Shown: one piece after another, positions 1-64,000 of the stretch
How the letters are laid out: each line of letters begins with the position of its first letter
How positions within the stretch are numbered: position 1 is the first letter of the stretch
From: a virus
Lineage: Duplodnaviria > Caudoviricetes
Virus record (IMG/VR): IMGVR_UViG_3300037466_003648
Span: 64,001-128,000 of that record
Strand: one strand, 5' to 3'
Length of the DNA: 64,000 bases
The notes under the pieces: generated by a model
Seen by the model: only the letters and a program-made list of their open reading frames with translations
What the model was told of the DNA's origin: nothing
Databases searched by the model: none
Program-made: the position numbers and the translations under genes

Positions 1-11
1 ATCTGCGCACC

Positions 12-326
12 GTGATGCCGGACTGTCCGGGGTTGCCGTACCTGTTCTCTTTCGAGGAACCGAACGGCGCGCTGCGCGAGATCCACGCGGTGTTCCAGAA
101 GAACTTCATCGCGTTGCCTGGTCTGGGCGAATCGCACCCGTCGGAACTACCAGGCGATGAGCTGACGCGGGTAGCCACGCGCTGGTTCGCCAGCAACACG
201 TCGACCGAGGCGATTCAGAAGCATCGAGCCGACCTGCCGACCGCGCTCTGCAAGAAGTGCAGTAACCGGGACGAGTGCAAGCAGCGGATGATCCGCGCTG
301 GCGTTCGCTCTGGAGCTACTCCTTGA
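12..326 (+). CDS. 3' part of a protein, probably truncated by the window edge, ending in a CxxCxxxxxC motif
   Basis: ORF track; LCKKCSNRDEC near the C-terminus resembles the three C-terminal Cys of Cas4/AddB-type nucleases. Confidence 0.5.
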   Translation: MMPDCPGLPYLFSFEEPNGALREIHAVFQKNFIALPGLGESHPSELPGDELTRVATRWFASNTSTEAIQKHRADLPTALCKKCSNRDECKQRMIRAGVRSGATP

Positions 327-351
327 TCCCTGGCTACTCCTGTGTTATGCT
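323..351 (+). promoter_or_regulatory. sigma70-like promoter
   Basis: TTGATC 323-328, 17 nt, TATGCT 346-351 with upstream TG. Confidence 0.6.
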
Positions 352-387
352 GGCGATGCTAGCCCTGCGATCCACAAGGAGCCTCCT

Positions 388-663
388 GTGAAGACCGTCA
401 ACAACACCACCGTCCTGGAAGCCGGAGACATCGACAAGGTCGAGTACCGCGCCGCTGCCAAGGCTGCTCTGCTCAACGGCGGCAGCGTGTCGATCCCGCA
501 CCTGGGGCTGTCGCTCCACATGGTCAACACGACCACCGTGGAAGTCGTGGACCTCGCCAAGGGCGAACCCAAGCAGTACCCCGGCAAGACGGCCGAGGCG
601 GTCATGGACTGCATCGCCAGCTACAAGACGACGGATCGGATCCTCGCCTTCCTGGGCGCCTAG
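388..663 (+). CDS. hypothetical protein
   Basis: AAGGAG SD, GTG start, typical codon bias. Confidence 0.75.
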   Translation: MKTVNNTTVLEAGDIDKVEYRAAAKAALLNGGSVSIPHLGLSLHMVNTTTVEVVDLAKGEPKQYPGKTAEAVMDCIASYKTTDRILAFLGA

Positions 664-672
664 GTCACGACC

Positions 673-972
673 ATGAGCGACGCCGCAGAAGCTCTCTGGG
701 TTGAAGTCGAAGGTGCCAACGGCACCGAGAACTACTTCGTCGACGAGACCTTCGAGTTGGAGTGGAGCGGCGTCGCTTACACCTACGCCGTGCTGGTGCG
801 CGAAGAAGACTTCTCCGCATACGCCGAGGGCGAAGAGGTCATTCCAGACGTCCTGCGCTTCTCCGAGGACAAGCAGACTCTGGAGGAGATCGAGGACGAC
901 GACGAGAAGGCATACGTCATCGACACCATCGACGCGTTCTACCGTGCCGATGCGGAGTCCTCGCCAAGCTAG
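673..972 (+). CDS. acidic hypothetical protein
   Basis: ORF in operon context, strongly D/E-rich. Confidence 0.75.
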   Translation: MSDAAEALWVEVEGANGTENYFVDETFELEWSGVAYTYAVLVREEDFSAYAEGEEVIPDVLRFSEDKQTLEEIEDDDEKAYVIDTIDAFYRADAESSPS

Positions 973-1041
973 GGTGCCCAGACTTCACCGTCGCCCTCCC
1001 CTACGCTGGTGGTGAGCCCCTTCCAGCCTAGGAGGTCCGCC

Positions 1042-1272
1042 ATGTTCATCATCGTTGGGTCGCAGCTCGCCTACCGCCAGCTCCTCACGGTCGATCCTAA
1101 CAACATGGACCCTTCGGAGATGCTGAACCTGGTCGACCTGGCTCGCCAGGAAGCCCGGCGCTCTACCGATCCGGCCACCGCCGAACAGGTCGAGGCCAAG
1201 TGTCGCTCGATCGAGCTGGACGTCCATCTGACCTACACTCCGCCCAGCCTTGCCTTGGTCTGCTGCGAGTAA
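1042..1272 (+). CDS. hypothetical protein
   Basis: GGAGG SD before ATG 1042. Confidence 0.7.
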   Translation: MFIIVGSQLAYRQLLTVDPNNMDPSEMLNLVDLARQEARRSTDPATAEQVEAKCRSIELDVHLTYTPPSLALVCCE

Positions 1273-1275
1273 GTC

Positions 1276-1593
1276 ATGCGGTCCATCCTGATCAAACGGT
1301 GCGAGGCTTGTGGGGAAACCCGCGGGCTGACCAAGCACCATGTCTATCCGAAGAGCCTGTCCGAAGTATGGGGGCACAAGGTCAAGCAGGTGATGGCACT
1401 GTTGTGCCGCACCTGCCACGACGTCGTGCACTACCGGGGAGGTCGTCGGGTAGCGCGGCTGCAAGGTAAGCACGAGTACGTGCGCCGCTTCTGTGACCCA
1501 CAGATGCAGGCGGTTATAGGATCGTACCGTTTGATCATTCGGCAGTTGGAGCGCGAGTCCCGCGCCCTGCACATCGGGGAGTTGTTGAACTAG
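1276..1593 (+). CDS. HNH endonuclease-like protein
   Basis: CxxC...HHVYP...LCxxCHxxxH pattern. Confidence 0.7.
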   Translation: MRSILIKRCEACGETRGLTKHHVYPKSLSEVWGHKVKQVMALLCRTCHDVVHYRGGRRVARLQGKHEYVRRFCDPQMQAVIGSYRLIIRQLERESRALHIGELLN

Positions 1594-1626
1594 ACAACCT
1601 ACCCTTAACCCTTGTATGATAGGAGC

Positions 1627-2133
1627 ATGATGAAGAAGCTGATCCCCACCATCCTCGCCCTTGCCTTGATCGCGCTCCCTGCCAGCGCCGCGGAGCAACC
1701 TCTGCACCAGTACATCCGCACCCAGTGCGAACTGGAGTTCGGCTCCAAGGCAATCGCCAAGGAGAAGGCCGACTACTACGCGCCCCTGATCACGAAGTAC
1801 GCCACGCGCTATGGGCTGCCGCCCGAGGTCGTGGCCGCCGTCGTCTGGCACGAGAGCAACTTCCGCCCGCGCTGTACGTCCAGCTGCAATGCACAAGGCT
1901 TGATGCAGGTGATCCCGTTCGCCGGTCGGTTCCCCGCCGGGTCGGACCACTACGATCCCGATGTCAACTTGAATGCCGGGTGCAAGTTGCTCAAGGGTTA
2001 CCTGTTGGAGTTCCATGGCGACTGGCCGCGTGCCCTCGCCGCCTACAACTGGGGACCGGCCAACGTCTCTCGCGGTACCTACCGCCTCGACTACTCACGC
2101 GCGGTGTTGAAGAGCGCTGGTCACGCTCGTTAA
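1627..2133 (+). CDS. lytic transglycosylase (SLT domain) with N-terminal signal/anchor
   Basis: VVWHESNF catalytic Glu, AQGLMQV, ALAAYNWG motifs; hydrophobic N-terminus. Confidence 0.9.
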   Translation: MMKKLIPTILALALIALPASAAEQPLHQYIRTQCELEFGSKAIAKEKADYYAPLITKYATRYGLPPEVVAAVVWHESNFRPRCTSSCNAQGLMQVIPFAGRFPAGSDHYDPDVNLNAGCKLLKGYLLEFHGDWPRALAAYNWGPANVSRGTYRLDYSRAVLKSAGHAR

Positions 2134-2648
2134 GGTTTCTTCTTGGGCCAGGTCTTGCCTTCCGGCTCGCGACCCGTCTTGAGGTCCCACTTGAGCGGGT
2201 GGAGTTGGAAGTGCCGCTCCAGGTGGCGCAGGCCATCCTCGAAGTCGGGAGCCATCAAGACCGGTTCGGGGTCACCCGGCTGCGTCTCGGGGCAGGTCAT
2301 CGAGCGTACGTAGCAAGACGCCAACTCCTTTTGCTTCGTGCGCAGCTGCTCCAGTCGCCACTCCACGTACTTCGCGAGGTTCTCGTCCTCGGTGTACATT
2401 TCCCAGACCTGCTGCTTCTTCACCTCGAAGATGCGCAAGGTCAGGCGGGTGCCGAACTCCAGGACCAGCTCGCGCAGCGTGTGCATCTCGCCCAGTCCCA
2501 TCGTACGCGGCTGGACCGTGTAGCGTTGGGGCTTGGCGCCGCCAACGGGTTTCTTGTCATTGGGTTCACGGTCATGTGTCGCGGACACGAGAGACCTCCT
2601 CAAGCGAGATGGGCCGTCCCCATGGTGGGGCGGCCCATCGTGCATCAT
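2130..2648 (-). CDS. hypothetical protein
   Basis: ORF downstream of 2658-4184 on the same strand. Confidence 0.65.
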   Translation of the reverse strand: MMHDGPPHHGDGPSRLRRSLVSATHDREPNDKKPVGGAKPQRYTVQPRTMGLGEMHTLRELVLEFGTRLTLRIFEVKKQQVWEMYTEDENLAKYVEWRLEQLRTKQKELASCYVRSMTCPETQPGDPEPVLMAPDFEDGLRHLERHFQLHPLKWDLKTGREPEGKTWPKKKP

Positions 2649-2657
2649 CTGGGTGGC

Positions 2658-4184
2658 TTAGGTCCAGCTCATCTGGGTTGGGAGGTAGACCTCATCCGGC
2701 CGACGGTAGTAGTACTTGCCGCCCACCGCCGCGAAGTCGCCCTGGATCAGGACCGGCTCCGGCACCACGATGCCCGTCTCGGGCATGACGTGGAAGATCG
2801 CGAAGCCGCGGTCGCTCTTGTCGAAGCCGTCCGTGTACTCCGCGTTGCCCCGGCACGCCGAGGGCGTGATGGTCCAACTGTAGGGAGCCGGGGTACCCTT
2901 GTTGAGGACGCTGCCCGTGTAGAGCTGCTGCTTGTGGATGTGACCGCTGGTGCCCGGCATGCCGAACTTGTCGTTGCGGATGTGCATCGCCACAAAGCTG
3001 TCCCAGAACACCACCCAGTTGTTCTTGATCTCTTCCTGCTCGTCCGCCTTGTTGAAGGCGCCCAGGTCCCACTTGCAGTTGACGTTGATCTGCAGATCGC
3101 GAATGCCGAAGAAGTCCGCCCACGTCCAACCGTGGAAGTCGGCCAGCACGGACCCCGTGTAGGGGCTGGCGATCGCCATGTGCTTCTGTACGCGCCACTC
3201 GTGATTGCCCAGGTTCCAAACGATCTCGCTGTCCGGGCAGACCTCACGCGCCGCACGGAAGATCTTGTCCCGCAGGAAGAACATCGACTTCACGATCTCC
3301 GCGTTGCGCGGGTCGACCGTGTACTTGCTGAACTCGTAGCAGTCCGCCTGGTCGCCGTTGAACAGGACGACGTCGGGCTGCATGTCCCGAAGCACTTCCA
3401 GGAACACCCGGTAGACGAAGGGGTCCTGCATCCGGTCGTGGTTGTCGCTGATGTCAACGATTGTGTTGATGGCCGCCTTCGCCGCGCGGGGGTAGAGCAT
3501 CTGGATGGGCTCGATGTCCCGGCGGTAGTACTGACGGAAGTCATCGAGGCTTGCGTGCTTCGCGATCTGCTTCTCGATCATGTGCTGGCTGCGGTGCAGC
3601 TGCAGCCCCGCCTGCCGACGGAACTCCAGGAACGTACCGAAGTGACGGCTCCAGGTGGCCTCGGAGTACTTGCCCTGATGCTGGTACATCGTGCGGCTGA
3701 CGAAGGAGTACTTGTTCTCGCGCTGAACGCGGCGCAAGTCTTCCCGACAGTCGTCCGGCGTAGCATTCGGGTCGAACTTCTTGCCCTCTTCGCTCATGAG
3801 GGCCAGCTGGCGCTGCGTTGGCTTGGGTTCCTTGGGAGGCTTCTCCTCCGTCGAGGGATCCGTGGGCGGCTCCTGATCCAACTGCTGGTACACGGGTTGG
3901 CCGCCAGGAATGTCCAGCTTGGCGTAGTTACCACGCTTCGTCGCGGGCTCGCCTTCACGGGCGATCGGCTGACGGGTGCGCTCGCTTGCGGACTTGCGGT
4001 AGTCGGGATCGATGACCGCGCGCACCGCGTTGCGCTTGATACCCAGTGTATCCTGGATCTGGTTGATCGACTGACCCACCTTCCAGCGCTGGATGATCTC
4101 CACCCGTGTCGCACGGTCGAGCGCCGATCCGTTGGAGGGCTCCAGCTCCTCGTTCGAGACCGCAATGTGCCGGAACTGCAGCAT
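2658..4184 (-). CDS. calcineurin-like metallophosphoesterase with N-terminal HTH-like region
   Basis: DxH (SDNH), GDxxD (GDQAD), GNHE, GHxH (GHIH); GGAGG SD before ATG 4184. Confidence 0.8.
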   Translation of the reverse strand: MLQFRHIAVSNEELEPSNGSALDRATRVEIIQRWKVGQSINQIQDTLGIKRNAVRAVIDPDYRKSASERTRQPIAREGEPATKRGNYAKLDIPGGQPVYQQLDQEPPTDPSTEEKPPKEPKPTQRQLALMSEEGKKFDPNATPDDCREDLRRVQRENKYSFVSRTMYQHQGKYSEATWSRHFGTFLEFRRQAGLQLHRSQHMIEKQIAKHASLDDFRQYYRRDIEPIQMLYPRAAKAAINTIVDISDNHDRMQDPFVYRVFLEVLRDMQPDVVLFNGDQADCYEFSKYTVDPRNAEIVKSMFFLRDKIFRAAREVCPDSEIVWNLGNHEWRVQKHMAIASPYTGSVLADFHGWTWADFFGIRDLQINVNCKWDLGAFNKADEQEEIKNNWVVFWDSFVAMHIRNDKFGMPGTSGHIHKQQLYTGSVLNKGTPAPYSWTITPSACRGNAEYTDGFDKSDRGFAIFHVMPETGIVVPEPVLIQGDFAAVGGKYYYRRPDEVYLPTQMSWT

Positions 4185-4300
4185 GTTCAACCTCCTGGAA
4201 CCACGCCTTATCACAGGCCATGCTCCCAGGACAGATCCACCAAAAACTGCGCAAGCCTAGGTGGGTTGGGACGGTTGGGGTAGTTGGTCGGGCTGTTGCC

Positions 4301-4585
4301 CTACCTGGAGTGGAACACGCTGGCGAACACGGAGGCCAGGTGACACGCACGGCGCAGGTCCACCAACATGACCCAGCCTCCATCGAACTCGTGGAACGTG
4401 AAGGTGAACAACTCCGCTGGAGACGCAAGCTTCTCGATGACGATGTCGCGTGCTCGGTCCCAGCTCATGCTCTTGGTGATCGGGATGGCAAACACGAAGC
4501 CGTTGTCTACCGCTTCCGGTGGGTAGAGCTGGCGCACCAAGGGCTGCAACCGTGCGACCAGCTCGTCAGAGTAGGGCAACTCCAC
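4301..4585 (-). CDS. hypothetical protein
   Basis: ORF track, operon context. Confidence 0.55.
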   Translation of the reverse strand: MELPYSDELVARLQPLVRQLYPPEAVDNGFVFAIPITKSMSWDRARDIVIEKLASPAELFTFTFHEFDGGWVMLVDLRRACHLASVFASVFHSR

Positions 4586-4588
4586 GGA

Positions 4589-4906
4589 CTACCCCTTCAC
4601 CTGATTGGGCACCACGAACGCGTGCTCGAAGCCGAGCTTCGCGATGTAATTGCCGTACGCCATGAGCCCGTTCACCTCTACCAACCCGGCCTCGCCGTGC
4701 ATCTGATGGTACAGTCGTCCCATGGCGTCGACCCCCAACACCAGCACCGTACGACTGGGCGGCAGGGCCAGGTTGACTTGTTGAGGCGCGTTCGTCGCCT
4801 CGTTCTTCGGCTTCCGTTCCTTGCTACGTGACATAACAACTTCCTCCTGTGGGTCGTCTTGCATGACGGACCTCAGTCTACCAGATCCAACAGCCCCAGG
4901 GAACAC
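4589..4906 (-). CDS. hypothetical protein (true start probably internal, MSRSKERK)
   Basis: ORF track; GGAGG-like SD before the internal Met. Confidence 0.55.
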   Translation of the reverse strand: MFPGAVGSGRLRSVMQDDPQEEVVMSRSKERKPKNEATNAPQQVNLALPPSRTVLVLGVDAMGRLYHQMHGEAGLVEVNGLMAYGNYIAKLGFEHAFVVPNQVKG

Positions 4907-4949
4907 GGCAGTACATCTTACTCACCCAGGCAACCGTAAGAATTAACTG

Positions 4950-4979
4950 TTGACACTTCTACATTAACCAATGTAAAGT
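4950..4979 (+). promoter_or_regulatory. sigma70-like promoter with operator-like inverted repeat
   Basis: TTGACA 4950-4955, 18 nt, TAAAGT 4974-4979; TACATT-aacc-AATGTA dyad in the spacer. Confidence 0.65.
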
Positions 4980-5020
4980 GAACTCCAGTTGTTCCCTATC
5001 CGCTATGGAGGTACCCTCGA

Positions 5021-5644
5021 ATGTTTCAGCCGGTTCAACCCCACGTCTTCAAGAACAAGGATCAGCGGCGCCTCCTCGGCGAGAAGCTGGCTCTGGCCCG
5101 CTTGACCAAGGGCTACTCGCAGGCAGAAGCCCTGCGTGCGTCGGGCCTGCTCAACCCCGACGCCAGCCACACCACCCACGAAGGTGGTGTGACCCGCGGC
5201 TTCCTGACCTACGTGGAGGCCGGTACCCGCGGCGTCACGAAGGACCAGCTCTCCGCGCTCGCCAAGCTCTACGGCGTTAGCTATAAGAGCTTGATCGATC
5301 CCGCAGCCCTGACCGCTTCCCAGGTCAAGATGCTCAAGACCCTGCAGCTTGGGATGAAGCATCGGACCGCGCCGACCGGCACCAAGAAGTCCACGTCCAT
5401 CGGGGCGGGACGTACCCACAAGGTGATGGCGACCGCCAACGGGCGTCGCACCCAGCGCCAGGCGACGGTACCCCAAGCAGCGCCGCAGCATGGCATCACC
5501 CCGGCGGACATCGCCATGCTCGATGTGGTCCGCGACTGCTCTGAGCCCGAGAAGGTTTGGTTGCGGGATGGGCTGATCAAGCTCAAGGACCGCATGCGGT
5601 CGACGGTCGCGTCACCCACCAAGCAGTTGGTCGGCACCCGCTAA
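5021..5644 (+). CDS. XRE-family HTH transcriptional regulator
   Basis: LGEKLALARLTKGYSQAE...YVEAGTR...LSALAKLYGVS pattern. Confidence 0.8.
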   Translation: MFQPVQPHVFKNKDQRRLLGEKLALARLTKGYSQAEALRASGLLNPDASHTTHEGGVTRGFLTYVEAGTRGVTKDQLSALAKLYGVSYKSLIDPAALTASQVKMLKTLQLGMKHRTAPTGTKKSTSIGAGRTHKVMATANGRRTQRQATVPQAAPQHGITPADIAMLDVVRDCSEPEKVWLRDGLIKLKDRMRSTVASPTKQLVGTR

Positions 5645-5650
5645 TCCACC

Positions 5651-5682
5651 GGGCTCGGGAGAGAATCCCGAGCCCTTCTTCT
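5651..5682 (+). terminator. intrinsic terminator
   Basis: GGGCTCGGGA-gagaa-TCCCGAGCCC followed by TTCTTCTT. Confidence 0.75.
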
Positions 5683-5693
5683 TAGGAGGCTTC

Positions 5694-6038
5694 ATGACGC
5701 AGACCTTACAGTTCAAGCGTCTCGAAGTCGTAGGGGCACGGTTCCAGGCTGGGGTTGACTGGGCAGCGCTCCGAACGGGTGACCGGTTGGAGTTGATCCC
5801 GGAACCAACCAACGAGGTTGACAGCACAGCCGTGGCGGTCTATGCTGGCGCGACCCGGATCGGTTACCTGGCTCGGGAACGTGCCGAGATGTTCAGTCCT
5901 CTGTTGATTCACGGCTACATCAAAGCACGCGTCCAGCTTGTTCAGATCGATCCGTGGGTCGAGCGGCGACGCTTCACCCCCATCTTGATCGACTGTGAGA
6001 TCGAGAAAGTTGCTACGCCTACCCCCTTACCTGGCTAA
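5694..6038 (+). CDS. HIRAN domain protein
   Basis: VVGARF...LELIPEPTNEVDSTAVAV...IGYLAR matches the HIRAN pattern. Confidence 0.85.
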   Translation: MTQTLQFKRLEVVGARFQAGVDWAALRTGDRLELIPEPTNEVDSTAVAVYAGATRIGYLARERAEMFSPLLIHGYIKARVQLVQIDPWVERRRFTPILIDCEIEKVATPTPLPG

Positions 6039-6233
6039 GCGCATCCTGCTGGCCTTGATGCGATTCTGGTACCGCCGCGCCCACCAGGCGATCGCATCCA
6101 CCCTGACCCTGTTTGGCCTCGACCGCGTGTCATCCGACAAGCTGGCCGAAGGCTTCTTGCTGCGTGCCCTCACCCGGTACCGCGCTTCCCTGTCACAATC
6201 CCCAAGCAAGTCACCCAAGGAGGAGACCATCCC

Positions 6234-7160
6234 ATGGCTGAAGAGTTGAAGCTGCCCACGAACCTGCCGAAGGACATCGCGGAGTTCATGTCCTCGCAGA
6301 AGTACGCGAACGGCATGTGCATCCGCAACGTCAACAACTTGGCAGCGACCATCGCCAACAACGCCGCGATCACCGACGAGGTCTTCGCGGACATCCTCTC
6401 GAAGACCAACAAGACCTCGATGGAGACCCTGCCCGACATCTACGCGGTGCGCAACGAGATCAACGCGCGCTACGGCGATGGCAAGGGTGCTGCGCCTGCC
6501 CCCGCTGCCGCGGCGCCGACCCCGGCCCCCACCCCGGAGCCCGAGGCCGCTCCGGCTCCCACCCCCGAGCCCGCGGCTGCTCCGGCGCCGTTGCTCGAAG
6601 GCTTCGGCGCGCCTCCCACTTCGACCCCGACTCCCACGCCGGAGCCCGAGGTCGCTCCGGCTGCCGCTCCCGCGCCCAAGAAGCTGTCCGCTGCCGGTAA
6701 CAATCCGGTCGTGAGCAGCGCTGCTGCCGCGCCCCCGGTGGACGACATCGCGGCGGCGTTTGCCGCGGCGCCGACCGCGGTCACGGCCCAGCTGGAGACG
6801 GCGGTGGACGAGATCATGGACGAGCTGCCCGAGCCCCCGGCGGCGGAGGAAGAAGGTCCGGTGATCGACACGGAAGCGGAGACGGTCACTTCGGCACCCA
6901 CGCCGAAGCCCGAGACGCCTGCCCCGTCGGCTACCACGACCGAGGAAGCTCCCAAGCCGATCAAGGCTGGTGGTCGGGGTGCCAAGGTTGTCGCGGCCGG
7001 TCCCGAGAACGTGGTCAAGCAGCTGCTCGACAAGATCGACGAGCGCGACAAGCGGATCGAAGAGCTGGAGAAGGCGCTCACCGAGGCCAGCGCCAGCTCG
7101 ATGAAGCTGTCGGCTTCCATCGCCAAGCGCCTGGAGGCGGTGGGCGTCTCCGTCGAGTAG
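6234..7160 (+). CDS. Pro/Ala/Glu-rich low-complexity protein with C-terminal coiled coil
   Basis: AAGGAG SD; PTPEPE/APA repeats; C-terminal heptads. Confidence 0.75.
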   Translation: MAEELKLPTNLPKDIAEFMSSQKYANGMCIRNVNNLAATIANNAAITDEVFADILSKTNKTSMETLPDIYAVRNEINARYGDGKGAAPAPAAAAPTPAPTPEPEAAPAPTPEPAAAPAPLLEGFGAPPTSTPTPTPEPEVAPAAAPAPKKLSAAGNNPVVSSAAAAPPVDDIAAAFAAAPTAVTAQLETAVDEIMDELPEPPAAEEEGPVIDTEAETVTSAPTPKPETPAPSATTTEEAPKPIKAGGRGAKVVAAGPENVVKQLLDKIDERDKRIEELEKALTEASASSMKLSASIAKRLEAVGVSVE

Positions 7161-7164
7161 ATCC

Positions 7165-7193
7165 TTGTAAGCGGGGCTTCTTCATGGTAGGAT
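7165..7193 (+). promoter_or_regulatory. sigma70-like promoter
   Basis: TTGTAA 7165-7170, 17 nt, TAGGAT 7188-7193. Confidence 0.6.
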
Positions 7194-7214
7194 CACTGCC
7201 ATTGGAGGAGCCCC

Positions 7215-8000
7215 GTGAACTGGGATCACCCTGACCACGAAGTATTCAAAGAGCGGCGGGACGAGAGCCAGATTCTCACGAGCTGGTACGTCGCCCGCCC
7301 TCTTGTTCAGAAGCAGCTCGACGGTCATCCACTAACCGAAGCCGAGCGGATGTACGTTCGACGCTTCTACGGCTCGAACGTCAACCAGGAGTTCTTCTGC
7401 CGCCTGGGGCTGACCTTCGCCAACAACAGCGAGTGTTGGCTGCCGGGCATCCCCACAGAGGAGCAGTGCCAGCGCTGCTCGCTGCATTACGCCTCGACCC
7501 ACGTCGTGAACTTCGGTCGCGATGAAGTCCCGAACGCGCCACCCGATCGTACCAACGTGAGCATGGTGGCAACCAAGGACGAGCAGGGCATCACCCGCAT
7601 CACCTGGATTCCCGTGAAGGACGCGCCAGCTGGAATGAACGGCCAGTTCATCGCGGGGGTGCAGCACGCGTTCAGCTCGTCGCTGACCCGCATCTTTCCC
7701 GTTTGCCTGCCTGGCCTGAGCCCCAGCTTCGACAAGTCCTGTGACGGGAACTGTGCGAAGTGTCCTGGCTATGGGTATTATGATGCTACACAAGAAACAA
7801 CCACGACCAACCTTGGGAACGTGAAGCTGACCAATGCCACCCTGCACCCTCGCATCGCCGAGCGGTTGAAGGTGATAGGCACGCAGCATGAGGAGCCACC
7901 TCTTGACGAACGAATCGAAGTACGATCCAATGATACCGATGGACTTTCACCAAGCGGAGATCCGAGTCGTACCGAGCTACCGCCGCCGGAAGGGTCGTGA
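7215..8000 (+). CDS. hypothetical Cys-containing protein
   Basis: GGAGG SD, GTG start. Confidence 0.7.
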   Translation: MNWDHPDHEVFKERRDESQILTSWYVARPLVQKQLDGHPLTEAERMYVRRFYGSNVNQEFFCRLGLTFANNSECWLPGIPTEEQCQRCSLHYASTHVVNFGRDEVPNAPPDRTNVSMVATKDEQGITRITWIPVKDAPAGMNGQFIAGVQHAFSSSLTRIFPVCLPGLSPSFDKSCDGNCAKCPGYGYYDATQETTTTNLGNVKLTNATLHPRIAERLKVIGTQHEEPPLDERIEVRSNDTDGLSPSGDPSRTELPPPEGS

Positions 8001-8166
8001 GCTGATCGGCTCTCGGTACGCTGGTCGCAAGGGGACCATCGAGGTCCGTCCCGCCATCCACGGCGCCTACGCCTCCGCCTTTGTGATGCCCAACGGCTAC
8101 CGTGCTGGCAAAACCGACGAGGTCGTCACCATCCCCGTGGACATCTCGTCCGCCACCCTAATCTAG
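7888..8166 (+). CDS. hypothetical protein (start probably near 7930)
   Basis: ORF track. Confidence 0.55.
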   Translation: MRSHLLTNESKYDPMIPMDFHQAEIRVVPSYRRRKGRELIGSRYAGRKGTIEVRPAIHGAYASAFVMPNGYRAGKTDEVVTIPVDISSATLI

Positions 8167-8175
8167 GAGATCCAG

Positions 8176-8496
8176 ATGCTCAAGAAGACCCTGCTCGCTG
8201 TCGTCGCTGCGCTGTTCATGACGGGCTGTGCCAACGCCTTCAACCGCGTTGACCGTACGTTCTTCCAGAACTCGGCGGGCGACTACCACCTCGTCCAGTA
8301 CACCCTGGCAGGAAATGTGGACTACTGGGTCCACAACATCAAGGTGACCCAGGAGCACGAGACCGATGGCGTGTTCTTCTTCCTCGCCGACGGTACGATG
8401 GTGGAGATCCAGGGTCCGGTGACCAGCGTCCGCCTCAAGCACGGCTTCGACGGCCCCGATCGGTTGCCCGCGAACCTGCTGGCTCCGGCCAAGTAG
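8176..8496 (+). CDS. putative lipoprotein
   Basis: signal peptide ending LFMTGC (lipobox-like). Confidence 0.7.
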   Translation: MLKKTLLAVVAALFMTGCANAFNRVDRTFFQNSAGDYHLVQYTLAGNVDYWVHNIKVTQEHETDGVFFFLADGTMVEIQGPVTSVRLKHGFDGPDRLPANLLAPAK

Positions 8497-8504
8497 GCGC
8501 ACCC

Positions 8505-9611
8505 ATGAGCGCCAGCTACCCCGAGAACCTCGTCGAGCTTGAAGCCTGGTTGAAGGACCGGGACCGCGAGTACTACGAGAAGGATGCCCCTACTGTCAGC
8601 GACGCGGTCTACGACGCCGCCACCAGCTACTGGGAGCGCATGGCGGGCAAGACCTGGGAGGTGCTGGGCAAGCCCTCCGAGCAGTTGACCCGCATCCCGC
8701 ACGTCGTGCCGATGCTCTCGCTCTCGAAAGAGACGGAGATCGAAGGCGTCGTCGCTTGGATTCCCGACCCCGACGAAGTCTACGTGCTGCTGCCCAAGAT
8801 CGACGGCATGGCAGGTCGCCTCAAGTACGATGCGGGTCAGCTCGCCAACGCGGTGTCTCGTGGTGACGGGTCCGTGGGTGAGAGCATCCTGCACAGCCTC
8901 AAGCTGCCGCTTGCCTCGGGTCACATCCCCGACGTGCTGCCCGACCCGCCACCGGGCGATCTCTACCCCGGTGGTGAGGTCTACCTGCCCAAGGAGCTGT
9001 TCAAGCTCGTGGGTGGTGCCAACCCCCGCAACGTGGGCGCTGGTCTGGTCCGTCGTCAGACACCGCACCCGCACCAGGCGCATCTGCGCTTCGTCGCCTA
9101 CCACCTGGTGGACCCGACCGGTCATGCGGGCGAGACGTACCTGGAGCAGCTGGAGTGGCTGCGCTGCCAGGGCTTCGAGATTCCCCCGCACGCGACCATC
9201 CATGGGGCGGACTTCCAGCACCTGACGCTCGACGCGCTGCACCCCGACCAGTGGCTCAACCCCGGCGAAGTGCTGCCCTACGAGATCGACGGCGTCGTCA
9301 TCACCTTGAACAACCTCGCCAAGCGCGCGGCGTTGGGCGAGACGGGCCACCACCCGCGCTGGGCGTGTGCCGTCAAGTTCGCGACGGAGATCGCCGTGAC
9401 CAAGCTGATCACCGTAGAGTGGAGCGCCACCCGTACGGGTGTCGTGGTCCCCACCGCGGTGTTCGAGGCGGTCAACTTGTGCGGCACCATCGTGACCCGT
9501 GCCACATTGCACAACCTGGAGCACTACCAGAAGTTGGGTGTGCGTCCGGGGGATATGGTGAAGGTCAGGAAGGCGAACGACATCATACCCGAGCTGATTG
9601 GCAAGGCGTGA
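8505..9611 (+). CDS. ligA: NAD+-dependent DNA ligase, N-terminal half (Ia, adenylation and OB domains)
   Basis: YY...SDAVYD, PKIDG active-site Lys, SRGDG, YEIDGVVI, PRWACAVKF, RATLHN; ends after KVRKANDIIP. Confidence 0.9.
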   Translation: MSASYPENLVELEAWLKDRDREYYEKDAPTVSDAVYDAATSYWERMAGKTWEVLGKPSEQLTRIPHVVPMLSLSKETEIEGVVAWIPDPDEVYVLLPKIDGMAGRLKYDAGQLANAVSRGDGSVGESILHSLKLPLASGHIPDVLPDPPPGDLYPGGEVYLPKELFKLVGGANPRNVGAGLVRRQTPHPHQAHLRFVAYHLVDPTGHAGETYLEQLEWLRCQGFEIPPHATIHGADFQHLTLDALHPDQWLNPGEVLPYEIDGVVITLNNLAKRAALGETGHHPRWACAVKFATEIAVTKLITVEWSATRTGVVVPTAVFEAVNLCGTIVTRATLHNLEHYQKLGVRPGDMVKVRKANDIIPELIGKA

Positions 9612-9766
9612 TGGGTGTGGTCCTTTGTTTCTTCGGGTTCGTCTTGCTGCTGGCCGACCTCGACAACATCCTACAGCATGACTACTTCTGGGGCTTGGTT
9701 GGCCTGGGTGTGATGATCGTGGGCTACGTCATCGACGCCTACGAAGATTGGAGTATGACCTCGTGA
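9611..9766 (+). CDS. small two-TM membrane protein between the ligase halves
   Basis: TGATG overlap with the upstream stop, GTGA overlap with the downstream start; 51 aa with two hydrophobic stretches. Confidence 0.65.
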   Translation: MGVVLCFFGFVLLLADLDNILQHDYFWGLVGLGVMIVGYVIDAYEDWSMTS

Positions 9767-10641
9767 CCGTTTCGTTGGATCTCCCCTATCCGCCGACCTG
9801 CCCCAGCTGCAAGCACCCGACCGTCGTGTCGCTGCCGCACCTGGTCTGCCCCAACCCCTCGTGCCGGGCCAAGCTCGTGTTCCTGTTGGCACACGTCGCC
9901 AAGCGCCCGAACTTCGACATCGGCACGCTGGGCGAAGAGGTGGCCGAAGCCCTTGTCGCGTCGGGCTTGGTCAAGAACCTGTACGATCTCTTCACCCTCG
10001 AAGAGGCCAAGGTTGCGTCGATCCCCTTCGGCAAGGGCACGTACGGCAGCGTGCGGGCCAAGAAGTTGGTCGACAACATCGACAAAGCACGCGAGAAGCC
10101 CTGGAACGTGGTGCTGCACTCGCTGGGCATCCCCGGTCTGGGCGAGCCCGAGTGCGACATCATCGCCGCCAAGTACTCGCTCTGGGATCTCGCAGTCGCG
10201 ATGAACCCCGCGCAGCTCAAGGTCGAGCTGATGACCCTCAAGGGCATGGGCGAGAAGACCGCGGTGGCACTGGCCGAGTGGTTGAAGATCAACCGGGACT
10301 GGCTCGTCCAGTACGAACTGACGGAGGCTGGTGGACGCGCAACGGGTGGTCTCATCACGCTGCTCAACACGCGTCCCGAGGTCATCGACAGTCGCACACA
10401 GCCCTTGCTGGGCTACAAGATCGTGCTGACCGGCAGTTTCAGCACCAAGAGCGCTCGCAGCGACTACGAGAAGCGCCTGAAGAAGCTGGGTGCCGAGGTG
10501 CCCGGCAGCGTCAGCGTCAACACCACCTACCTCGTGGCCGGTGCCAACGTCGGCGCCAACAAGACCGACGCGGCCAAGAAGCACGGCGTCAACATCATCG
10601 ACGAGGCGACGCTGGTCGCCCTGCTGAAGGAGCACGAGTAA
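9763..10641 (+). CDS. ligA: NAD+-dependent DNA ligase, C-terminal half (Zn finger, HhH, BRCT)
   Basis: CPSC...CPNPSC, FDIGTLGE, LGIPGLGE, VLTGSF...VSVNTTYLVAG; GGAG SD before GTG 9763. Confidence 0.88.
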   Translation: MTVSLDLPYPPTCPSCKHPTVVSLPHLVCPNPSCRAKLVFLLAHVAKRPNFDIGTLGEEVAEALVASGLVKNLYDLFTLEEAKVASIPFGKGTYGSVRAKKLVDNIDKAREKPWNVVLHSLGIPGLGEPECDIIAAKYSLWDLAVAMNPAQLKVELMTLKGMGEKTAVALAEWLKINRDWLVQYELTEAGGRATGGLITLLNTRPEVIDSRTQPLLGYKIVLTGSFSTKSARSDYEKRLKKLGAEVPGSVSVNTTYLVAGANVGANKTDAAKKHGVNIIDEATLVALLKEHE

Positions 10642-10850
10642 TGCCCACCAACAAAGCCGAGACGCCCGAACCGAAGCCGACTCACGGCACACCGGTTGTG
10701 CGGATCTTCCGCGAGAAGCAGACCCTGATCGTCGAGGCCAACGAGATGCTCGTCGACCGCGATGCCTTGGGCCAGCTCGCGGGCAAGATGCCCGACCTCT
10801 ACCGACACCTGTCGTCCTACGGGATCGACACCGTCGAGCTGCGGGTGTAA
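10641..10850 (+). CDS. hypothetical protein
   Basis: TAATG coupling to the ligase C-half; 69 aa. Confidence 0.6.
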   Translation: MPTNKAETPEPKPTHGTPVVRIFREKQTLIVEANEMLVDRDALGQLAGKMPDLYRHLSSYGIDTVELRV

Positions 10851-10852
10851 CC

Positions 10853-11425
10853 ATGGCCGAAGTCGAAGCCAAGTTCCATCTGACGGACATCCAGGTTGGC
10901 GAGATCACCCGCATCCTGGGCCGACCCAAGGCTCATCTTGTCCAGACGGACACCTACTTCGACACGCCGAAGGGCTTGAGCTTGCGCATCCGCGAGGAGC
11001 GTAACCTCGCGCTGGGCAGCCACACCGCCTACCTTACCGCCAAGAGCGTGAGCGACCACACCGGCGGCATCCGTGCCGTCGAGGAGATCGAACCCGTCAT
11101 CGACCCCGACGACATCGACGTGTGGACCCGCATGTTCACGAACCTGATGGGCTTTCCTAAGGACGTGACGGTGGAGAAGCAGCGTGCGGAGTACGAGATC
11201 GACCGCGAGAGCGGTGGCATTGCCAAGCTCGTGCTCGACTTCATCTCCCAGCTGGGCCACTTCTGCGAGATCGAGATCGTCACCGAGGCATCCGACACGT
11301 TGTCGTGCGAAGCAGCCACTACCGAGCTGCAGAAGCTCATCAAGGAGCTGGGGCTGAGTCACCTGACCCCTGCCACGGGCTCGTACCGCTACATGCTCAA
11401 GCAGAAGGTGAAGGAGGGTGCATGA
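10853..11425 (+). CDS. CYTH-domain (class IV adenylate cyclase / triphosphatase family) protein
   Basis: N-terminal ExExK (EVEAK), QTDTYF, LRIR, VEKQR, LGHFCEIE. Confidence 0.85.
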   Translation: MAEVEAKFHLTDIQVGEITRILGRPKAHLVQTDTYFDTPKGLSLRIREERNLALGSHTAYLTAKSVSDHTGGIRAVEEIEPVIDPDDIDVWTRMFTNLMGFPKDVTVEKQRAEYEIDRESGGIAKLVLDFISQLGHFCEIEIVTEASDTLSCEAATTELQKLIKELGLSHLTPATGSYRYMLKQKVKEGA

Positions 11426-11763
11426 CGTCTCTCCGCTTCGGTGTGGCGTTCGCCGTGACGTTGCTGGTCAGCCAGCTGCTCCTCTCGGCCTCGGTCGGCG
11501 CCCGTCAGCCGTACCATCCTGATGTTTCGATGCCGGGTTGGACACTCAACAACCACCCCGGCGGTGGTCCCTACGTCTCGATCTTCGAGCAGTGCCCGAA
11601 CTTCGACCTGTTGCTGGTACACGATCGCTTCGGCATCGTCGAGCCCCGACCGGGTTGGTGGTACGCGGGTCAGGACGAACACGTCCCTGGTTACTTGATC
11701 TACCGCCGACCGCAGAACAAGAGCTTCCAACAGATCTGGACGGTCGATCCGTCCCCGCACTAG
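11422..11763 (+). CDS. secreted or membrane hypothetical protein
   Basis: GGAGG SD, ATGA overlap, hydrophobic N-terminus. Confidence 0.65.
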   Translation: MTSLRFGVAFAVTLLVSQLLLSASVGARQPYHPDVSMPGWTLNNHPGGGPYVSIFEQCPNFDLLLVHDRFGIVEPRPGWWYAGQDEHVPGYLIYRRPQNKSFQQIWTVDPSPH

Positions 11764-11771
11764 GAGATCCA

Positions 11772-12314
11772 ATGCCCGACACGAACTACAGCGGCTACTA
11801 CCAGCACTACAAGGGTGGCTACTACCAGCGGCAGCTCTGCGGTAACAGCTGGACGGTGCTCGACACCACCTCCGGGAAGGAGCTGGCGATCTACAGCGCC
11901 GTTAACGAGGACGAGTACAAGCACGCCGCGTTCGCTCGTCCCGTCGAAGAGTTCGAAGGCACGGTCGAGGTGGATGGCAAGACCGTCCCGCGCTTCCGTC
12001 TGATCGGAGCCGACGAGAAGGTCCGCGTCGTCTGGTACACCTACATGTGCCCGATGTGCGGAGACCAAGCGCTGCCGGGCAAGTTCAGCTCGAAGCAGAT
12101 CTTGCTTGACTCTCGCGAGGCGCTCACTCTCGACGAGTTCTCGTGCTACAGCTGCCGCATGGACTTCGAAGAGTCCGTTGGCGAGGGCTGGCGCGAAGCC
12201 CAGTCGTTCTCGCGCAACATCCGCGAGAACTCGATCAGCGTCGTGCCTCCCCTGGTGGCACGCTGGCGCAAGGACATCGAGACCGTCGCCCGTGTAGCAC
12301 CGACCGACGAGTAG
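11772..12314 (+). CDS. DUF1653-like domain protein with CxxC motifs
   Basis: YQHYKGGYY...IY...FARPVEEFEG...RF pattern. Confidence 0.7.
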   Translation: MPDTNYSGYYQHYKGGYYQRQLCGNSWTVLDTTSGKELAIYSAVNEDEYKHAAFARPVEEFEGTVEVDGKTVPRFRLIGADEKVRVVWYTYMCPMCGDQALPGKFSSKQILLDSREALTLDEFSCYSCRMDFEESVGEGWREAQSFSRNIRENSISVVPPLVARWRKDIETVARVAPTDE

Positions 12315-12392
12315 CCTACCGGGTGTCCGGTTGGGGCGGTTGGTCCGTTTTGATCCTGCCCCATCCGGGAACACGCCCGCAAGGAGAACCTG

Positions 12393-14111
12393 ATGCCCCC
12401 GACCAAGTCCCTCGATTGCTACGACCACTACCAGGAGAGCCTGTGCGGACTGCTGTCGCGGTTCCCGTTCTTCTACGCGTTCACGAACCAGTCGCCCTAC
12501 ACGGAGTCCCGGCAGGTTCCCATCGCGGAGATGTCTTTCGACGAGACCTCCAACAACATGAAGCTCGTTCTCAACCCGGACGAGTTCCCGCGCTACAACC
12601 TCAAGGACCAGATGTTCCACCTGGGTAAGCAGACGATCCACCAGATCCGTCTGCACCCGATCAGCCCCTTCGCCAAGCACGATCTCTGGCCCCTGGCCGC
12701 CAACATGGATGCGGTCAGCACGATGCTGGCCATGCAAGGACCAGACGGCAAGCCCTTCTTCACCATGCCCGAGGACCCCGATGACCCCGGCCATGGTGTC
12801 TACGTCACCCTGGATGGCGTGGCACGTCAGATCGAAGCGATGTGGGCGGCCAAGGGACAGCTCAAGCAGATCACCGCGCCCGAGCCCGAGCTGGGTGCGC
12901 TCGACTACTTCAACTGGCTGCTGGAGAACGTCCCCGCGGAGGCCAAGGAACCGGGCAAGGACAGCCAACCCAACCCGGAGGGCAAGCCCCAGAAGCAGAA
13001 GAACGACAATCCCGAGCCCGACGACGAGACCGAGCCCGAGCAGGAGCCCGAGGAGGAAGACGACGAGTCCGACCAGCCCGACAAGGGCGAGGGTGAAGAC
13101 GGCGACGGCGAATCCGACGACGACAGCCAAGGTGGCGGTGAAGAAGACAGCGACGACGAGGGCGACAGCGGGGAAGGCAAGGACGACCCCAAGGAAGACC
13201 CCAACGGCGAGGACGGCGACGGCAACGAAGACGATCCCGACACCGACAGCTCCGGTGACGACGGCGACGGCGAAGGTCAGGACGGCAAGTCTGGTGGCGC
13301 GCCACAAAACAAACCCGGCAAGGGTGGCGGTAGTCCCCGCGAGCTGATGCAGGAACTGCTGGACAAGTGCCAGCAGGACTGGCCTGACATGAACCCCGAT
13401 GAAAAGGAGATCATGAAGCAGGTCATCGCCGACCAGGTCGTGCAGGCGATGGCACAAGCCAACCCACCCGGCTCGTTGTCCGGCTCGTGTGCCGAGCTGA
13501 TCGAGAGCCTGAAGGACAAGGAAAGCTGGGAGCGTCACCTCAACAAGTTCACGGGTATGTCGGGTGGCCTCGATGGCCGCACCACGATGGCCCGTCGCAA
13601 CAAGTACGGTTCTTTCCCGCGCTACGTCTGGCGTCCCACCAAGAAGATCCTCATCATGATCGACACCTCCGGGTCGATGGATTCGCGCTGGATTGCTCGC
13701 GCCATTGGCGCCTGCGACAAGATCGCGAAGCACGCCGACGTGGACGTGATGTGGATCGATTGCGAGGTCCACGAGATCATCTCGTTCGCGGAAGCCAAGC
13801 GTCGCTCCAAGAAGCCGCGCGAGGACGGTCGCACTGGTTACGAGGCCAAGGGTCGGGGTGGTACCAGCATGCGTGCTGGCTTCCGTCACGTCCGCGATCA
13901 CAAGCTCAAGTACGACGCCCGCCTGGTCTTCAGCGATCTGGAGCTGGGCGATGCGAAATGGGGCGACAACTTCGGCTTCCCGCCCAAGACGGAGCAAGCT
14001 GGAATCCGTACCCTCTGGATCGGCGTCAAGGGTGATGCCAAGTCCCACCCCGTCCCGCGTGAAGCGGGTCCTGCCATCTACATCCCCGAGAGCGACCTGC
14101 TCGCTGCCTAA
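12393..14111 (+). CDS. VWA-domain protein (DUF2201-like) with acidic linker
   Basis: MIDAS IDTSGSM, GRGGT, LVFSD; long D/E/G-rich linker. Confidence 0.85.
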   Translation: MPPTKSLDCYDHYQESLCGLLSRFPFFYAFTNQSPYTESRQVPIAEMSFDETSNNMKLVLNPDEFPRYNLKDQMFHLGKQTIHQIRLHPISPFAKHDLWPLAANMDAVSTMLAMQGPDGKPFFTMPEDPDDPGHGVYVTLDGVARQIEAMWAAKGQLKQITAPEPELGALDYFNWLLENVPAEAKEPGKDSQPNPEGKPQKQKNDNPEPDDETEPEQEPEEEDDESDQPDKGEGEDGDGESDDDSQGGGEEDSDDEGDSGEGKDDPKEDPNGEDGDGNEDDPDTDSSGDDGDGEGQDGKSGGAPQNKPGKGGGSPRELMQELLDKCQQDWPDMNPDEKEIMKQVIADQVVQAMAQANPPGSLSGSCAELIESLKDKESWERHLNKFTGMSGGLDGRTTMARRNKYGSFPRYVWRPTKKILIMIDTSGSMDSRWIARAIGACDKIAKHADVDVMWIDCEVHEIISFAEAKRRSKKPREDGRTGYEAKGRGGTSMRAGFRHVRDHKLKYDARLVFSDLELGDAKWGDNFGFPPKTEQAGIRTLWIGVKGDAKSHPVPREAGPAIYIPESDLLAA

Positions 14112-14123
14112 AGGAGAACCACC

Positions 14124-15455
14124 GTGTCCGACACCACCATCGACCAGGTCGTCGATCAGCAGATGGCCGAGCACGCCATCCCCGCCCCGTCCCAGGCACC
14201 CGTTTACCGGGCGCTGAGTCAGACGGAGGTAGCCGAGAAGCGTTTGGAGCGTGTCCTCGCCACCGTCGAACGTGCCATGAAGTACTTCCCCGAGAACCCG
14301 TACATGCGGGCGGGCTTGTACTGCCACGCGGCGACGTTGGAGGGGCGCGACAACCCCAAGCTGTCGCCACGTATCATCACCCCGATGATCGTGGGCAAGG
14401 CAGGCTACGGCAAGACGTCCGTGCTTCGTCAGCTGGCGCGCGACACCGGCATCGGCTACCGCGAGATCCAGCTGGGCGGCATCACCGACATCGCCGAGGT
14501 CTTCGGTCTCGTCGAGAAGATCGTCATGGCGCCTGGTGAGCGGCCCAAGACCGTGCTGGCGCTGCCCGAGTGGTGGCCCGACCCGGACACCAACCCGCAG
14601 GAAGCGGAAGGCATCATCGTCTTCGACGACGCCACCCGCGCGCTGCCGCACATCCTGCAGGCCATCATGCAGTTCGTCATCAACGGCGAGTACAACGGCC
14701 TGCGCCTGCCCGAGGGCTGGAGCTGCCAGGTGACCGCCAACCCCGCGGACGGCGAGTACAACGTGGCAGAGCTGGACCCCGCGCAGTCCTCGCGCATGCT
14801 CGTGATGGGCTACAACCGCGCGCCGGAGACCTTCCACCACCAGTGCGAGGTGCAGGAAGTCGACGAAGACATGAAGGCTTACTGGGCTTCGCACCCGGAA
14901 GAGCTGGAGGTCGCGCCGGTCGAGGTTCCGCGCCCCGACAACAACGACCGTACCAAGATGATCTGGAACCGCATCTTCACCTACATGAAGCACGACCTCA
15001 TCGTGCTCAAGATGGTGGGCAACACGATGTTCGGTTCCGCCTGGGTGACGTCCTTCCTGGCGTCGCTCAAGAAGGATCAGCCCATCGACCCGGTGTCGAT
15101 CCTGTACAACTGGGATGGCGTGAAGGAACGGATGCAGAAGTACGTCGACGCTCGTCGCACGGACCTTGTTTCCGCCACCGTCGTTCGCCTGGTGACCTGG
15201 GTCAACACGCGCGAGCTGAAGGACTTGGAAGACGAGTGCTTCTCGAACCTCGCGCACCTGGGTGCGATGCTCCCCACCAGCGACGCGCACAACCTCATCG
15301 AGCGTCTGTGCGGTAACGGTGACCGCGGCGTCCAGATCTCGATGCGGATCAAGATGCGCACCGATGGTACGCCGCGTACCGAGGAGCACATCCAGGCGTT
15401 CGGCAAGAAGATGCGCGAGGTCATCTTGAGCATCAAGACCAAACTCGGCATGTAA
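14124..15455 (+). CDS. MoxR-like AAA+ ATPase
   Basis: Walker A GKAGYGKT, Walker B IIVFDD, TANP, LDPAQSSR; adjacent to the VWA gene. Confidence 0.85.
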   Translation: MSDTTIDQVVDQQMAEHAIPAPSQAPVYRALSQTEVAEKRLERVLATVERAMKYFPENPYMRAGLYCHAATLEGRDNPKLSPRIITPMIVGKAGYGKTSVLRQLARDTGIGYREIQLGGITDIAEVFGLVEKIVMAPGERPKTVLALPEWWPDPDTNPQEAEGIIVFDDATRALPHILQAIMQFVINGEYNGLRLPEGWSCQVTANPADGEYNVAELDPAQSSRMLVMGYNRAPETFHHQCEVQEVDEDMKAYWASHPEELEVAPVEVPRPDNNDRTKMIWNRIFTYMKHDLIVLKMVGNTMFGSAWVTSFLASLKKDQPIDPVSILYNWDGVKERMQKYVDARRTDLVSATVVRLVTWVNTRELKDLEDECFSNLAHLGAMLPTSDAHNLIERLCGNGDRGVQISMRIKMRTDGTPRTEEHIQAFGKKMREVILSIKTKLGM

Positions 15456-15650
15456 ATGTCCGAGCCGCTCCATCGGTTCGTCGACCTCCCGCTGGATGTC
15501 CAGCGGGAGGTCGCTCGTTCTTGGGCACGCGCTGCCCAAGACCTCGTGGACACCGACCACGAACCCAGTGAAAGCGCGCTCATCTATGCGTGGGAGTGTC
15601 TGCGCACGGAACCCGAAGCGAAGTTTACGGCCGACGGCCGGGAGGTTTGA
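15456..15650 (+). CDS. hypothetical protein
   Basis: abuts the upstream stop, translationally coupled. Confidence 0.55.
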   Translation: MSEPLHRFVDLPLDVQREVARSWARAAQDLVDTDHEPSESALIYAWECLRTEPEAKFTADGREV

Positions 15651-15829
15651 TGCAGAGTGCTCTGGAAGACTGGGCGTGCCGCCAACTCCAAAAGGCGCAG
15701 AGTATCCTCGAAGAGTTCGCCAATGACGTTGAAGCCGTTGGTGTGCTTGATGTCGATCGAGACTGGCCGGACCTTAGCCAAACCTACCGGAAGGCACGCG
15801 CCTTCCTCGATCAGAACAAGGACAAGTAA
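15650..15829 (+). CDS. hypothetical protein
   Basis: TGATG overlap, GGAGG SD. Confidence 0.6.
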   Translation: MQSALEDWACRQLQKAQSILEEFANDVEAVGVLDVDRDWPDLSQTYRKARAFLDQNKDK

Positions 15830-15831
15830 CA

Positions 15832-16026
15832 ATGCCGAAGACTGACAACATGGAGATGTTCCGCGAGGGTGACATCCTCACGATCTCCATCGACCTCTCC
15901 AAGCGCTACGGCGACAGTAGCACGGGCAAGACCACCACGGTCGCCAGTAGCGGCGGCTTCATGGACGTGCCGGATTCTCCCGGTATGATCCTGAGTCTCA
16001 ACCTGGCCGAGAAGAAGCCCAAGTAG
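15832..16026 (+). CDS. small hypothetical protein
   Basis: ORF in operon context. Confidence 0.65.
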   Translation: MPKTDNMEMFREGDILTISIDLSKRYGDSSTGKTTTVASSGGFMDVPDSPGMILSLNLAEKKPK

Positions 16027-16027
16027 G

Positions 16028-16056
16028 TTGACGATGCGGATCGTCTCCTGTAGGAT
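16028..16056 (+). promoter_or_regulatory. sigma70-like promoter
   Basis: TTGACG 16028-16033, 17 nt, TAGGAT 16051-16056. Confidence 0.7.
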
Positions 16057-16094
16057 TGGATCATTAGATCCCTATCCGATAAGGAGACGATCCC

Positions 16095-16553
16095 ATGTCC
16101 GACGACCGCCTGGGTACCGCCCAGCTCAACCCGATCACCCCGCTGGGCAACACCGCGGGTGTGCCCGAGGCCAACCTTCCGCCCGCGACGCCGACCTACT
16201 CGGCCGACTACATCGCCGAGGCCGCGCGCCAGGCGCACGAGATCAACCGTGCCTACTCCAAGGGGTTGGGTGACCACTCCCACCTGCCGTGGGACGAGGC
16301 GCCCCAGTGGCAGAAGGACTCCGCCATCAAGGGTGTCGAGGCCGTCATTGCTGACCCCGACGTGACCCCCAAGCAGCTGCACGAATCTTGGTTGGGCGTC
16401 AAGCTCGCCGCTGGCTGGGTCTACGGCGAGGTCAAGGACGAAGACAAGAAGACCCACCCGTGCATGCTCCCGTACGAGGACTTGCCCGAAGCGCAGCGCG
16501 TCAAGGACGAGCTGTTCGGTGGCACCGTCCGTCGTGCACTGGGGATGGTGTAG
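16095..16553 (+). CDS. RyR-domain-like phage protein
   Basis: HESW...GWVYG...KKTHPCMLPYEDLPEAQRVKD pattern. Confidence 0.75.
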   Translation: MSDDRLGTAQLNPITPLGNTAGVPEANLPPATPTYSADYIAEAARQAHEINRAYSKGLGDHSHLPWDEAPQWQKDSAIKGVEAVIADPDVTPKQLHESWLGVKLAAGWVYGEVKDEDKKTHPCMLPYEDLPEAQRVKDELFGGTVRRALGMV

Positions 16554-16555
16554 CT

Positions 16556-17329
16556 GTGGAGCGCCGCATCCTCAACGTCAAGCTCACACCGCCCTCGCCC
16601 GAGAAGATCGAGGGGCTGCACAAACAGCTGGACCTGCGCATCGCGAGTCCTGCCCTGTCGGTCGACCTGCGCTCCAAGTGCCCGGCGATCTATGACCAGG
16701 GCTACCTGGGCAGCTGCACCGGCTTCGCGTCGGCCAAGGGCTTGCGCGAGATCCTGGACTTGATCGAAGGTCGCCCGCACACCGAGTTCTCCGCGCTCTT
16801 CGCGTACTGGAACGAGCGGTCGGCCGAGAAGACCATCGACCACGATGCGGGCGCCCAGATCGTGGACGCCGTGGCGGTACTCCTGCACGAGGGCGCTTGC
16901 CCCGAGGCGCTGGACCCGTACGAGATCGGTGCCTTCCGTACCGCGCCGTCGCGGGAAGCCTTCGAGGCGGCCAAGGCGCACAAGGTGACCGACGCCACGC
17001 ACTTGCGGTCGGTCTCGACCCTCATCGATTGCCTCGCCAAGGGTTACCCGGTGATCGGTGGCATCCCGGTGTACGACGGTGACAACGGGTTGGAGAGTTC
17101 CCAAGCGCTGGTCTCCGGCAACGTGGGGATGCCCAACCCCGGCGACAACATCGCTGGTGGTCACGCTGTCGTGCTCGTGGGCTACGACCTGCGGTCGCGG
17201 ACCTTCTTGGTGCGCAATAGCTGGGGTAGCAACTGGGGTGACCGCGGCTACTTCCGTCTGCCTTTCGACTACGTCGAGCAGCTGGCGAACCCGGCCACCG
17301 GCGACTGGTGGACCGTCCGCATCTACTAG
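16556..17329 (+). CDS. papain-like (C1) cysteine peptidase
   Basis: DQGYLGSC, GGHAVVLVGY, VRNSWG catalytic motifs. Confidence 0.9.
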   Translation: MERRILNVKLTPPSPEKIEGLHKQLDLRIASPALSVDLRSKCPAIYDQGYLGSCTGFASAKGLREILDLIEGRPHTEFSALFAYWNERSAEKTIDHDAGAQIVDAVAVLLHEGACPEALDPYEIGAFRTAPSREAFEAAKAHKVTDATHLRSVSTLIDCLAKGYPVIGGIPVYDGDNGLESSQALVSGNVGMPNPGDNIAGGHAVVLVGYDLRSRTFLVRNSWGSNWGDRGYFRLPFDYVEQLANPATGDWWTVRIY

Positions 17330-17512
17330 ATGCTGGTCTGCTGCGAGACGCACGGAGTTCCCCTCCTGGACGGTGGTCCAGGAGGGCTCTTCTGTCCTGC
17401 CTGTGAGTACGAAGACGCACAGGCAGCCGAGTACGTGCCGTCCGACTTCAGCACCGTCCACCCCATCACCATGGAGACAAGTTTCAAGTATGCCATCATC
17501 GTCCGAGGCTGA
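17330..17512 (+). CDS. small Cys-rich (Zn-ribbon-like) protein
   Basis: CCETHG...FCPAC. Confidence 0.5.
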   Translation: MLVCCETHGVPLLDGGPGGLFCPACEYEDAQAAEYVPSDFSTVHPITMETSFKYAIIVRG

Positions 17513-17789
17513 GTGCCAACACAACTGGGTCTCGTCGGGCGAAGCCTTCATGACGAGTGACCCCGTGCACACGGTGTTCTGCACCAAGTGCGATGCACTA
17601 GATAACCGCTATCGTCAGAGCCTGGGCAACTTCACGATAGATATGTCCGCCACGGTAACCGAGATGCGTAAGCGCGGTGGCGTCTGGACGAGCACCGCGG
17701 ACTACCTGGAGAACAACCTGAAGCTGAAGCGACCCTCGCTGTGGGAGTACCGCCGCTGGGTCGAGCCCGGCACCCGGAGCTTGTCATGA
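17490..17789 (+). CDS. hypothetical protein with CxxC
   Basis: 3' part of ORF 17058-17789; ATGA overlap with the next gene. Confidence 0.5.
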   Translation: MPSSSEAECQHNWVSSGEAFMTSDPVHTVFCTKCDALDNRYRQSLGNFTIDMSATVTEMRKRGGVWTSTADYLENNLKLKRPSLWEYRRWVEPGTRSLS

Positions 17790-18538
17790 GCCGCCCGCTG
17801 TTCTCCACGACCGACCTGCACGGCTGCTACGACGAGACCCTGCGCGCCTTCAACCAGGCAGGGTTGGTGGTCGGTGATCGCTGGGTAGCACCTGATGTTG
17901 ACCTGGTACTGCTGGGCGACTACATCGACCGTGGCCCCAAGTCCGCGCAGCTCATCGACATGCTGATCCGCTGGGAGGCAGAGGCCCAAGCTCTGGGTTC
18001 CATCTTCACCAAGCTCATGGGCAATCATGAGATGATGATGCTGACGGCGCCGCGGCAGGTGGAGATGGCCCAGCTCTGGCTGCAGCCACATGTGGGCGGT
18101 GTCGACACCCTGGAGTCCTACGGTGTCAAGCTGAGCTACCACCTCCGACCGTTCTACGAGCCGCGCTACACCAAGGCGATCATGAAGCGGCACAAGGAGT
18201 TCTTCCTGAGCCTCAAGAGCTATCACGTCCAGAACGACATTCTGTTCGTGCACGCGGGGCTGCCACCGGGGACGACCCGCGCGCAGATGGACATCGGTGT
18301 AGGCCACCTGTGGGTTCCCCGCAACCAGTGGGTCCACAACATCGACTACACCCGGTTGATCCAGGACTTTGGGGCTCACCGCATCGCGTTTGGTCACAGC
18401 ATCCTGTTCGAGGGTCCCGTCGAGTTCTACGGTATCGCCTTGAGCACGGACACCGGTAGCTACGAGCCCGAGGGCTGCGTCACCGTCGTTCACTACCCTT
18501 CCTCCGGCGGCTTCGTCGTCGCCGGTACCTCTCGATAG
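17786..18538 (+). CDS. Ser/Thr protein phosphatase-like metallophosphoesterase
   Basis: DLHG, GDYIDRG, GNHE, FVHAG, FGHS. Confidence 0.88.
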   Translation: MSRPLFSTTDLHGCYDETLRAFNQAGLVVGDRWVAPDVDLVLLGDYIDRGPKSAQLIDMLIRWEAEAQALGSIFTKLMGNHEMMMLTAPRQVEMAQLWLQPHVGGVDTLESYGVKLSYHLRPFYEPRYTKAIMKRHKEFFLSLKSYHVQNDILFVHAGLPPGTTRAQMDIGVGHLWVPRNQWVHNIDYTRLIQDFGAHRIAFGHSILFEGPVEFYGIALSTDTGSYEPEGCVTVVHYPSSGGFVVAGTSR

Positions 18539-18546
18539 GAGACTTC

Positions 18547-19215
18547 ATGAACATCCAAGAGTACCAGCTTGCCGCCGAGAAGACCTCGCCCGCCTATGGG
18601 TTGGTGGCGACGCCCTTGTCGCGTGAAGTTGACGGTGTCATGGTCCTGCACTACGGCATCGTTCCTCGGGACCAGGGTGCGAGCCGCGCTGCCTGGCGTC
18701 TGGCGAACGGCATTGCCGGGCTGGGCTCCGAGTCCTGCGAGCTGGTTGCCTTGACCCTCGACTGGGACAACCAGTTCCCGGACCTGTCGACGATCACCGC
18801 GGCCGACGAGGAAGAGCTGGTCAACCTGGTCAAGAAGGAGTTGGGGGACATCGCCTGGTACATCGCGGAGTCCGCGAGCGCCATGGGCTTCAACCTCGGC
18901 GGCATCACGAACTGGTCGAACGTCCTCGTGGACCACTGTGACTGGGGTCTCAACGCCCTGCAGGTCGCCAAGTACGCGGGTGGGGCGGCCGACTACTTCA
19001 AGAAGCTGGCGTGGCACGACAAGACCATCGACTGGGCCACGGTCGAGAGCCACTTCGCCTGTGCGCTGGGGGCCATCGCCATCCTCGCGAAGACGCTGGG
19101 CTTCACGATCGAGGACGTCCTCGACGCCAACATCGCGAAGTTGTCCGTCCGCTACGAGAAGGGCTTCTCCGGCACCACTTCGGAAGCGCGAGTCGATCTC
19201 GCCGCGGGGGCTTGA
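18547..19215 (+). CDS. MazG-like NTP pyrophosphohydrolase
   Basis: GLGSESCE, KKELGDIAWY, LDANIAKLSVRY. Confidence 0.8.
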   Translation: MNIQEYQLAAEKTSPAYGLVATPLSREVDGVMVLHYGIVPRDQGASRAAWRLANGIAGLGSESCELVALTLDWDNQFPDLSTITAADEEELVNLVKKELGDIAWYIAESASAMGFNLGGITNWSNVLVDHCDWGLNALQVAKYAGGAADYFKKLAWHDKTIDWATVESHFACALGAIAILAKTLGFTIEDVLDANIAKLSVRYEKGFSGTTSEARVDLAAGA

Positions 19216-19241
19216 CAACCAAGGGCACTTCCGCTTAGGAT
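19212..19241 (+). promoter_or_regulatory. sigma70-like promoter P1 of the RNA island
   Basis: TTGACA 19212-19217, 18 nt, TAGGAT 19236-19241. Confidence 0.65.
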
Positions 19242-19247
19242 GGACTT

Positions 19248-19352
19248 GCCCGTGCCAACTGGCGTCTGTGAGGGGTGTTCCCTGTCCCCAACAGTCCACC
19301 CCGTACACAGACGAGAATCGAGCCCCCGATGTCGCGATCGGGGGCTCTTCTC
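19248..19352 (+). ncRNA. putative small RNA (hairpin plus terminator-like hairpin)
   Basis: CGTCTGTG/CACAGACG and GGGGTG/CACCCC stem; AGCCCCCGAT/ATCGGGGGCT hairpin at 19321-19346; no ORF. Confidence 0.45.
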
Positions 19353-19373
19353 ATGGTGATCGATCCTAACCTC

Positions 19374-19403
19374 TTGACGGACGAGCCGGGGTCATGTTAG
19401 GGT
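19374..19403 (+). promoter_or_regulatory. sigma70-like promoter P2
   Basis: TTGACG 19374-19379, 18 nt, TG-n-TAGGGT 19398-19403. Confidence 0.6.
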
Positions 19404-19686
19404 AGGATCATCTTGGCTCTGGTGGACTGTGGGGACAGGGAGACCAACCGAGATGAAGTCGAAGGGGCTTTATACGCCAGTTCTGCTTCCAGCGTAGGTA
19501 GCGCGTTACCTGCCGTGAACCTCCCCCTGCCTCACTCCGCTGTCGCCTCCGGGTCGATGGCTCTCCTGTGTTGTCTTAGTAAGACACCATTGGATCGGCA
19601 CGAGTGAACTAGGGGTAGGGGGACACGGTTGTTTTGGAAGTCTCAGCTAACATTACCGCCAGTTTGCGGGCGCGCGAAGAAAGTGC

Positions 19687-19716
19687 TTGACAGATCCGTT
19701 AGGGTCATGCTACTGT
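19687..19716 (+). promoter_or_regulatory. sigma70-like promoter upstream of the tRNA array
   Basis: TTGACA 19687-19692, 18 nt, TG-n-TACTGT 19711-19716. Confidence 0.65.
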
Positions 19717-19957
19717 CACTTTCACCGGCTGAAAGAGCCGATCGACCGAAGGAGTTTCCTGTGTTTACGATGGGCAACCAGATTGAAGGAGCCGCCAGCG
19801 GCTCGAATCAGGTCTCGATCGTGACGGTCGATCCGAGCAACGCCGGGCGCCACCCGAAGTGAGTGGCAAGTAGGTCCAAGCCTACAAGGTTCCCGCCCGG
19901 CACCCAGGTCCAAGTGACCAACGGATGCCGGGCTTCTTCTTGGGACAACAAGTTTGT

Positions 19958-20030
19958 GGCGGAGTGGGCCAGCGGCTACGCCGGGAGTCTCATAAGCTCC
20001 AGATCGAGGGTTCGAGTCCCTCCTCCGCCC
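19958..20030 (+). tRNA. tRNA-Met/Ile2 (CAT), elongator type
   Basis: GGCGGAG/CTCCGCC acceptor, GGAGT-ctCATaa-GCTCC, TTCGAGT loop. Confidence 0.9.
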
Positions 20031-20061
20031 CCTAATCGTACCTTGACAACCTAACACACTA

Positions 20062-20153
20062 GGGCAGATGGTCGAGAGGCCGATGGCACCTGTTTCGAAA
20101 ACAGGAGGCCGGTGTAACAAGCCGGTCCGGGGGTTCGAATCCCTCTCTGCCCG
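20062..20153 (+). tRNA. tRNA-Ser(CGA)
   Basis: cloverleaf with long variable arm, G73. Confidence 0.92.
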
Positions 20154-20161
20154 CTTAACTT

Positions 20162-20247
20162 GGGTGGTTGGCAGAGAGGCCGATCGCGCGACTTTGCTAA
20201 AGTCGTGACCTCTATGGGGTCCGTGGGTTCGACTCCCACACCACCCG
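20162..20247 (+). tRNA. tRNA-Ser(GCT)
   Basis: cloverleaf with long variable arm, G73. Confidence 0.92.
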
Positions 20248-20250
20248 CCT

Positions 20251-20326
20251 TGGTCTGTAGCTCAACTAGCAGAGTGCTGGATTCTGACTCCAGAGGTTGC
20301 GGGTGCGAGTCCCGTCAGACCTGCCA
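20251..20326 (+). tRNA. tRNA-Gln(CTG)
   Basis: cloverleaf, encoded CCA, T-loop TGCGAGT. Confidence 0.88.
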
Positions 20327-20331
20327 TCAAT

Positions 20332-20404
20332 GGTCCTATCGTTCAGAGGCCAAGGACGCCGCATTGTCAATGCGGTAACACGGGTTCGAATCCCGTTAGG
20401 ACCG
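20332..20404 (+). tRNA. tRNA-Asp(GTC)
   Basis: cloverleaf parsed by hand. Confidence 0.92.
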
Positions 20405-20408
20405 CCTC

Positions 20409-20467
20409 GGGCATCGCCTACCCAGACCGTGGTGACGCGGCGTAAGTAGGAGCAACGGTGTCCACCA
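20409..20467 (+). ncRNA. armless Ala-identity (G3:U70, A73, CCA) minihelix-like RNA
   Basis: GGGCATCG/CGGTGTCC stem followed by ACCA; inner CCTAC/GTAGG stem; no D, T or anticodon arm. Confidence 0.55.
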
Positions 20468-20471
20468 ATAT

Positions 20472-20544
20472 GCGCGTGGAGCTGGGTTGGTTCAGCGCCG
20501 CCTTGCCAAGGCGGAGTCCACGGGTTCGATCCCCGTTACGCGCT
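20472..20544 (+). tRNA. tRNA-Gly(GCC)
   Basis: cloverleaf, U73. Confidence 0.92.
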
Positions 20545-20549
20545 CTCAT

Positions 20550-20621
20550 TGCTACGTAGCACAGCGGTAGTGCGGCGCACTGTTAATGCGAAGGTCGCTG
20601 GTTCGATCCCAGCCGTAGCAG
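20550..20621 (+). tRNA. tRNA-Asn(GTT)
   Basis: cloverleaf, G73. Confidence 0.92.
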
Positions 20622-20626
20622 CCTAT

Positions 20627-20698
20627 GCCCCAGTAGCTCAATGGCAGAGCGTCTGCCTTTGGAGCAGATGGTTGTCCGTTCAAGTCGGACCTGGGGTT
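20627..20698 (+). tRNA. tRNA-Gln(TTG)
   Basis: cloverleaf parsed by hand. Confidence 0.88.
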
Positions 20699-20709
20699 CT
20701 CAAGTTCCT

Positions 20710-20782
20710 GGTGATGTAGCTCAACAGGTAGAGCAAGCTCTTGATAAGGGCTAGGTCGGAGGTTCGAGTCCTCCCGTCACCA
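20710..20782 (+). tRNA. tRNA-Ile(GAT)
   Basis: cloverleaf, A73. Confidence 0.92.
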
Positions 20783-20790
20783 CCTCAAGA

Positions 20791-20925
20791 CGGTCGCGGG
20801 TAGCCAAATGGGTTTAAAAGTACCCGGCGGACGAGCGGCTGGTGTTCCTACGGGACCCGGTCATCCGCCTCGACGGTCTGATCTAGCGGAAGGACGCTCC
20901 GCAAGTGGGTGAGAATCCCACACCC
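20791..20925 (+). ncRNA. structured RNA ending in D-arm/T-arm-like elements
   Basis: GGGTA/TACCC; GGCGGA/TCCGCC stem with cTACGg loop; GTGGG-TGAGAAT-CCCAC T-arm-like hairpin. Confidence 0.45.
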
Positions 20926-20928
20926 TTT

Positions 20929-20999
20929 GGGTCTATAGCTCAATGGCAGAGCTGCCGACTCTTAATCGGTAGATCAGAGTTCGACTCTCTGTGGACCCA
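20929..20999 (+). tRNA. tRNA-Lys(CTT)
   Basis: cloverleaf parsed by hand. Confidence 0.92.
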
Positions 21000-21003
21000 C
21001 TCC

Positions 21004-21075
21004 GCCGGTGTGGCTCAATGGTACAGCAGTTGATTTGTAATCAACCACCTCTCGGTTCAAGTCCGGGTACCGGCA
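21004..21075 (+). tRNA. tRNA-Thr(TGT)
   Basis: cloverleaf parsed by hand. Confidence 0.92.
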
Positions 21076-21088
21076 TCGCACAGTTCTC

Positions 21089-21161
21089 GCTGGTGTAGCT
21101 CAGTTGGTAGAGCGGCTGCTTCGTAAGCAGCGGGTCACGAGTTCGATTCTTGTCACCAGCA
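21089..21161 (+). tRNA. tRNA-Thr(CGT)
   Basis: cloverleaf parsed by hand. Confidence 0.93.
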
Positions 21162-21166
21162 CCTAC

Positions 21167-21238
21167 GGTCGTCTGGCGCAACGGTGGCGCGGCTCCTTTA
21201 CACGGAGAGGGTTCAGGGTTCGAGTCCCTGGATGACCA
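21167..21238 (+). tRNA. tRNA-Val(TAC)
   Basis: cloverleaf parsed by hand. Confidence 0.92.
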
Positions 21239-21242
21239 CTAA

Positions 21243-21314
21243 CGGAATGTACGCAAGGGGTATGCGGTCTGCTTTGGGAGCAGGAAGTCGGGGGTTCAAA
21301 TCCCTCCATTCCGA
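21243..21314 (+). tRNA. tRNA-Pro(TGG)
   Basis: cloverleaf, C1:G72, A73. Confidence 0.92.
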
Positions 21315-21319
21315 CCTTT

Positions 21320-21401
21320 GGGGGTATAAGGGCTGTCGATTCGGTGAAAGCCCCATGCGGGAACGCCGAAGACCTGGGTTCAATTCCCAGTACCTCCACC
21401 A
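21320..21401 (+). ncRNA. tmRNA-like RNA reduced to the tRNA-like domain (no tag reading frame)
   Basis: GGGGGTA/TACCTCC with G3:U70, stemless D-loop ending TCGA, helix TTCGGTG/CGCCGAA, GAC linker, CTGGG-TTCAATT-CCCAG, ACCA. Confidence 0.8.
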
Positions 21402-21404
21402 ACG

Positions 21405-21541
21405 ACAGGGGCAACAAGGTGACCTGACCTTCCCCTACGCACCGCTCAAGGCCGTGTGGTTACAGGTGACGCTCGGGAGAGGACACCCGCTGATGGCTTG
21501 CCTCGCGGACACCGGGTGACAGTCGGGAATAGACCGGCACC
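21405..21541 (+). ncRNA. unassigned structured spacer RNA
   Basis: nested AGGGG/CCCCT and AAGGT/ACCTT; 3' GTCGG-GAATAGA-CCGGC hairpin. Confidence 0.3.
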
Positions 21542-21547
21542 TTTCAC

Positions 21548-21619
21548 GCCCGTTCAGCTCGTCGGTCGAGCATCTCCTTGACATGGAGAAGGCGGCTGGT
21601 TCAACTCCAGCAACGGGCT
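21548..21619 (+). tRNA. tRNA-Val(GAC)
   Basis: cloverleaf; U73 is atypical. Confidence 0.88.
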
Positions 21620-21625
21620 CTACAC

Positions 21626-21701
21626 GCCGTGACAGTCTGACTGGACAGATCTCTGGCCTTCATCCAGAGGGAAGCGGGTTCGAGTCCCGCACGCGGCACC
21701 A
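21626..21701 (+). tRNA. tRNA-Glu(TTC), atypical (C33)
   Basis: TCTGG-ccTTCat-CCAGA, encoded CCA, one acceptor mismatch. Confidence 0.75.
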
Positions 21702-21713
21702 TCAACAAATCAT

Positions 21714-21788
21714 GCCCCGGCAGACTGCTCGGCAGGGTCGCCAGGTTCTCAACCTGGAGGTAGGTGGGTTCGAATCCCCCGCGGGGTG
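21714..21788 (+). tRNA. tRNA-Glu(CTC)
   Basis: CCAGG-ttCTCaa-CCTGG; mismatches in the acceptor and T stems. Confidence 0.78.
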
Positions 21789-21795
21789 CCTTAGT

Positions 21796-21922
21796 CCTAC
21801 GTTAGCTTCAAGCCGTATCGAGAGGTGCGGACACCGCCTGGGTGACCAGGATAGTCGGTGGGTTAGAGCGACCCAGGATTCTGTGCCTGGGGAGGTTGTC
21901 GGTTCGAGTCCGGGGCGTAGGA
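21796..21922 (+). ncRNA. tRNA-like RNA with a 57-nt D-loop and 8-nt anticodon loop
   Basis: CCTACGT/GCGTAGG acceptor, TA, D-stem GCTT/GAGC, CCCAGG/CCTGGG stem, TTCGAGT loop. Confidence 0.7.
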
Positions 21923-21929
21923 TACTAAC

Positions 21930-21996
21930 GGGAGATGGCAGATCCTTCCGATAGGCTGCAGGGCGGGCAACCGCCGTAAGTGCAAAACTGCCACCC
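21930..21996 (+). ncRNA. small structured spacer RNA
   Basis: TGGCAG/CTGCCA closing stem; GGCGG-GCAA-CCGCC GNRA hairpin. Confidence 0.3.
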
Positions 21997-22002
21997 TTCA
22001 AT

Positions 22003-22075
22003 GCGGTAGTAGCTCAGTTGGCAGAGCGCGTGCCTTCCAAGCATGATGTCGCAGGTTCGAAGCCTGTCTACCGCA
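22003..22075 (+). tRNA. tRNA-Gly(TCC)
   Basis: cloverleaf parsed by hand. Confidence 0.92.
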
Positions 22076-22104
22076 CCTGGTCGTAGCAAGAGAAGGAGAT
22101 CGCC

Positions 22105-22266
22105 ATGGCACATTACAAGCGGAAGAAGCAGAAGGAACGGGTTCGTCGGACCAGCGGCTACGACACGGAGAAGGTCCGAGCCTCTTACCACGGATGGCAC
22201 GCCTTGCTGCCTGCCATCCGTCTGCAGATGATCAAGGTCAAGGAAGAGCTGCGCGACGCAGCGTAA
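22105..22266 (+). CDS. small basic protein (53 aa) inside the tRNA array
   Basis: AAGGAG SD; MAHYKRKKQKERVRR... Confidence 0.6.
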   Translation: MAHYKRKKQKERVRRTSGYDTEKVRASYHGWHALLPAIRLQMIKVKEELRDAA

Positions 22267-22271
22267 GTTAT

Positions 22272-22411
22272 GGCCGGGTAGCTCAAGAGTAGAGCGCGAG
22301 CCTGATAAGCTCGTCTTCGTTGCGTAGTGGACACTGATCAACCACGGTAGCAACGAAGCGGTTGGAGGTCGCTCCTTCAACTGATGCCGGTGACGACTCC
22401 GGCCCTGGCCG
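22272..22411 (+). ncRNA. tRNA-like RNA (GAT anticodon) with a 72-nt two-hairpin variable region
   Basis: GGCCGGG/CCTGGCC acceptor, normal D arm, CGAGC-ctGATaa-GCTCG, GCCGG-TGACGACT-CCGGC, G73. Confidence 0.72.
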
Positions 22412-22426
22412 CCCTTCACAACATCT

Positions 22427-22499
22427 GGGCCTGTAGCTCCAATGGTAGAGCAGCTCCTTTGCAAGGAAAGGGTTGGCGGTTCGAGTCCGCCCAGGTCCA
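22427..22499 (+). tRNA. tRNA-Ala(TGC)
   Basis: G3:U70, A73; weak anticodon stem. Confidence 0.85.
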
Positions 22500-22501
22500 C
22501 T

Positions 22502-22610
22502 GGTTCTCACGACGTCCCGTGAACCTTGTTCGAACTGTTGCAACAGTTCGAACAAGGGTAGATGACAGGGATCAAAGCGCTGAAAGGTAAGCCGCGTCGT
22601 GAGAACCGCC
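22502..22610 (+). ncRNA. structured RNA with a 13-bp terminal stem and 34-bp perfect palindrome
   Basis: 22502-22514 pairs with 22595-22607; palindrome at 22524-22557. Confidence 0.5.
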
Positions 22611-22613
22611 CTT

Positions 22614-22686
22614 GGTCGGGTAGCTCCAACGGTAGAGCAGGCGCCTGAAAAGTGCCGTGTTGTCGGTTCGAGTCCGACCCCGACCA
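22614..22686 (+). tRNA. tRNA-Phe(GAA)
   Basis: cloverleaf parsed by hand. Confidence 0.92.
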
Positions 22687-22703
22687 CTCTTTTGATCCAG
22701 GGG

Positions 22704-22733
22704 TTGACAGATCCCATCTATGTGTGTTAGGGT
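22704..22733 (+). promoter_or_regulatory. internal promoter of the tRNA array
   Basis: TTGACA 22704-22709, 18 nt, TG-n-TAGGGT 22728-22733. Confidence 0.7.
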
Positions 22734-22867
22734 TGTCCAACTATGAACGCCGTGATCGCCAACTTGCTGTTGCTAGCCCTGCCGGTTGCAGGGTATCGAC
22801 GCTGGCGACATTCTTCTTGCGGCGGTCGACTTACCCTGCATCTGGCGTAACCTCTTCACTCCTTTCT

Positions 22868-22950
22868 CGGGACGTGGCGAAATGGCAGATGCGCCTGGCT
22901 CAGAACCAGGTGGGCGAAAGCCCGTGGGAGTTCGACTCTCCCCGTCCCGA
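22868..22950 (+). tRNA. tRNA-Leu(CAG)
   Basis: cloverleaf with variable arm, A73. Confidence 0.92.
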
Positions 22951-22954
22951 CTCT

Positions 22955-23037
22955 GCGGATGTGGCGTAATGGCAGATGCGCACGCCTGAGTAGCGTGTGA
23001 GCGTAAGCTCGTGTGAGTTCGAGTCTCACCGTCCGCA
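22955..23037 (+). tRNA. tRNA-Leu(GAG)
   Basis: cloverleaf with variable arm. Confidence 0.92.
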
Positions 23038-23043
23038 CTACAA

Positions 23044-23126
23044 GTCGGGATGATGAAATGGCAGCCTTGGTGGTCTCAAAAACCGCTGTCCGTAAGGACG
23101 TGGGGGTTCGACTCCCCCTCCCGGCA
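23044..23126 (+). tRNA. tRNA-Leu(CAA)
   Basis: cloverleaf with variable arm. Confidence 0.88.
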
Positions 23127-23149
23127 CTCTTCCAGTACCTTGACAATCT

Positions 23150-23224
23150 GTGCCCGCAGCTCGATGGACGAGCACTCCCCTCCGAAGGGAGCGGTTGCGC
23201 GTTCGAGTCGCGCCGGGCACGCCA
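23150..23224 (+). tRNA. tRNA-Arg(CCG)
   Basis: cloverleaf, encoded CCA. Confidence 0.92.
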
Positions 23225-23225
23225 T

Positions 23226-23298
23226 GTGCGTGTAGTTCAAACGGAAGAACGTCGGCCTCCTAAGCTGACGGTTGCTGGTTCGAGTCCAGCCGCGCACT
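23226..23298 (+). tRNA. tRNA-Arg(CCT)
   Basis: cloverleaf parsed by hand. Confidence 0.9.
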
Positions 23299-23302
23299 CT
23301 AA

Positions 23303-23375
23303 GCCCGCATAGCTCAATTGGACAGAGCACTGGTCTACGAAGCCGGGGACGTAGGTTCGACTCCTACTGTGGGTG
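23303..23375 (+). tRNA. tRNA-Arg(ACG)
   Basis: cloverleaf parsed by hand. Confidence 0.9.
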
Positions 23376-23379
23376 CTGT

Positions 23380-23451
23380 GGTGACTGTAGGCTAACGGTA
23401 AGCCGCCTGATTGTGGATCAGGTGATGCGGGTTCGATCCCCGTCAGTCACA
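23380..23451 (+). tRNA. tRNA-His(GTG)
   Basis: cloverleaf with encoded G-1; A73 rather than the usual bacterial C73. Confidence 0.9.
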
Positions 23452-23456
23452 CCTAT

Positions 23457-23537
23457 GCCAGTATGGGTGAGTAGCAATACCGGCTGCCTGTAAAGCAGCT
23501 CCCTCTGGGTTCCCTGGTGCAAGTCCAGGTGCTGGCA
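23457..23537 (+). tRNA. tRNA-Tyr(GTA)
   Basis: cloverleaf with variable arm; T-loop TGCAAGT. Confidence 0.88.
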
Positions 23538-23543
23538 CTCCAT

Positions 23544-23614
23544 CTACCGGTAGCCAAGTAGTAAGGTAGCGGTCTGCAAAACCGCCAGCGTGGGTGCGAT
23601 TCCCACCCGGTAGT
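23544..23614 (+). tRNA. tRNA-Cys(GCA)
   Basis: cloverleaf, U73; T-loop TGCGATT. Confidence 0.88.
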
Positions 23615-23618
23615 CTCT

Positions 23619-23690
23619 GCGTCGTAAAGATTACGGTAGTCGGCTGGTCTCCAAAACCAGCAGCGGTGGGTTCGACTCCCCCACGATGCG
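23619..23690 (+). tRNA. tRNA-Trp(CCA)
   Basis: cloverleaf, G73. Confidence 0.88.
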
Positions 23691-23697
23691 CTCTCTT

Positions 23698-23781
23698 GGT
23701 TGGTAGGGTTCAGTGGTGAGCACCACCGTCGGAAGCGGTGGCCGGGTGTCACAGCCTTCGGTTCGACTCCGATGCCAACCG
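23698..23781 (+). tRNA. tRNA-Ser(GGA), 8/4 architecture
   Basis: 8-bp acceptor GGTTGGTA/TGCCAACC, 4-bp T stem TCGG/CCGA, variable arm, G73. Confidence 0.75.
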
Positions 23782-23791
23782 CCTCATCCCC

Positions 23792-23821
23792 TTGCACAAG
23801 CTCCTATGGATCGGGTACAGT
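23792..23821 (+). promoter_or_regulatory. sigma70-like promoter
   Basis: TTGCAC 23792-23797, 18 nt, TACAGT 23816-23821. Confidence 0.6.
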
Positions 23822-23849
23822 AGTGCCATAATCCATAGGAGCTTTTGCT

Positions 23850-24155
23850 ATGTCAACACTCAGTCCCGAAGTCCAACGCGTGATGCGCAAGATTGCAACC
23901 GACTTGGCGATCGCCGCCCAGGCGTTCAGCAAGCCAGCCGATCCTAAGGTTACCCGCGAGACGTACGCCCTGATGTACTTCCGCTACCATTTCCCGGAGA
24001 TCACCCTGCAGGACATTCGTGATCCGCGAGTGACCCTCACCGACAGTACCATCTCGTACGACAGCGACTGGCTCAACGAGCTGCGCGTGCGTCACGGGAT
24101 GCCGCCGTTCGAGTTCCAGCCACCTGCTGTGTGGGCGGAGTTCAAAGTCAACTAG
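23850..24155 (+). CDS. hypothetical protein
   Basis: AGGAG SD. Confidence 0.7.
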   Translation: MSTLSPEVQRVMRKIATDLAIAAQAFSKPADPKVTRETYALMYFRYHFPEITLQDIRDPRVTLTDSTISYDSDWLNELRVRHGMPPFEFQPPAVWAEFKVN

Positions 24156-24163
24156 GAGGACCC

Positions 24164-24508
24164 ATGGACATCGGCGGGTATAGCCACCCCAAAGCTCGCA
24201 AGCAGCACGTCTGCTACATCTGTAGCACGTTCATCGAGGTGGGTGAGACCTACACCCGCTGTAAAGGTCTCTGGCAGGGTGAGTGGCAGAACTGGTGTGC
24301 CCACAAGATCTGTCTTGCCATCGAAGATGCCAGCCGCGACTGTTGCGACGACGAGTTGTCCCAGTTGGGGTGGTCGGAGTTGGTCGAGCTGTGTACCACG
24401 GAAGCCCATCTCTGCACCTTCCTCGAACGTTTCCCTCCCGAAGATGAGGAGCAAGCCAAGCTCGCTCACTTCCAAGCCAAGCATTTAGGAGCACGTCAGC
24501 ATGCCTAG
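24164..24508 (+). CDS. Cys/His-rich hypothetical phage protein
   Basis: GGAGG SD; KARKQHVCYIC...CAHKIC. Confidence 0.7.
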   Translation: MDIGGYSHPKARKQHVCYICSTFIEVGETYTRCKGLWQGEWQNWCAHKICLAIEDASRDCCDDELSQLGWSELVELCTTEAHLCTFLERFPPEDEEQAKLAHFQAKHLGARQHA

Positions 24509-24932
24509 CGCCCTTCTCCCCATCAAGAACGACTACCACATCATGGGTCTGCGGGGCATCTTCCGCACCGAGATCAAGTTCGAGGAGAACCACGTCAACC
24601 TCACGATCAACAACGTCGAGGTCCAGCTGGCGCATCAAGGGCTGCAGGACATGCGCGCCATGGAGATGCGCTACCAGCTCGTGCGTGCCATCCACCAGAA
24701 CCAGGAGTTCACGATGTGCTACACGACGCCGGGCACCAAGAAGGTGGCCTCCACGGATGTCGTCGTGCGCGTGCTGCCCATCAAGCTCGGCTTCATCGAG
24801 ACGCCGCTTGCCAAGGCCAAGTCCTGGGTGCTGACTGCCTCCGTGGACGGCAAGGAGCAGGACTTCCTGGTGGAGAACATCCGGGGCACCTGGAACTACC
24901 TGATGCACGTCAAGCAGGAGGCCACCGCGTGA
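24501..24932 (+). CDS. hypothetical protein, C-terminal part possibly WYL-like
   Basis: Y...RVLPIKL...WVLTA...DFLVENI loosely resembles a WYL domain. Confidence 0.55.
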   Translation: MPSALLPIKNDYHIMGLRGIFRTEIKFEENHVNLTINNVEVQLAHQGLQDMRAMEMRYQLVRAIHQNQEFTMCYTTPGTKKVASTDVVVRVLPIKLGFIETPLAKAKSWVLTASVDGKEQDFLVENIRGTWNYLMHVKQEATA

Positions 24933-25150
24933 CCGGCGCCTGGTGCAAGCACCCGCTCAGCTTGATCGAACACTATGTCCCCGACGCTGGCATGAAGCGC
25001 AAGAAGCTCAAGTCTCTTTGCAAAGAGGCAGAAGCTAACAACTGGCTGCTTGACGAGCAAGGCGCGGCACATTGCCGCGCTTGCGTCGACCTGATCACCA
25101 CCCACTACCAACAGCTCGACGCGCAGGCGTCGGAAAGGACTACCCCATGA
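24929..25150 (+). CDS. small Cys/His hypothetical protein
   Basis: GTGA overlap, AGGAGG SD. Confidence 0.55.
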   Translation: MTGAWCKHPLSLIEHYVPDAGMKRKKLKSLCKEAEANNWLLDEQGAAHCRACVDLITTHYQQLDAQASERTTP

Positions 25151-25689
25151 GCGACGCGCTCGGCAACATCGACCTCACCGCCCTCGTCCAGATGCTCAAC
25201 AGCTGCGACGAGATCCAGCTGCAGGGCACCCCGCGCCTGAAGATCGAGAAGATCACCTGGAGTTCTGCTGACGGCGAGCCGCGCTTCGTCATCACCGGTC
25301 CCTACTCCAAGGTCGGTAGCGACCTGCGTGCCGTCTGGACCGGCGAGACCTGGCTCTTCCAGGAGGAGGGCTCCTCGCGCCTCAACACCAGCCACGGCAA
25401 GGCGTACGACAGCATCACGGACGCCTACAAGGACGTCGACACTGCCCGCCAGGCGCACCCGCGCTACAAGGCACCCAAGCCGGTTGCCCCGGCGCCGATC
25501 GATGCGGAGAAGCTGGGCGAGATCGGCTACGCGCGCATGGCCGAGGTCGGCCGCACGCTGGGCATCGAAGGCTTCGCCGGCTGGGGCAGCATCTCGCCGG
25601 AGATCCGCGGGATGTGGGCCGAAGTGGCGCGCCAGGTCGTGCAGGCGGAGCGGGACAGCGCGGCTGCTCCTGCACCTGCCAGCGTGTAG
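25147..25689 (+). CDS. hypothetical protein
   Basis: ATGA overlap, codon bias. Confidence 0.7.
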   Translation: MSDALGNIDLTALVQMLNSCDEIQLQGTPRLKIEKITWSSADGEPRFVITGPYSKVGSDLRAVWTGETWLFQEEGSSRLNTSHGKAYDSITDAYKDVDTARQAHPRYKAPKPVAPAPIDAEKLGEIGYARMAEVGRTLGIEGFAGWGSISPEIRGMWAEVARQVVQAERDSAAAPAPASV

Positions 25690-25956
25690 ATGTACTGCCC
25701 TCACTGCAAGCGGGTCGCCCCTCGGGGCGGTCCGCGCTTCTGTCGTTGCTCCGGTGCGCTGGAAGCACGGCGCAAGGAGAGACTCTTGTCAGATCCTCAG
25801 GTGCGCATTGCCGCACTCGAAGCAGCTCTTCGCGAGCTGATCGACATCAAGGCGCTCAAGGACAGTGAGGGCAACGACACCCGCGACTACATCGACCGTG
25901 AAGTCAAGGCGTGGGAGACCGCGCGCCAGCTACTCAAGAAGGAGCACATGCAGTGA
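25690..25956 (+). CDS. hypothetical protein with N-terminal CxxC
   Basis: abuts the upstream stop. Confidence 0.6.
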   Translation: MYCPHCKRVAPRGGPRFCRCSGALEARRKERLLSDPQVRIAALEAALRELIDIKALKDSEGNDTRDYIDREVKAWETARQLLKKEHMQ

Positions 25957-26384
25957 GTGACAACAAAGACAAGGGCATCTTACCCAAGTACAACGTGAGC
26001 CGTACGGACGGCAAGCCCACTGGCTTCTGCTTCGTCCTCGACGTGTCGCGCGACCCGATCGCGATTGAAGCGCTCTCGGCTTACGCGATGCACGCACGTC
26101 ATGCAGGCTACACCAAGCTCGCTGACGAGTTGGCCGTTCAGGTCTCGGCAGCTCGCGACGCTCATCTCATGGTGACGCTGAAGCAAGATCTGGTCCGTGG
26201 GCAGGAGCTGCTACGAGAGTTGACTGCGGACCTTTTGTTCTTGGAACCCTTGAGCAATCACCCCAACGAGCTGCGTGGGAAGGTCAAGCTGGTGCGCGAC
26301 GTCATTCGCAAGCTGATTGGTCCCGACCCGATCCAATCCAACCAGCTTTTGGTGGAAGCCCAGCGGTACGCGAGCGGGGACTAG
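25953..26384 (+). CDS. hypothetical protein
   Basis: GTGA overlap, AAGGAG SD. Confidence 0.65.
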   Translation: MSDNKDKGILPKYNVSRTDGKPTGFCFVLDVSRDPIAIEALSAYAMHARHAGYTKLADELAVQVSAARDAHLMVTLKQDLVRGQELLRELTADLLFLEPLSNHPNELRGKVKLVRDVIRKLIGPDPIQSNQLLVEAQRYASGD

Positions 26385-26704
26385 GCGTAACTGTCCAACG
26401 AGCACAGCGGCAGGATGGTTCCCGTCCCGCCGCAGTGTGTCGTCTGGTCGCCCGACCGCGCCGCGGCGTAGTCCTCGACGTACAGCACCGGCGACCCCGA
26501 CGAGGGGTAGAAGGTGTTGGGTCCGGCACACGCGGCGTGCGTGCTCTTGTGGTTGGGATTGGTCGTGGCCGTCGCCCGGTCGTTCGTGTAGTCCGACTGC
26601 GCACCCACCTGGATCAACCCCGTCACGGGCACCGGCCAGCCGAAGGGATGGCCGTCGGCCGGACAGAAGACGGCGTCACCGACGCGCGCGATGGGGTTTC
26701 CCAT
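26381..26704 (-). CDS. PAAR-like spike-tip protein
   Basis: PIARVGD...C...H...SGS..V.VE..AAARSGD..HCG pattern. Confidence 0.75.
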   Translation of the reverse strand: MGNPIARVGDAVFCPADGHPFGWPVPVTGLIQVGAQSDYTNDRATATTNPNHKSTHAACAGPNTFYPSSGSPVLYVEDYAAARSGDQTTHCGGTGTILPLCSLDSYA

Positions 26705-26844
26705 GGTACAGCTCCTTCGGAGGGCTCAGACGCACGAGCATCGGACGCAAGATTCCATCGTCGTGCTTGGGGTTCGACCAGCAGACGCCCAAGTAGGTGG
26801 CGTCGTCCGCCTTCATAACCACGATGGCCTGCAGCGCGGTGTAG

Positions 26845-27060
26845 TCACTGGTGATCATGCAGTTTCCCTTGATAGCGGAATGCCAACCCGCATCCGCACT
26901 CGACGATGCCCCAGTAGTGGTTCTGGAAGTCCTTGAAGGCGGGTCCCTTGAGGCGCCGCACGAGACGACACTTCGGACAGCGCGAGCCATCCGGGGTGGT
27001 CGGAAAGACCAGCTCCCAGAGCCAGTGGCTCAGCGCATCCAGCACCCAACGTCCTGACAT
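26845..27060 (-). CDS. small Cys-containing hypothetical protein
   Basis: CPKC...CGC; same-strand operon. Confidence 0.5.
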   Translation of the reverse strand: MSGRWVLDALSHWLWELVFPTTPDGSRCPKCRLVRRLKGPAFKDFQNHYWGIVECGCGLAFRYQGKLHDHQ

Positions 27061-27061
27061 C

Positions 27062-27694
27062 TCACCACCCCGTCAGGGACGAGCGAATTGCGTAATCGTA
27101 ATCAATTGTGACATCACTCAAGTCAGCGAGATTAGTCAAGACACGCACGGTACCGTCTTCGTTGATCACGTAGTCATCGCCCAGAACCAACCGGCGTCGA
27201 GACGTCCCTGTGAAGGGATAAGTGTCGCCGTTCATGATGCCCGACGGCTCGATGCCCATCGCGTAGACGTGGACCTCCGGTCCGATGCGGTACTCCCACG
27301 GCAGCGCGCCCAGCGTGCTCGTGATCTTGTTCACGGACGCCGTACCCGCAGGCATCGCGATCGGGGTCAACCCCGTGCGGGTGAAGCTCTGCGTGGTGGT
27401 GACCCCTAGCGTGTCCGTCAGCTCGACGTCGAACGTGTTGGGCAGCTGGTCGGCATCCGTCAGCGCCCAGTCCACGAACCACAACCGCAACGGATAGTCA
27501 CCCGCACTGGGCTTCTTCGCGATGAGATCCACGCTGCTAGGACCGATACGCACGACGTTGAAGGCGAACGCCTCCGTCGCGACGATGTGGGTGACCGCGA
27601 TCACCTTCTTGGTGGTTGTGAAGATGTTGCCCGTCCCTGCGACCGCCGTAAAGCTCTCGATCGCCGCGCCGGGAATTTGGGGAATGTTACTCAC
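27062..27694 (-). CDS. putative virion structural protein (beta-rich)
   Basis: T/V/G-rich composition; in the PAAR-containing operon. Confidence 0.6.
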   Translation of the reverse strand: MSNIPQIPGAAIESFTAVAGTGNIFTTTKKVIAVTHIVATEAFAFNVVRIGPSSVDLIAKKPSAGDYPLRLWFVDWALTDADQLPNTFDVELTDTLGVTTTQSFTRTGLTPIAMPAGTASVNKITSTLGALPWEYRIGPEVHVYAMGIEPSGIMNGDTYPFTGTSRRRLVLGDDYVINEDGTVRVLTNLADLSDVTIDYDYAIRSSLTGW

Positions 27695-27815
27695 GCTTCC
27701 CTCCCAGTGAGCAGGCGCCCAAGAGCAGCGTCAGCAACAACGAAGCCACCTCGATCATGGTCGGGTTGATCCGGCTCGCCGCGGCCTTCGTCTTGGTCCA
27801 GAGGGTCTTGAACAT
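27687..27815 (-). CDS. small membrane or lipoprotein-like peptide (42 aa)
   Basis: MFKTLWTK...LLLTLLLGAC; AAGGAG upstream. Confidence 0.45.
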   Translation of the reverse strand: MFKTLWTKTKAAASRINPTMIEVASLLLTLLLGACSLGGKRE

Positions 27816-28385
27816 CTACTCGCTCTCCTTGTGGTCCGGTGGTAGCAGGGTGGCCGCGACGACGATGCGCTCGCCGCCCGGTGCCAGGGTGAACTCCCAG
27901 GTCTTGAGACCGGTGACCCCTGGGTTGGGGACGACCGTGAAGTCGATGGTGTAGCGGTTGCCGGGCGTCGCAAAGCAGTCCAGGATGCCAGGACCACCGC
28001 CGGGTTGAACAGTGGGCAACGGCAGCCCGACGAGCATCCCGGCCGTGATGACCACGGGACTGGGTGAGGCGCTTACAGGCGGTGGTCCGATCACCAACGG
28101 CAAGAACCCGAACCCCACGGGGGTCCAGGTCGGCATCGTGGCGCCCGCGGGCAAGACGCCCTGCGTGGACACCACACACCCATGAATCATCAGGGTGATC
28201 TGTGCCCAGTCGCAGGGAGGGAAGACCGCCGGGAGGCTAAGAAACGGGATGGGCGGCCCGCCATCCTGGACGATAGTCAAGGTATCGTGGAACATCTGTG
28301 TCCCGTCGTTCTTGACTGTGCCCAGCATGATCGAGCCGAGGTTCTGTGTCAGGTCCGCCCGAATGCGGAGAATGTCCGCTGGCAT
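27816..28385 (-). CDS. putative structural protein (start uncertain)
   Basis: P/G/V-rich ORF in the minus-strand module. Confidence 0.55.
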   Translation of the reverse strand: MPADILRIRADLTQNLGSIMLGTVKNDGTQMFHDTLTIVQDGGPPIPFLSLPAVFPPCDWAQITLMIHGCVVSTQGVLPAGATMPTWTPVGFGFLPLVIGPPPVSASPSPVVITAGMLVGLPLPTVQPGGGPGILDCFATPGNRYTIDFTVVPNPGVTGLKTWEFTLAPGGERIVVAATLLPPDHKESE

Positions 28386-28677
28386 CCCGCTCCTCCTTCA
28401 AGCCATGCAGCTTGGCATGCGCGGCGGCGATGTCGTCGCGTGTGCCATAGTTGTCGAGCACCTTGCAGTTGTTCAGCACCGCACCGTGCAGGTTCGTCCA
28501 GGTGGTGTTGCGCACCGCGTAGACGTCCACGTTCCCGTCCGCCCGGAAGCGGACGAACGATCCTGTTGGCGTGTGCTCGATGCGCACGCTGCCGTCTTGC
28601 CCGACGTTGACGGCCACTACCTGGCTCAACCGAACCAGGAGCTTCACCCCACGAAATACGGATCGCAGTAGTTGCAT
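28237..28677 (-). CDS. baseplate-spike (gp5/gpV C-terminal)-like protein
   Basis: IEHTPTGSFVRFRADGNVDV beta-repeat-like segment upstream of PAAR. Confidence 0.4.
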   Translation of the reverse strand: MQLLRSVFRGVKLLVRLSQVVAVNVGQDGSVRIEHTPTGSFVRFRADGNVDVYAVRNTTWTNLHGAVLNNCKVLDNYGTRDDIAAAHAKLHGLKEERDASGHSPHSGGPDTEPRLDHAGHSQERRDTDVPRYLDYRPGWRAAHPVS

Positions 28678-28715
28678 GAGGCGAGTGTAACACGGTACCA
28701 CATAGGAGTAAACCC

Positions 28716-28913
28716 ATGGCCCTTCAGGATGTCATCGAGCAGTTTAACGAGCGCGTGAAAGACACGCGGTACAACCACCGGCAGGCACCCGCGGGGATGT
28801 CTCAGAAGGATCTGGTCCTCCACATCGCCGATCTAATCGACGACCTCCACACGTTGGAAAGCGATCTTCGGATGGATCTCCAGATCCTCCTCGCCGACGC
28901 GCGTAAGTGTTGA
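28716..28913 (+). CDS. hypothetical protein
   Basis: AGGAG SD. Confidence 0.65.
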   Translation: MALQDVIEQFNERVKDTRYNHRQAPAGMSQKDLVLHIADLIDDLHTLESDLRMDLQILLADARKC

Positions 28914-28931
28914 CCGGTTGGGCTGGCGGCT

Positions 28932-29135
28932 ATGTTTGAGCATGCCCAAGATGTCTGCGCGGTGACGATCGGCGATGGGGAACTGTACTTCCACCTCGTC
29001 CGCCCCGACCAGACCCTCAAGATCCAACGAACCGCCCGCACCATTCAGGTGGAGGGTCCCCTTGTCATCACAATCGACGAAGGATCGCAAGGTCCCGTCG
29101 GTGTCCACCTGGTTTTCCCGAAGGAGAAGTCATGA
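28932..29135 (+). CDS. hypothetical protein
   Basis: ORF track, coupled to the next gene. Confidence 0.55.
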   Translation: MFEHAQDVCAVTIGDGELYFHLVRPDQTLKIQRTARTIQVEGPLVITIDEGSQGPVGVHLVFPKEKS

Positions 29136-29650
29136 GCACCTACCGCCACTTCTACAAGCAGGCCAAGGCGGCCAGCCCCAAGCAGTGGGCCAAGATCAAG
29201 ACCGACGTCGAGAAGTTGCTTGCGAGCCTGCCACCCAACTCGGAGAGCGCGGGTGGTACCTTCCGCCAGTGGACCTTGATGATCGGTGACGCGTCCGGTG
29301 CGGTGGGTAGCAAGCCCACCGTGACCGATGACGAGATCGCGCTGAACGGCGTCCACGGCAAGGTCGACCTCTCCCATGAGACCTTCTGGATCACCCGCAG
29401 CAAGAACACGGAGCCCGATGCCGACTACTGCAAGACGGCGCGCAAGCCCTACGACCTGGTCGTCTGCGGCATCCTGATCGTCTTGCAGCACCACGCGCCC
29501 GGCGTCTGGAAGATCTCCACCAACGGCACGCTGGAGGACTGGGACCCGGCTCGCGAGTGGGTGGAGTCGATCCTGGGCTACGCAGGCTTCGATGAGGTGC
29601 TGCACATCTGCGGGGAGGTAGAGGATGCAAGCGACAAACGCGCCTCTTGA
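29132..29650 (+). CDS. hypothetical phage protein
   Basis: AAGGAG SD; HETF...YCKTARKPYD. Confidence 0.75.
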   Translation: MSTYRHFYKQAKAASPKQWAKIKTDVEKLLASLPPNSESAGGTFRQWTLMIGDASGAVGSKPTVTDDEIALNGVHGKVDLSHETFWITRSKNTEPDADYCKTARKPYDLVVCGILIVLQHHAPGVWKISTNGTLEDWDPAREWVESILGYAGFDEVLHICGEVEDASDKRAS

Positions 29651-29674
29651 CCAGAGGCAGATCCGTGGTACGAT
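29647..29674 (+). promoter_or_regulatory. sigma70-like promoter of the DNA polymerase gene
   Basis: TTGACC 29647-29652, 16 nt, TG-n-TACGAT 29669-29674. Confidence 0.5.
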
Positions 29675-29711
29675 GGTCTCCGCCTCGCCCATAGCACCTC
29701 CAGGGATCAGC

Positions 29712-31778
29712 GTGAGTACGACCCTTCGCCAAGCTCCGACGCACCACCCCTACACGTTGGTGGAGACCGACCAGGATGCCCAGGACGTCTGCGAGTACCT
29801 GCTGACTCAAGACCTGCTGGCCCTGGACACGGAGACCCACGCCAACGGCAAGGAAGGCCCCAAAGCGCTCGACCCGAAGAAGGCGTTTACCGACCCCTTC
29901 ATCAACACGGTCCGGTTGTTACAGGTGCGCTCGCGCGATAGCGAGAGTTTCATCTTCGACCTCCGCAAGATGGGCGTCGCGGGCACCTTCGCCATTAAGA
30001 ACCTGCTGTCCCAGGAGCACATCACCTGGGTCGGCCACAACCTGAAGTTCGACTACAAGATGCTCGCCACGAGTCTGGACGTGTACCTCAAGAAGGTGTA
30101 CGACACCATGATCGCGGCCAACTGTGTCGGCTTCGCGGTGGGTGACCAGGCAGCGTTGGCGCGTGGCTACAGCTTGAAGGACGTGGTGCGGGACTACCTG
30201 GGTCACTACCTGGACAAGACTGAGCAGTCGTCCAACTGGAGCGCGCGGGAGCTGACCGAAAGCCAGTTCCAGTACGCTGCCGACGACCTGCTCTACCTGT
30301 TCGATCTCTACGACCTGCTGACCTACACGGTCCGGCACGAGTACGGGATGGAAGGGGGCGTCCAGCTGGAGATGGACGTGATGCCGGTCGTCGCCAAGAT
30401 CGAGCTGAACGGCATGGCGCTGGACCCGGTCATGTTCGAGATCGTGCAGAGGTCCGCCGCTGCGTACATGCCAGCGCTCGAAGAAGAGCTGTGCAAGTAC
30501 ATCAACTGGCCGATGATCGCCTGTCCTCCGCTGGTCAAGCTGAAGACGAAGCGTAACTTCATGCCGAAGCCGGTCAGCTTCGACGGCAAGTCCGGCTCGC
30601 CGCTCATGTCCAACTCGGTCATGCTCAAGGCGTTCCACGAAAAGGGCTTGCCGCTGGAGAACCTGCAAGGCGACTACCTGGAGGAGCTGGCGAAGTCGAG
30701 CGGCAACGAGATCCTGAAGAAGTTCGTCTTCTACCGTGACCTTGCCAAGCAACTCTCTACCAACTATCTGGACTGGGTGCATCCGGTCACGGGTCGCATC
30801 CACCCCAACCTGAACCAGATGGGCGCGTCTACCGGTCGCTTCAGCGGCAGCGATCCCAACCCCCAGAACGTCCCGACCTTGAGTGTCGAGGTTCCTCCTG
30901 ACCTGTTCGAGTTGTACAAGGAGTTCCTGCAGGAGTACATCGACGCGAAGACGGGTAAGTGTCTGGTCAACTACCGCTACTGCTTCGTGCCTGCCAAGGG
31001 TAAGAAGATGGCGTCGGCCGACTACAGCGGGCAAGAGGTCCGCATGATGGTGGCGCTGTCCAAGGACCCGGAGCTGATCCGCATTCACCTCGAACCTGCC
31101 AAGGTCGAGCGCGACGGCAAGATGGTCAAGAACATGGCCGCCGACGTTCACGCCAAGACCGCGGAGCTGATGTGGGGCAAGTCGCACGGCGTCACCTGTT
31201 GGAACGCTGACGAGCTGGTCATGCCGGGTGTGGGCAAGAAGTTCCGCGCCGTTGCCAAGGTGATCGTGTTCGGTCTGGCCTACGGCAAGACCGCGGCAGG
31301 TATGGCACTCGACTGGGGCATCTCCCAGGAGGATGCCCAGGTCATCATCGACGAGTTCTTCCGCGCGTACCCCGTGCTGAAGAAGTGGCTCGACAGCAAG
31401 GGACGCGAAGCCAACGACACCCGCATGTCGTGGTACGGTTGTCGCGAGGCGGGCATCATCCGTTGGCGCATGGTCAACTCCGCTCGCCACGCAGATCGTG
31501 GTGCTCTGGAGCGCGCGGGCAAGAACACGCCCATCCAGGGCGGCTCTGCCTTGCAGATGAAGCTGGCTCTGGTTATGCTGGACAAGGCCCTTGCCGGGAC
31601 CGGCATCTTGATGACCGGGACCGTGCACGACGAAGCGCTGTTCGAGTTCTACGAGGCGGAAGAGAAGCTGGCCGTGACCACCATCGATCGCTGCATGACC
31701 GCGGCAGGTGATGTCTTCCTGCAGCACGTCATCCCCAGTACCTGCGGTGTCGGTGTCGGCACCCACTGGTTCCACTAG
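29712..31778 (+). CDS. polA: family A DNA polymerase with 3'-5' exonuclease, no 5' nuclease domain
   Basis: ExoI DTE, ExoII HNLKFD, ExoIII YAADD; TGRFSGSDPNPQN, ADYSGQE, K...FGLAYG, VHDE. Confidence 0.95.
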   Translation: MSTTLRQAPTHHPYTLVETDQDAQDVCEYLLTQDLLALDTETHANGKEGPKALDPKKAFTDPFINTVRLLQVRSRDSESFIFDLRKMGVAGTFAIKNLLSQEHITWVGHNLKFDYKMLATSLDVYLKKVYDTMIAANCVGFAVGDQAALARGYSLKDVVRDYLGHYLDKTEQSSNWSARELTESQFQYAADDLLYLFDLYDLLTYTVRHEYGMEGGVQLEMDVMPVVAKIELNGMALDPVMFEIVQRSAAAYMPALEEELCKYINWPMIACPPLVKLKTKRNFMPKPVSFDGKSGSPLMSNSVMLKAFHEKGLPLENLQGDYLEELAKSSGNEILKKFVFYRDLAKQLSTNYLDWVHPVTGRIHPNLNQMGASTGRFSGSDPNPQNVPTLSVEVPPDLFELYKEFLQEYIDAKTGKCLVNYRYCFVPAKGKKMASADYSGQEVRMMVALSKDPELIRIHLEPAKVERDGKMVKNMAADVHAKTAELMWGKSHGVTCWNADELVMPGVGKKFRAVAKVIVFGLAYGKTAAGMALDWGISQEDAQVIIDEFFRAYPVLKKWLDSKGREANDTRMSWYGCREAGIIRWRMVNSARHADRGALERAGKNTPIQGGSALQMKLALVMLDKALAGTGILMTGTVHDEALFEFYEAEEKLAVTTIDRCMTAAGDVFLQHVIPSTCGVGVGTHWFH

Positions 31779-31790
31779 AAGGAGAGGTCC

Positions 31791-32123
31791 ATGACCGATA
31801 ACGTTCCCTACATCAACGGCTTCAACAGCCACGTCATTGGCGGCATGGTCGGCCTGACCAGCTTCCTGGGCGGCATGTCCCCGAAGGTTCAGAACGAGCA
31901 GTCCATGGTCATGACACCGGGCGATGCCGTGGACATGGGCCGCGTGCTCATGCAGATGGCGGTCACCGCGATGATCCAGAGCAGCGCTGACCGCGGCACC
32001 GACCGCCCCGAGCTGCGAGAGCGGCTCGTGGCTATCGCCGAGCAGGCGTACAAGGATGCTGTGACTGCGTTGACGCCACCCCCGGCGCCCCAGCAGTCCG
32101 CTCCGAGCAAGAAGAAGCGCTAA
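31791..32123 (+). CDS. hypothetical protein
   Basis: AAGGAG SD. Confidence 0.7.
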   Translation: MTDNVPYINGFNSHVIGGMVGLTSFLGGMSPKVQNEQSMVMTPGDAVDMGRVLMQMAVTAMIQSSADRGTDRPELRERLVAIAEQAYKDAVTALTPPPAPQQSAPSKKKR

Positions 32124-32125
32124 CC

Positions 32126-32500
32126 ATGGCCACCCTGATCATTCCTGTCAGCGAGCAACCTTACCTGCTCATTCTCCCGACTGGGTACGACTCGCTGCAC
32201 ATCGGTGGTGTTCCCATCGAACCCAGCTCTGCTACGGACTTGGCAGCCATGCTGTTCGCTAATCCCTTCCTGCCACCGCCCAGGTTCCCCTTTGCCCAGG
32301 TCATCGACCGAGCCGAGGTGAAACTGGTGGTGCCTGACACGCTGGCCCAGGTCATCGTCAAGAACCTCGCCACCGGCCACGGTAGGATTGTCCTGGCGCC
32401 GGTGGATACAGTTATTGACACGCACGATCAGGTCCACATCACGGACCCCTTGCAGTCGTTGACCTTGACCACCTACTACGGCACCTTTTACATCATCTAA
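32126..32500 (+). CDS. hypothetical protein
   Basis: ORF in operon context. Confidence 0.6.
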   Translation: MATLIIPVSEQPYLLILPTGYDSLHIGGVPIEPSSATDLAAMLFANPFLPPPRFPFAQVIDRAEVKLVVPDTLAQVIVKNLATGHGRIVLAPVDTVIDTHDQVHITDPLQSLTLTTYYGTFYII

Positions 32501-32509
32501 GGAGCACCC

Positions 32510-33631
32510 ATGTTCGTTCGCATCCAGAGCGCTGACCGCCTCGCCAAGGCGCTGGGTTCCGCCAACAGCGCCATCACGGCGAAGGGCACGGACAACCCGA
32601 TCCCGAACTCGATGCTCTTGGAAGCACAGGGCGAAGAGCTGACCATCACCGTCGTCGACACGAGCAGCCACCAGCTCAAGTTGGTGGTTCCGGCGGAGGT
32701 GAACCTGCCCGGCTCCGTCATGTTACCGGGTGACTACTTCACCAAGATCATCGCGCGACTGGGCAACCAGCCCGTGGTGCTCAAGACCGAAGGCAGTCAG
32801 CTGCACGCCCAGTCGGGTGCGAGTGACACGCACAAGTTCGATCTGACGCAAGGCGATCCCGAGGACTTCCCTCTGGAGACGGACCTGCCGCCCATCATGG
32901 GGACGGTCGACGGCGACGGGTTGCACGAGGCACTGAAGGCGGTGCTGAAGGCAGCCACCGAAGCCGAGCAGGAGGTCATCTTCCACAGCGAGACGGGCAC
33001 CCTGGCGATCTACACCTCGCACTGGATCAGCTGCCGCTCGCGGTTCCAGATGATCGATATCGCGCAGGCGTTCACCTTCGCGGTCAAAAAGACGGCCATC
33101 GCCGGAGGTCGCCTCCCCCAGTGGAGTGGTCCGGTCAACATCCACCACGAGGACGGCAAGGCCGCGTTCAGTCAGGGCAACGAGCACCTGCTGATCAAGA
33201 TGCCACCGACCGAGATCGACATCGAGGGGCTGGACGCCATCATCTCCGTGAGCCCGATCGGCCACCTGGTCGTGCACACGGCGACCATCCGCAACCGCAT
33301 CCACACCATCGCCATCGGCAAGCAGCGCTGCGTCATCAAGACTACCGGCAAGGCGCAGAAGAAGCTGCAGATCGTGGCGGAGACCAGTGGCTCCGGTGGC
33401 TCGCGGATGGAGGTGCCCATCAACGGCGAGATTCGGGGCAGCGTACCCGAAGTTCACCTGAGCGTCGAGTTGCTGGAGAAGGCGCTCGCGACGGTAGATG
33501 GCGACGACATGCGTCTGGAGTTCATCGACTACGATGGCACCGGGCAGAGCATCGCCGTGCGGATCTCCAATGATGGCAACCCGGAGAAGCGGCAGACATT
33601 CGTGTTGCCCTTGCAGGATACCCAACAATAA
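32510..33631 (+). CDS. dnaN: DNA polymerase III beta (sliding clamp)-like protein
   Basis: 373 aa; PIPNSMLLEA..ELTITVVD, PGSVMLP, DPEDFP, LEKAL..VDGDDMRLEF; adjacent to the polymerase. Confidence 0.75.
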   Translation: MFVRIQSADRLAKALGSANSAITAKGTDNPIPNSMLLEAQGEELTITVVDTSSHQLKLVVPAEVNLPGSVMLPGDYFTKIIARLGNQPVVLKTEGSQLHAQSGASDTHKFDLTQGDPEDFPLETDLPPIMGTVDGDGLHEALKAVLKAATEAEQEVIFHSETGTLAIYTSHWISCRSRFQMIDIAQAFTFAVKKTAIAGGRLPQWSGPVNIHHEDGKAAFSQGNEHLLIKMPPTEIDIEGLDAIISVSPIGHLVVHTATIRNRIHTIAIGKQRCVIKTTGKAQKKLQIVAETSGSGGSRMEVPINGEIRGSVPEVHLSVELLEKALATVDGDDMRLEFIDYDGTGQSIAVRISNDGNPEKRQTFVLPLQDTQQ

Positions 33632-33635
33632 AGGC

Positions 33636-33664
33636 TTGACGGATCGTCTGGTAGGAGCTACAGT
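33636..33664 (+). promoter_or_regulatory. sigma70-like promoter of the HU gene
   Basis: TTGACG 33636-33641, 17 nt, TACAGT 33659-33664. Confidence 0.65.
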
Positions 33665-33719
33665 AGTCCGGTAACCACTACCCATCTACTTCTCCCTAGG
33701 GAGTAAGAGGAGGACATCC

Positions 33720-33998
33720 GTGAACAAGGCCGAGCTGATCGACGCCATCGCCGCCAAGACCAAGCAGTCCAAGAAGGACACCGAGGAGACCCTGACCGTC
33801 GCGCTCGACGTCATCGCCACCTCCGTCCTGAAGGGCAACAAGGTCCAGCTGAAGGGCTTCGGCACCTTCGAGCAGGTGGAGCGTGCCGCGCGTAACGCCA
33901 AGAACCCCCGCACCGGCGCCGAGATCCAGGTGCCCGCCAAGAAGGTTGCCCGCGCCAAGCTGAGCTTCGGCAAGGAGCCCAAGTCCGCCAAGGCGTAG
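33720..33998 (+). CDS. hup: HU-family DNA-binding protein
   Basis: MNKAELIDAIA...GFGTFE...RAARNAKNPRTG. Confidence 0.95.
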   Translation: MNKAELIDAIAAKTKQSKKDTEETLTVALDVIATSVLKGNKVQLKGFGTFEQVERAARNAKNPRTGAEIQVPAKKVARAKLSFGKEPKSAKA

Positions 33999-34014
33999 AC
34001 CTTCGCCACCCGCC

Positions 34015-34046
34015 AGGCGGGGTCGACTTGTTCGACCCCGCCTTTC
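34015..34046 (+). terminator. intrinsic terminator after HU
   Basis: GGCGGGGTCGA/TCGACCCCGCC stem followed by TTT. Confidence 0.7.
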
Positions 34047-34060
34047 ACTTGAGAGAGCCC

Positions 34061-34696
34061 ATGACCCAAACCGCTCTGACCATCGCCTGTACAGGTACCC
34101 ACTGCTCCGGCAAGTCCACGCTGACCAACGCGCTTGCCAAGCGTCTGCAGCTAGACCCCATCAACATCAGTCGCCCGACCACGGCTGCCCAGCAGCTGGG
34201 CTACGTCAAGGCGGCGGATGTGCCGCCAGAGCAGGTGCAGCTCTTCCAGTGGATGGGGTTGATGGAGCAGATTCACCAGGAGCGCATCCGGCTGGAGCGT
34301 CCTCTGCCTAAGCTAGCGGATGAGCAGCCTAAGATCGGACCCCTCGTGTATACCACGTTGCGTCCTGGCTTCGTGTCGGATCGTGCTACCATCGACTTCC
34401 TGGCGTACTACGCCTACCGGTTGCCGGTGGACGAGCGCGTGCCGACTTACAACGACCTGGTCCTGGCGTACGCTCGCAAGTACAGCGTCATCTTGTACCT
34501 GCCCCCGAACCCCAACGGCGTCGAGGATGACAACCGCCGGTTCGTCGAGGGCACGGAGCAGATCGACAAGAACATCACCAAGATCCTGGGCATGTGGTCC
34601 AAGGGACTGCCGCCGGTGATCACCGTGCCTTGGCTCCCCATCGAGGAGCGCACCAACTTCGTCATCGACGAGCTGACCCGCCTCAAGCTCATCTAG
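34061..34696 (+). CDS. P-loop NTPase (AAA_28/NadR-kinase-like)
   Basis: TGTHCSGKST; SDRATIDFLAY. Confidence 0.75.
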   Translation: MTQTALTIACTGTHCSGKSTLTNALAKRLQLDPINISRPTTAAQQLGYVKAADVPPEQVQLFQWMGLMEQIHQERIRLERPLPKLADEQPKIGPLVYTTLRPGFVSDRATIDFLAYYAYRLPVDERVPTYNDLVLAYARKYSVILYLPPNPNGVEDDNRRFVEGTEQIDKNITKILGMWSKGLPPVITVPWLPIEERTNFVIDELTRLKLI

Positions 34697-34704
34697 GAGG
34701 ACCC

Positions 34705-36186
34705 ATGCTTCCCGATCTCTGGCTGGCGAACTCGCGCGTGCGGTCGCTCTGGAAGGACAAGTTCCCGGAGCAGCCCAAGATCGCGCTGGTCAACCTGGCC
34801 GAGGCGTTGTTCGGGACGGCTGACCTCACCCGCAACCAGGTCTCCATCCTCATCAACACGCTGGCCGAGGCCACGGTGTGGCCGACGGGTGTGGCCGACG
34901 ATGGCATCGACGTGACCATGCCGGACGAGATGTACGGCGAGGAGTACGTGGCCGCGGCGAATCACCCGAGTGCTAACGTCGAGACGTGGGTGCTCGAAGT
35001 CCTCTCGATGCTGCTCGCGATCCCGAACGACGTGAGCGTGCTCGACCTCTACTGTGGGGACGGCACGCTGCTCGACGTCTTGCCGGAAACCTCCTTCTAC
35101 GAAGGGCACGATCCCAATCCGGTTCACGTCGCACGCGCCCGGCGCGCTCACCCGGAAGCGATGATCCGTCACACGGATCTAACGCAACTGGTGAACCAGG
35201 AAGTAGACACTACCTACGGGTTGGTGTTCTGCCACACGACCGTGCAGCGGAGCGAAACCGCGCCCACCTGCTTGGAGCTGCGTCCTCATCTGGAAGCGGC
35301 AGCTGCTCGTCAGCGGAGTCTCCTGGAGGACGTACCCACCCAGCGTGAGCACAGCGAACCCGGCTACCGCATGGGTTGGGCGATGGCCGAAGCAGCGGTC
35401 AAGGCGTGCGTGCCTGGTGGCATCGTTGCCATTGCCAGCCTGAGCCAGCGCGACTTCGTACTGGACTACCTGCGCTCCAAGGGCACGGTGCTGGCTCAGA
35501 TCGGCTCGCAAGAAGCGATGCTGACGCTCACGATCTTCCGCAAGATGCGCGTCAAGAACCACGTCGAGGAGGACATCTTCCTGCCGACGCTGGACGAGGT
35601 GCGCGAATGGGCGGCGACTCGCGGCGTGCTCGCGCGCGTGCCGGTCTGTCCAGACGATCCTCGTCCCATGGTGATCCGACCGTGGGACATTCAGCTCACC
35701 CCCAACCCGGCAGGCAAGAAGTTCGGCAACTGCGCTCTGGGGCGTGATGCCGAACTGTACCTTGCCAAAGGCCGCGTGGGTGTGCGCTGGGCGGACCGTC
35801 TGGTGGCCTTCGAGTGGGCGCAGCATCAAGCGCTGACTGCACCGCCGGAGGAGTCGTGGGATAAGACCGTGGCGCGCTTCAACGAGCGGCTGACGCCGGA
35901 GTCCTACCTGCGTCTGCGGCAGGGCAACCTCAACGTCATGTTGAACCTGCCGCCTGCCTACACGGTGCGGGAAGACCCCGCGCTGGGTACGCATATGGGT
36001 AAGTTAGGTCGTCGCTTGGAGCGTGCCCAGCTCAGCTACCCGGAGAAGACGACCCTCGACAATCGGTACTACACGCTGGGCGTCGGGTCGGTCCTGATGC
36101 AGGGCGAGGACCGGTACGAAGTGCGCTTCTCCGAGCCGGACTTCTCCAACTCCAAGCCGCCCAAGGTCCATATCGAGAAGGTCTAA
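34705..36186 (+). CDS. protein with a central SAM-dependent methyltransferase-like domain
   Basis: motif I VLDLYCGDG, GHDPN; no clear (N/D/S)PPY. Confidence 0.6.
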   Translation: MLPDLWLANSRVRSLWKDKFPEQPKIALVNLAEALFGTADLTRNQVSILINTLAEATVWPTGVADDGIDVTMPDEMYGEEYVAAANHPSANVETWVLEVLSMLLAIPNDVSVLDLYCGDGTLLDVLPETSFYEGHDPNPVHVARARRAHPEAMIRHTDLTQLVNQEVDTTYGLVFCHTTVQRSETAPTCLELRPHLEAAAARQRSLLEDVPTQREHSEPGYRMGWAMAEAAVKACVPGGIVAIASLSQRDFVLDYLRSKGTVLAQIGSQEAMLTLTIFRKMRVKNHVEEDIFLPTLDEVREWAATRGVLARVPVCPDDPRPMVIRPWDIQLTPNPAGKKFGNCALGRDAELYLAKGRVGVRWADRLVAFEWAQHQALTAPPEESWDKTVARFNERLTPESYLRLRQGNLNVMLNLPPAYTVREDPALGTHMGKLGRRLERAQLSYPEKTTLDNRYYTLGVGSVLMQGEDRYEVRFSEPDFSNSKPPKVHIEKV

Positions 36187-36188
36187 CC

Positions 36189-36755
36189 ATGCAACTCCCA
36201 GCCCACCGTGGTGGCGGTCCCCGACTCGAAGCGTTGAGGCACTTGGCAGCGGATGTTCGCGAGGACCCTTGTCTTCGGCTCTTCGCGTTGGTCGTCTTGT
36301 CGATTGCTGGGATGGCGGACGTGCGGGAGATGCCCTTCGTGGTGGAGGGTCGGAATGACCTGAAGCGGGAGTTCGTAGAGACCCAAACCATCCTGCTGGG
36401 TACGGACCAGCGTCAGGTCTTCGTGGAACTGCACAAGATGATGGGCAAGCACGGACGGGCGCGTGCCTGCATCAAGGTCGGCGTCTACCGCAATGGCAAC
36501 ACCCTGCGCCTCACCCGCGATGGCGCGTTGGTGCACGAGGACGACCCGGCGTGGGACGATGCCACCAAGTACTGGACGTTGGACGAGAGTCACATGGACG
36601 AGATCGGTCCGGTGTCACGCAAGATCGCGTTGACCTTGATCGAGTGCGGCATGTGGCACTCGACCGACATGGGTGGGTTGATGCCTCGTTGCGAGACCTG
36701 CCCCCACCAGCTCACCTGCATGGTGGTGCCCCAGTACTTGATCAAGCGGTCCTGA
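36189..36755 (+). CDS. hypothetical protein with C-terminal CxxCxxxxxC
   Basis: CETCPHQLTC. Confidence 0.65.
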   Translation: MQLPAHRGGGPRLEALRHLAADVREDPCLRLFALVVLSIAGMADVREMPFVVEGRNDLKREFVETQTILLGTDQRQVFVELHKMMGKHGRARACIKVGVYRNGNTLRLTRDGALVHEDDPAWDDATKYWTLDESHMDEIGPVSRKIALTLIECGMWHSTDMGGLMPRCETCPHQLTCMVVPQYLIKRS

Positions 36756-36758
36756 TCC

Positions 36759-37238
36759 ATGGTAGACTCTCATCCTACCCTCGATCATGAGTTGCGGGAC
36801 GCGATCCTGAAGCCTCTGGTTGCCAAGCTTCTGTCGGCGTCGTTCCACCAGAATCTGCTGGGTTTGGGAGACTTCCGAGTGGGGCACGATCTGACCATGG
36901 GTCGGGTCGAGATCGAGGTCGAGAACCCCCGTTACTTCATCGTCCTGATCTACCAGCTCGTGCCCACCATCGAGGTCGTGGTGACCATCACCCGCGGCAC
37001 CAAGTCGGGCGGCACCTCGCGCAAACTGCTCTACTACCTGGGGTCGGATGGTCGGCTCATGACCGAGCGCACACCCTGGCCGGGCAGCGCCGTAACAGCT
37101 GACCGGTTGTGGGATGTGATGATTGTCTGTGGGCTGGGCGCCATCCGCGAGCGTCGTGGTACCCAGGAAGCGCACTGTGACAAGTGTGCCTACCAGTTCT
37201 CCTGTTTGACGGACAAACCCTTGTCGAGGAAGCGCTAA
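36759..37238 (+). CDS. hypothetical protein with C-terminal CxxCxxxxxC
   Basis: CDKCAYQFSC. Confidence 0.65.
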   Translation: MVDSHPTLDHELRDAILKPLVAKLLSASFHQNLLGLGDFRVGHDLTMGRVEIEVENPRYFIVLIYQLVPTIEVVVTITRGTKSGGTSRKLLYYLGSDGRLMTERTPWPGSAVTADRLWDVMIVCGLGAIRERRGTQEAHCDKCAYQFSCLTDKPLSRKR

Positions 37239-37900
37239 TGCCCACCCCCAAGAATTGTAAGCTGTGTAAGCTCGGCTGCGGCAAAGCGGTCCCCGGTCAC
37301 GGCCCCAAGGCGCCGCGGCTGATCGTGGTGTCGGACTACCCCGGCAAGAACGAGACCGAGCAGGGGCTGAACATGGTCGGCAAGGCAGGTCAGCTGATGC
37401 GCTCCGCGCTGAAGAACGTGGTCGGTGTCGATCCCGAGACCGAGGTCTTCTTCATGAACGTCATTCGGTGTGAGCCAGGCGATCAGAAGGTGACTCCCGC
37501 GATGCTCACCTCGTGCCGTCGCTGGACGCAGGAAGACCTGCGCGAGGTCGACTGCAACCTGATCCTGATCGCGGGTGCCCAAGCGTTCGAGACCATGCTG
37601 CCGAACATCTACGAGCAAGAAAAGCTCAAGGACAAGAAGTTCGGTGTGGGTCATGCACACGGCTCGGTCTATCAGCATCTGGGCAAGACCTACATGGTCA
37701 CCTGGAACCCGGCTGCGATTGAAGCCAATTCCTTCCGCGCACCGGACGGCAACATCCTCAAGATCCTGGATGGGTTGCCTAAGAAGGCAGAGCTGTCCAC
37801 CTGCTTCCCGACCGGCTCGATGCCCAAGCTGTTCGTTCAAGACCTCGAACGACTCAAGATGATTGTGGAGACGCACTATGGAATCCCAGCTCAAGCGTGA
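37238..37900 (+). CDS. uracil-DNA glycosylase superfamily protein (family 4-like)
   Basis: CKLC, VPGHG, PG..E...G..MVGKAGQL, NVIRCEP. Confidence 0.8.
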   Translation: MPTPKNCKLCKLGCGKAVPGHGPKAPRLIVVSDYPGKNETEQGLNMVGKAGQLMRSALKNVVGVDPETEVFFMNVIRCEPGDQKVTPAMLTSCRRWTQEDLREVDCNLILIAGAQAFETMLPNIYEQEKLKDKKFGVGHAHGSVYQHLGKTYMVTWNPAAIEANSFRAPDGNILKILDGLPKKAELSTCFPTGSMPKLFVQDLERLKMIVETHYGIPAQA

Positions 37901-38159
37901 AGTCGCCGTCGATGCGACGCATGACTTCGGCATCACCCACAGCCACGAGAACGCCAACATCTTGGCAGACGCTATCCGTCAGCAGGTGCAAGAGCGCTAC
38001 GATGCGGGGTACAACCTGGACGGCATCATCCCCGACATCGGTTCGGACGACAGCCACTACCCCTACGCCTTCCTGATCTTCAGCCGCCCCCAACCCACCG
38101 AGATCGACGATGCCTACGAGGTTCGTCCGGTCACCCGTCCCCGAAAGGACAAGTCATGA
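37878..38159 (+). CDS. hypothetical protein
   Basis: GGAG SD, overlap. Confidence 0.6.
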   Translation: MESQLKREVAVDATHDFGITHSHENANILADAIRQQVQERYDAGYNLDGIIPDIGSDDSHYPYAFLIFSRPQPTEIDDAYEVRPVTRPRKDKS

Positions 38160-38911
38160 GCCTCTCCATCAACCTGCTCACCACCGTTGCTCCCGCCGTC
38201 CAGTGCTCTGCCTGTGGGCAGTGGCACGGCATCGATGCTGCGAGCTACATTACGATCGTCGGCGACATCCGCCTGGGCGCCAACTTCAGCATCTATCCGA
38301 CCAATCTCGATGAGAGCGGCCGGGTGGAGAAGGCCACGATCCTGTGTCGCAACGACAAGTGCACCCTCGCCTTGATGGAAGCGCTGACGAAGGCGGACCC
38401 CGACTACGAGAAGATCGCGGATCGTACGCGCGCCTGGCGGCCCCAGTTCGACCAGCCGACTACTACGCGCGAGAAGGCGGTACTCCTGACGCCTGCACCG
38501 GTTGGTAGTCCTTGGGACTACGTGCCCTCTGTTCCGCCGGGCACGCCTTTGGATGATGGCCCCTTGATCCTGAACGCCCAGCAGCAAGCCGCGGTAGATG
38601 CGTTGGCCGAGCACCTGGTCAAGACGACCGAGCCGGTCACCAAGGAGATGATCGAGGAGGCCATCAGCGCCACGATCGTCCCCGCCGACCAGCGGAAAGC
38701 CATGGACGCGGCGTTGCCTGCCGAGCCTGCTCCCTCGATCGAGAGGTCCGTGGGTGATCCCCTCGTTGGGGTGCCCTTGGGTGACCCGGCCAACGTGGAG
38801 GTCGCCACGAGCCCCGAGGACCCTACGCCTGCTACTTCTGCGGCCAGCGATGCTGGGACTCCTGCGGCATCGAGTTCTACGAACTCCGATGACGACATCC
38901 AGAAGTTCTAG
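38156..38911 (+). CDS. hypothetical protein with N-terminal CxxC and P/A-rich tail
   Basis: ATGA overlap. Confidence 0.65.
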   Translation: MSLSINLLTTVAPAVQCSACGQWHGIDAASYITIVGDIRLGANFSIYPTNLDESGRVEKATILCRNDKCTLALMEALTKADPDYEKIADRTRAWRPQFDQPTTTREKAVLLTPAPVGSPWDYVPSVPPGTPLDDGPLILNAQQQAAVDALAEHLVKTTEPVTKEMIEEAISATIVPADQRKAMDAALPAEPAPSIERSVGDPLVGVPLGDPANVEVATSPEDPTPATSAASDAGTPAASSSTNSDDDIQKF

Positions 38912-39111
38912 TGAAAGGACCGGACAGCTGGGAGGGTCGGCCCCGCGACATCGAGACGATTGCTGTCAGCAAGCTTTCGCCCGACCTACGTGCTGACTTC
39001 AAGCGGCTGATCGGGAAGCGACGCTGGACCACCTCCACGGAGGTCCAGCGTCTGCTCGACCTCCGCAAGATTCGCTTCAAGCAAGGAGACCCTGATGGCA
39101 GCCCTTCGTGA
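38911..39111 (+). CDS. hypothetical protein
   Basis: overlap-coupled ORF. Confidence 0.5.
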   Translation: MKGPDSWEGRPRDIETIAVSKLSPDLRADFKRLIGKRRWTTSTEVQRLLDLRKIRFKQGDPDGSPS

Positions 39112-39547
39112 TGGCTTCGCTCCTGCGATCGCGCAGGAGAAGACCGAGCTTCCCACCTACACCGTCCCGGAGAGCATCGACCTCTTCAAGTACCCACGGG
39201 TCATCCGCGACTTCGAGAAGCACCTGCGCAAGCTGCAGCGCCGCCTCGCCGAGGACGAGCGTATGCGCGATGCGCACCGCGACCTGCTTCACAGCACGGA
39301 GTGGCACGCGGGCGGCACCAACGACAAGCAGCGTGACAGCCGCTTCAAGGTGCTGCTCCAAACCGACCGGGTCTTCCAGGGACTGGAAGAGGGCATCATC
39401 GAGTTGTACTGGCACATCAAGGACGAAGAGGCCGAGTACAACAAGCTGATCAGCGAGTCCGTGAACGCCCGCCTGCGCTACCGCAACAACCTGGTAGCAG
39501 CCGAACTGTTCGCCGGTGTCCCGGTCAACCCCTTCGAGGACGAGTAG
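39095..39547 (+). CDS. coiled-coil hypothetical protein
   Basis: AAGGAG SD. Confidence 0.7.
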   Translation: MAALRDGFAPAIAQEKTELPTYTVPESIDLFKYPRVIRDFEKHLRKLQRRLAEDERMRDAHRDLLHSTEWHAGGTNDKQRDSRFKVLLQTDRVFQGLEEGIIELYWHIKDEEAEYNKLISESVNARLRYRNNLVAAELFAGVPVNPFEDE

Positions 39548-39550
39548 CCC

Positions 39551-40240
39551 ATGTCCATCTTCGACCGCGATCCGCGCCAGCTCACTACTGAAGAACTGCT
39601 CAAGATGCCTGTAGCCGAGTTCAACAAACTCGACGTCAATAAGCTGAGCATGCGACAAATGATGGACATGTGGGCTATGTTCGAGGCCGAAGAGACACAA
39701 GCAGATCGTTACGCTCCGCAGAAGCTGTGGCACGATCGGGAAAGCCGAGCCCAGTGGGTCACTGCTGGGATCGAGCCGCCTGTTCAGATCCAACTTACCC
39801 GCACGGTCGCAGGCGTGTGGTATGATCAGACCGGTGCGTACTACACACCGGAGGAAGTCAACGATGGTGAGACGGCCGCCAACGCTGTTGGTCGCCGTCG
39901 GCGCAGCTTCCGGGAGAAGCTGGAGCATACGGATCGCCTATTGAATCAACTGACCATCAGGGTTGGTGATGTTCTCAGGAACCAGTCCAGTAACACCATT
40001 CGTCAGGTCGAACAGATCTGCCACCAGATGCAGCAAGAGATGAAGCGGCTGCAGCTGTTCGTCCCGACCTTCGAGATGACCAACCATGGGGCGAAGGGCA
40101 TCCACTTCGCGTTTAGCGGACCGCCCGACACCCCCGACTACTACGCCCTCAAGTACGGGACCGACGTCCAACCAGACCCCCACCACTTCCCTTCGTTCTG
40201 GTTGGACGAAGACGCCTTCAAGCCAAAGGACAAACCATGA
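39551..40240 (+). CDS. hypothetical protein
   Basis: ORF in operon context. Confidence 0.65.
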   Translation: MSIFDRDPRQLTTEELLKMPVAEFNKLDVNKLSMRQMMDMWAMFEAEETQADRYAPQKLWHDRESRAQWVTAGIEPPVQIQLTRTVAGVWYDQTGAYYTPEEVNDGETAANAVGRRRRSFREKLEHTDRLLNQLTIRVGDVLRNQSSNTIRQVEQICHQMQQEMKRLQLFVPTFEMTNHGAKGIHFAFSGPPDTPDYYALKYGTDVQPDPHHFPSFWLDEDAFKPKDKP

Positions 40241-42069
40241 GCAAGTTGGTTCTCACCGGTCCTGACGACCTGACTGCTCAGGGCTTCACCATCGTTGACG
40301 AGCCGACGCTGCTCGACACCGCGCTGTTCGACGAGCAGCACAAGCTGGTGACCCAGTGGGCAGGCGCGTTGCCGCGTCTCGACGGCAAGGCAGCACGTCC
40401 GTACCAGATCCGCTACGCGGCGATGGTCGCGTGCCGAACCCGTAACCTGCTCGCCCACGAGCAGGGCTTGGGCAAGACCTACGAGACGATCCTGGCAATC
40501 CTGGCACGCTACGGTCCTGCCCTGTTGGGTGGTCAGCGCAAGCTGCGTCGTGGGGCCATTCAGCTGGTCGTTCCGCGTCACACGATGGAGCTGGCGTGGC
40601 TCGCAGAGTTCAAGATGCTCCAGCTGGACGAGCACGTCGAGTTGATCCTGTCGGAGCGCGACGTGCGCATGAGCACCAAGCCCATCTGGTTGATCGACTA
40701 CGACTTCCTCAAGCGCCAAACGGACGCGGGCAGGAAGATGCGGCGCGCCGGTCGGCAACGCGTCCAGGTCAACCGCAAGAAGGAGGTCGAGCCCTTCTTC
40801 GTCGGCAAGCCGATGTGGAAGCTCATCCGCCAGACGGCTCGCCCGCACTTCGTTGCCTTCGATGAGATCCACATGCTGCGGTCGGACTCCGATCGCACCG
40901 AGGCAGTGGAGCAGTACGTCCGGGGTGTGAAGAACCGGTTGGGTCTGACCGGTACCCCGGTGGACGGTTGGATCGAGCACCTGGCGACCATCCTCCGCAT
41001 CATCTACGGTGAGAACAACGCCACGTTCCCCTGGACAGAGAAGACGTTCACCAAGCGTTTCACCCGCGAGCGGGTCATCGACCAGGACTACGTGACGGGC
41101 GAGGTGGGTGGTGCGACGCCGCGCAAGGTCAAGGCGCCGGGCATCAACCCCGACCAGATCCCCGAGTTCTACCGGGCGACCCGCCACCTGTTGCACCGCC
41201 TGATCATCCGCGACCCCGAGGTTGCCGGGCAGGTCACGTTCCCGAAGGTGAACTACCACCTGGAGGTGGTCGACCTCGACCCCGACCATCAAGAGTTCTA
41301 CATGGCGGCGCACGAAGCCATGATCGAAGCCATGACGCGCGAGCTGCAGAAGATCGAAGCCAACCAGACGAACTACGAGCGTCTCAAGGCCAACGTCTTG
41401 CAGCACATTACCCTGCTGCGCGAAGCGGCTTCGACGCCCTGGACGTTGAACAAGATGGGCATCACGCCCTTCCCGCACCGGATGACCAACAAGGTCATCA
41501 AAGCCATCGCGTTGGCGCACGAGGCGGCCGACCAGGGACGCAAGTCGATCATCTTCACGAACCAGATTCCGACGGGCTCCGTGCTGATGAAGCACGCCAA
41601 GGAAACCGGCTTGAAGGCGGTACGGGTGTTCGCGTCGGACCCCTTGGAGAAGCCCAACACGCTCGACCAGATCGCACGCAACCATCGCATCGAGCAGTTC
41701 CTGGTGGATCCCGATGTCAACCTGTTGGTCGGCAACCTGGGGTTGTTGGCGACCGGGTTGAGCCTCCAGACCGCCGCGTCGGTGGTCATCCACCACGACC
41801 ATGACTGGAAAGCCAACAAGTACCGGCAAGGCAACAGCCGCGTCATCCGCCCCAGCTACTGCTGGCCGGATGGTGTGGACGTCTACGACCTGGCGGGCGC
41901 GGGCACCGTCGACAACTACGTGCTGGCCGCCATGCTGCGCAAGGCCAAGGCCAACGACGAGATGATCGACCGCCGCTTCAGCTTGGAGATCCAGCTGACC
42001 CCCGAGGACGAGGTAGACGCCGTGGCCGTTGCACGCGCCCTGATCGCTGGAGACTCCGGTTTGTTGTAG
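40237..42069 (+). CDS. SNF2-family helicase
   Basis: HEQGLGKT, FDEIH, LTGTP, GLSLQTA, QGNSRVIR. Confidence 0.88.
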   Translation: MSKLVLTGPDDLTAQGFTIVDEPTLLDTALFDEQHKLVTQWAGALPRLDGKAARPYQIRYAAMVACRTRNLLAHEQGLGKTYETILAILARYGPALLGGQRKLRRGAIQLVVPRHTMELAWLAEFKMLQLDEHVELILSERDVRMSTKPIWLIDYDFLKRQTDAGRKMRRAGRQRVQVNRKKEVEPFFVGKPMWKLIRQTARPHFVAFDEIHMLRSDSDRTEAVEQYVRGVKNRLGLTGTPVDGWIEHLATILRIIYGENNATFPWTEKTFTKRFTRERVIDQDYVTGEVGGATPRKVKAPGINPDQIPEFYRATRHLLHRLIIRDPEVAGQVTFPKVNYHLEVVDLDPDHQEFYMAAHEAMIEAMTRELQKIEANQTNYERLKANVLQHITLLREAASTPWTLNKMGITPFPHRMTNKVIKAIALAHEAADQGRKSIIFTNQIPTGSVLMKHAKETGLKAVRVFASDPLEKPNTLDQIARNHRIEQFLVDPDVNLLVGNLGLLATGLSLQTAASVVIHHDHDWKANKYRQGNSRVIRPSYCWPDGVDVYDLAGAGTVDNYVLAAMLRKAKANDEMIDRRFSLEIQLTPEDEVDAVAVARALIAGDSGLL

Positions 42070-42077
42070 GAGGTAAC

Positions 42078-42263
42078 GTGAAACAGGCAATCGCGATCGT
42101 CGACCGCATGGTCGAGGGTTACATCAAGAAGAACCAGGAAACACAGACCTACACGGATGCGCACGACAATGCGCTCCGCCAGGTGTTGTACGACCTGATG
42201 GACCGGGTGATGACGCTCGAAGCCTCGCTGGCTCCCGCGCTCTCGCCCACGATCAAGCACTAG
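42078..42263 (+). CDS. hypothetical protein
   Basis: GGAGG SD. Confidence 0.6.
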   Translation: MKQAIAIVDRMVEGYIKKNQETQTYTDAHDNALRQVLYDLMDRVMTLEASLAPALSPTIKH

Positions 42264-42271
42264 GAGCTACC

Positions 42272-42568
42272 ATGACCAAGCGCATCGAACTCTCCTGCCA
42301 ACCCGCCGCCTGTGTGCCAGGCAATCTCGTCTCGACCTTGATGGTCGTCGAGACCTTGGAGCACGGGTCGAAGGTCTGGCCGCAGAACCAGCGACCAGCA
42401 ACGGTGCAGGATCTCGAAGCGCTGGGTTACCTGGCTCCCGAAGCGGTCGAGAAGCTGCGCGCGGCAGGTGCGGCTCTGCTACGATGGATCTACGAGGGTG
42501 GTCTCGCCTACGACAACCCCGAGATCGAAGCTGCCCTCAAGGCATTTGCCGATAAACAGAAGGAGTAA
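42272..42568 (+). CDS. hypothetical protein
   Basis: AGGAG SD. Confidence 0.65.
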   Translation: MTKRIELSCQPAACVPGNLVSTLMVVETLEHGSKVWPQNQRPATVQDLEALGYLAPEAVEKLRAAGAALLRWIYEGGLAYDNPEIEAALKAFADKQKE

Positions 42569-42571
42569 CCC

Positions 42572-42997
42572 GTGGACAAGATCACCGCCCCGTTCACCGA
42601 TGAGCAGGTGCGTGCGCTCAACGAGTACCAACACAGCGGCCTCTTCCACGAGTACACCTGTGGCAACGACAGCCGCCACCGCGTGTTGGTTGCGTCCACC
42701 GAGGGTTGGTCCTGCCCCGACTGCACCTACACGCAGAACTGGGCGCACGCCTCCATGGCCGTGCCGTTGACATCGGAGCAGAAGCGCCAGGCGCTCGCCA
42801 TGGGTGGACAGGTTTCCGTGCCGGACTTGGCAATCCGATACAACGACAACGGCACCCGCGACCTCGTCTCCGAAGAGTTGGGGTTGGAACTCAAGAACTT
42901 CAAAGTAGATTCGTTCAGTTTCGGTGCAACCACTGGTCGCCATGTTGTCGCCGAGTCCTGGCAAGGTGTCGCCCAACCCGATAAGGAGAACCCATGA
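42572..42997 (+). CDS. hypothetical protein with Cys motifs
   Basis: FHEYTC...WSCPDC; AAGGAG SD. Confidence 0.7.
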   Translation: MDKITAPFTDEQVRALNEYQHSGLFHEYTCGNDSRHRVLVASTEGWSCPDCTYTQNWAHASMAVPLTSEQKRQALAMGGQVSVPDLAIRYNDNGTRDLVSEELGLELKNFKVDSFSFGATTGRHVVAESWQGVAQPDKENP

Positions 42998-43125
42998 TCC
43001 GCTTGATCGCATCCGTCATCGTACCCGCTACGATCGCAGCCTACCTGGTACCTCAACAACCAGGATCGTTGATCCTTTCTATCACGGGTACGGTCGTCAT
43101 GCTCGCCCTCTGGCCCAGCAAGTAG
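42994..43125 (+). CDS. small membrane peptide (43 aa)
   Basis: AAGGAG SD, ATGA overlap, two hydrophobic stretches. Confidence 0.5.
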   Translation: MIRLIASVIVPATIAAYLVPQQPGSLILSITGTVVMLALWPSK

Positions 43126-43136
43126 AAGGAGAACCC

Positions 43137-44393
43137 GTGACAACTCCTCCCATCCTGGGCGACGTGCCCACCATCTCGAAGTCCGACAAGGGCGAGCTGG
43201 CCGCCAAGACCACCACCCTCGCACTGGAGAACCGCCCCAAGAAGTGGTCCCAGTTGGTCGGCCAACCCATTCCGGTGACGGTGCTCACGAACTCGATCAA
43301 GCTGGGTGACATCAAGCCCGGCTACGTGTTCGACGGCATCACCGGCTGTGGCAAGTCGTCGGCTGCGTACCTGGTCGCCAAGCGCCTCAACTGCGATAAC
43401 CCGGACCTGGTAGCCCAGGATCCCTGTGGTGACTGCCGGTCGTGTCGTACCATCGACAAGGGCACCAGCCCCGATGTCAAGTTCGTCGATGGTGCCAGCG
43501 ATCGCAGCGTGGCCTTCGTGCGCGAAACGCTGAAGCCGTTCCTCTCGACCGCGCCGATGGGCAAGTACCGCGTCGCCATCATCGACGAGGCGCACCTGTA
43601 TGGCAAGGATGCGATCAGCGCCTTCCTCACCCTGCTGGAAAACATGCCGCGCTTCACCGGCAAGTCCGTGGTCATCCTGACCACCACGGAGAGCGAGAAG
43701 ATGGACCCGGCGGTGATGAACCGCTGCATGAACTTGCACTTCGCCTCCATCCCCAACGACATGTTGGCGGAGCAGATGGCCGCGTACACCGGCGAGGACG
43801 TCGCTGCATTGCGCATCCTGGCCGAGGAAGCAGGCAACTCCTTCCGTTCGATGTGGTCCTACATCGAGGTCTGGCAGCACCTGGGCGAGCCGCTGACCGA
43901 AGCCGTGGTCATGAAGCTGATCGGGGGCGTAAGCCTGGCCGAGCGGCACCGCTTGTGGGGCGACCTCACCAGCGGCAAGGTGGACAAGATCGGCGAGCGC
44001 TGGCGCGGTTGGCTCCAGGGTGGTGCGCGTGCGAGTGTCGTGGGCGCGCTGCTCCTGCGGGACCTGATTGGCGTTGCCGCGAAGTGTCCCGACCGCACGA
44101 CGTGGCACGATCCCATGCGCCTCCTGGCGGGTGCGCAGCAGCAAGGCTCAGATTCCGCCTGGCTGCCAGCGCTATACCTGATGGTGGGGCTGCCACTGGA
44201 CGTCCAAGTAAGCCACCGGCAGGAGCCAGCAGAAGGGCAGCCCCATCTTTCGCAACCCACCGTGCGCCACCCCGCCGGGCGGTTGTCCCCACCCGAAGGT
44301 ACACCAGCAGTGGCTGGGGTGGGACTCACCAGAACGAACAACACCGTTGAGATTGCTCCAGTTCACGACCGCCTGTTGTTCTTTGGTGCGTAA
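43137..44393 (+). CDS. dnaX: DNA polymerase III gamma/tau (clamp loader ATPase)
   Basis: RPKKWSQLVGQ, GITGCGKSS, PCGDCRSC, IIDEAH, SRC-like NRC. Confidence 0.9.
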   Translation: MTTPPILGDVPTISKSDKGELAAKTTTLALENRPKKWSQLVGQPIPVTVLTNSIKLGDIKPGYVFDGITGCGKSSAAYLVAKRLNCDNPDLVAQDPCGDCRSCRTIDKGTSPDVKFVDGASDRSVAFVRETLKPFLSTAPMGKYRVAIIDEAHLYGKDAISAFLTLLENMPRFTGKSVVILTTTESEKMDPAVMNRCMNLHFASIPNDMLAEQMAAYTGEDVAALRILAEEAGNSFRSMWSYIEVWQHLGEPLTEAVVMKLIGGVSLAERHRLWGDLTSGKVDKIGERWRGWLQGGARASVVGALLLRDLIGVAAKCPDRTTWHDPMRLLAGAQQQGSDSAWLPALYLMVGLPLDVQVSHRQEPAEGQPHLSQPTVRHPAGRLSPPEGTPAVAGVGLTRTNNTVEIAPVHDRLLFFGA

Positions 44394-44397
44394 GGGG

Positions 44398-44426
44398 TTG
44401 ACTTCGTACCTCGTATCGTGGAGAAT
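44398..44426 (+). promoter_or_regulatory. sigma70-like promoter
   Basis: TTGACT 44398-44403, 17 nt, TG-n-GAGAAT 44421-44426. Confidence 0.5.
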
Positions 44427-44461
44427 GGGATCGCTCCCATCCTGAAGTACGAGGTACGTTC

Positions 44462-44719
44462 GTGGCAAGCCTTCAGACCCTGCTCACCGCCTGGATGACC
44501 AACGCCCAGGTGGTCACCCTCACCCTCCAGAACGGCCAGGCCGTGTCGGGCGTCGTGACGGACGACGGGGCTGCGGGTGACACGATCACCATCAAGCAGG
44601 GCAACGCGCGCACCAACGTCCCGAAGTCCGCGATCTGCACGCTGCCCGATCCCAGTGACATCACCCCGGCCGTCGGCACGCCGGGCCAGGGCACCAACAG
44701 CATTCGTCTCTTGCCCTAG
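44462..44719 (+). CDS. Hfq/Sm-like protein
   Basis: LQ..L......V.L.L.NG....G (Sm1) and V.KSAICT (Sm2; E. coli YKHAIST). Confidence 0.6.
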   Translation: MASLQTLLTAWMTNAQVVTLTLQNGQAVSGVVTDDGAAGDTITIKQGNARTNVPKSAICTLPDPSDITPAVGTPGQGTNSIRLLP

Positions 44720-44728
44720 TTCGCGGCG

Positions 44729-45085
44729 ATGGCTACCTACCGTCGCCGCAAGAAGCGTGAGGCTGACAGTCTCCCGCTTCCCTGGGGTCGCGATCCACTC
44801 AAGGGTCTGCTGGGAGACACACCGCGTGTCGAAGCTGTGGTGCCTACGCGTAAGCGCACGCGCTACTACTCGCCGCTCAAGGAGCGTGGTTGGTGTCCGC
44901 GGTGCGGTGCTCAGCGTTGGTCGGTGATCCTCGATGACACCCGTTACCGAGACATGTTCCTCGCGTGCGGGCAGTGCCACGAAACCTTCAGGATGGACAT
45001 GACGCCCCTCGACTTCCAGTACGCCTGGCGTGACGGCATCCCGATGCCCAAGGAAGTCAAGCTCAAGTACCATCGGAGGCACTAG
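44729..45085 (+). CDS. Zn-ribbon protein
   Basis: CPRC...CGQC, basic N-terminus. Confidence 0.6.
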   Translation: MATYRRRKKREADSLPLPWGRDPLKGLLGDTPRVEAVVPTRKRTRYYSPLKERGWCPRCGAQRWSVILDDTRYRDMFLACGQCHETFRMDMTPLDFQYAWRDGIPMPKEVKLKYHRRH

Positions 45086-45763
45086 GTGAAGTCGAACGCG
45101 TACGGCGATCCGTTTCCCAACGAGCAAATGACCATCGGTCTGATCGGCTCGCACTGCACGGGCAAGACCACGGCCGGGCAGTTGCTGTCCGCTTGGACGG
45201 GCTTCCCGCTGCTGGCCGAAGGAGTGCGCGACATCGTGCACCTGATGGGCTACCAGCAGATTGCCGACGTCCCCGACCAGGCACTCATGCAGTGGAACAT
45301 CATGCGCCACCAGATCAACCAGGAAGAGTCCATCGTGCGGCTCCAGGAAGTGCAGGGTGCACCGACGATTGCTTACATCACCGACCGTACGACGCTGGAC
45401 AACGCGGCGTACTTCCAGATGTACCAGTTCGGCAAGATCTCCCAGGCGGAGTTCGACGCCTACACGGGCAAGGCGTTCGACCACGCCCAGTTGGCCTACT
45501 CGCACTTCATTTACTTCCCCATCCTGTGGGACGAGATCGAAGACGACGGCTTCCGTGACACCGCACCCGGTCCGCGCCGCGAGATCGATGATATGATCCG
45601 TGGGCAGTTGACCGCGCTGAACCTTTGGGACCGCACTTTCACGGTCGGCGCGGGCTCGACCGCCCAGCGCTGCACCGCGATCATGGAGCACCTGAACCTC
45701 TGGCCGCGTATGCGCGAGCTGGCGCACACCCTCAAGCCTCACCGGGAGATCCCCACGTCATGA
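45086..45763 (+). CDS. P-loop NTPase (AAA_28-like), paralog of 34061-34696
   Basis: IGSHCTGKTT; TDRTTLDNAAY; EDDGFR. Confidence 0.78.
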   Translation: MKSNAYGDPFPNEQMTIGLIGSHCTGKTTAGQLLSAWTGFPLLAEGVRDIVHLMGYQQIADVPDQALMQWNIMRHQINQEESIVRLQEVQGAPTIAYITDRTTLDNAAYFQMYQFGKISQAEFDAYTGKAFDHAQLAYSHFIYFPILWDEIEDDGFRDTAPGPRREIDDMIRGQLTALNLWDRTFTVGAGSTAQRCTAIMEHLNLWPRMRELAHTLKPHREIPTS

Positions 45764-46515
45764 TGAACCAGAACAACGACCAGCCCACGACGGAGACGGT
45801 CCGCCTCAACCAGCCCCTGGACCCCGGTGCTCCTGCCGAACCGGGGGACGACATGTTGGCCGACCTGCCCACCGCGGCGGAAGTGGGGCAGACAGGTCCC
45901 GTGCGCAACCCCAATGCGCCGCCCAGGAGCGACGAGATGACCGCGGGCTTGCCCCGTACCATCAATCCACAAGGCAACGGCCCGACCGTCGTGCCCGCCT
46001 ACGACATCGCGCCCAATGCGCCGGAGGTGGTGATCGGCTTCGGTCCCCCGGTCGCGCCCGAGCTGGCCGACATCGATCCGCCCCTCGTCGCGCCCGTGAC
46101 GAACGTGGGCGGCAAGTCCGACATGTTGCGCTCCGATGCGCTGGGTCCCATGAGCATGCAGAAGCAGTCGGAGAAGGAGCGCATGGCGCTCTTCCTGAAC
46201 GACCTGGTCGACGACCTCAAGCGTCTGGCCCACGGTCCCGTCAACCCGGTCAAGCGCATCATGGGTCGCCAGACCTTGGGCGCCGACCTGCTGCGCTTGT
46301 ACCAGGACCACGAGTACACCATCGATCACTGCATGACGATGGTGGAGATCGAGTCTGTCGGCCACCACACCACCCAGATCTCGCTCACGCTGCCCGCCAG
46401 CAAGATGACCAGCCGCATTCAGATGAAGCTGATCGCCTTGGGCTACAAGACGACGAAGACCGAGAACGGTCTGGTTCTGCGCTCTCCCGTGGAGGCCGCT
46501 GGTGCCGATTCGTAA
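45760..46515 (+). CDS. hypothetical protein with Pro-rich N-terminus
   Basis: ATGA overlap. Confidence 0.65.
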   Translation: MMNQNNDQPTTETVRLNQPLDPGAPAEPGDDMLADLPTAAEVGQTGPVRNPNAPPRSDEMTAGLPRTINPQGNGPTVVPAYDIAPNAPEVVIGFGPPVAPELADIDPPLVAPVTNVGGKSDMLRSDALGPMSMQKQSEKERMALFLNDLVDDLKRLAHGPVNPVKRIMGRQTLGADLLRLYQDHEYTIDHCMTMVEIESVGHHTTQISLTLPASKMTSRIQMKLIALGYKTTKTENGLVLRSPVEAAGADS

Positions 46516-47257
46516 CGACCTCAACCTCGAAGGCGAGGGCTGGCGGAAGTACAAAGGCATCATCCACACCGGTACGCTGCGTCTCATCAACAAGCGCGGT
46601 ACGGGTGGTAGCGCGAACTACCCCGGCAACTTCAGCCCGGAGATTCCGCGCAACGAGATGTTGCGCTACTCCAAGACGGGTGACCTGATCGCAGACCTGT
46701 TCGCGGGTTCCGAGACGACCTTCCACGTCTGTCGCGAGCTGGGCCGCATCTACTGCGGCTGCGACTTGCGCCCGCACAGCGATGCCACCGATCTGGGTGA
46801 CGCTCGCACCTGGGACCCCGGCTGCGAAGTCCAGATGGTCTTCCTGCATCCACCCTACGCGGACATCATCGACTACAACGAGAAGCTGGGCGCGCAGCCT
46901 GGTGACCTCTCGCTCCCGTGGCAGCAGTTCCTGGTGGAGTTCGAAGCGGTTGCCGTCAACGCCGCCCGCATGCTTGCCCCCGGCGGCTTTGCGGTACTCG
47001 TCATCGGTGACCTGTACACCAACAGCGAACATGTGATGCTGGCCTTCTACACCGCCGAGTTGCTGCGCAAGGCGGGTCTCCGGCTTAAGCATGACACCAT
47101 CAAGAACTTCGGCGACGAGGTAGCGAACAAGAACAAGAACGAGAACTTGTGGTACCTTCGGTCTCTCAAAGGCGGCTTCGGCGTCCTGGAGCACGAGCAT
47201 ATCTTCGTGTTCGAGAAGCCCGCAGTATCCAAGAGAAAAGCGAAGCAGCCGTCTTGA
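46502..47257 (+). CDS. amino (N6-A/N4-C) DNA methyltransferase-like protein
   Basis: YPGNF, DLFAGS motif I, HPPY motif IV, HEHIFVF. Confidence 0.8.
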   Translation: MPIRNDLNLEGEGWRKYKGIIHTGTLRLINKRGTGGSANYPGNFSPEIPRNEMLRYSKTGDLIADLFAGSETTFHVCRELGRIYCGCDLRPHSDATDLGDARTWDPGCEVQMVFLHPPYADIIDYNEKLGAQPGDLSLPWQQFLVEFEAVAVNAARMLAPGGFAVLVIGDLYTNSEHVMLAFYTAELLRKAGLRLKHDTIKNFGDEVANKNKNENLWYLRSLKGGFGVLEHEHIFVFEKPAVSKRKAKQPS

Positions 47258-47304
47258 CCGGATGATCCGGTTGGGTTGGTTGCTCTAGGTTGAAGGAGAT
47301 CCCC

Positions 47305-47505
47305 ATGGACATCAACAGTACCATTCGTCCCATCAACACGATCGTGCACCGGACGGGCAGCCACATCACCGCCTCCGACGTCAGCTCGTGGGAGCGCGCG
47401 GGCGGCCGTCACGGTATCTGCGCGCATTGCAAGGGCTGGCGGCGCTTGGGGCTCGACACCTGCTACATCAAGGAGGGTGTCGAGCTGAAGGTCTGCTACG
47501 CATGA
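47305..47505 (+). CDS. small Zn-binding hypothetical protein
   Basis: AAGGAG SD; CAHC...C...C. Confidence 0.55.
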   Translation: MDINSTIRPINTIVHRTGSHITASDVSSWERAGGRHGICAHCKGWRRLGLDTCYIKEGVELKVCYA

Positions 47506-48287
47506 CCCAGATCCTTTTCGGTGAGCGTGAGCTGCTGGTGCGAGCCATCGGCGACGCGCAGCTGATCGTCGCCCCCGACGAGGGAATGGTCAAGGGTCAG
47601 GAGCTGCGGCTTCGGTGGGCGCAACGGTCGCTCAAGCCGAAGCCGCTTGCCATCATGGACCCGCCCGAGCCGTTGAAAGGGTTCAACCCCATCGACGGCT
47701 ACTTCTTGCTCTTCACCAAGGACAAACTCCCCGCTGCGTGGGGCCGCTGGGCGCAGGCGAACAAGATCACGCCGGTCGCCAAGCTCTTCCCCAGCGAGGA
47801 CCAGATGCGCGGCTACCTGGCATCGGGCAAGGCCCCGGTCAAGTTCACGCCGGACGCGGCCGAGTGGTACACGCGGGTCGTGGGCACCTCGCCCATGCGC
47901 TTGGACAGCGAGCTGCGCAAGATCCTCTTGTTGGGTCGCCAGCACGTCGATCTGAACGAGTTGCTGGACCTGATCGGCACCCAGGAAGAGATGAAGGCCG
48001 AGCACATCCTCAAGGCGTTGGGTACCCGACGAGCGCTGGATCTAGCGCGCGAGGTTCCTGACAAGCGGTCGATCCCGCTCATGGCCTACCTCGACAAGGC
48101 GCTGGAGAACCGGAAGAATGGGTGGTCGTTGCTCTTGAAGGCCATCCGCATCGGTGCAGACCGCAAGCGGTACAGCTACTGGACGGGCGTCCAGCTGTTC
48201 GTACATGCTTGTTACCGTATCGAACATGGGAGCAATCAAGTTTCTGTCGCACTGGAGCTACTAGAGGCGGCAAATGTGGTAAAATGA
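47502..48287 (+). CDS. DNA polymerase III delta (HolA)-like subunit
   Basis: FTPDAAEW...VG...RLDSELRKILL...VDLNEL resembles the delta signature. Confidence 0.6.
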   Translation: MTQILFGERELLVRAIGDAQLIVAPDEGMVKGQELRLRWAQRSLKPKPLAIMDPPEPLKGFNPIDGYFLLFTKDKLPAAWGRWAQANKITPVAKLFPSEDQMRGYLASGKAPVKFTPDAAEWYTRVVGTSPMRLDSELRKILLLGRQHVDLNELLDLIGTQEEMKAEHILKALGTRRALDLAREVPDKRSIPLMAYLDKALENRKNGWSLLLKAIRIGADRKRYSYWTGVQLFVHACYRIEHGSNQVSVALELLEAANVVK

Positions 48288-48306
48288 ATCTGTGTCTGGA
48301 GGTTAC

Positions 48307-48861
48307 GTGATCGATCCCATCCACCTGATTAGCTTCGACGTGGACGCCGAGATCCCAACGGTGACCTTCAAGGCGGACTACCGACCCACGACGGGTCCGC
48401 TGCCGGAGTTGTCCTACCCCCTCGTGGGTCTTTGGGTATACAACGGTTTGGTGGTCCGCGCGCTGTTCGAGGCGCCGACCGTTCCCACCCACGAGCGCGA
48501 GCCCATCCTGCACCGCTACGAGGGACCCACGATCGTCCACCAAGGCCAGGCGCGCTATCGCTACTTCACCGTCCCCGGCTACGCTGGGATGGTTCTCACC
48601 CCGAAGGGCTTCGCCGCGGCAGGCGTCCCGGTTCACCACATGTGGGCGTCGTTGTCGGAAGCCACCAACAGCCTTGCCTACCAGGAATGGGCGAACAACC
48701 ACGATACCCACATCGGTGGTCTCGCCCCATCCATCGTCCGTCTGAACGACTTGCTTGGCGGACTTCCCCCCATCCACCTGTGTGTCCCCATCCTCCCCGA
48801 AGAAAGGCTTGATCCCCTTGAGCACCGAGACCCAGACCCGCAACCCTTGGACCGCGCTTGA
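48307..48861 (+). CDS. hypothetical protein
   Basis: GGAGG SD before GTG. Confidence 0.6.
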   Translation: MIDPIHLISFDVDAEIPTVTFKADYRPTTGPLPELSYPLVGLWVYNGLVVRALFEAPTVPTHEREPILHRYEGPTIVHQGQARYRYFTVPGYAGMVLTPKGFAAAGVPVHHMWASLSEATNSLAYQEWANNHDTHIGGLAPSIVRLNDLLGGLPPIHLCVPILPEERLDPLEHRDPDPQPLDRA

Positions 48862-49468
48862 ACACACGCAGCAGCGCGTGAAGAGCGTGCTGCACGCCTT
48901 GAACGTCACCACCCGTCGAGGCAACACCACGACCCTGGTGCGCGGTATCCGCGCGCAGGAGAACGACATGGCCCTCGTGGTCGGCTCCCACGAGCTTGGT
49001 GAGTCGTTCTTGAAGAGCGAGAACTACCGCGTGCCCACCGTCTGCGTCGAGCACTTGCAGTACGCGCTGCAAGGCACGCAGCGCGGGCTCGTGTTCGACA
49101 ACAGCGCCGTGACTTCGATCCTGTCCGAAGTCGACCGCTCCATCACGGACGCCCTGGCCGCCGCGGCGCCTCGCAGCGTCGACAGCGTGGGTGCCGAATT
49201 GGATGCCCTCAAGCAGCAGCTCGGCGAGACCCAGCGTACGCTGGAGACGGCGCAGCGGGGCAACGTCCGCCTCAAGAACGCGTTGGTCAGCGCTAACGCC
49301 ATCATCAAGTCCATGATGATGGCCGGTGACCAGGTCTTCGGCGCCCAGAAGGACGAGATCGAGAAGCAAGCCCACACCATCCATCTGCTGGACGAGCAGG
49401 TGCAAGTGCTGACCCGTGCCCTGGGCGACTCCCAGGACCGCATCGCCGAGCTGACCGCTCGGAACTAA
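48755..49468 (+). CDS. coiled-coil hypothetical protein (start uncertain)
   Basis: long heptad-rich C-terminus. Confidence 0.65.
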   Translation: MADFPPSTCVSPSSPKKGLIPLSTETQTRNPWTALEHTQQRVKSVLHALNVTTRRGNTTTLVRGIRAQENDMALVVGSHELGESFLKSENYRVPTVCVEHLQYALQGTQRGLVFDNSAVTSILSEVDRSITDALAAAAPRSVDSVGAELDALKQQLGETQRTLETAQRGNVRLKNALVSANAIIKSMMMAGDQVFGAQKDEIEKQAHTIHLLDEQVQVLTRALGDSQDRIAELTARN

Positions 49469-49482
49469 GGAGAACACACCTC

Positions 49483-50550
49483 ATGTCCGAGCAGACCCCG
49501 GAAACCACGGATCTCACCACCCAAGGCACCACGGCGCTCAGCACCGGCGCGGAGAACGCGCTGGCTTTGCTGATGCAGGCGGAGGAGAGCCTGGAGCAAG
49601 TCTACGACCAGATGACCGCCATGTCGGAGAACAACATGGGCGGCGCGGGTGCGGGCTCGTCTGGCTACGACTTCACCGGCAAGGTGAAGGTCGAGGTCCA
49701 GCGTAACGGCACGCTGGTCTTCCAGAACCCGTTCACCGGCAAGATCGACGGCGGCAACTCGATCAGCATCGTCCCCATCTCCGTCAAGTTCCAGCTGCAG
49801 CGCTGGTTCGGCGAGAAGGAGGAGATCGAAGGCATCGACAAGGAGAAGCAGAAGGGTCCCCTCTGCCGCTCCGTCATGTTCGAGGAGCCCGTCCCGACGC
49901 GCAACGCCGAGACCGGCGAGATGGAGAACGCCATCAACGAGACCGGCTGGTTCCACCAGCCTGCGATGTCCGCCTACAACGCGCGTCGCATGCTGCCCAC
50001 GCTCACCGGCAACCACGGCTGCGACGGCAAGAGCGGCATGACCCTCTGTGCCGACTGCCCGATGGCTGTTCAGGGCTACAAGGGCAACGAGCAGGGCGGC
50101 AAGTGCGGCCCCATCGGCATGGTCGAGTGCGTCATCTTCCAGGTCAACGACGAGTTCCTGCCGCAGCCGGTCTACGCGTACGTCAAGATGTCGGTCACCT
50201 CGATCATCGAGTACGTGGAGTTCCTCAAGCAGATCAAGAAGGTGCACAAGGACCCACGCACCGGCAAGGAGCTGCAGTCGCCCGTGATGCGCCTGATCCT
50301 GAAGCTCACCTGCGAGTCGCAGACCAGCGGCGCGAAGAGCTGGGGCAAGCTGAACTACCACGCCTTCGGCGCGGTCAACCCCAGCACCGAGCAGGGCCAG
50401 AACATCACGAAGACCATGGCGACCGCCATCGAGCTGACGACGGCCAAGCTGGCCGAGATCGCCGAGAAGGACGCCAGCAAGGCCAACAACAAGGGCAACG
50501 CGGGTGGTGGCGGCACCACCCAGGTTGCCAAGGCGGGCGCGCCCTTCTAG
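49483..50550 (+). CDS. hypothetical protein, possibly ssDNA-binding or recombination mediator
   Basis: AAGGAG SD; Cys motifs; flexible tail ending GAPF. Confidence 0.7.
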   Translation: MSEQTPETTDLTTQGTTALSTGAENALALLMQAEESLEQVYDQMTAMSENNMGGAGAGSSGYDFTGKVKVEVQRNGTLVFQNPFTGKIDGGNSISIVPISVKFQLQRWFGEKEEIEGIDKEKQKGPLCRSVMFEEPVPTRNAETGEMENAINETGWFHQPAMSAYNARRMLPTLTGNHGCDGKSGMTLCADCPMAVQGYKGNEQGGKCGPIGMVECVIFQVNDEFLPQPVYAYVKMSVTSIIEYVEFLKQIKKVHKDPRTGKELQSPVMRLILKLTCESQTSGAKSWGKLNYHAFGAVNPSTEQGQNITKTMATAIELTTAKLAEIAEKDASKANNKGNAGGGGTTQVAKAGAPF

Positions 50551-50568
50551 GCGATCCCACCCTTGGGG

Positions 50569-50608
50569 TTTACAACGAGCGCTGGAGTGGTATACTCACT
50601 CCAGCGCT
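50569..50608 (+). promoter_or_regulatory. promoter with a 12-bp inverted repeat flanking the -10
   Basis: TTTACA 50569-50574, TATACT 50591-50596; AGCGCTGGAGTG/CACTCCAGCGCT. Confidence 0.5.
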
Positions 50609-50635
50609 TGTTGCTTATCTGCTAAGGGAACAACT

Positions 50636-50857
50636 ATGACGACGATCCAACAGGACGACTCGTGGAAGAACATGCTCTCGGCCGCTCTTGACCCGTGCAA
50701 GAACGAACCCGTGACGCTCTACTTCTCGGAGGACTCCAACGCCAGCCGCGGCGTCTTCGAGGTGTTGTACACCTCCGGCGACGACGTTATCGTCTCCATC
50801 CCCAAGGACCAGATCGACCAGGTGCTCGCACCCCACGTCAACCTCAACCGCCACTAG
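50636..50857 (+). CDS. hypothetical protein
   Basis: AAGGGA SD. Confidence 0.6.
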   Translation: MTTIQQDDSWKNMLSAALDPCKNEPVTLYFSEDSNASRGVFEVLYTSGDDVIVSIPKDQIDQVLAPHVNLNRH

Positions 50858-50866
50858 GAGGGCACC

Positions 50867-51277
50867 ATGGGCCATTTCAAGATCGGCGTCGCGCGTCTCG
50901 ACAACGCCAGCGATCCGCACCCGGACCCTGCTCAAGGGTTCGACACCTACGTCAAGTTCATCGACGACGAGGGCAAGGAGCACAGCATCCCGGCAACCGG
51001 GGTCGACGTCCAGCTGCGCGCCGGTCGCGCGGTGAACCTCGTCGCCATCACCACCGGTGCGTTCGAGCTGGATCTGCCTGGTTGCGTGGTCGACTTGATC
51101 CGCGATCCCGACGTCAATATGGAGAACACCTTCGACGCCAACCGCCGCAGCCACGTCCTCTCCGTCACCCCGGACGACCAGTTCAAGGCGGCTATCCTCG
51201 AAGCCATCGAAGTGGAAGCTCCTGGCACGAAGGCGAAGGTCTTGAAGCGCTTGGCCGAGCTGAAGGGAGAGGTGTAG
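50867..51277 (+). CDS. hypothetical protein
   Basis: GGAGG SD. Confidence 0.7.
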   Translation: MGHFKIGVARLDNASDPHPDPAQGFDTYVKFIDDEGKEHSIPATGVDVQLRAGRAVNLVAITTGAFELDLPGCVVDLIRDPDVNMENTFDANRRSHVLSVTPDDQFKAAILEAIEVEAPGTKAKVLKRLAELKGEV

Positions 51278-51278
51278 C

Positions 51279-52196
51279 GTGGCGCCCCGTGGTAAGTTCA
51301 TCCCGCCGTCCGGCATCGTCGTCGTGTTCGACTTCGAGACCACCGGCCTCGACCCCGCCGACGGCTCCGAGCCCATCGAGATCGCGGCCATCGCGATCGA
51401 TACGCGCAAGTGCCCGGAGTACCCCGAAGTGGGTCGCTTCCCGGCGCGCGTGATGCGCGTCACCAACACCGCCAAGTTGACGGAGACCTATGATGTTCGC
51501 GTAGGCGACACCCTCGACTCCATCGCGGGTGCGCACAAGACCACCACCGCCTGCCTGCGTGAGCTGAACCAGGTCGACTGGATCGACAGCATCAACCCCG
51601 GCGACGAGATCATCGTGCCGAGCGGTGCGCTGGGCGTGAACGGCAAGACGCCCCGCCAGGTGCTGGAGGGCGAGGACCCGGTTAAGGTCTTCCAGGAGTT
51701 CATCGACTGGTGTGGCAAGGTCACCGGTGCCCGCCACGGCAGCGTCAAGTGCATGCTCGCGGGCCACAACACCCAGTTCGACGTGCGCTTCCTCAAGGCG
51801 GCGCTGAAGCAGCACCTGCCGACCTTCGACTACGAGTCGTTGTTCGACTACCACGACCTGTGCTCGCACAAGGTCTTCCACTTCCGCCACGTCATGGTCA
51901 GCAAGCGCTCGCAGTTCTCGAACCTCGTGCGTGCCACCAAGATGTACGGCATCCCACACAGCGCCCACGAGGCGATGGGCGATGTGGAAGCCACGGTCGA
52001 AGTGTTCCGTCGCATGGCGACCGAAGAGAAGCAACTGGGCAGCGTCCAGCAGCTGGCCGCGGCTCTGCCGCACGTCCTGTACGGCTCGGCCGGTGACATC
52101 GACATGGTGAAGCTGGAAGCCCTGATCAAGCAGGTCTACCCGTCGATCAACACGAGCGACGAGTCGACCTTCCCCGTCCCCGCCCTCGCCGACTAG
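51279..52196 (+). CDS. DEDDh (DnaQ-like) 3'-5' exonuclease with inserted LysM domain
   Basis: ExoI DFETTG, ExoII HNTQFD, ExoIII HEAMGD; LysM at aa ~70-114. Confidence 0.88.
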   Translation: MAPRGKFIPPSGIVVVFDFETTGLDPADGSEPIEIAAIAIDTRKCPEYPEVGRFPARVMRVTNTAKLTETYDVRVGDTLDSIAGAHKTTTACLRELNQVDWIDSINPGDEIIVPSGALGVNGKTPRQVLEGEDPVKVFQEFIDWCGKVTGARHGSVKCMLAGHNTQFDVRFLKAALKQHLPTFDYESLFDYHDLCSHKVFHFRHVMVSKRSQFSNLVRATKMYGIPHSAHEAMGDVEATVEVFRRMATEEKQLGSVQQLAAALPHVLYGSAGDIDMVKLEALIKQVYPSINTSDESTFPVPALAD

Positions 52197-52204
52197 GAGG
52201 TCTT

Positions 52205-52774
52205 ATGTCCGCACCGACCCGCGAAACCCTCATCGTCAATCTGTTCGCCGGACCCGGTGCGGGCAAGTCTACCCTCGCGGCGGGCTTGTTCTACAAGCTC
52301 AAGATGGACAAGCAGCTGCAGGTCGAGTACATCCAGGAGTACGCGAAGGACAAGACCTGGCAGTCGGAGGCGTTCACCCTCCAGTGTCAGCCGTATATCA
52401 CCGCCAAGCAGCTCTACCGGCAGCACCGCCTGTTGGGCAAGGTGGACGTGGTGATCACCGACGCACCTCTACTGCACGGCTTGATCTACCCCGGTCACTA
52501 CACCGGCCCCGACTTCGAGAAGTGGTTGGTCACCACCTTCCACAGCTTCTGGAACCAGAACATCCTGCTCGTGCGCGATGAAGACCCCGCCAACTACGAA
52601 GGTTACGGACGCTCCCAGACCTTTGACGAAGCGCGTGCCATCGACGAGCGGACCAAGGAGATCCTAGAAACGGCTGGTGTCGGTTACTGCACCGTACCTG
52701 CCCAGGGTCACGAGACCGTTGATCGTCTGGCCGACCTCGTGAACGCTGTCTACCGAGAGGCGAACAAGTCGTGA
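52205..52774 (+). CDS. P-loop NTPase (AAA_28/NadR-like)
   Basis: NLFAGPGAGKST, EYAK, ITDAPL, GRSQT. Confidence 0.78.
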   Translation: MSAPTRETLIVNLFAGPGAGKSTLAAGLFYKLKMDKQLQVEYIQEYAKDKTWQSEAFTLQCQPYITAKQLYRQHRLLGKVDVVITDAPLLHGLIYPGHYTGPDFEKWLVTTFHSFWNQNILLVRDEDPANYEGYGRSQTFDEARAIDERTKEILETAGVGYCTVPAQGHETVDRLADLVNAVYREANKS

Positions 52775-54348
52775 GTTACACTCTCACCTGCGACGGGCGC
52801 CAGGTGTCCATAGGACCCCGGCTGCCCGACGCGATCTACGAGACCTTGAAGAAGGTCTTGAGCTACGAGCCCACGGGTGGCGAGTGGGCACCGAACCACC
52901 AGCGCAACCAGTGGAAGACGGGTGCGGACGGCAAGCGGCAGTACAACCGGCAGGCGCACTGGGACGGCAAGGTCGCGGTCATCAAAAAGAACCGCCAAGG
53001 CCAGCCTCACACCTTCCCGCTGGGTCTTCTGGACGTGGCGATGGAAACCCTGCAGCAGTTCAAGGGATACCAGTTCATGGTGGTCGACGAGATCACCCAC
53101 GTTCCGCCCACCGAGGACACACTGCATGGCCGAACGGTGCCCCTCAAAGGCGAACCCACCACCATCGAGATCCGTGACTACCAGGCACGGATCACCACCG
53201 CGTTGCTCAAGCGCACGCACGCCATGGCCGAGCTGGCTACGGGCGGTGGCAAGAGCATCATCATCGGCGAGCTGAACATCAAGTTCCCCACGCTGCGTCG
53301 GTTGGTCACCGTTCCCTCCAAGTCCCTGATGCACCAGACCGCGGCCGACCTGGAAGCGATGCTGGGCGTCAAGGTGGGCCGGTTGGGGGATGGCCTTCAC
53401 CAGGTGGAGGACATCACGGTTGCCATCATCAACTCGGTCTCGTACGCACTGACGGAGAAGGGCCGAACCGCCCGCCCCGACATCGCTGCGTGGATCGAGG
53501 GTGTCCAGATGTGGGTGTGTGACGAGAGTCACCTGTCCTCCACCGACCAGTACAAGGCGGTGGATGAGGCAATGCCACTCACGCAGCGTCGCTACGGTGT
53601 GTCGGCCACGCTGATCCGCGAAGACGGTGCGGAGATGGTCTTCCACGGGATGTTCGGACCCATCGTCGAGCAGGTCCCCGCAATGGAGCTGATCAACCTC
53701 GGCTGGTTGGTGCGCCCCCGCATCGAGATGCACGTCATCGAGCACAACTACATCCATGACGGCGAGGGCAAGAAGCCCAAGTTCGATGATGTGTACGCCG
53801 CCTGCATCACCTACGACCTCGAACGCAACCTGTTCTTTGCGCGGCAAGCCAAGCGCTGTCTCGACGAGAACCGTTGGCCGGTGCTGATCCTGGTTTCCGA
53901 CCTGGAGCACGGCGCCAACCTGCAAGACCTCATCGCGCAGTATGGCCGCACGGCCTTCCTGCAGGGCGAGGACAAGCAGAAGGTGCGCGACAACGTGCTC
54001 AAGATGCTCAAGCGGGGAGAGCTGCCCTTCTTGGTGGCTTCGACCATCTTCGACATCGGTGTGGACATCCCGCCCCTGCGGGCGGTGTTGCTTGCCGGGT
54101 CTGGCAAGGCACAGAGCCGTGCCGCCCAGCGCGTTGGTCGCGGACTCCGTCCCGACGAGCGATCGGTCTTGGTGCAGCTCGTAGGCCCCAAGGATGAAGT
54201 GCTGATCATCGATGCCGAAGATCGCGAGAAGTACTTCCTTCACGGACACAGCGGCCTGCGCAGGAACTTCTTCGACATGTACTACCCCGGCTGCCGCAGC
54301 ACCTGGAAGAACGGCAAGAAGCTGCAAGAGTTCGGCGACCTCTTCTAG
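52771..54348 (+). CDS. superfamily II helicase (UvsW/Rad25-like)
   Basis: RDYQ, LATGGGKS, CDESH, SAT, GVDIP, QRVGRGLR. Confidence 0.9.
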   Translation: MSYTLTCDGRQVSIGPRLPDAIYETLKKVLSYEPTGGEWAPNHQRNQWKTGADGKRQYNRQAHWDGKVAVIKKNRQGQPHTFPLGLLDVAMETLQQFKGYQFMVVDEITHVPPTEDTLHGRTVPLKGEPTTIEIRDYQARITTALLKRTHAMAELATGGGKSIIIGELNIKFPTLRRLVTVPSKSLMHQTAADLEAMLGVKVGRLGDGLHQVEDITVAIINSVSYALTEKGRTARPDIAAWIEGVQMWVCDESHLSSTDQYKAVDEAMPLTQRRYGVSATLIREDGAEMVFHGMFGPIVEQVPAMELINLGWLVRPRIEMHVIEHNYIHDGEGKKPKFDDVYAACITYDLERNLFFARQAKRCLDENRWPVLILVSDLEHGANLQDLIAQYGRTAFLQGEDKQKVRDNVLKMLKRGELPFLVASTIFDIGVDIPPLRAVLLAGSGKAQSRAAQRVGRGLRPDERSVLVQLVGPKDEVLIIDAEDREKYFLHGHSGLRRNFFDMYYPGCRSTWKNGKKLQEFGDLF

Positions 54349-54356
54349 GAGCCCCC

Positions 54357-55607
54357 ATGGACATCAAGGACATCAAGGCGGAGATCGAGTCGTCGATCCC
54401 CATCTCCGCATTGGCGAACAGCCGCGACCGGCAGATTCAGTGCCCCTTCCACCACTCGCGCGACCCCGACATGAAGCTCGCCCACGACACCAACATGTGG
54501 CGTTGCTTCGGGGCGTGTGACGACGGGAAGTGGCACTCGATCTACGACTGGGTCATGGTGCGCGACGGCGTCGACTACAGCTCCGCGCTCAAGATCCTGG
54601 CCGACGAAGCCGGGGTGTCCTTCGCTCCCAACAAGGAGCGGACGCAGGTGCTGTCCGCTTCTCAGAGCTACTACTACGAGCAGCTGCTGAAGGCGCCGCA
54701 CGTCTTGGAGTACCTGCATCGGCGGGGCTTCCCGGACAGCCTGCTCTTCCAGCGGCAGATCGGCTACGCGCCGGAGGGGTTCTTCCCCAACACGGTCACC
54801 CTGCGTCAGCTGACGGACGTCGGTCTGATGAAGGTCGGTATGTACAAGCCCTACCCCTTCTTCTCCGACCGGATCGTCTACCCTGTCTACGACCATCAGT
54901 ACAACCTGGTGCAGATGCAGGGACGGTTGGTGGGCAGCCCCGAGGTTCCCGAAGGCAAGCACATGCCCAAGTACCTGGCGCTGTCGACCGAGGTCGAGCT
55001 GAAGGGGCGGTCGATCTACCACTGCCTGGGTGGCGAGGAGATCCTGAAGAAGGGCGGCATTCCCTACGTCTTCCTGGGCGAGGGATGGCCCGACCGCGAG
55101 ACCCTGACCGCCTGGGACCTCAACGCGGTCAACCTCTTCGGCCACTCCGGCATGGAGAAGCACGCGTCGAAGCTCAAGGGTGTCAAGGAAGTCTATGTGG
55201 TCCTGGACCCGGACGAGGCGAGCCAGCGCAAGTTGCTCAACGGCTTGTACGCGCTCGCCATCAAGATTCCCGAGGTTTCGTTCTTCGTGATCGACTTGGG
55301 ACCTATCACCAACGGCCTCGACCTCAACGACTGGGGGATGAGCGGCAAGCCTGCTGGTGAGCTGCTCGGCGTGCGCAAGGACGAAGCCAAGATCGACGCG
55401 CTGCGCAATGCCTGCGTCAACGCCACGCCCCTGCCCCAGGCGCTCATCAACACCTGGGGTCAGCACCCTCATCTCATCGAGATGGTCGCGCGCTTCGTGG
55501 CCCGGATGCCGGACCGCGAGCGCTGGGTGCACGCGTTGGCCCAGCGTGTTGGAGAGCCTGCCCGTTCCATCGAGTTCTTGATCCGTGTGTTGACCCCCGA
55601 GAGTTAG
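54357..55607 (+). CDS. dnaG: DnaG-type DNA primase (CHC2 Zn finger + TOPRIM)
   Basis: CPFH...CFGAC, YLHRRG, FSDRIVYP, PKYL, LGEGWPD, LDPD. Confidence 0.88.
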   Translation: MDIKDIKAEIESSIPISALANSRDRQIQCPFHHSRDPDMKLAHDTNMWRCFGACDDGKWHSIYDWVMVRDGVDYSSALKILADEAGVSFAPNKERTQVLSASQSYYYEQLLKAPHVLEYLHRRGFPDSLLFQRQIGYAPEGFFPNTVTLRQLTDVGLMKVGMYKPYPFFSDRIVYPVYDHQYNLVQMQGRLVGSPEVPEGKHMPKYLALSTEVELKGRSIYHCLGGEEILKKGGIPYVFLGEGWPDRETLTAWDLNAVNLFGHSGMEKHASKLKGVKEVYVVLDPDEASQRKLLNGLYALAIKIPEVSFFVIDLGPITNGLDLNDWGMSGKPAGELLGVRKDEAKIDALRNACVNATPLPQALINTWGQHPHLIEMVARFVARMPDRERWVHALAQRVGEPARSIEFLIRVLTPES

Positions 55608-55615
55608 GAGAACCC

Positions 55616-56020
55616 ATGCCCTGGTACGAAGAGTTCAAGATCAACGTCCGCGCCGATGAAAACGGCAACCCCGTCCCCCAGCACCAGATCAACCTGAGCA
55701 GCAAGATGCCGCCCATCCCGCGTAACCCCGGCAACGTGTGGGTGTTCGTCGAAGGGCGTTTGTTGGCGCCCGAGCTGCAGTGGCGGCAGGTCGGTCAGCG
55801 TGAGATCGCGTGTCTGCCGATCAACCCCGGTCAGCATTGGCACGTCAAGATCTGGCTCGATAAGCCGTACGAGGGCACCACCTACACGACGCCCGACAGC
55901 ATGCAGAACGCGGACCCCAATTCCGCCCATGTGCAGGGCATCGTCGAGCAGGGGCGGCATGCCGATCCGAACGCCAACATCAGCATCGGTCGCACGCACC
56001 AAGGGCCGCGGTACCAATGA
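55616..56020 (+). CDS. hypothetical protein
   Basis: AGGAG SD. Confidence 0.65.
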   Translation: MPWYEEFKINVRADENGNPVPQHQINLSSKMPPIPRNPGNVWVFVEGRLLAPELQWRQVGQREIACLPINPGQHWHVKIWLDKPYEGTTYTTPDSMQNADPNSAHVQGIVEQGRHADPNANISIGRTHQGPRYQ

Positions 56021-56760
56021 GCAACGTCATCGGCATCGACGAGGTCGGTTGGGGCGCGCTCGCGGGTCCTGTGGTCGTGTGTGCGGCCAGCGTTCCGTTC
56101 GGGCAGTGGGACGTGCTCAAGGGCTGGGGCTTCCGGGACTCCAAGAAGGTCGGCAACGATCCTAAGAAGGTGTCACCCAACCCCCGCACCCGCTACTCGG
56201 CCAACACCTGCGATAAGCTGGTTGACCTGTTGGAGTCGGATGCTGGGAAGGGTTTGGCAACCTGGGCAATCGGCCACGCGGACGCAGCCGATGTCGACCG
56301 CGAGACCCCGCTCTCTGCCAAGAACCGCATCATCCGCACGGCGTTCATGCAGCTGTGTCTCGCCAATGGGTGGGACATGGCGCACGACGTCGAGGTGATC
56401 ATGGACGGCCAGGACAAGGTGCCGACCCTGCCCGAGTGTGTGCCGCAGGAAGCCATTCCCAAGGCGGACGACCTCATCCTGCCCGTGTCGGTCGCGTCGG
56501 TGATTGCCAAGAGCTACCGGGACAAGCTGATGCGCCAGCTTCACACGCGCTACCCCGCCTACGGCTTCGACACCAATGTCGGCTATGGGACGGAGAAGCA
56601 CTTCGAGGCGTTGATCAAGTACGGCCCTATCCCCGGTGTTCACCGGCTTTGCTACGTCAAGAGCCAGGTGGAGAAGTACTACTACCGCACGTACACCGAC
56701 CGCGACCAACGGCGTAAGGCGCTCCCCAAGTGGGTAAATGACCTGGGTTGGGCGCGCTAA
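56017..56760 (+). CDS. rnhB: ribonuclease HII
   Basis: GIDEVGWGALAGPVV, RDSKK, MDG, SVASVIAKSYRD, NVGYGT..H. Confidence 0.92.
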   Translation: MSNVIGIDEVGWGALAGPVVVCAASVPFGQWDVLKGWGFRDSKKVGNDPKKVSPNPRTRYSANTCDKLVDLLESDAGKGLATWAIGHADAADVDRETPLSAKNRIIRTAFMQLCLANGWDMAHDVEVIMDGQDKVPTLPECVPQEAIPKADDLILPVSVASVIAKSYRDKLMRQLHTRYPAYGFDTNVGYGTEKHFEALIKYGPIPGVHRLCYVKSQVEKYYYRTYTDRDQRRKALPKWVNDLGWAR

Positions 56761-56770
56761 AGGAGAACTC

Positions 56771-57007
56771 ATGGAAAAGTTTGGTGTCATTGCTCTGTTG
56801 GTGCTCGTCGCTTTGTGCGGCTGCCCGGAGAAGAAGGCGGAATACCTCAATCCGGGTTGGAACTACGAGTCCATCAACATGATTCATGACGAAGGCACCT
56901 TGGTGTACCGACTGAACAGCGGTTGGGCGATCTACGACAAGACGAACGAGGGCCGCATCGTCATCATCCGTCGGTGGGGTGGCCCCGGTCCCGCGCCGAA
57001 GGAGTAG
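56771..57007 (+). CDS. putative lipoprotein
   Basis: signal ending VALCGC. Confidence 0.6.
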   Translation: MEKFGVIALLVLVALCGCPEKKAEYLNPGWNYESINMIHDEGTLVYRLNSGWAIYDKTNEGRIVIIRRWGGPGPAPKE

Positions 57008-57010
57008 CAC

Positions 57011-57268
57011 ATGTACTTTCAGAAAGCGTCGGAGGCCGTTCACGCGGTGCTCCGCAAGTGCGAACTGCAGACCCAGAAGGGCACCCACCCAGATGACCAG
57101 AGCCACTTCAGCGACGACCTCCAGATCGACGATCTCGAAGAGCTGGAGCTGATCATGTTCCTCGAAAAGGAGCTGGACATCGAGATTCCCGACGAAGATG
57201 TCGCCGACCTGCGTAATCAAACTGTCGACTGGCTCATCAAGTACCTGATGATCAACCACCATCACTAG
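57011..57268 (+). CDS. acyl carrier protein-like protein lacking the Ppant serine
   Basis: FSDDLQIDDLEELELIMFLEKELDIEIPDED aligns with the ACP F..DLG.DSL...EL...LE..F.I.IPD pattern. Confidence 0.75.
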   Translation: MYFQKASEAVHAVLRKCELQTQKGTHPDDQSHFSDDLQIDDLEELELIMFLEKELDIEIPDEDVADLRNQTVDWLIKYLMINHHH

Positions 57269-57280
57269 AAGGAGAACCCC

Positions 57281-59395
57281 GTGGCAGACCTCCAAGACGG
57301 CTTCGGCAGCGCCCCCGTAAAGATGCGCAGCGCCGATGCCGAGGCGCCCAAGGAAAAGGCGGCGCCGACCGTGAGCCTGCCCGATGGCTTCGGCAGTGGC
57401 GAGAAGCGTGCCCCGCGCAGCCTCGAACGCCTCAACGATGACCAGCGCGAGATCATCGCGTCCAAGGCGAAGCGCAAGCTCGTCGTGGCGGGCGCGGGCA
57501 GTGGCAAGACCTCCGGTGTCTTGCTGCCCGCCTGTGACCAGCTGTACCTCGATCGACCCGGCCGCATCGGCATCTTCTCGTTCGGCAAGCTCATCAAGGA
57601 GGAGCTGGAGGAGAAGATCCAGACGGTCCTCGATCCCATAGCAGCGAGCAAGACCAAGGTGTGGACGAACCACGCGATTGGTTTGCGCATGGTCATGAAC
57701 AACCTGGAAGAGCTGGGGCTGCCCAAGGACACCGAGTTGGAGGGCACCCTCTGGAAGATGGTGGCCTGGCTGCGTGAACAAACCGCCGAAGAGACGCGCC
57801 AATCGGCCGCCAACCGGACGCCGCATTTCCGCTTGGAGTTCGGTGGCTTCTCGGATCCCCAGATCAAGGCGCTGCTTGCGATCGAGGAGACCTTGATCGC
57901 CAACGGTGAGCCGCTCGACGGCGAGAAGATCGGGCAGCAGCTGTCCGCCTTCAAACCGCTGGAGCAGTTGATGCGGAGCCCGGATGGTAAGCGCATCGCG
58001 TGGAGCTACATCCACTGGGCGCGCACCATGCGCATGGTGCGCGGCAAGCTGATGTTCCGGGACCTGCTGCCCCTGGCGGCGCTGTTGCCCGATGAACGCT
58101 TCCGTTCGCTGAACCTCAAGCACATCCTCGTGGACGAGGCGCAGGACTTGTCGGCCGACCAGCACGCGGTCATGCGCAAGCTCTCGAACGTGGTAGAAAC
58201 CACCCTGTTCGTGGGCGACCCGGCCCAGTGCATCTACCGCTTCAGCGGCTCGCGTCCCGATCTGTTCATGGGCATCAAAGACTCCTACCAGGATGTCCAG
58301 ATGTTCACGATGGGTGTGAACTACCGCTGTGACGAGCCAATTCTGGACCTCGCCAACCACATGCTCAAGAACGTCATCCAGTCCCCGGTGCGCTTGTCGC
58401 CCCCGGAAGACCGGATGGGCGGTCCCATCGAAACAGGCAACGCCACGGGCAAGGAACTGTGCGGTTGGATCGAGAAGCGTATAGCCGACGGCGAGCAGAA
58501 GCGCGACATTGTGGTGCTCACCCGCACCAACGCCCAGCTGTTGACCATCGAGTTGGCGCTGACGCGCGCGGGCATCACCTACAACTGCTGGAAGGGTTCG
58601 CTCTTCGAGCACCAGGCGGTTGACGACTTCTTGGCGTACGTACGCTTCCTGGCCTCCGAGCGCTCCGCGAGCGACTGGAGCAAGATCGTCACGCACATCA
58701 AGTTCCTGGGGAAGAAGACGGCCGACGACGCTTGGGACATCTCGCAGGGCGACCCGCTCAAGATGCCCAGCAGTTGGTACCCCTCGACGGTTAAGGGCGA
58801 CGCGGCGAAGAAGCGCTGGTTTGATCTCACCGGTCGCCTGCGCGAGCTGCGCGACCGGATGCAACCGCGGGAGTTTGGCAGTGCACAGGTCACCTGGCCG
58901 TCCGTATTGTTCAACCAGCTCAAGGGTGTCTGGCTGGAGCGCTGGCCGGATGACCCGGACAGGTTGCGTGAAGCGGAAGAGATCGGCGAGGTCTTCGTCG
59001 AGTGGGCCAGTGAGATTGCCGATCCCATTGCCTTGCTCGACCAGATCGAGACGATGTCCGTCCAGGACCCCAATGGTGTCGTGCTCTCTACCCTGCACAA
59101 GTTCAAGGGTTTGGAGCGCAACTCCGTTGTTGTCTGGAACGTGGGCATGGGCAAGTCCAAGGGTCTCTTCCCCCGCAATGGTGGCGACGCCGAAGAGGAA
59201 GCGTGCATCTTCTACGTGGCCGTCACCCGCGCGCGGCACCATCTCCTGTTGCTCAAGAACATCGAGTGCGCCTGGCCCTACGGGATTGACACGATGTTCT
59301 GCCAGCAAGGTCTCTTGCTCCCAGTCCACGGTACACAGAAACCCTGTGTCTCGTGTCCCTACGAGTTCTCGTGCCTAGCCAAGCTAGGTGCATAG
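57281..59395 (+). CDS. UvrD/Rep-family (SF1) helicase
   Basis: AGAGSGKT, LVDEAQD, VGDPAQCIY.F.G, NYR, STLHKFKGLE, FYVAVTRAR. Confidence 0.93.
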   Translation: MADLQDGFGSAPVKMRSADAEAPKEKAAPTVSLPDGFGSGEKRAPRSLERLNDDQREIIASKAKRKLVVAGAGSGKTSGVLLPACDQLYLDRPGRIGIFSFGKLIKEELEEKIQTVLDPIAASKTKVWTNHAIGLRMVMNNLEELGLPKDTELEGTLWKMVAWLREQTAEETRQSAANRTPHFRLEFGGFSDPQIKALLAIEETLIANGEPLDGEKIGQQLSAFKPLEQLMRSPDGKRIAWSYIHWARTMRMVRGKLMFRDLLPLAALLPDERFRSLNLKHILVDEAQDLSADQHAVMRKLSNVVETTLFVGDPAQCIYRFSGSRPDLFMGIKDSYQDVQMFTMGVNYRCDEPILDLANHMLKNVIQSPVRLSPPEDRMGGPIETGNATGKELCGWIEKRIADGEQKRDIVVLTRTNAQLLTIELALTRAGITYNCWKGSLFEHQAVDDFLAYVRFLASERSASDWSKIVTHIKFLGKKTADDAWDISQGDPLKMPSSWYPSTVKGDAAKKRWFDLTGRLRELRDRMQPREFGSAQVTWPSVLFNQLKGVWLERWPDDPDRLREAEEIGEVFVEWASEIADPIALLDQIETMSVQDPNGVVLSTLHKFKGLERNSVVVWNVGMGKSKGLFPRNGGDAEEEACIFYVAVTRARHHLLLLKNIECAWPYGIDTMFCQQGLLLPVHGTQKPCVSCPYEFSCLAKLGA

Positions 59396-59421
59396 TGCAT
59401 AACGATCCCGAGGAGGGTACA

Positions 59422-59826
59422 ATGACCAAGACCGATCCGCGTACGGCAGGTTTCCTCCGGGCGTACCACAGCTACAAGCTGCGCTACACAGGTGACTCCG
59501 AGCTGCAGTTGCTGCGTCGGATGGACGCCCGGATTCTCCCTTGCTTTGCCACTACGATCGAACACCCCCCGCTCTCGCCCTTGACCACCAAGACCCTCCT
59601 CAACGGGCTCGTAGACTTCGTCACTGCCATGGACAACCGCCTTGCGGAGCTGGGGCACGCCGAGTTCGTCGAGCACAGTCGGATCGTCGGCGCGAAGAAC
59701 TTCTTCGGCCGAGAGGGCATCGATGTCGAGGATGTGATGAAGCCAATGGTGGAACTGGACAACCAGAGCCCCATGCAAGCTTTCATCGCCGTCCGCAAGA
59801 GCCTGTGGGATCAGATCCCCACCTAA
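59422..59826 (+). CDS. hypothetical protein
   Basis: AGGAGG SD. Confidence 0.65.
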   Translation: MTKTDPRTAGFLRAYHSYKLRYTGDSELQLLRRMDARILPCFATTIEHPPLSPLTTKTLLNGLVDFVTAMDNRLAELGHAEFVEHSRIVGAKNFFGREGIDVEDVMKPMVELDNQSPMQAFIAVRKSLWDQIPT

Positions 59827-59846
59827 CCCATCAGGAGAAGAACTGA

Positions 59847-62558
59847 ATGTTCACCGAAGAGCTGCCGAAGGCTGCCCGCGCTCTACTGCCCACGCTCCGA
59901 CCAATGTCGGACAACTCCCTCACCGTCCTGAAGAAGCGGTACTTCGACAAGGACGACAACAAGACCTTCAAGGAAGACGAGAACGGCCTGTTCTGGCGGG
60001 TCGGCGAGTTCCTCGCCCGTGCCGAGCAGCTCTACAACTTCGGGTACAATCACCACCCCGAGATGGCGGTCGAGTTCTTCCGCCTGATGCGCGGCGGCTA
60101 CTTCCTCCCCAACTCCCCCACGTTGGCAAACGCTGGCACGCGGACCGGGCAGCTCTCCGCGTGCTTCGTGCTCCCGATTCTGGACTGCCTCTCGAACGGC
60201 AAGAACGGCATCATGGACACGCTCACCAAGGCACAGCTGATCTTCCAGACCGGCGGTGGTGTGGGCTACGCGTTCAGCCGCCTGCGCTCGGCCAACGCGC
60301 TGGTCGGCAGCACCAAGGGCACGTCGACCGGTCCGGTCTTCTACATGGACGTGTACGACGTCGCCTGCGAGAACATCAAGCAGGGTGGGATGCGTCGTGG
60401 TGCCCAGATGGGCATCCTGCGCGTCGACAGCCCGGACATCGTCACCAACCCGGACGCGCCCCTGGTCGATGGCAAGCCGTCGCAGGTGGGCTTCATCGAG
60501 CGCAAGAGCGACCTGACCAAGCTCACGAACTTCAACGTGAGCGTGGGCGTGACCGATGCGTTCCTGGAGGCCGTCGAGCGCGGTAAGCGCGGCGAGGACG
60601 ACACCTACGAGCTGATCGATCCCAAGTATGGGCCGACCGGTCGTCGCCTGTCCGCTACCATGGTCTGGAACCTGATCAAGGAGCGTGCGCACGCCACCGG
60701 CGAACCGGGTGTCGTGTTCCTCGATCGCATGAACGACGAGAACCCGGTGCCGGGTCTGGGCGAGTACGAAGCGACCAACCCCTGCGGCGAGCAGCCTCTG
60801 GTGCCCTACGAATCCTGCAACCTGGGCTCGATGGTCCAGGATCGCTACGTCAAAGAGCTGAGTGCTGCCAGCGATCGCCACGACGTGTTCTTGTACAGCC
60901 AGGACGGCAAGCGGGTCTTCGACCTGACTGCTTACCAGGCTGACATTCGCCTCTCGACGCGCGCCATGGACGACGTGGTAGACATGAACGAGTACGTTCC
61001 CGCGCGCGGCACGCCGGGCACGGAGAACTACTCGCCGGGCGTCCCCGAGATCAAGGAGACCACGCTCAAGACTCGCAAGCTGGGGCTGGGCATCATGGGC
61101 ATGGCACGCGCCTTGTTCATGATGGGTCTCAGCTACGACAGCGACGAAGGTCGCCGGATGGCGGAGTACCTGTACGCCATCCTGGACGTCACGTCCAAAG
61201 AAGCGTCGGTGCAGCTCGCCAAGGAGCGTGGCGCGTTCCCGTACATGCAAGAGAACTGGGACGAGTGCGTAGCGTTCTACACGCGCATCTGGTCCAAGCG
61301 CATCGCGCGTGCACGGGCGGCGGGTTTCCACACGATCGCCGATCGTTACGAAGCGCTGATCCCGCTGATGGCGGAGTACGGTATGCGCAACTCGACGACG
61401 ACCACGATCGCACCGACCGGCACGATCAGCATCATCGCCGAGACGTCGGGCGGCTGCGAGCCGGAGTTCTCGCTCTACACCTCGCGCTGGCAGGCTGGCG
61501 TCGAGATGGTCGAGCTGAATCCCGTCTTCATCGCCGAACTGCGCGAGCGGGACTTCACGGCTGCGGAGATCGATCTGCTGATCACCGTGCTGAAGGACCG
61601 CAAGCGCGGCAAGGGTTCGCTCAAGCAGACCCTCAAGTACATCGGTGCGGAGTTCAGCCCCGCGTCGGTGGCGCACCTCCACCAGTTGAAGGACATCTTC
61701 GTGGTGGCGGGCGACATCGCCCCGCGCGACCACGTCCTGATGCAGGCGGCGCTCCAGAAGTACAACGACAGCGCGTGCTCTAAGACGATCAACTTCCCCG
61801 AGGAAGCGACGTTGGAGGACGTGTCCGAGGCGTACGACCTGGCGGTCAGCGAAGGCTGCAAGGGCATCACGATCTACCGCGACAACTGCCGCGCGTTCCA
61901 GCCACTCACGGCCGGTTCCAAGGAAGAGGTCAAGGCGACCGTGCCGCTGGACGAGTTCAAGTTCGGTACCGCGCTTGTACTGGAGGAGCCCAGCGCCCCG
62001 CGTCCTCGCCCCGAACGCCTGCCCGGCTTCAACGAGCGGGTGGACACGGGCGACGGCACCCTGCACCTGCAGGTGGGCTACGACGAGTTCGGCATCCGCG
62101 AGGTGATTGCGAACGTCGGCAAGGGTGGTGGCACGATCAACGGACTGGTCGAAGCCATCGGGCGGCTCGTGAGCCTCGCGCTCAAGTACCGCGTGCCGGT
62201 GGGCGAGATCGTCAAGCAGCTGCGCGGCATCCGGTCTGCCAATCCCCAAGGGATTGGTCCGCGTCTGGTGTTGTCCGTCCCGGACGCGCTGGGCAAGGTG
62301 CTCGCGGCGGCGCCTGTCGAGTTGGTGGCGGCGACTTGGGGCGAAACCGAAGAGGAACCGAGCGAGGGTATTACCCACGCCGAGATCCCTCTGATGGAGA
62401 GCGTCACGTTCGCCAAGACCCAACCCGACAACTTGCACAGTGTGCACGACCTGGGCGAGAGCCCGGAGTGCCCGCAGTGCAGTGCCCCGATGAAGTTCGG
62501 GGAAGGGTGCCGGGGTGGTAGCTGCACCGATCCGACGTGCGGCTACGCCAAGTGCTAA
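59847..62558 (+). CDS. nrdJ: class II (adenosylcobalamin) ribonucleotide reductase with C-terminal extension and Zn ribbon
   Basis: PNSPTL, LSACFV, RRGAQM, TNPCGEQPL..ESCNLGS, TIAPTG, KGITIYR; no R2 gene adjacent. Confidence 0.9.
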   Translation: MFTEELPKAARALLPTLRPMSDNSLTVLKKRYFDKDDNKTFKEDENGLFWRVGEFLARAEQLYNFGYNHHPEMAVEFFRLMRGGYFLPNSPTLANAGTRTGQLSACFVLPILDCLSNGKNGIMDTLTKAQLIFQTGGGVGYAFSRLRSANALVGSTKGTSTGPVFYMDVYDVACENIKQGGMRRGAQMGILRVDSPDIVTNPDAPLVDGKPSQVGFIERKSDLTKLTNFNVSVGVTDAFLEAVERGKRGEDDTYELIDPKYGPTGRRLSATMVWNLIKERAHATGEPGVVFLDRMNDENPVPGLGEYEATNPCGEQPLVPYESCNLGSMVQDRYVKELSAASDRHDVFLYSQDGKRVFDLTAYQADIRLSTRAMDDVVDMNEYVPARGTPGTENYSPGVPEIKETTLKTRKLGLGIMGMARALFMMGLSYDSDEGRRMAEYLYAILDVTSKEASVQLAKERGAFPYMQENWDECVAFYTRIWSKRIARARAAGFHTIADRYEALIPLMAEYGMRNSTTTTIAPTGTISIIAETSGGCEPEFSLYTSRWQAGVEMVELNPVFIAELRERDFTAAEIDLLITVLKDRKRGKGSLKQTLKYIGAEFSPASVAHLHQLKDIFVVAGDIAPRDHVLMQAALQKYNDSACSKTINFPEEATLEDVSEAYDLAVSEGCKGITIYRDNCRAFQPLTAGSKEEVKATVPLDEFKFGTALVLEEPSAPRPRPERLPGFNERVDTGDGTLHLQVGYDEFGIREVIANVGKGGGTINGLVEAIGRLVSLALKYRVPVGEIVKQLRGIRSANPQGIGPRLVLSVPDALGKVLAAAPVELVAATWGETEEEPSEGITHAEIPLMESVTFAKTQPDNLHSVHDLGESPECPQCSAPMKFGEGCRGGSCTDPTCGYAKC

Positions 62559-62576
62559 CCTGCTCCTGACGTGTGA

Positions 62577-62606
62577 AGGGGTGAGCTGGTGACAGCTCAC
62601 CCCTTT
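62577..62606 (+). terminator. intrinsic terminator after RNR
   Basis: AAGGGGTGAGCTG/CAGCTCACCCCTT. Confidence 0.7.
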
Positions 62607-62762
62607 AGCGTTATGGTGACAAGTTTACACTTGTTGACATACACACGTTACAATACTTAATTGTCAATGCGAGCTAGGGATCTAGCAAGTTGCACAAGGT
62701 TCAGGGTATAGTCCTTTCGTCCACCAACCGAAGTTGTTGGTTAACCGAAAGGAACCTACTAC

Positions 62763-63197
62763 ATGTCTGAGATGTCCGAGATTCCCATGGCCGAGCAGCT
62801 GGCAACGCCGGATGAGGTCATGATCGTGACCACCGAAGACTTTCTGCAGATGATGAAGGATCACTTCGAGAAGGTGCCCTTCGTTGCCCTGAACCTGACG
62901 CGGTCGCAGACCATGTCGCCTGCTGACGGCGAAGAAGGCTACACAATGGCGACCCTGGTGGCCGTGGCCTTCGAGCGCGAAGAGATCACGATGGTCCCTG
63001 GTGCGATGTCAATGCTGACCAACCACTCCCCGCTGGTCGTTGGTGCCGAAGCCGACGACACCGACATCCAGACCATGATCGACCAGGAGCTGTACGCCAA
63101 AGTCCCCGGCGCCATGAAGGTGCTGGAGGCCGACGTGCCCCAGCAGCTGCAGAGCCACCCGGAGCTGCCGCCCGGCACCACGGTGATGCAGTTCTAG
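62763..63197 (+). CDS. acidic hypothetical protein
   Basis: AAAGGA SD after an AT-rich promoter region. Confidence 0.7.
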   Translation: MSEMSEIPMAEQLATPDEVMIVTTEDFLQMMKDHFEKVPFVALNLTRSQTMSPADGEEGYTMATLVAVAFEREEITMVPGAMSMLTNHSPLVVGAEADDTDIQTMIDQELYAKVPGAMKVLEADVPQQLQSHPELPPGTTVMQF

Positions 63198-63200
63198 CGC

Positions 63201-63229
63201 TTGACACTTGGCAGCGCCTGCTCTAACGT
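63201..63229 (+). promoter_or_regulatory. sigma70-like promoter
   Basis: TTGACA 63201-63206, 17 nt, TAACGT 63224-63229. Confidence 0.7.
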
Positions 63230-63258
63230 AGGATCAACTTGCTCCCGTTGGAGGAACC

Positions 63259-63990
63259 GTGGCCCACAAAACTGAAAGTGGTAAAAACAGTCGGGCGCCC
63301 CAAGCCCTGGAGAACCGCGTCGCCGAGTTGTTTCGCAAGTTCGGCTTCCGTCGCGCGGAACGTGTGATCAAGGAAGCCCACGACTCCCGTCCTGACGTCG
63401 AGGTTCCCGAGTTGCCAGGACTCGCGGTCGACAGCAAGTACTCCAAGGACGGCTGGACCAAGGCGCACAACTTCTTCATGAACCAGGTCGAGACCTACGT
63501 CGGCCAGCGTCGCAAGAACGAAGACAAGACGTACGAGTGGGCGGTGATGCCCATCCGTCCGGGTGGCAGCCCTGACATCCTTGTGGTGATGCGCATCGAG
63601 AAGTTCCTGGAGATGCTCCAGCAGCTCTTCCTGCGCAACAAGGATGGCGCCTGGGGTTGCATGCGCTGCGGCAGTCCGCTCGAAGAAACTGCCTGTTTCG
63701 CCGGTCAGTACCACTACCGCTGCACCGTGTGTAGCATGGAGTGCAGCACCAGCGAGACGCCGGACCCCAAGCACCGGGGCAGGATCTCCTCCCAGCGCGA
63801 GAAGCTGCGCGCCGCGGCACCCAAGCACGAGAAGTCCGTGATCAAGGACCACACGGTCCCTGCTACGACGGGTGATGGGCATCACCCATTGCCGGGTCAG
63901 TTGTCCGTCAAGGACGCCATCGAACGCTTCAAGAACCCACCCGCTGCCCCATCCACGCCCCGGCGCTCGAAGAAGAAGGAGACCCCATGA
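63259..63990 (+). CDS. PD-(D/E)XK nuclease, Holliday junction resolvase-like, with Zn ribbon
   Basis: LENRVAE...PDV...VDSK; CMRC...CTVC. Confidence 0.65.
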   Translation: MAHKTESGKNSRAPQALENRVAELFRKFGFRRAERVIKEAHDSRPDVEVPELPGLAVDSKYSKDGWTKAHNFFMNQVETYVGQRRKNEDKTYEWAVMPIRPGGSPDILVVMRIEKFLEMLQQLFLRNKDGAWGCMRCGSPLEETACFAGQYHYRCTVCSMECSTSETPDPKHRGRISSQREKLRAAAPKHEKSVIKDHTVPATTGDGHHPLPGQLSVKDAIERFKNPPAAPSTPRRSKKKETP

Positions 63991-64000
63991 CGACCAACGG

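Follow-up and report, generated by a model that had tools for sequence, protein, structure and literature searches.

Phage T5 carries its NAD+-dependent DNA ligase as two genes, ligA (323 aa) and ligB (259 aa), which are separated by a 202-bp, promoter-bearing spacer. The C-terminus of T5 LigA (...VIPCIVERVYD) directly follows the OB fold, LigB starts (MKIEIPTQCPSC) at the zinc finger, and the two are named subunits A and B in papers (PMC3632103, PMC4319617, PMC6813398). In PDB entries 9HU3 and 9I5I, one chain matches T5 LigA (8e-104) and a second matches LigB (3.8e-80). A heterodimeric phage LigA is already established through this T5-like enzyme, and the premise in an initial annotation of the DNA studied here that LigA, as in bacteria, is a single chain does not hold for phages. 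PHROGs likewise contains an N-only (phrog_3359) and a C-only (phrog_3498) family, both of which are matched by the halves described below. The nrdA gene of Aeromonas phage Aeh1 is said, in 2007 work by Friedrich and colleagues, to exist as genes in pieces (nrdA-a / mobE / nrdA-b) owing to a free-standing homing endonuclease. Split inteins together with a free-standing endonuclease have also been described in fractured genes, one of them a phage DNA ligase gene (Dassa et al. 2009, PMC2677866).

We analysed a window of 64,000 nucleotides, corresponding to bases 64001-128000 of a complete IMG/VR record of an uncultured phage, which is 205,180 bp long and has direct terminal repeats and a G+C content of 63%. 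At the ligase locus, three + strand ORFs lie head to tail in three different frames, with a successive shift of -1:

8505-9611, + strand: ligase N-half, 368 aa, with domain Ia, adenylation (NTase) domain and OB fold; stop TGA 9609-9611
9607-9611 and 9762-9766, + strand: copies of CGTGA, one at the junction of the N-half and the 51-codon ORF and one at the junction of the 51-codon ORF and the C-half
9611-9766, + strand: lodger ORF of 51 codons, from ATG 9611 to TGA 9764-9766, filling the gap between the halves exactly
9750-9753, + strand: GGAG ribosome-binding site of the C-half, inside the 3' end of the 51-codon ORF and 9 nt before GTG 9763
9763-10641, + strand: ligase C-half, 292 aa, from GTG 9763 to TAA 10639-10641, with zinc finger, HhH and BRCT

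The N-half and the 51-codon ORF overlap at TGATG, and the 51-codon ORF and the C-half overlap at GTGA. Both overlaps, the N-half stop and the GGAG before the C-half had been reported in the initial annotation, and our reading of the ORFs and the sequence confirmed them. In-frame alternative starts exist at GTG 9608 for the 51-codon ORF and at TTG 9748 for the C-half, the latter being the start chosen by the public gene call (P0001, 297 aa). We also observed the C-half stop to overlap the ATG of the next ORF (TAATG 10639-10643). Because such tight overlaps are the rule across this gene block, the double translational coupling that had been raised as a special argument for the arrangement is not specific to the ligase. 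No promoter or terminator was found inside the insert.

The 69-aa ORF that begins in the TAATG overlap (10641-10850) is followed by genes for a CYTH-domain protein (10853-11425; 1.5e-13) and a DUF1653 protein (11538-12314; 2.7e-10). Just upstream of the ligase lies a 106-aa ORF (8176-8496) with a lipoprotein-type signal (…LFMTGC) and no Pfam match. The only two Pfam HNH matches of the genome, at window positions 1300-1434 and genome positions 62793-62906 (about 1.1 kb before the window), are 7-10 kb upstream of the split ligase. The GenBank phage collection contained no Megablast match to the region, searches of viral contigs with each half alone and with a C-half alignment recovered no close kin, and the sole match in the genome contigs search was a bacterial LigA with 29% identity.

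Pfam and structure alignments confirmed the proposed division of domains between Ia, adenylation and OB fold on one side and zinc finger, HhH and BRCT on the other. The N-half matched DNA_ligase_aden (PF01653; 1.2e-33) and DNA_ligase_OB (PF03120; 4.7e-22), aligned to residues 4-388 of E. coli LigA (2OWO/4GLX) and stopped 8 residues past the conserved IIPE motif. The C-half begins 12 residues ahead of the first cysteine of a four-cysteine zinc finger (C13, C16, C29, and C34), matched positions 389-655 of 656 in phrog_3869 (E 1.3e-48) and BRCT in Pfam (1.4e-08), and aligned continuously with residues 400-660 of T. filiformis LigA (1DGS; 3.5e-26) and with residues 404-669 of E. coli LigA (2OWO). 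Pfam HhH models missed the C-half in the window and matched its relatives (PF14520). Relative to a normal LigA, all that is lacking is the short linker joining the OB fold to the zinc finger (about E. coli residues 392-400), and neither half has an obvious added docking element.

The adenylated lysine is K98 in K98-I-D-G (KxDG) and is invariant across the clade of related ligases described below. K98, R119, E158, D262, and K291 are invariant in 12 split N-halves, as are Y23, Y24, D33, Y36, and D37 of domain Ia. The latter five align with E. coli Y22, H23, D32, Y35, and D36, with His23 replaced by Tyr; we take these E. coli residues to be those of domain Ia that bind the NMN part of NAD+. Wherever the stretch is present in C-halves, the four zinc-finger cysteines are conserved. 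Between them, the two halves contain the complete domain set and catalytic residues of an NAD+-dependent ligase. We found neither a second LigA nor an ATP-dependent ligase in the complete 205-kb genome. Motif IV (9298-9306, N-half residues 265-267) reads DGVVIT, with T267 opposite Lys290 of E. coli LigA, and the whole clade has Thr, Ala or Met at this position. Because the fused members P0047 and P0049 have this change too, it is a clade trait unlinked to the split.

The same break between OB fold and zinc finger was found in a dozen relatives, as the initial annotation had suggested checking. Stand-alone C-halves numbered 12 in a large protein collection (41-71% identity, 260-300 aa), and each starts a few residues before the first zinc-finger cysteine at the same LPYPxxCPxC. 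The collection also contained about ten or more stand-alone N-halves (44-57% identity, 356-373 aa), which end 5-14 residues past IIPx, the closing motif of the OB fold. Five metagenome loci (L002-L006) contain both halves side by side. We read the junction DNA for these five loci; the nearest relatives (P0002, P0003, P0197, P0198, and P0047) are known as proteins alone. The halves abut via a TGATG overlap in L002 and L004, an ATGA overlap in L003 and a GTGA overlap in L005. Among the split loci, L002, L003, and L005 had pN of 0.11-0.23 versus pS of 0.70-0.80 in both halves; since silent sites are saturated, we give pN and pS rather than dN/dS ratios. Recurrence of this break in a dozen diverged relatives, together with purifying selection on both halves, shows that the split is no error, and its reading as a genuine multi-gene arrangement is well supported by these sequence comparisons. 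More distant N-only LigA proteins (P0059, P0080, and P0116) also end right after the OB fold. P0059 and P0080 are each placed next to a one-piece form in the tree, and the same cut may thus have been made in further lineages.

These comparisons also bear on whether the window holds an assembly error or a dead or dying gene, a disused ligase broken by an insertion. Limitation of the split with this particular insert to the present phage population would fit such a history. However, every catalytic and zinc-binding residue is kept in both halves, the gene pair is the sole ligase of a complete genome, and the split relatives retain 70-82% protein identity despite saturated silent sites. In addition, identical N-half and 51-aa proteins were called on 6 contigs, and L002 and L004 share one sequence across the split although they were recovered from separate metagenomes. 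We therefore regard a decayed or misassembled gene as very unlikely. A two-chain ligase is the best reading of these sequences. The proposed heterodimeric LigA is most probably correct, but the T5 enzyme is a precedent for it.

The slot between the halves varies in content. It is empty in four loci (L002-L005) and filled in L006 and L079. In L006, a 1.24-kb insert (4753-6000) opens with an ORF of EndoVII/HNH type (phrog_1035; 3.4e-10) whose start overlaps the N-half stop at ATGA. This nuclease ORF is apparently frameshifted, with one base missing before its ...LCMNCN... HNH-like end, and appears to be either a pseudogene or the product of an assembly slip. Three small ORFs without a family match follow it. 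L079 (3989-6486) lies on an unrelated viral contig of 108 kb that is AT-rich (33% G+C), and its LigA is cut at the same linker, with adenylation domain and OB fold followed by an HNH_3 gene (6.6e-11) and then by zinc finger, HhH and BRCT; L079 is an independent case. Because both loci carry free-standing nuclease genes there, the linker between OB fold and zinc finger is a recurrent landing site for such genes. By inference from L006 and L079, the split in the clade of the present phage was likely created by a nuclease insertion in an ancestor. No nuclease gene lies between the halves of the present phage.

We surveyed the best 80 IMG/VR LigA loci (29-35% identity). One-piece ligases accounted for 74 of the 80, of which 72 came from an automatic count and two (L058 and L083) from reading the frame, which continues through the C-half. 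In L026, L042, and L051 (about 4000-5110; high-GC viral contigs), the N-half ORF ends 8-11 codons past the OB fold, and no C-half was found within 4 kb downstream. The partner half of these three may be elsewhere or lost.

The 51-codon ORF has no match in Pfam or PHROGs and no nuclease signature. Among 5.8 billion proteins its sole match was itself, on 6 contigs, and its neighbours in the ESM Atlas scored 0.84, which is chance level. The genome contains no paralogue or repeated DNA copy of it, and it lacks terminal inverted repeats. With no homologue, its coding status rests on composition, the exact fit to the gap and the gene call. Its codon usage (0.552 bits/codon) is close to the mean of in-frame genes (0.557) and is reached by 0.08% of off-frame windows, and its GC3 is 0.78 versus 0.58 and 0.26 in the alternative frames. 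The predicted protein contains six acidic residues, no Lys or Arg, and hydrophobic runs at residues 1-15 and 25-41 (~15 and 17 residues). A single-sequence AlphaFold2 model is one continuous helix over residues 2-50 (pLDDT 87). Given its phage-like codon usage, the ORF probably encodes a real mini-protein that is helical, hydrophobic and acidic. Its earlier description as a two-TM protein stands as far as a small hydrophobic protein is concerned; a two-pass membrane topology is plausible, but the hydrophobic runs are short, Lys and Arg are absent and the model is a single helix.

We considered whether this mini-protein is a functional third component of the ligase, for example one that bridges the halves or helps them assemble, or one that anchors the replication and repair machinery at the membrane. 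The ORF has translational coupling at both ends and contains the ribosome-binding site of the C-half, its phage-like codon usage implies that it is not a fresh arrival, and the helix is predicted with confidence, all of which would suit such a role. Against it, the ORF is absent from all relatives with readable DNA (L002-L006), it is without a homologue anywhere, and the tight overlaps are general in the gene block. For the nearest relatives, known as proteins, the presence of the ORF could be judged only indirectly, from the lack of any recorded homologue. The two-chain ligase does without the mini-protein in four relatives, where no gene separates the halves. We therefore consider a working third part quite unlikely and the mini-protein most likely an unrelated passenger, known from the present phage only. 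The three-gene arrangement read in the initial annotation is real and not an error, but it does not form a unit that relatives conserve.

The two junctions both contain CGTGA. Deleting one copy together with the intervening 150 nt leaves ...GCGTGACC..., with a GTGA stop/start overlap as in L005, which fits an insertion into an older, already split two-gene junction. The repeat could well be chance because four of its five bases are fixed by the GTG/TGA overlap of both junctions, and it is too short to serve as proof of insertion. The lodger gene is the only new element at this locus.

We also weighed whether a single chain is restored across the 153-nt insert by an intron, by trans-splicing of a split intein, by programmed frameshifting or by ribosome bypass. 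Phage genes fractured by split inteins do exist, one of them a DNA ligase (PMC2677866), and the C-half is in the -1 frame in every abutting relative. However, there is no room for intein halves, as the N profile of the clade ends at E. coli residue 391 and the C profile starts at residue 401. The insert gave no Rfam match at E <= 1, folds no better than shuffled sequences (z = +1.22) and itself reads as a coding gene; no slippery heptamer is shared before the stops, and L006 has a multi-gene insert of 1.24 kb at the same site. For want of an Rfam match, intein room, a fold and a heptamer, we rejected intron, intein, frameshift and bypass alike, and restoration of one chain is extremely improbable.

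In a quick maximum-likelihood tree, the clade of the present phage has 14 members. The present phage groups (SH-aLRT 99) with the split P0197 and P0198 and with P0047, a one-piece ligase of 658 aa that is 57% and 59% identical to the two halves. P0049, a second one-piece form, lies elsewhere within the clade. On this tree, the split could be ancestral and undone twice or could have arisen several times; the former needs fewer events. Profiles of the clade scored 5.7e-69 (N-half) and 4.3e-36 (C-half) against the bacterial 2OWO and 5.3e-42 and 9.8e-12 against 9HU3. T5 falls outside the clade on a long branch, and the clade sits among one-piece ligases, which separate it from T5. Because the clade is closer to one-piece bacterial LigA, its split arose separately from that of T5, and neither the profile scores nor the tree pointed to common descent with the split genes of T5 (Demerecviridae).

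These findings support a model in which one transcript would yield two polypeptides that together serve as the only DNA ligase of the phage. The first chain would supply domain Ia, the adenylation domain and the OB fold, and the second would supply the zinc finger, HhH and BRCT. We infer that the two join non-covalently, probably on nicked DNA, to form a normal NAD+-dependent ligase clamp, like T5 LigA and LigB. OB fold and zinc finger are separated at their flexible linker, where a nuclease insertion in an ancestor of the clade probably made the split. Later loss of the nuclease in most members would have left the overlapping stop and start codons, and in the present phage the slot would now be held by the 51-codon gene, translated between the halves. 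On the sequence data at hand, we consider this whole account, comprising a two-chain NAD+ ligase from one transcript, a nuclease-made split and a passenger mini-gene, to be very likely. An alternative in which the linker is a general, repeatedly used slot for mobile genes that arrive and leave, with the mini-protein a novel type of lodger kept for an action on the ligase chains such as tethering them or timing their assembly, seems quite unlikely to us.

With the present locus, the two-piece NAD+ ligases known from phages are joined by a further clade, which is independent, diverse and environmental. It strengthens the view that the LigA clamp needs no covalent link between OB fold and zinc finger and that selfish genes insert preferentially into this linker. 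The nesting of one-piece members in a split clade suggests that the state can flip in both directions. For annotation, N-only and C-only LigA proteins in phage genomes that are labelled "partial" would be subunits and not fragments. The mini-protein is an orphan.

Compared with the known systems, the locus resembles one-piece bacterial LigA (E. coli 2OWO and T. filiformis 1DGS) in its domains and catalytic residues, and these are its nearest relatives in sequence, but it encodes two polypeptides where the bacteria have one. It shares with the split-intein ligase a phage ligase gene in two parts with a foreign gene between them; no intein halves are present here, so the chains cannot rejoin by protein splicing. 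As in Aeh1 nrdA, an essential enzyme of DNA metabolism is divided at a site that tolerates the cut, which would by analogy yield two functional chains, and in the relatives L006 and L079 a nuclease gene sits exactly at the cut. Unlike the Aeh1 case, the lodger of the present phage is not a nuclease, and most members of the clade have an empty slot. The likeness to T5 ligA and ligB consists of two adjacent genes in the same order, cut in the same linker between OB fold and zinc finger, and the T5 pair is the replication ligase of its phage, as the present pair appears to be from its sequence. The lineage is distinct from that of T5, and overlapping genes with a 51-codon ORF stand here in place of the 202-bp promoter spacer. 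By this analogy, the present enzyme would work as that of T5 does, outside its lineage.

Follow-up and report, generated by a model that had tools for sequence, protein, structure and literature searches.

A tRNA island covering all 20 amino acids

The analysed window is a stretch of 64,000 nt, positions 64,001-128,000 of the record IMGVR_UViG_3300037466_003648 (Caudoviricetes), from a jumbo phage of soil and rhizosphere with a genome of 205 kb; all coordinates refer to the window and all features given with coordinates lie on the plus strand. Between 19958 and 23783, ARAGORN predicts a dense array of 32 tRNA genes with gaps of mostly 1-13 nt and with anticodons that span all 20 amino acids. 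The Rfam tRNA model backs 29 of these 32 calls: 27 reach the gathering threshold when the whole window is scanned, and Arg-ccg and Glu-ttc also exceed the gathering score once the array is scanned alone. For Glu-ctc, Ser-gga (with a weak tRNA-Sec as its sole Rfam match) and 'Leu-tag', ARAGORN is the sole support. The 'tRNA-Leu(tag)' at 21832-21921 is a mis-call, with a mismatched acceptor stem and a T stem of only 4 bp, and is better read as a piece of a 126-nt tRNA-like RNA (21795-21920, see below). The number of canonical tRNAs is thus 31 with all 20 amino acids represented, exactly as an earlier note, made from the sequence, had counted. Only three of the 31 tRNAs have an encoded CCA.

Two SigA-type promoter-like sites precede the island, one at 19212-19241 (TTGACA-18-TAGGAT) and one at 19687-19716, 270 nt 5' of the first tRNA. 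Parts of the leader (19415-19468 and 19619-19677) have 75-81% identity with the syntenic region of the relative L115. A third site at 22704-22733 (TTGACA as -35, an 18-nt spacer and TAGGGT as -10) is a likely internal promoter, based on its consensus and its conservation in strains: both hexamers are kept in the near-identical strains L101 and L104, even though the spacer differs at about nine positions. The whole 205-kb genome has eight TTGACA-N16-19-TANNNT sites, and three of these flank or fall inside the island. At its end, the island has an intrinsic terminator (23794-23848) in which a stem of 14 bp precedes a UUUU tail (z = -7.4; all folding z-scores were measured against dinucleotide shuffles), and a terminator hairpin also closes the array of the relative L113.

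Two short reading frames lie between the tRNA genes. The first (22105-22266) is a 53-codon protein gene with a basic N-terminus, a ribosome-binding site (GAAGGAGA) 5 nt upstream and a coding-like composition (GC3 of 0.76 versus GC2 of 0.39); it is an ORFan with identical copies on at least six contigs. The second belongs to a leader (22743-22850) that precedes three tRNA-Leu genes and is either a long hairpin, with moderate folding of 22743-22867 (z = -3.3), or a hydrophobic ORF of 35 codons; this ORF has no ribosome-binding site, its GC3 is 0.61 and its sole strain difference is synonymous.

A tag-less mini-tmRNA

The RNA encoded at 21320-21401 (82 nt) is a mini-tmRNA that consists of the tRNA-like domain (TLD) only and has no tag. 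Its acceptor has G3:U70, its D-loop analogue ends in UCGA and 17 nt close its helix 2a; a T arm is present and ACCA is encoded. Its identification is based on covariance models rather than on folding energy: the Rfam tmRNA model aligns end to end within the 82 nt (43.2 bits, E = 4.6e-15), and a second model, R1, built from 41 other, uncultured phage sequences with this phage left out, gives 75.4 bits (E = 1.8e-15), while no tRNA in the window exceeds 26 bits. Within the family, helix 2a and the T stem both show compensatory changes, and about 55 of 74 pattern matches in viral contigs are TLD-only. Covariance models had been suggested as a check, and they establish the RNA as a family member.

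This type of RNA is not new, as a TLD-only (CDS-less) tmRNA is already known from mycobacteriophage DS6A (tmRNA Website tmID 11587; Hudson, Lau and Williams 2014, PMC4131195; PMC11915505). Both RNAs are barely more than a tRNA-like domain with a G3:U70 acceptor, a T arm and CCA; both lack a tag reading frame and pseudoknots and both are expected to act by inhibiting host tmRNA-SmpB. The RNA described here differs in being part of a 31-tRNA array in an unrelated phage of 205 kb, and its membership is defined by the 41 members from uncultured phages rather than by direct comparison with the DS6A sequence. The earlier suggestion that RNAs of the island may inhibit ribosome rescue has a published basis for TLD-only RNAs (PMC4131195 and PMC11915505, which cite Mao et al. 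2009). Natural tmRNAs cut down to the tRNA-like domain also occur as CDS-less tmRNAs in jakobid mitochondria and plastids (PMC11915505). In contrast to the phage RNA, these are organellar and co-occur with targeted SmpB (PMC11915505), and are for this reason thought to aid rather than block rescue. Neither SmpB nor a CCA-adding enzyme was found encoded in the phage genome, and the host enzymes would therefore have to serve.

Two oversized tRNA-like RNAs and a candidate minihelix

In the 126-nt RNA at 21795-21920, the acceptor stem is perfect over 7 bp (U1:A72) and the anticodon stem of 6 bp carries an anticodon loop of 8 nt (AUUCUGUG). The T-loop of this RNA is canonical, its discriminator is U73 and its D-loop carries a folded insert of 57 nt. 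The 140-nt RNA at 22272-22411 resembles tRNA-Ile(GAU) but has a 72-nt variable region of two hairpins; it folds clearly beyond chance (z = -4.7 for 22272-22418), with none of 200 shuffles being equally stable. This Ile-like RNA misses both partners of the tRNA elbow, the GG of the D-loop and the UUC of the T-loop, the latter being non-canonical with 8 nt (UGACGACU), and its Rfam tRNA score of 24.5 bits is under the gathering score, all of which also fits a decaying pseudogene. Its discriminator is G73 in this phage and A73 in other strains (22411 G>A).

Once the inserts are removed in silico, both genes are recognised as tRNAs by ARAGORN: tRNA-Ile (Ile-gat) from the Ile-like RNA, and '???' with the four-base anticodon tctg in an 8-nt loop from the 126-nt RNA. 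Both genes could be precursors of working tRNAs, with phage enzymes excising the inserts (21809-21865 and 22314-22385) and rejoining the halves; if so, the phage would have a second tRNA-Ile(GAU) and a four-base-anticodon tRNA able to shift the reading frame. This would fit the presence in the genome of an RNA ligase of the DRB0094 family, which scores above the curated cut-off, and of a complete tRNA-Asn nested in the body of another tRNA in a second array, which would likewise need cutting and rejoining. However, we know of no bacterium or phage that splices inserts out of a D-loop or a variable loop, the inserts are far below the size of a group I intron and a search for ribozyme motifs found none. 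Moreover, the Ile-like RNA would keep its 8-nt non-canonical T-loop and a D-loop without GG, and an ordinary tRNA-Ile(GAU) is already encoded at 20710. We consider processing to working tRNAs very improbable.

The third element is a candidate alanine-type minihelix of 59 nt at 20409-20467, with an 8-bp acceptor-like stem, G3:U70, A73 and an encoded CCA; its interior is a rod that lacks D, anticodon and T arms. Folding is moderate (z = -2.2) and the TLD model has no match to it. Over the 1.3 kb of spacers, chance alone would yield about 0.06 helices of this kind, a number that was counted after the fact; the minihelix is a weaker candidate than the other RNAs and could be a chance occurrence.

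The remaining spacers and the plasticity of the island

The array has eight spacers longer than 50 nt (65, 144, 231, 41+90, 81, 349, 113 and 180 nt). Four credible tRNA-derived RNAs are found among them: the 82-nt mini-tmRNA, the 140-nt Ile-like RNA, the 126-nt RNA (moderate folding of 21791-21927, z = -2.3) and, more weakly, the 59-nt minihelix. None of the others is an RNA gene; these spacers correspond to the 53-codon gene, the promoter, a strain-variable 113-nt hairpin and three spacers without significant structure. The unassigned spacer 20785-20928 (144 nt) folds moderately (z = -1.9) and ends in a decayed T-arm-like hairpin (GUGGG-UGAGAAU-CCCAC); it has no match in Rfam or in phages apart from a weak 31-nt resemblance to a spacer of L113. 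The spacer 21402-21547 (146 nt) is featureless, with z = +0.33 and an empty Rfam scan, and the spacer 21922-22002 (81 nt) has insignificant structure (z = -1.3) and no phage match. The earlier note had counted at least eight non-canonical RNAs and had nearly every spacer folding into a closed structure; about four are credible, clear z-scores are restricted to two spacers with the others being moderate or nil, and two spacers are mainly protein gene or promoter. Its idea of tRNA mimics beside true tRNAs holds for the TLD-only tmRNA, the further alanine-type CCA helix and the two oversized RNAs.

The second clear z-score belongs to the 113-nt hairpin cassette (22501-22613, z = -7.6), which has a 13-bp closing stem and a perfect 15-bp inner hairpin. 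The cassette is missing from the near-identical strains L101 and L104 and from one contig of run X6: all three have a diverged tRNA-Phe and a 142-aa ORFan in place of the hairpin and the neighbouring tRNA-Phe. The presence of this closed structure (22502-22613) is strain-dependent. Elsewhere, strain differences preserve structure: the tRNA-Gly(GCC) of L101 has five substitutions and the structure is kept in all, and the substitutions in tRNA-Leu are structure-preserving too. Near-identical strains show just 7 changes over 2.5 kb, too few for a covariation analysis of the structures.

The island is absent from the relatives. At or near the syntenic site, two relatives with 78% DNA polymerase identity have at least six tRNAs and two tRNAs, respectively, and those with 64%, 60% and 53% identity have none; no spacer homologue was found in the sequence available from these closest relatives (53-78%). 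The undescribed system that the earlier note had suspected is thus not shown by these comparisons.

This extreme plasticity, with tRNA counts from at least six down to zero across five relatives and a hairpin and tRNA-Phe exchanged for another cassette between near-identical strains, raises the question of whether the odd elements, except for the mini-tmRNA, are functionless debris of a fast-turnover island: decaying duplicates, insertion scars and swapped cassettes that would be transcribed and then degraded as processing by-products. The 126-nt RNA and tRNA-Phe have the same T-arm sequence over 18 nt, pointing to a recent duplication, and the lost elbow nucleotides of the Ile-like RNA, the decayed T arm ending spacer 20785-20928 and the three spacers without significant fold are all in agreement with decay. 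On the other hand, in both oversized RNAs the 7-bp acceptor stem is still perfect and the anticodon stem intact, random decay would not yield inserts that fold far beyond shuffles (z = -4.7), and the minihelix fills its spacer exactly and ends in CCA, which so few of the tRNAs encode. There is also only one substitution between strains in the spacers of 20407-22426 versus 11 in 1.4 kb of flanking coding DNA, although this contrast is weak as divergence is patchy. Debris is a possible but rather unlikely origin of these elements; the locus as a whole is probably best explained as an accessory tRNA island of the 205-kb jumbo phage.

Comparison with other phages and proposed function

Stable RNAs of unknown function are present in the tRNA cluster of T4 (species 1 and 2, rnaC and rnaD) and in the tRNA region of T5. 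Like the island RNAs, these are small, structured non-tRNA RNAs amid phage tRNA genes and presumably use the same processing enzymes; compared by description, the island RNAs differ in being clearly tRNA-derived, with acceptor, T or anticodon arms kept. HDV-like theta ribozymes are another class of structured RNA that lies between the genes of phage tRNA clusters, adjoining tRNAs (Kienbeck et al. 2024, PMC10879173), and the DRB0094 RNA ligase, enriched in theta-ribozyme phages (PMC10879173), is encoded here too. However, none of the tRNA 3' ends is the start of an HDV-like fold, the Rfam scan has none either, and the matches to a relaxed HDV-like descriptor were equalled by inactive-site controls.

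An Hfq-like gene had been proposed to belong to the same system. The protein encoded at 44462-44719 has indeed an Hfq (Sm-like) fold (AF2 pLDDT 76.8; top Foldseek matches almost all Hfq), with no match in a Pfam search. The link to the island is contradicted by its position: the gene is about 20 kb from the tRNA array and, in three distant relatives, lies directly 3' of the clamp-loader gene, within the replication module and not behind a tRNA array.

Some phage tRNA arrays replace host tRNAs that are cut by defence nucleases, for example the tRNA-Lys of T5 against PARIS (PMC11464382). Arrays of the T5 type (PMC11464382) are, like the island, large tRNA sets and are expressed early, as the island would be; the canonical tRNAs of the island could serve the same purpose. 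Unlike the island, these cases involve decodable tRNAs with altered anticodon loops and no oversized or armless mimics.

We propose that host RNA polymerase probably reads the island from the SigA-type promoters at 19212, 19687 and 22704, that transcription would stop at the strong terminator near 23848 and that host tRNA-processing enzymes would cut the transcript into units. The two oversized RNAs (Ile-GAU-like, and Gln-like with its 8-nt anticodon loop) and the 59-nt minihelix, all tRNA-derived, most likely act as mimics that do not decode but occupy proteins able to bind tRNA. The 31 tRNAs would sustain phage translation without reliance on the host tRNA pool. The 82-nt RNA is probably charged with alanine and most likely binds host SmpB; this would titrate or block trans-translation and phage proteins would escape degradation tagging.

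A tRNA array with anticodons for all 20 amino acids

The source record has a length of 205,180 bp, carries direct terminal repeats and has a GC content of about 62%. Near-identical DNA is present in soil and rhizosphere metagenomes from nine studies; a close cultured phage was found neither with the DNA polymerase, which is at most 27% identical to that of any cultured phage, nor by blastn. Near and distant blastn searches of cultured-phage DNA with the tRNA array and three of its spacers returned tRNA fragments or nothing, and none of the spacers matches an Rfam family.

ARAGORN predicts 32 tRNA genes on the plus strand between positions 19958 and 23783, with anticodons for all 20 amino acids. 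The Rfam tRNA model backs 29 of these predictions: 27 in a scan of the whole window at the gathering threshold and two that scored above the gathering score when only the array was scanned. One prediction, tRNA-Leu(tag) at 21832-21921, is a mis-call, as its acceptor and anticodon stems contain mismatches and its T stem has 4 bp; subtracting it leaves 31 canonical tRNAs, the number given in the earlier note. Neighbouring tRNAs are mostly 1-13 nt apart. CCA is encoded by only three of them, and most have N73-C(C)-U instead.

The near-identical strain L101 (99.6% identity) has five substitutions in tRNA-Gly(GCC), all of which keep the cloverleaf: a G.U pair is turned into G-C, the nucleotides at 26 and 44 are exchanged jointly, and wobble pairs arise from two changes. 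Two irregular pairs, C.A in tRNA-Ala and U.G in tRNA-Leu(caa), are repaired in the same strain. Because these substitutions preserve or repair structure, the tRNAs of the island are under selection. In the window, tRNA-Ala(UGC) (22427-22500) has two mismatches in the anticodon stem, G27.A43 and C28.A42; in other strains C28-G42 is restored by 22468 A>G.

The 10-mer ACCTTGACAA has only three copies in the genome, and two of these (20040-20049 and 23137-23146) precede tRNA-Ser(cga) and tRNA-Arg(ccg) by 5-13 nt; neither of these two copies is followed by a matching -10 hexamer.

A TLD-only tmRNA between the tRNAs

The 82 nucleotides at 21320-21401 align to the Rfam tmRNA model (RF00023) from its first to its last position (1-374), with 310 central positions deleted and replaced by only 17 nt that part the two strands of helix 2a. 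What remains is a mini-tmRNA with a 7-bp acceptor stem containing G3:U70 (GGGGGUA : UACCUCC) followed by ACCA (A73 and CCA), a tmRNA-type D-loop analogue (..GG..UCGA), helix 2a, a GAC linker and the T arm GGGUUCRAnUCCC; an mRNA-like domain, a tag reading frame and pseudoknots are absent. The score of 43.2 bits (E = 4.6e-15) just misses the gathering score of 47, and ARAGORN calls no tmRNA. The possibility that the RNA is one piece of a two-piece tmRNA was rejected, as the permuted-tmRNA models reach only 16-20 bits (E = 0.16-0.39).

In IMG/VR, 74 loci matched a pattern search, and some 55 of them are RNAs of the same kind with lengths of 67-92 nt; the others are tRNA-Ala genes, pieces of ordinary tmRNAs and a few other tRNA calls. 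An alignment of 41 members has many compensatory changes in helix 2a and the T stem. The covariance model built from these 41 phage sequences, with the window sequence left out, gives the mini-tmRNA 75.4 bits (E = 1.8e-15), compared to 26.4 bits for the best tRNA of the window. On these sequence grounds, membership of the mini-tmRNA in the TLD-only tmRNA family is secure. A metagenome pattern scan for its lineage-specific acceptor gave no matches.

TLD-only tmRNAs are a type already known from mycobacteriophage DS6A, which was classed as 'TLD only' by Hudson, Lau and Williams (PMC4131195). Strong tmRNA inhibition, perhaps through titration of SmpB, was noted for such a molecule (PMC4131195) and the inhibition is restated in a database paper of 2025 (PMC11915505). 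By analogy to the DS6A-type RNA, the mini-tmRNA may be charged by AlaRS, bind SmpB and inhibit trans-translation (PMC4131195, PMC11915505). The phage genome encodes no SmpB and no CCA-adding enzyme of its own.

Three further tRNA-derived RNAs

Two oversized RNAs of the island have perfect 7-bp acceptor stems. The Ile-like RNA (22272-22411) has a 4-bp D stem, a 5-bp anticodon stem with the loop CUGAUAA and thus the Ile anticodon GAU, a variable region of 72 nt with two hairpins, and a T stem that closes the 8-nt loop UGACGACU. Its fold is much more stable than those of shuffled sequences (z = -4.7). Both partners of the tRNA elbow (G18G19 / U54U55C56) are missing: the D-loop (AAGAGUA) lacks GG and the T-loop lacks UUC, and the RF00005 score is 24.5 bits, with a gathering score of 29. 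ARAGORN calls it tRNA-Ile(gat), but only once the 72-nt insert is removed in silico. The discriminator is G in the window and A in other strains, and a metagenome pattern scan for this RNA gave no matches.

The second oversized RNA (126 nt, 21795-21920) has U1:A72 in its acceptor stem, a canonical T-loop, a folded insert of 57 nt in the D-loop and a 6-bp anticodon stem that closes a loop of 8 nt, AUUCUGUG. With this abnormal D arm and an anticodon loop longer than the usual 7 nt, it is not a canonical tRNA, and it is not matched by the Rfam tRNA model; once the insert is removed in silico, ARAGORN assigns it the four-base anticodon tctg. Over 18 nt its T arm is identical to the one in tRNA-Phe, and its anticodon arm is similar to that of the tRNA-Gln(CUG) which the phage itself encodes. 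That both oversized RNAs derive from tRNAs is clear, and neither of them can be a normal tRNA.

The third RNA is a minihelix of 59 nt (20409-20467) that takes up the spacer from tRNA-Asp to tRNA-Gly. Its 8-bp helix contains G3:U70 and continues into A and CCA, and its interior is rod-like (z = -2.2). Genome-wide, its pattern occurs 11 times versus 6-15 times in shuffled sequences; from the genome-wide count, about 0.06 occurrences are expected in the 1.3 kb of spacers. Compared with the TLD-only family, it has no T arm, no match to the 41-sequence model at E <= 10 and no match to the Rfam tmRNA model. The minihelix is a plausible but unproven candidate for an Ala-type acceptor RNA.

Spacers that are promoters or small genes, and strain variation

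Several of the supposed spacer 'RNA' regions are promoters or small genes. The region 22105-22266 is a gene of 53 codons that has a strong ribosome-binding site and a GC3 of the coding type; its product is an ORFan. It opens (22105-22140) with a basic motif, MAHYKRKKQKE, that is similar to the start (44729-44764) of an ORF beginning with MATYRRRKKRE. In the latter ORF a zinc-ribbon-like CxxC...CxxC is present as well, and the genome has no third start of this type. At 22704-22733 there is a promoter with -35 and -10 hexamers that are unchanged in strains L101 and L104, while about nine positions of the 18-nt spacer between them differ. Consensus promoter sites are rare, with only eight in the genome, and three of these eight flank the island or fall within it.

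The region 22502-22613 folds into a very stable hairpin (z = -7.6) that is absent from some strains: in L101, L104 and a contig of a further sequencing run, the hairpin and the adjoining tRNA-Phe are swapped for a cassette made up of 4 nt and a diverged tRNA-Phe(GAA) that is followed by an ORFan of 142 aa (L101:5398-5942 and L104:752-1296, in place of window 22502-22699). Contigs from four DNA runs contained mostly tRNAs of other organisms, plus a strain without 22502-22615. Judged from these strain sequences, the hairpin is dispensable. The idea that the 142-aa ORFan is a homing endonuclease was not supported, as it belongs to no Pfam or PHROG family.

Among the remaining spacers, 20785-20928 has a moderate fold (z = -1.9) and a decayed T-arm at its end; its resemblance to a 145-nt spacer of the relative L113 is restricted to 31 T-arm-like nucleotides and is unconvincing. 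The regions 21402-21547 and 21922-22002 have no folding signal. A MITE-like family was rejected, since no spacer element recurs elsewhere in the genome.

A second array and an RNA ligase

Outside the window, a second small array has a complete tRNA-Asn ending in CCA that is nested in the anticodon loop of another tRNA (genome 11794-11929; L105:795-930), whose body surrounds it as 5' CTGGAAG...GCGC and 3' GCGCG...CTTCCAG. Rfam identifies the inner tRNA-Asn (63.6 bits) and one other tRNA nearby. Far from both arrays, ARAGORN calls an 89-nt tRNA-Ala(ggc) at genome 164968-165056, which is doubtful because it has no Rfam tRNA match at E <= 1.

The genome also encodes an RNA ligase of the DRB0094 family (genome 44642-45712, 159.9 bits at a cut-off of 151), a family that is 140-fold enriched in phages with tRNA-adjacent theta ribozymes (Kienbeck et al., PMC10879173). 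Both this ligase and the nested tRNA count in favour of a scenario in which the insert-bearing tRNA-like RNAs are cut and rejoined, to which we assign a low probability. HDV-like theta ribozymes, defined as nested double pseudoknots (P1, P1.1, P2, P3 and the catalytic C in J4/2) at most 5 nt from a tRNA 3' end, were searched for with self-made strict and relaxed descriptors rather than with the authors' RNArobo file: none was found at the tRNA 3' ends, and no spacer matches an Rfam ribozyme. The descriptor matches fall inside tRNA bodies and occur just as often when the catalytic position is A, G or U.

The island in related phages

A search with the DNA polymerase identified relatives at 78, 78, 64, 60 and 53% identity. 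The gene order around the island is conserved: a DUF2201 protein, a MazG-like protein, small genes, a PAAR protein, the DNA polymerase, the beta clamp, the clamp loader and an Hfq-like protein. Searches with proteins encoded beside or inside the island (the Metallophos, MazG-like, 143-aa, 101-aa and 53-aa proteins) returned only the phage itself or relatives with at most 35% identity.

The tRNA content at the syntenic site varies. No tRNA is present in about 40 kb at or near this site in L110 and L107 (60%), at or near it in L114 (64%) or in 72 kb of the relative at 53%. L115 (78%) has two tRNAs there, Ser-gct and Thr-tgt, and L113 (78%) has at least six and a terminator at the array end, on a contig that is cut off inside the array. 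Conservation of the island's upstream leader reaches 75-81% in L115. Long spacers also occur in the small array of L113, together with a probable ORF of small size that has a ribosome-binding site. Neither L113 nor L115 has a counterpart of any spacer element. Given the variable tRNA content and the lack of spacer counterparts in these two relatives, the island is a plastic, lineage-specific insertion. The earlier note had named a lack of conservation as something that would speak against its tRNA-mimic reading, and this lack applies to everything but the mini-tmRNA, whose family is kept across unrelated phages.

L113 also has a 75-nt tRNA (L113:346-420) with the Leu anticodon UAG on a body with a short variable arm (class I size). 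The 955-aa DNA polymerase of L114 (L114:10001-12868) contains an intein (PF14890) that is absent from the polymerase of this phage.

The Hfq-like gene

The ORF at 44462-44719 encodes a protein of 85 aa. Its AF2 model, based on an alignment of nine sequences, has a pLDDT of 76.8 (the single-sequence model, with 47, was too poor for use) and shows the Sm fold, in which five bent strands come after an N-terminal helix. Almost all of the best 50 Foldseek matches in the PDB are Hfq, with target TM-scores of 0.67-0.83, an rmsd of 1.1-1.8 Å and E-values of only about 6e-3. Pfam Hfq has no match at E <= 1, either to this protein or across the genome, and a few homologues match weakly (Hfq E = 0.022, Hfq_1 E = 0.0012). 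Q is kept in the N-terminal helix, and PK(A/S)AI is found at the position of Hfq's YKHAI. Going by the model, the protein thus has an Hfq fold.

As in this phage, the gene immediately after the clamp-loader gene (DNA_pol3_delta2) in L107, L108 and L114 is a small homologue. This gene pair of four distantly related phages (window 42924-44719, L107:8812-10195, L108:1545-3035 and L114:20375-21832) suggests that the Sm-like protein is tied to the replication module. Two of the three relatives have no tRNA nearby; L108 is a contig of only 3 kb. Because the adjacency to the clamp loader is kept, also in two relatives without nearby tRNAs, the conserved partner of the Hfq-like gene is the replication module and not the island, which contradicts the suggestion that the gene belongs to the same system as the tRNA array.

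Possible functions of the island

Phage tRNA arrays are nowadays seen as responses to host attacks on translation. The interpretation that the data support best is that of an accessory tRNA island, active early, which would have two roles: supplying a full decoding set and, at the same time, co-delivering a known type of rescue inhibitor. The minihelix, the 126-nt RNA and the Ile-like RNA are real features of the sequence and are well supported structurally; they may be either mimics or by-products of rapid island turnover.

In a more far-reaching interpretation, at least four different non-decoding mimics from a single early tRNA transcript would act jointly as decoys and form a dedicated RNA-based counter-defence toolkit: the TLD-only tmRNA, an armless Ala-accepting minihelix, a chassis that combines a D-loop domain with a four-base-anticodon loop, and a second, Ile-type chassis whose extra arm is double. 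The second array would add nested and insert-bearing tRNAs, and the targets would be host SmpB, AlaRS, anticodon nucleases or other tRNA-sensing defences. We consider this unlikely and prefer the accessory island that combines a decoding set with one rescue inhibitor.

The annotation of the island is corrected at three points: the wrong ARAGORN tRNA call, the mini-tmRNA that ARAGORN missed and that lies under the Rfam gathering score, and the 'RNA' spacers that are promoters or small genes. Practical value is limited, as the phage is uncultured. TLD-only tmRNAs look like a common yet unannotated phage tool against ribosome rescue, and the island would be a compact test bed with one well-supported candidate rescue inhibitor beside three further tRNA-derived RNAs. 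If these three prove to be stable and bound by host factors, the RNA-decoy idea would reach beyond tmRNA.

Follow-up and report, generated by a model that had tools for sequence, protein, structure and literature searches.

AlaRS-charged minihelices have served for 35 years as laboratory constructs and as models of primordial tRNA. A 59-nt stretch between two tRNA genes of a phage tRNA array raises the question of whether an RNA of this type is also encoded in nature. The sequence-only reading of this locus had described an armless RNA with full alanine identity and an encoded CCA, and had suggested a natural minihelix that can be alanylated. Here we ask whether the element is a real RNA gene, how much of the alanine identity it carries, where its acceptor end came from and what it may do.

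The 59-nt rod and its acceptor end

The window, which is the whole 64,000-nt stretch of DNA that was analysed, corresponds to bases 64001-128000 of a viral contig that is 205,180 bp long, has direct terminal repeats and is rated complete. The G+C content is 62% and the genes lie on the + strand. Nearly identical DNA is present in soil and rhizosphere metagenomes. Among cultured phages, no close relative was found (the best DNA polymerase identity is 27% or lower) and there was no DNA match to the 59-nt element. The element lies in a tRNA array (Table 1), in which the spacers between tRNAs are elsewhere typically 3-13 nt. The base after the discriminator is C in 29 of 30 tRNAs of this array, mostly as CT or CCT and in three cases as CCA; thus, position 74 alone seems to be kept. 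The array also contains a small ORF of 53 codons (22105-22266), which has a GGAGA-type ribosome-binding site and codes for a basic peptide; the gene calls of the strain contigs include it as well. A further slot-filler, a 110-nt element with a 13-bp closing stem (22502-22611), is placed between tRNA-Ala and tRNA-Phe.

As shown in Table 1, the element fills its tRNA slot exactly, with 4 nt to the discriminator of tRNA-Asp and 4 nt to tRNA-Gly. The eight pairs of the closing stem are G-C, G-C, G.U, C-G, A-U, U.G, C-G and G-C. RNAfold gave an unbranched rod with a minimum free energy of -25.8 kcal/mol (z = -2.17), and the same rod was obtained when the element was folded along with both flanking tRNAs. 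Thus, the sequence and RNAfold confirmed what had been read from the letters, namely paired 8-nt strands followed by A73 and CCA between tRNA-Asp and tRNA-Gly, and an interior made of a CCTAC/GTAGG rod and an apical hairpin without D, anticodon and T arms. A T-loop motif is also absent from the sequence. Neither ARAGORN nor Rfam (E ≤ 10) called a tRNA, a tmRNA or another family at 20409-20467. The canonical cloverleaf model (RF00005) did not match at E ≤ 10; the rod is unbranched and its apical loop is only 4 nt. Two other readings were rejected: an armless tRNA, because a 7-nt loop on a 5-bp stem cannot be drawn, and a terminator, because no T run follows the rod and no terminator-like site is nearby.

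A minimal RNase P substrate has a coaxial helix of about 12 bp, G+1 and a 3' RCCA. The rod possesses a stack of 8 + 5 bp, G+1 and ACCA, but it also has a 5-nt bulge in the 3' strand, and its base at -1 is C as against the preferred U. It should be mentioned that a helix-junction bulge on the 3' strand is the reverse of what tRNA topology has, and EF-Tu or RNase P may be impeded by it.

Table 1. Features of the tRNA array and of the 59-nt rod (window coordinates), and G3:C70 minihelices on other contigs (contig coordinates)
Feature	Position	Strand	Basis and remarks
Promoter-like site	19212-19241		upstream of the tRNA array
tRNA array	19958-23783	+	3.8 kb; 32 tRNA genes (ARAGORN), 30 tRNAs (Rfam)
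tRNA-Asp(GUC)	20332-20404	+	upstream neighbour; ends at discriminator 20404, CCT next, CCA not encoded; ARAGORN, Rfam 62.8 bits
Spacer CCTC, 4 nt	20405-20408	+	sequence; putative RNase P cut at 20408/20409; TCTC in L022
Acceptor-like stem, 5' strand (G1 G2 G3 C4 A5 U6 C7 G8), GGGCATCG	20409-20416	+	sequence, RNAfold
Helix 2, 5' strand CCUAC	20417-20421	+	RNAfold; runs on from the acceptor 5' strand; 2 pairs compensated in L022
Internal loop, 5' side CCAGA	20422-20426	+	RNAfold; CCA.A common to L022
Apical 5-bp hairpin (20427-20431 with 20436-20440)	20427-20440	+	RNAfold; GUGA (GNRA) tetraloop 20432-20435; 2 pairs compensated in L022
Internal loop, 3' side CGUAA	20441-20445	+	RNAfold; loop 5x5
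Helix 2, 3' strand GUAGG	20446-20450	+	RNAfold
Bulge AGCAA, 5 nt, 3' strand	20451-20455	+	RNAfold; between helix 2 and the acceptor 3' strand; ACCAA in L022
Acceptor-like stem, 3' strand, CGGTGTCC	20456-20463	+	sequence, RNAfold; U70 at 20461
Discriminator A73 (20464) and genomically encoded CCA (20465-20467)	20464-20467	+	sequence; invariant in L022
Trailer ATAT, 4 nt	20468-20471	+	sequence; before tRNA-Gly
tRNA-Gly(GCC)	20472-20544	+	downstream neighbour; ARAGORN, Rfam
TLD-only mini-tmRNA	21320-21401	+	82 nt; Rfam RF00023 43.2 bits (gathering 47), E 5.5e-15
tRNA-Ala(UGC)	22427-22499	+	ARAGORN; 7-bp acceptor stem GGGCCUG/CAGGUCC
G3:C70 minihelix	L330:10111-10163	-	all eight G3:C70 minihelices listed, 42-69 nt
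G3:C70 minihelix	L337:5621-5670
G3:C70 minihelix	L343:1801-1850	-
G3:C70 minihelix	L339:6075-6124
G3:C70 minihelix	L341:13089-13157	-
G3:C70 minihelix	L346:2384-2445	-
G3:C70 minihelix	L353:3452-3493	-	42 nt
G3:C70 minihelix	L355:2925-2967	-

The bacterial alanine identity set consists of G3:U70, A73 and G2:C71, with G4:C69 and G20 as minor determinants (PMC9976931), and AlaRS charges minihelices via G3:U70, as summarised there from refs 110-111. The claim of full alanine identity was too strong, although the major determinants are there: in the rod, G3 (20411) pairs with U70 (T at 20461), and G2:C71 and A73 are present. In contrast, the minor determinants are missing. Pair 4 is C:G instead of G4:C69, both in this rod and its homologue described below and in the tRNA-Ala of the window, and G20 is absent, as the rod has no D loop. 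The statement that few tRNAs of the array encode CCA also held (three of 30 by Rfam, three of 32 by ARAGORN), and none of the five tRNAs on the contig that carries the homologue, L022, encodes it. When the two arrays were taken together, CCA was encoded in three of three alanine-type non-decoding elements (two rods and a mini-tmRNA) as against 3 of 37 tRNAs (Fisher p = 0.002).

Could the rod be a chance hairpin within a long spacer? When the 67-nt spacer was shuffled 2,000,000 times, a slot-filling 7-bp closure with NCCA appeared at a frequency of 1.5e-3, the same with G3:U70 at 2e-4, and the strict slot-filling set (G1:C72, G2:C71, G3:U70, A73 and CCA) at 1.5e-6. In 410 kb (both strands of the genome) the strict set occurs at three sites, and two of them, the rod and the mini-tmRNA, are inside the 3.8-kb array. 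What speaks for chance is that looser forms are common. A loose motif, in which the 7 bp may include G.U pairs and G3:U70, A73 and CCA are required, has 58 sites in the genome, as against about 24 in Markov shuffles, and exact acceptor-strand patterns match coding DNA at about the expected chance rate. With a free interior, these patterns gave three matches in IMG/VR, all in coding DNA without tRNAs, and at least 120 in JGI metagenomes; among those listed, all are in coding-like DNA and none has a related interior or is beside a tRNA. Therefore, matches to a sequence pattern without context mean nothing. The rarity of the strict set among the shuffles, however, and the structural homologue in the array of a related phage argue strongly against chance. 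Thus, the shuffles and the covariation comparison effectively refute the chance hairpin, whose probability we take to be minute.

A homologue in a related phage and the origin of the acceptor end

A DNA polymerase search over 5.8 billion proteins found two relatives at 78% identity and a few at 50-64%. A covariance model (R1) built from the window rod alone matched positions 741-798 of L022, a contig from a phage with 78% DNA polymerase identity, over the full length with 27.1 bits (E from 6e-5 to 1e-3, depending on the search space). The model had no further match in the genome that holds the window or in five more distant viral genomes. The L022 contig starts inside its tRNA array, of which at least five tRNAs are seen; contig L296 of the same sample ends short of the 5' part of this array. 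The homologue is 58 nt long, begins 4 nt after tRNA-Pro(UGG) and ends with ACCA. It folds alone into the same rod (z = -1.73, a modest value, as is that of the window rod), with a 7-bp acceptor stem, helix 2, a 5-bp hairpin and a 5-nt 3' bulge; its internal loop is 4x4 and its apical loop is GAUAA.

In the model alignment, the two rods are 65% identical and 97% of the pair cells hold standard pairs. Five of the 18 pairs are changed on both sides, and these are distributed over all three helices, whereas six slid-register controls gave no compensated pairs. Column shuffles reached the observed covariation score in 15 of 500 cases, in a comparison of only two distinct sequences. Both copies have the same pairs 1-4, A73 and CCA. 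G.U pairs occur at four places in one copy or the other; only G3:U70 is common to both, and the other three are lineage-specific. These results are evidence, from two sequences, that the rod fold and the acceptor/CCA end are under selection. The sequence-only reading had named covariation in relatives and conservation of the G:U pair and ACCA as points on which the element could be judged; in L022 the G:U pair and ACCA are conserved, and covariation is present but thin.

The strain variants L015-L017 (99.7% identity) and four soil runs have no substitutions in the rod and therefore give no covariation signal. As a separate observation, the tRNA-Gly(GCC) of strain L015 has five differences from that of the window (20497, 20502, 20515, 20520 and 20537), while the flanks including the rod are identical, a pattern suggestive of gene conversion or of an exchanged tRNA allele. 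L015 also lacks 22502-22611: its tRNA-Phe comes about 7 nt after tRNA-Ala, and an ORF of 142 aa is inserted downstream. Thus, even strains with 99.7% identity can differ by the gain or loss of a slot-filler.

Among the relatives other than these strain variants and L022, copies of the rod were not found. The second of the two relatives at 78% polymerase identity, L021/L025, has two tRNAs and no rod copy at the site (L025:6456-7735). Relatives with polymerase identities of 31-64% (L023, L024 and G001-G005) lack the rod and, in most cases, also an array at the syntenic position, and contigs at 60-64% identity have no tRNAs there. The tRNA array at this site is extremely variable among relatives, with 32 tRNAs in the window, at least five in L022, two in L025 and none at 60-64% identity. 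In IMG/VR, an exact 21-mer of the rod and a 20-base consensus pattern of both copies had no matches, and the acceptor pattern of L022 had 68 matches, none of which is homologous by model R2.

The acceptor stem of the L022 rod is the same as that of the window tRNA-Ala(UGC) in seven of seven pairs, and the window rod shares pairs 1-4 and A73 with this tRNA. Therefore, in the simplest view, the acceptor end of the rod would be derived from, or converted by, the phage tRNA-Ala, and tRNA-Ala(UGC) is its likely evolutionary source. A second relationship concerns the slot that has tRNA-Pro(UGG) on one side and a conserved GGGGCA...CCCC hairpin on the other. In L022 (664-890) this slot contains the rod, and in the window (21243-21550) it contains the TLD-only mini-tmRNA, which possesses a G3:U70 acceptor stem, helix 2a, a GAC linker, a T arm and ACCA, with 17 nt in the place of the mRNA-like domain. 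Because the same landmarks surround both, two alanine-marked, CCA-encoding, non-decoding RNAs share one slot in sister phages. As judged from these alignments, the swap of rod and mini-tmRNA is a cassette-like exchange.

CCA-ended minihelices in other phage tRNA arrays

We scanned IMG/VR with a G3:U70 pattern (canonical T loop, 13-17 nt, GGGS, 30-58 nt, S-T-CCACCA) and with a control pattern, in which T at position 70 was replaced by C. The G3:U70 scan gave 32 distinct matches, six of which are closed by at least 6 bp; two of these six have no tRNA context and are probably chance, two are of the TLD type with a T arm, and two are rods without a T arm that abut tRNAs. One of these rods, L318:5361-5406(-), is 46 nt long and has G1:C72, G2:C71, G3:U70, G4:C69, A73, CCA and a GCGA-capped 8-bp hairpin. 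The other, L325:13637-13689(-), is 53 nt long. In addition to the six, a 50-nt rod without a T arm (L308:1451-1500) in a 29-tRNA array exactly fills the slot between tRNA-Ala and tRNA-Leu, although its U70 may be bulged. The two elements of the TLD type are L304:2611-2667 (in a 32-tRNA array) and L320:89-146, and further elements like TLD-only tmRNA were seen at L232:10164-10225 and L264:382-445(-) (RF00023 27 bits, E about 3.6e-7). These four elements, on unrelated contigs, are 57-64 nt long and have a G3:U70 acceptor, a T arm, ACCA and no anticodon arm; three of the four are a few nt from a tRNA.

The G3:C70 control gave 27 distinct matches, nine of them closed. All nine are without a T loop and seven abut a tRNA. 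The minihelices listed in Table 1 have an adjacent tRNA on the same strand, except for L343. For example, the L353 element lies between tRNA-Arg and tRNA-Ser. The L337 and L343 elements are homologous, with two GNRA-type hairpins and compensated changes. Among rods that adjoin tRNA slots, the ratio of G3:U70 to G3:C70 is about 3 to 8, which is not clearly different from the usual ratio of G.U to G-C in helices. A similar pattern had 41 matches in 185,579 prokaryote genomes; not one of them had a 7-bp closure or an adjacent tRNA.

These results indicate that closed, CCA-ended minihelices in tRNA slots are a recurrent phage class, which is not specific to G3:U70. We define this class by a closing stem of at least 7 bp, a discriminator with encoded CCA, no anticodon arm and a distance of at most 12 nt from a tRNA on the same strand; the window rod has all of these features. 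By model R2, none of the other census rods is detectably homologous to it. Because the rods in phage slots are more often G3:C70, the function of the class does not generally need alanine. Thus, the alanine identity is a mark of a subtype and not of the whole class, and it may simply be inherited from a tRNA-Ala ancestor.

Possible roles of the rod and comparison with known systems

The evidence supports a real RNA gene that is derived from a tRNA, lacks an anticodon and combines the major alanine determinants with an encoded CCA. The rod is probably a working non-decoding tRNA mimic. Our main reading, to which we give a probability of about 0.5, is that it is a functional, processed RNA, which acts through its acceptor end as a rod-shaped mimic derived from the phage tRNA-Ala. 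The rod would be transcribed as part of the tRNA array, and host RNase P would cut at 20408/20409. Trimming from the 3' side and RNase P cleavage of the next tRNA would then give a 59-nt RNA that already ends in CCA. We propose that the CCA-adding enzyme works poorly on a rod that lacks a T arm and elbow, which would explain why CCA is encoded. By analogy with synthetic minihelices, host AlaRS should charge the rod via G1:C72, G2:C71, G3:U70 and A73-CCA. Having no anticodon arm and no T arm, the rod cannot decode and cannot bind SmpB, and for this reason it would most likely act through the acceptor end. Charged or not, it could compete for or titrate proteins of tRNA 3' ends, such as AlaRS, EF-Tu and CCA-tail-directed immune effectors.

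Six-frame Pfam searches of the phage at E ≤ 0.1 found no SmpB, CCA-adding enzyme (PolyA_pol) or AlaRS core, and no Acetyltransf_6, Acetyltransf_1 or FemAB. Therefore, processing, any charging and any target must be functions of the host or of proteins beyond these models. Two roles suggested in the sequence-only reading found no support: that of an alanine donor, as the phage has no Fem/GNAT match, and that of a stalled-ribosome effector, as the phage has no SmpB and the rod has no T arm or elbow for SmpB. A precedent for an amino-acid donor is Mom, which uses Gly-tRNA (PMC13219725); no candidate transferase for a Mom-like donor role was found in the phage. It is rather doubtful that alanylation is essential to the role of the rod. 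A more specific proposal is that the rod is the first natural minihelix substrate of AlaRS, charged and working outside decoding as a trans-acting alanine carrier or peptidyl-transferase substrate or as a decoy, and interchangeable with TLD-only tmRNA; we regard this as unlikely. In its decoy version, the charged or uncharged acceptor end would blunt defences that act on tRNA 3' tails (Cas12a3-type nucleases, toxSAS and MenT/AbiEii). Enzymes of the toxSAS and MenT groups are described in outline as acting on tRNA acceptor ends. Cas12a3 cleaves the CCA tails of tRNAs and needs no more of its substrate than a hairpin and a 3' CCA; the authors of that study state that phage countermeasures are unknown (PMC12851939).

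Two other explanations compete with an RNA that acts through its acceptor end. The rod might be a decaying remnant of tRNA-Ala (or of a TLD-only tmRNA), with the interior deleted or replaced, an inherited acceptor end and no function of its own. Such decay would agree with the acceptor stem shared with the phage tRNA-Ala, with the fast turnover of the array among relatives, with the restriction of the rod family to one narrow clade and with the truncated tRNA-Ala remnants, still carrying D-arm remains, in other arrays (L326 and L298). However, the rod retains no sequence trace of D, anticodon and T arms, yet its interior is a stable rod, and this rod is kept in L022 via the five compensated pairs. 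Both copies encode CCA while 34 of the 37 tRNAs of the two arrays do not, and a tRNA-Ala of the present type, which has CTG after A73, would have needed to gain it. Moreover, a compact phage genome is expected to delete dead spacers, as is seen for 22502-22611 in L015. We consider a functionless remnant to be improbable.

We are similarly sceptical of a generic processing or stability module, that is, a punctuation of the array transcript for RNase P and 3'-end recognition in which the alanine marks are incidental. Both flanking tRNAs are complete and have their own RNase P and 3' sites, and the short spacers suffice elsewhere in the array, so no punctuation is needed at the rod. Furthermore, G3:U70 has been retained in both copies, and the remaining G.U pairs have not. 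On the other hand, the wider class shares only the closing stem and NCCA, and its slot-adjacent members favour G3:C70 over G3:U70. There is also a precedent in the t-elements of plant mitochondria, which are outlined as tRNA-like processing signals in PMC1920247.

A conserved natural gene of the type of the AlaRS-charged minihelices would mean that living systems make use of the "operational code" of the acceptor stem by itself. Such a gene would also be a second type of alanine-marked decoy in phage tRNA arrays, beside TLD-only tmRNA. CCA-ended slot minihelices are candidate phage countermeasures to tRNA-tail cleavage such as that by Cas12a3.

How does the rod compare with known systems? The synthetic RNAs minihelix-Ala and microhelix-Ala (Francklyn and Schimmel 1989) are in vitro substrates of AlaRS, as summarised from refs 110-111 in PMC9976931. 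The rod and synthetic minihelix-Ala have in common G3:U70, G2:C71, A73, a single-stranded CCA and the lack of an anticodon. In contrast to the synthetic RNA, the rod is encoded naturally, within a phage tRNA array, its pair 4 is C:G, and its charging is a prediction. Beyond its stem come a bulge in the 3' strand, an internal loop and a hairpin with a GNRA cap, whereas the synthetic minihelix has a T stem-loop there. The TLD-only tmRNA of mycobacteriophage DS6A is thought, in the account given in PMC4131195 (citing Mao et al. 2009), to titrate SmpB. Like this RNA and the mini-tmRNA of the window, the rod is a phage-encoded, alanine-type, CCA-encoding, non-decoding mimic. However, of the TLD features it has only the acceptor stem with G3:U70 and the 3' ACCA. 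The T arm, the D-loop analogue and the helix 2a/GAC signature are all absent, and hence there is no elbow for SmpB binding. Correspondingly, RF00023 does not match at the rod at E ≤ 10, as against 43 bits for the neighbouring 21320-21401.

The tRNA cluster of phage T4 contains small non-tRNA RNAs, the stable RNA species 1 and 2 (rnaC and rnaD), which are matured by the tRNA-processing machinery and are about 120-140 nt long. The rod resembles them as a small non-tRNA RNA gene among phage tRNA genes, but the T4 RNAs are longer, have no sequence relation to the rod and do not possess the alanine identity set. The census minihelices (L318, L325, L308, L330, L337/L343, L353 and L355) resemble the rod in their closure by at least 6-7 bp, encoded CCA and nearby tRNA; they differ in that they are not detectably homologous to it, are mostly G3:C70 and, in several cases, have a T-arm-like hairpin. 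Plant RNA viruses possess 3' tRNA-like structures that can be aminoacylated. These structures and the t-elements share with the rod a tRNA-like acceptor structure outside decoding, and they are recognised by RNase P or Z, the CCA enzyme or synthetases. They act in cis at the ends of mRNAs or genomes, however, and keep T-arm or pseudoknot mimicry, whereas the rod occupies a free-standing slot. A t-element abuts an mRNA end or a start codon; the rod has tRNAs as both neighbours, no abutting ORF and no T arm. In the literature we found no description of a natural alanine-type minihelix gene. While tRNA-like small RNAs in phage tRNA clusters, TLD-only tmRNA and synthetic minihelices are known, the rod-type, T-arm-less and alanine-marked form is new.
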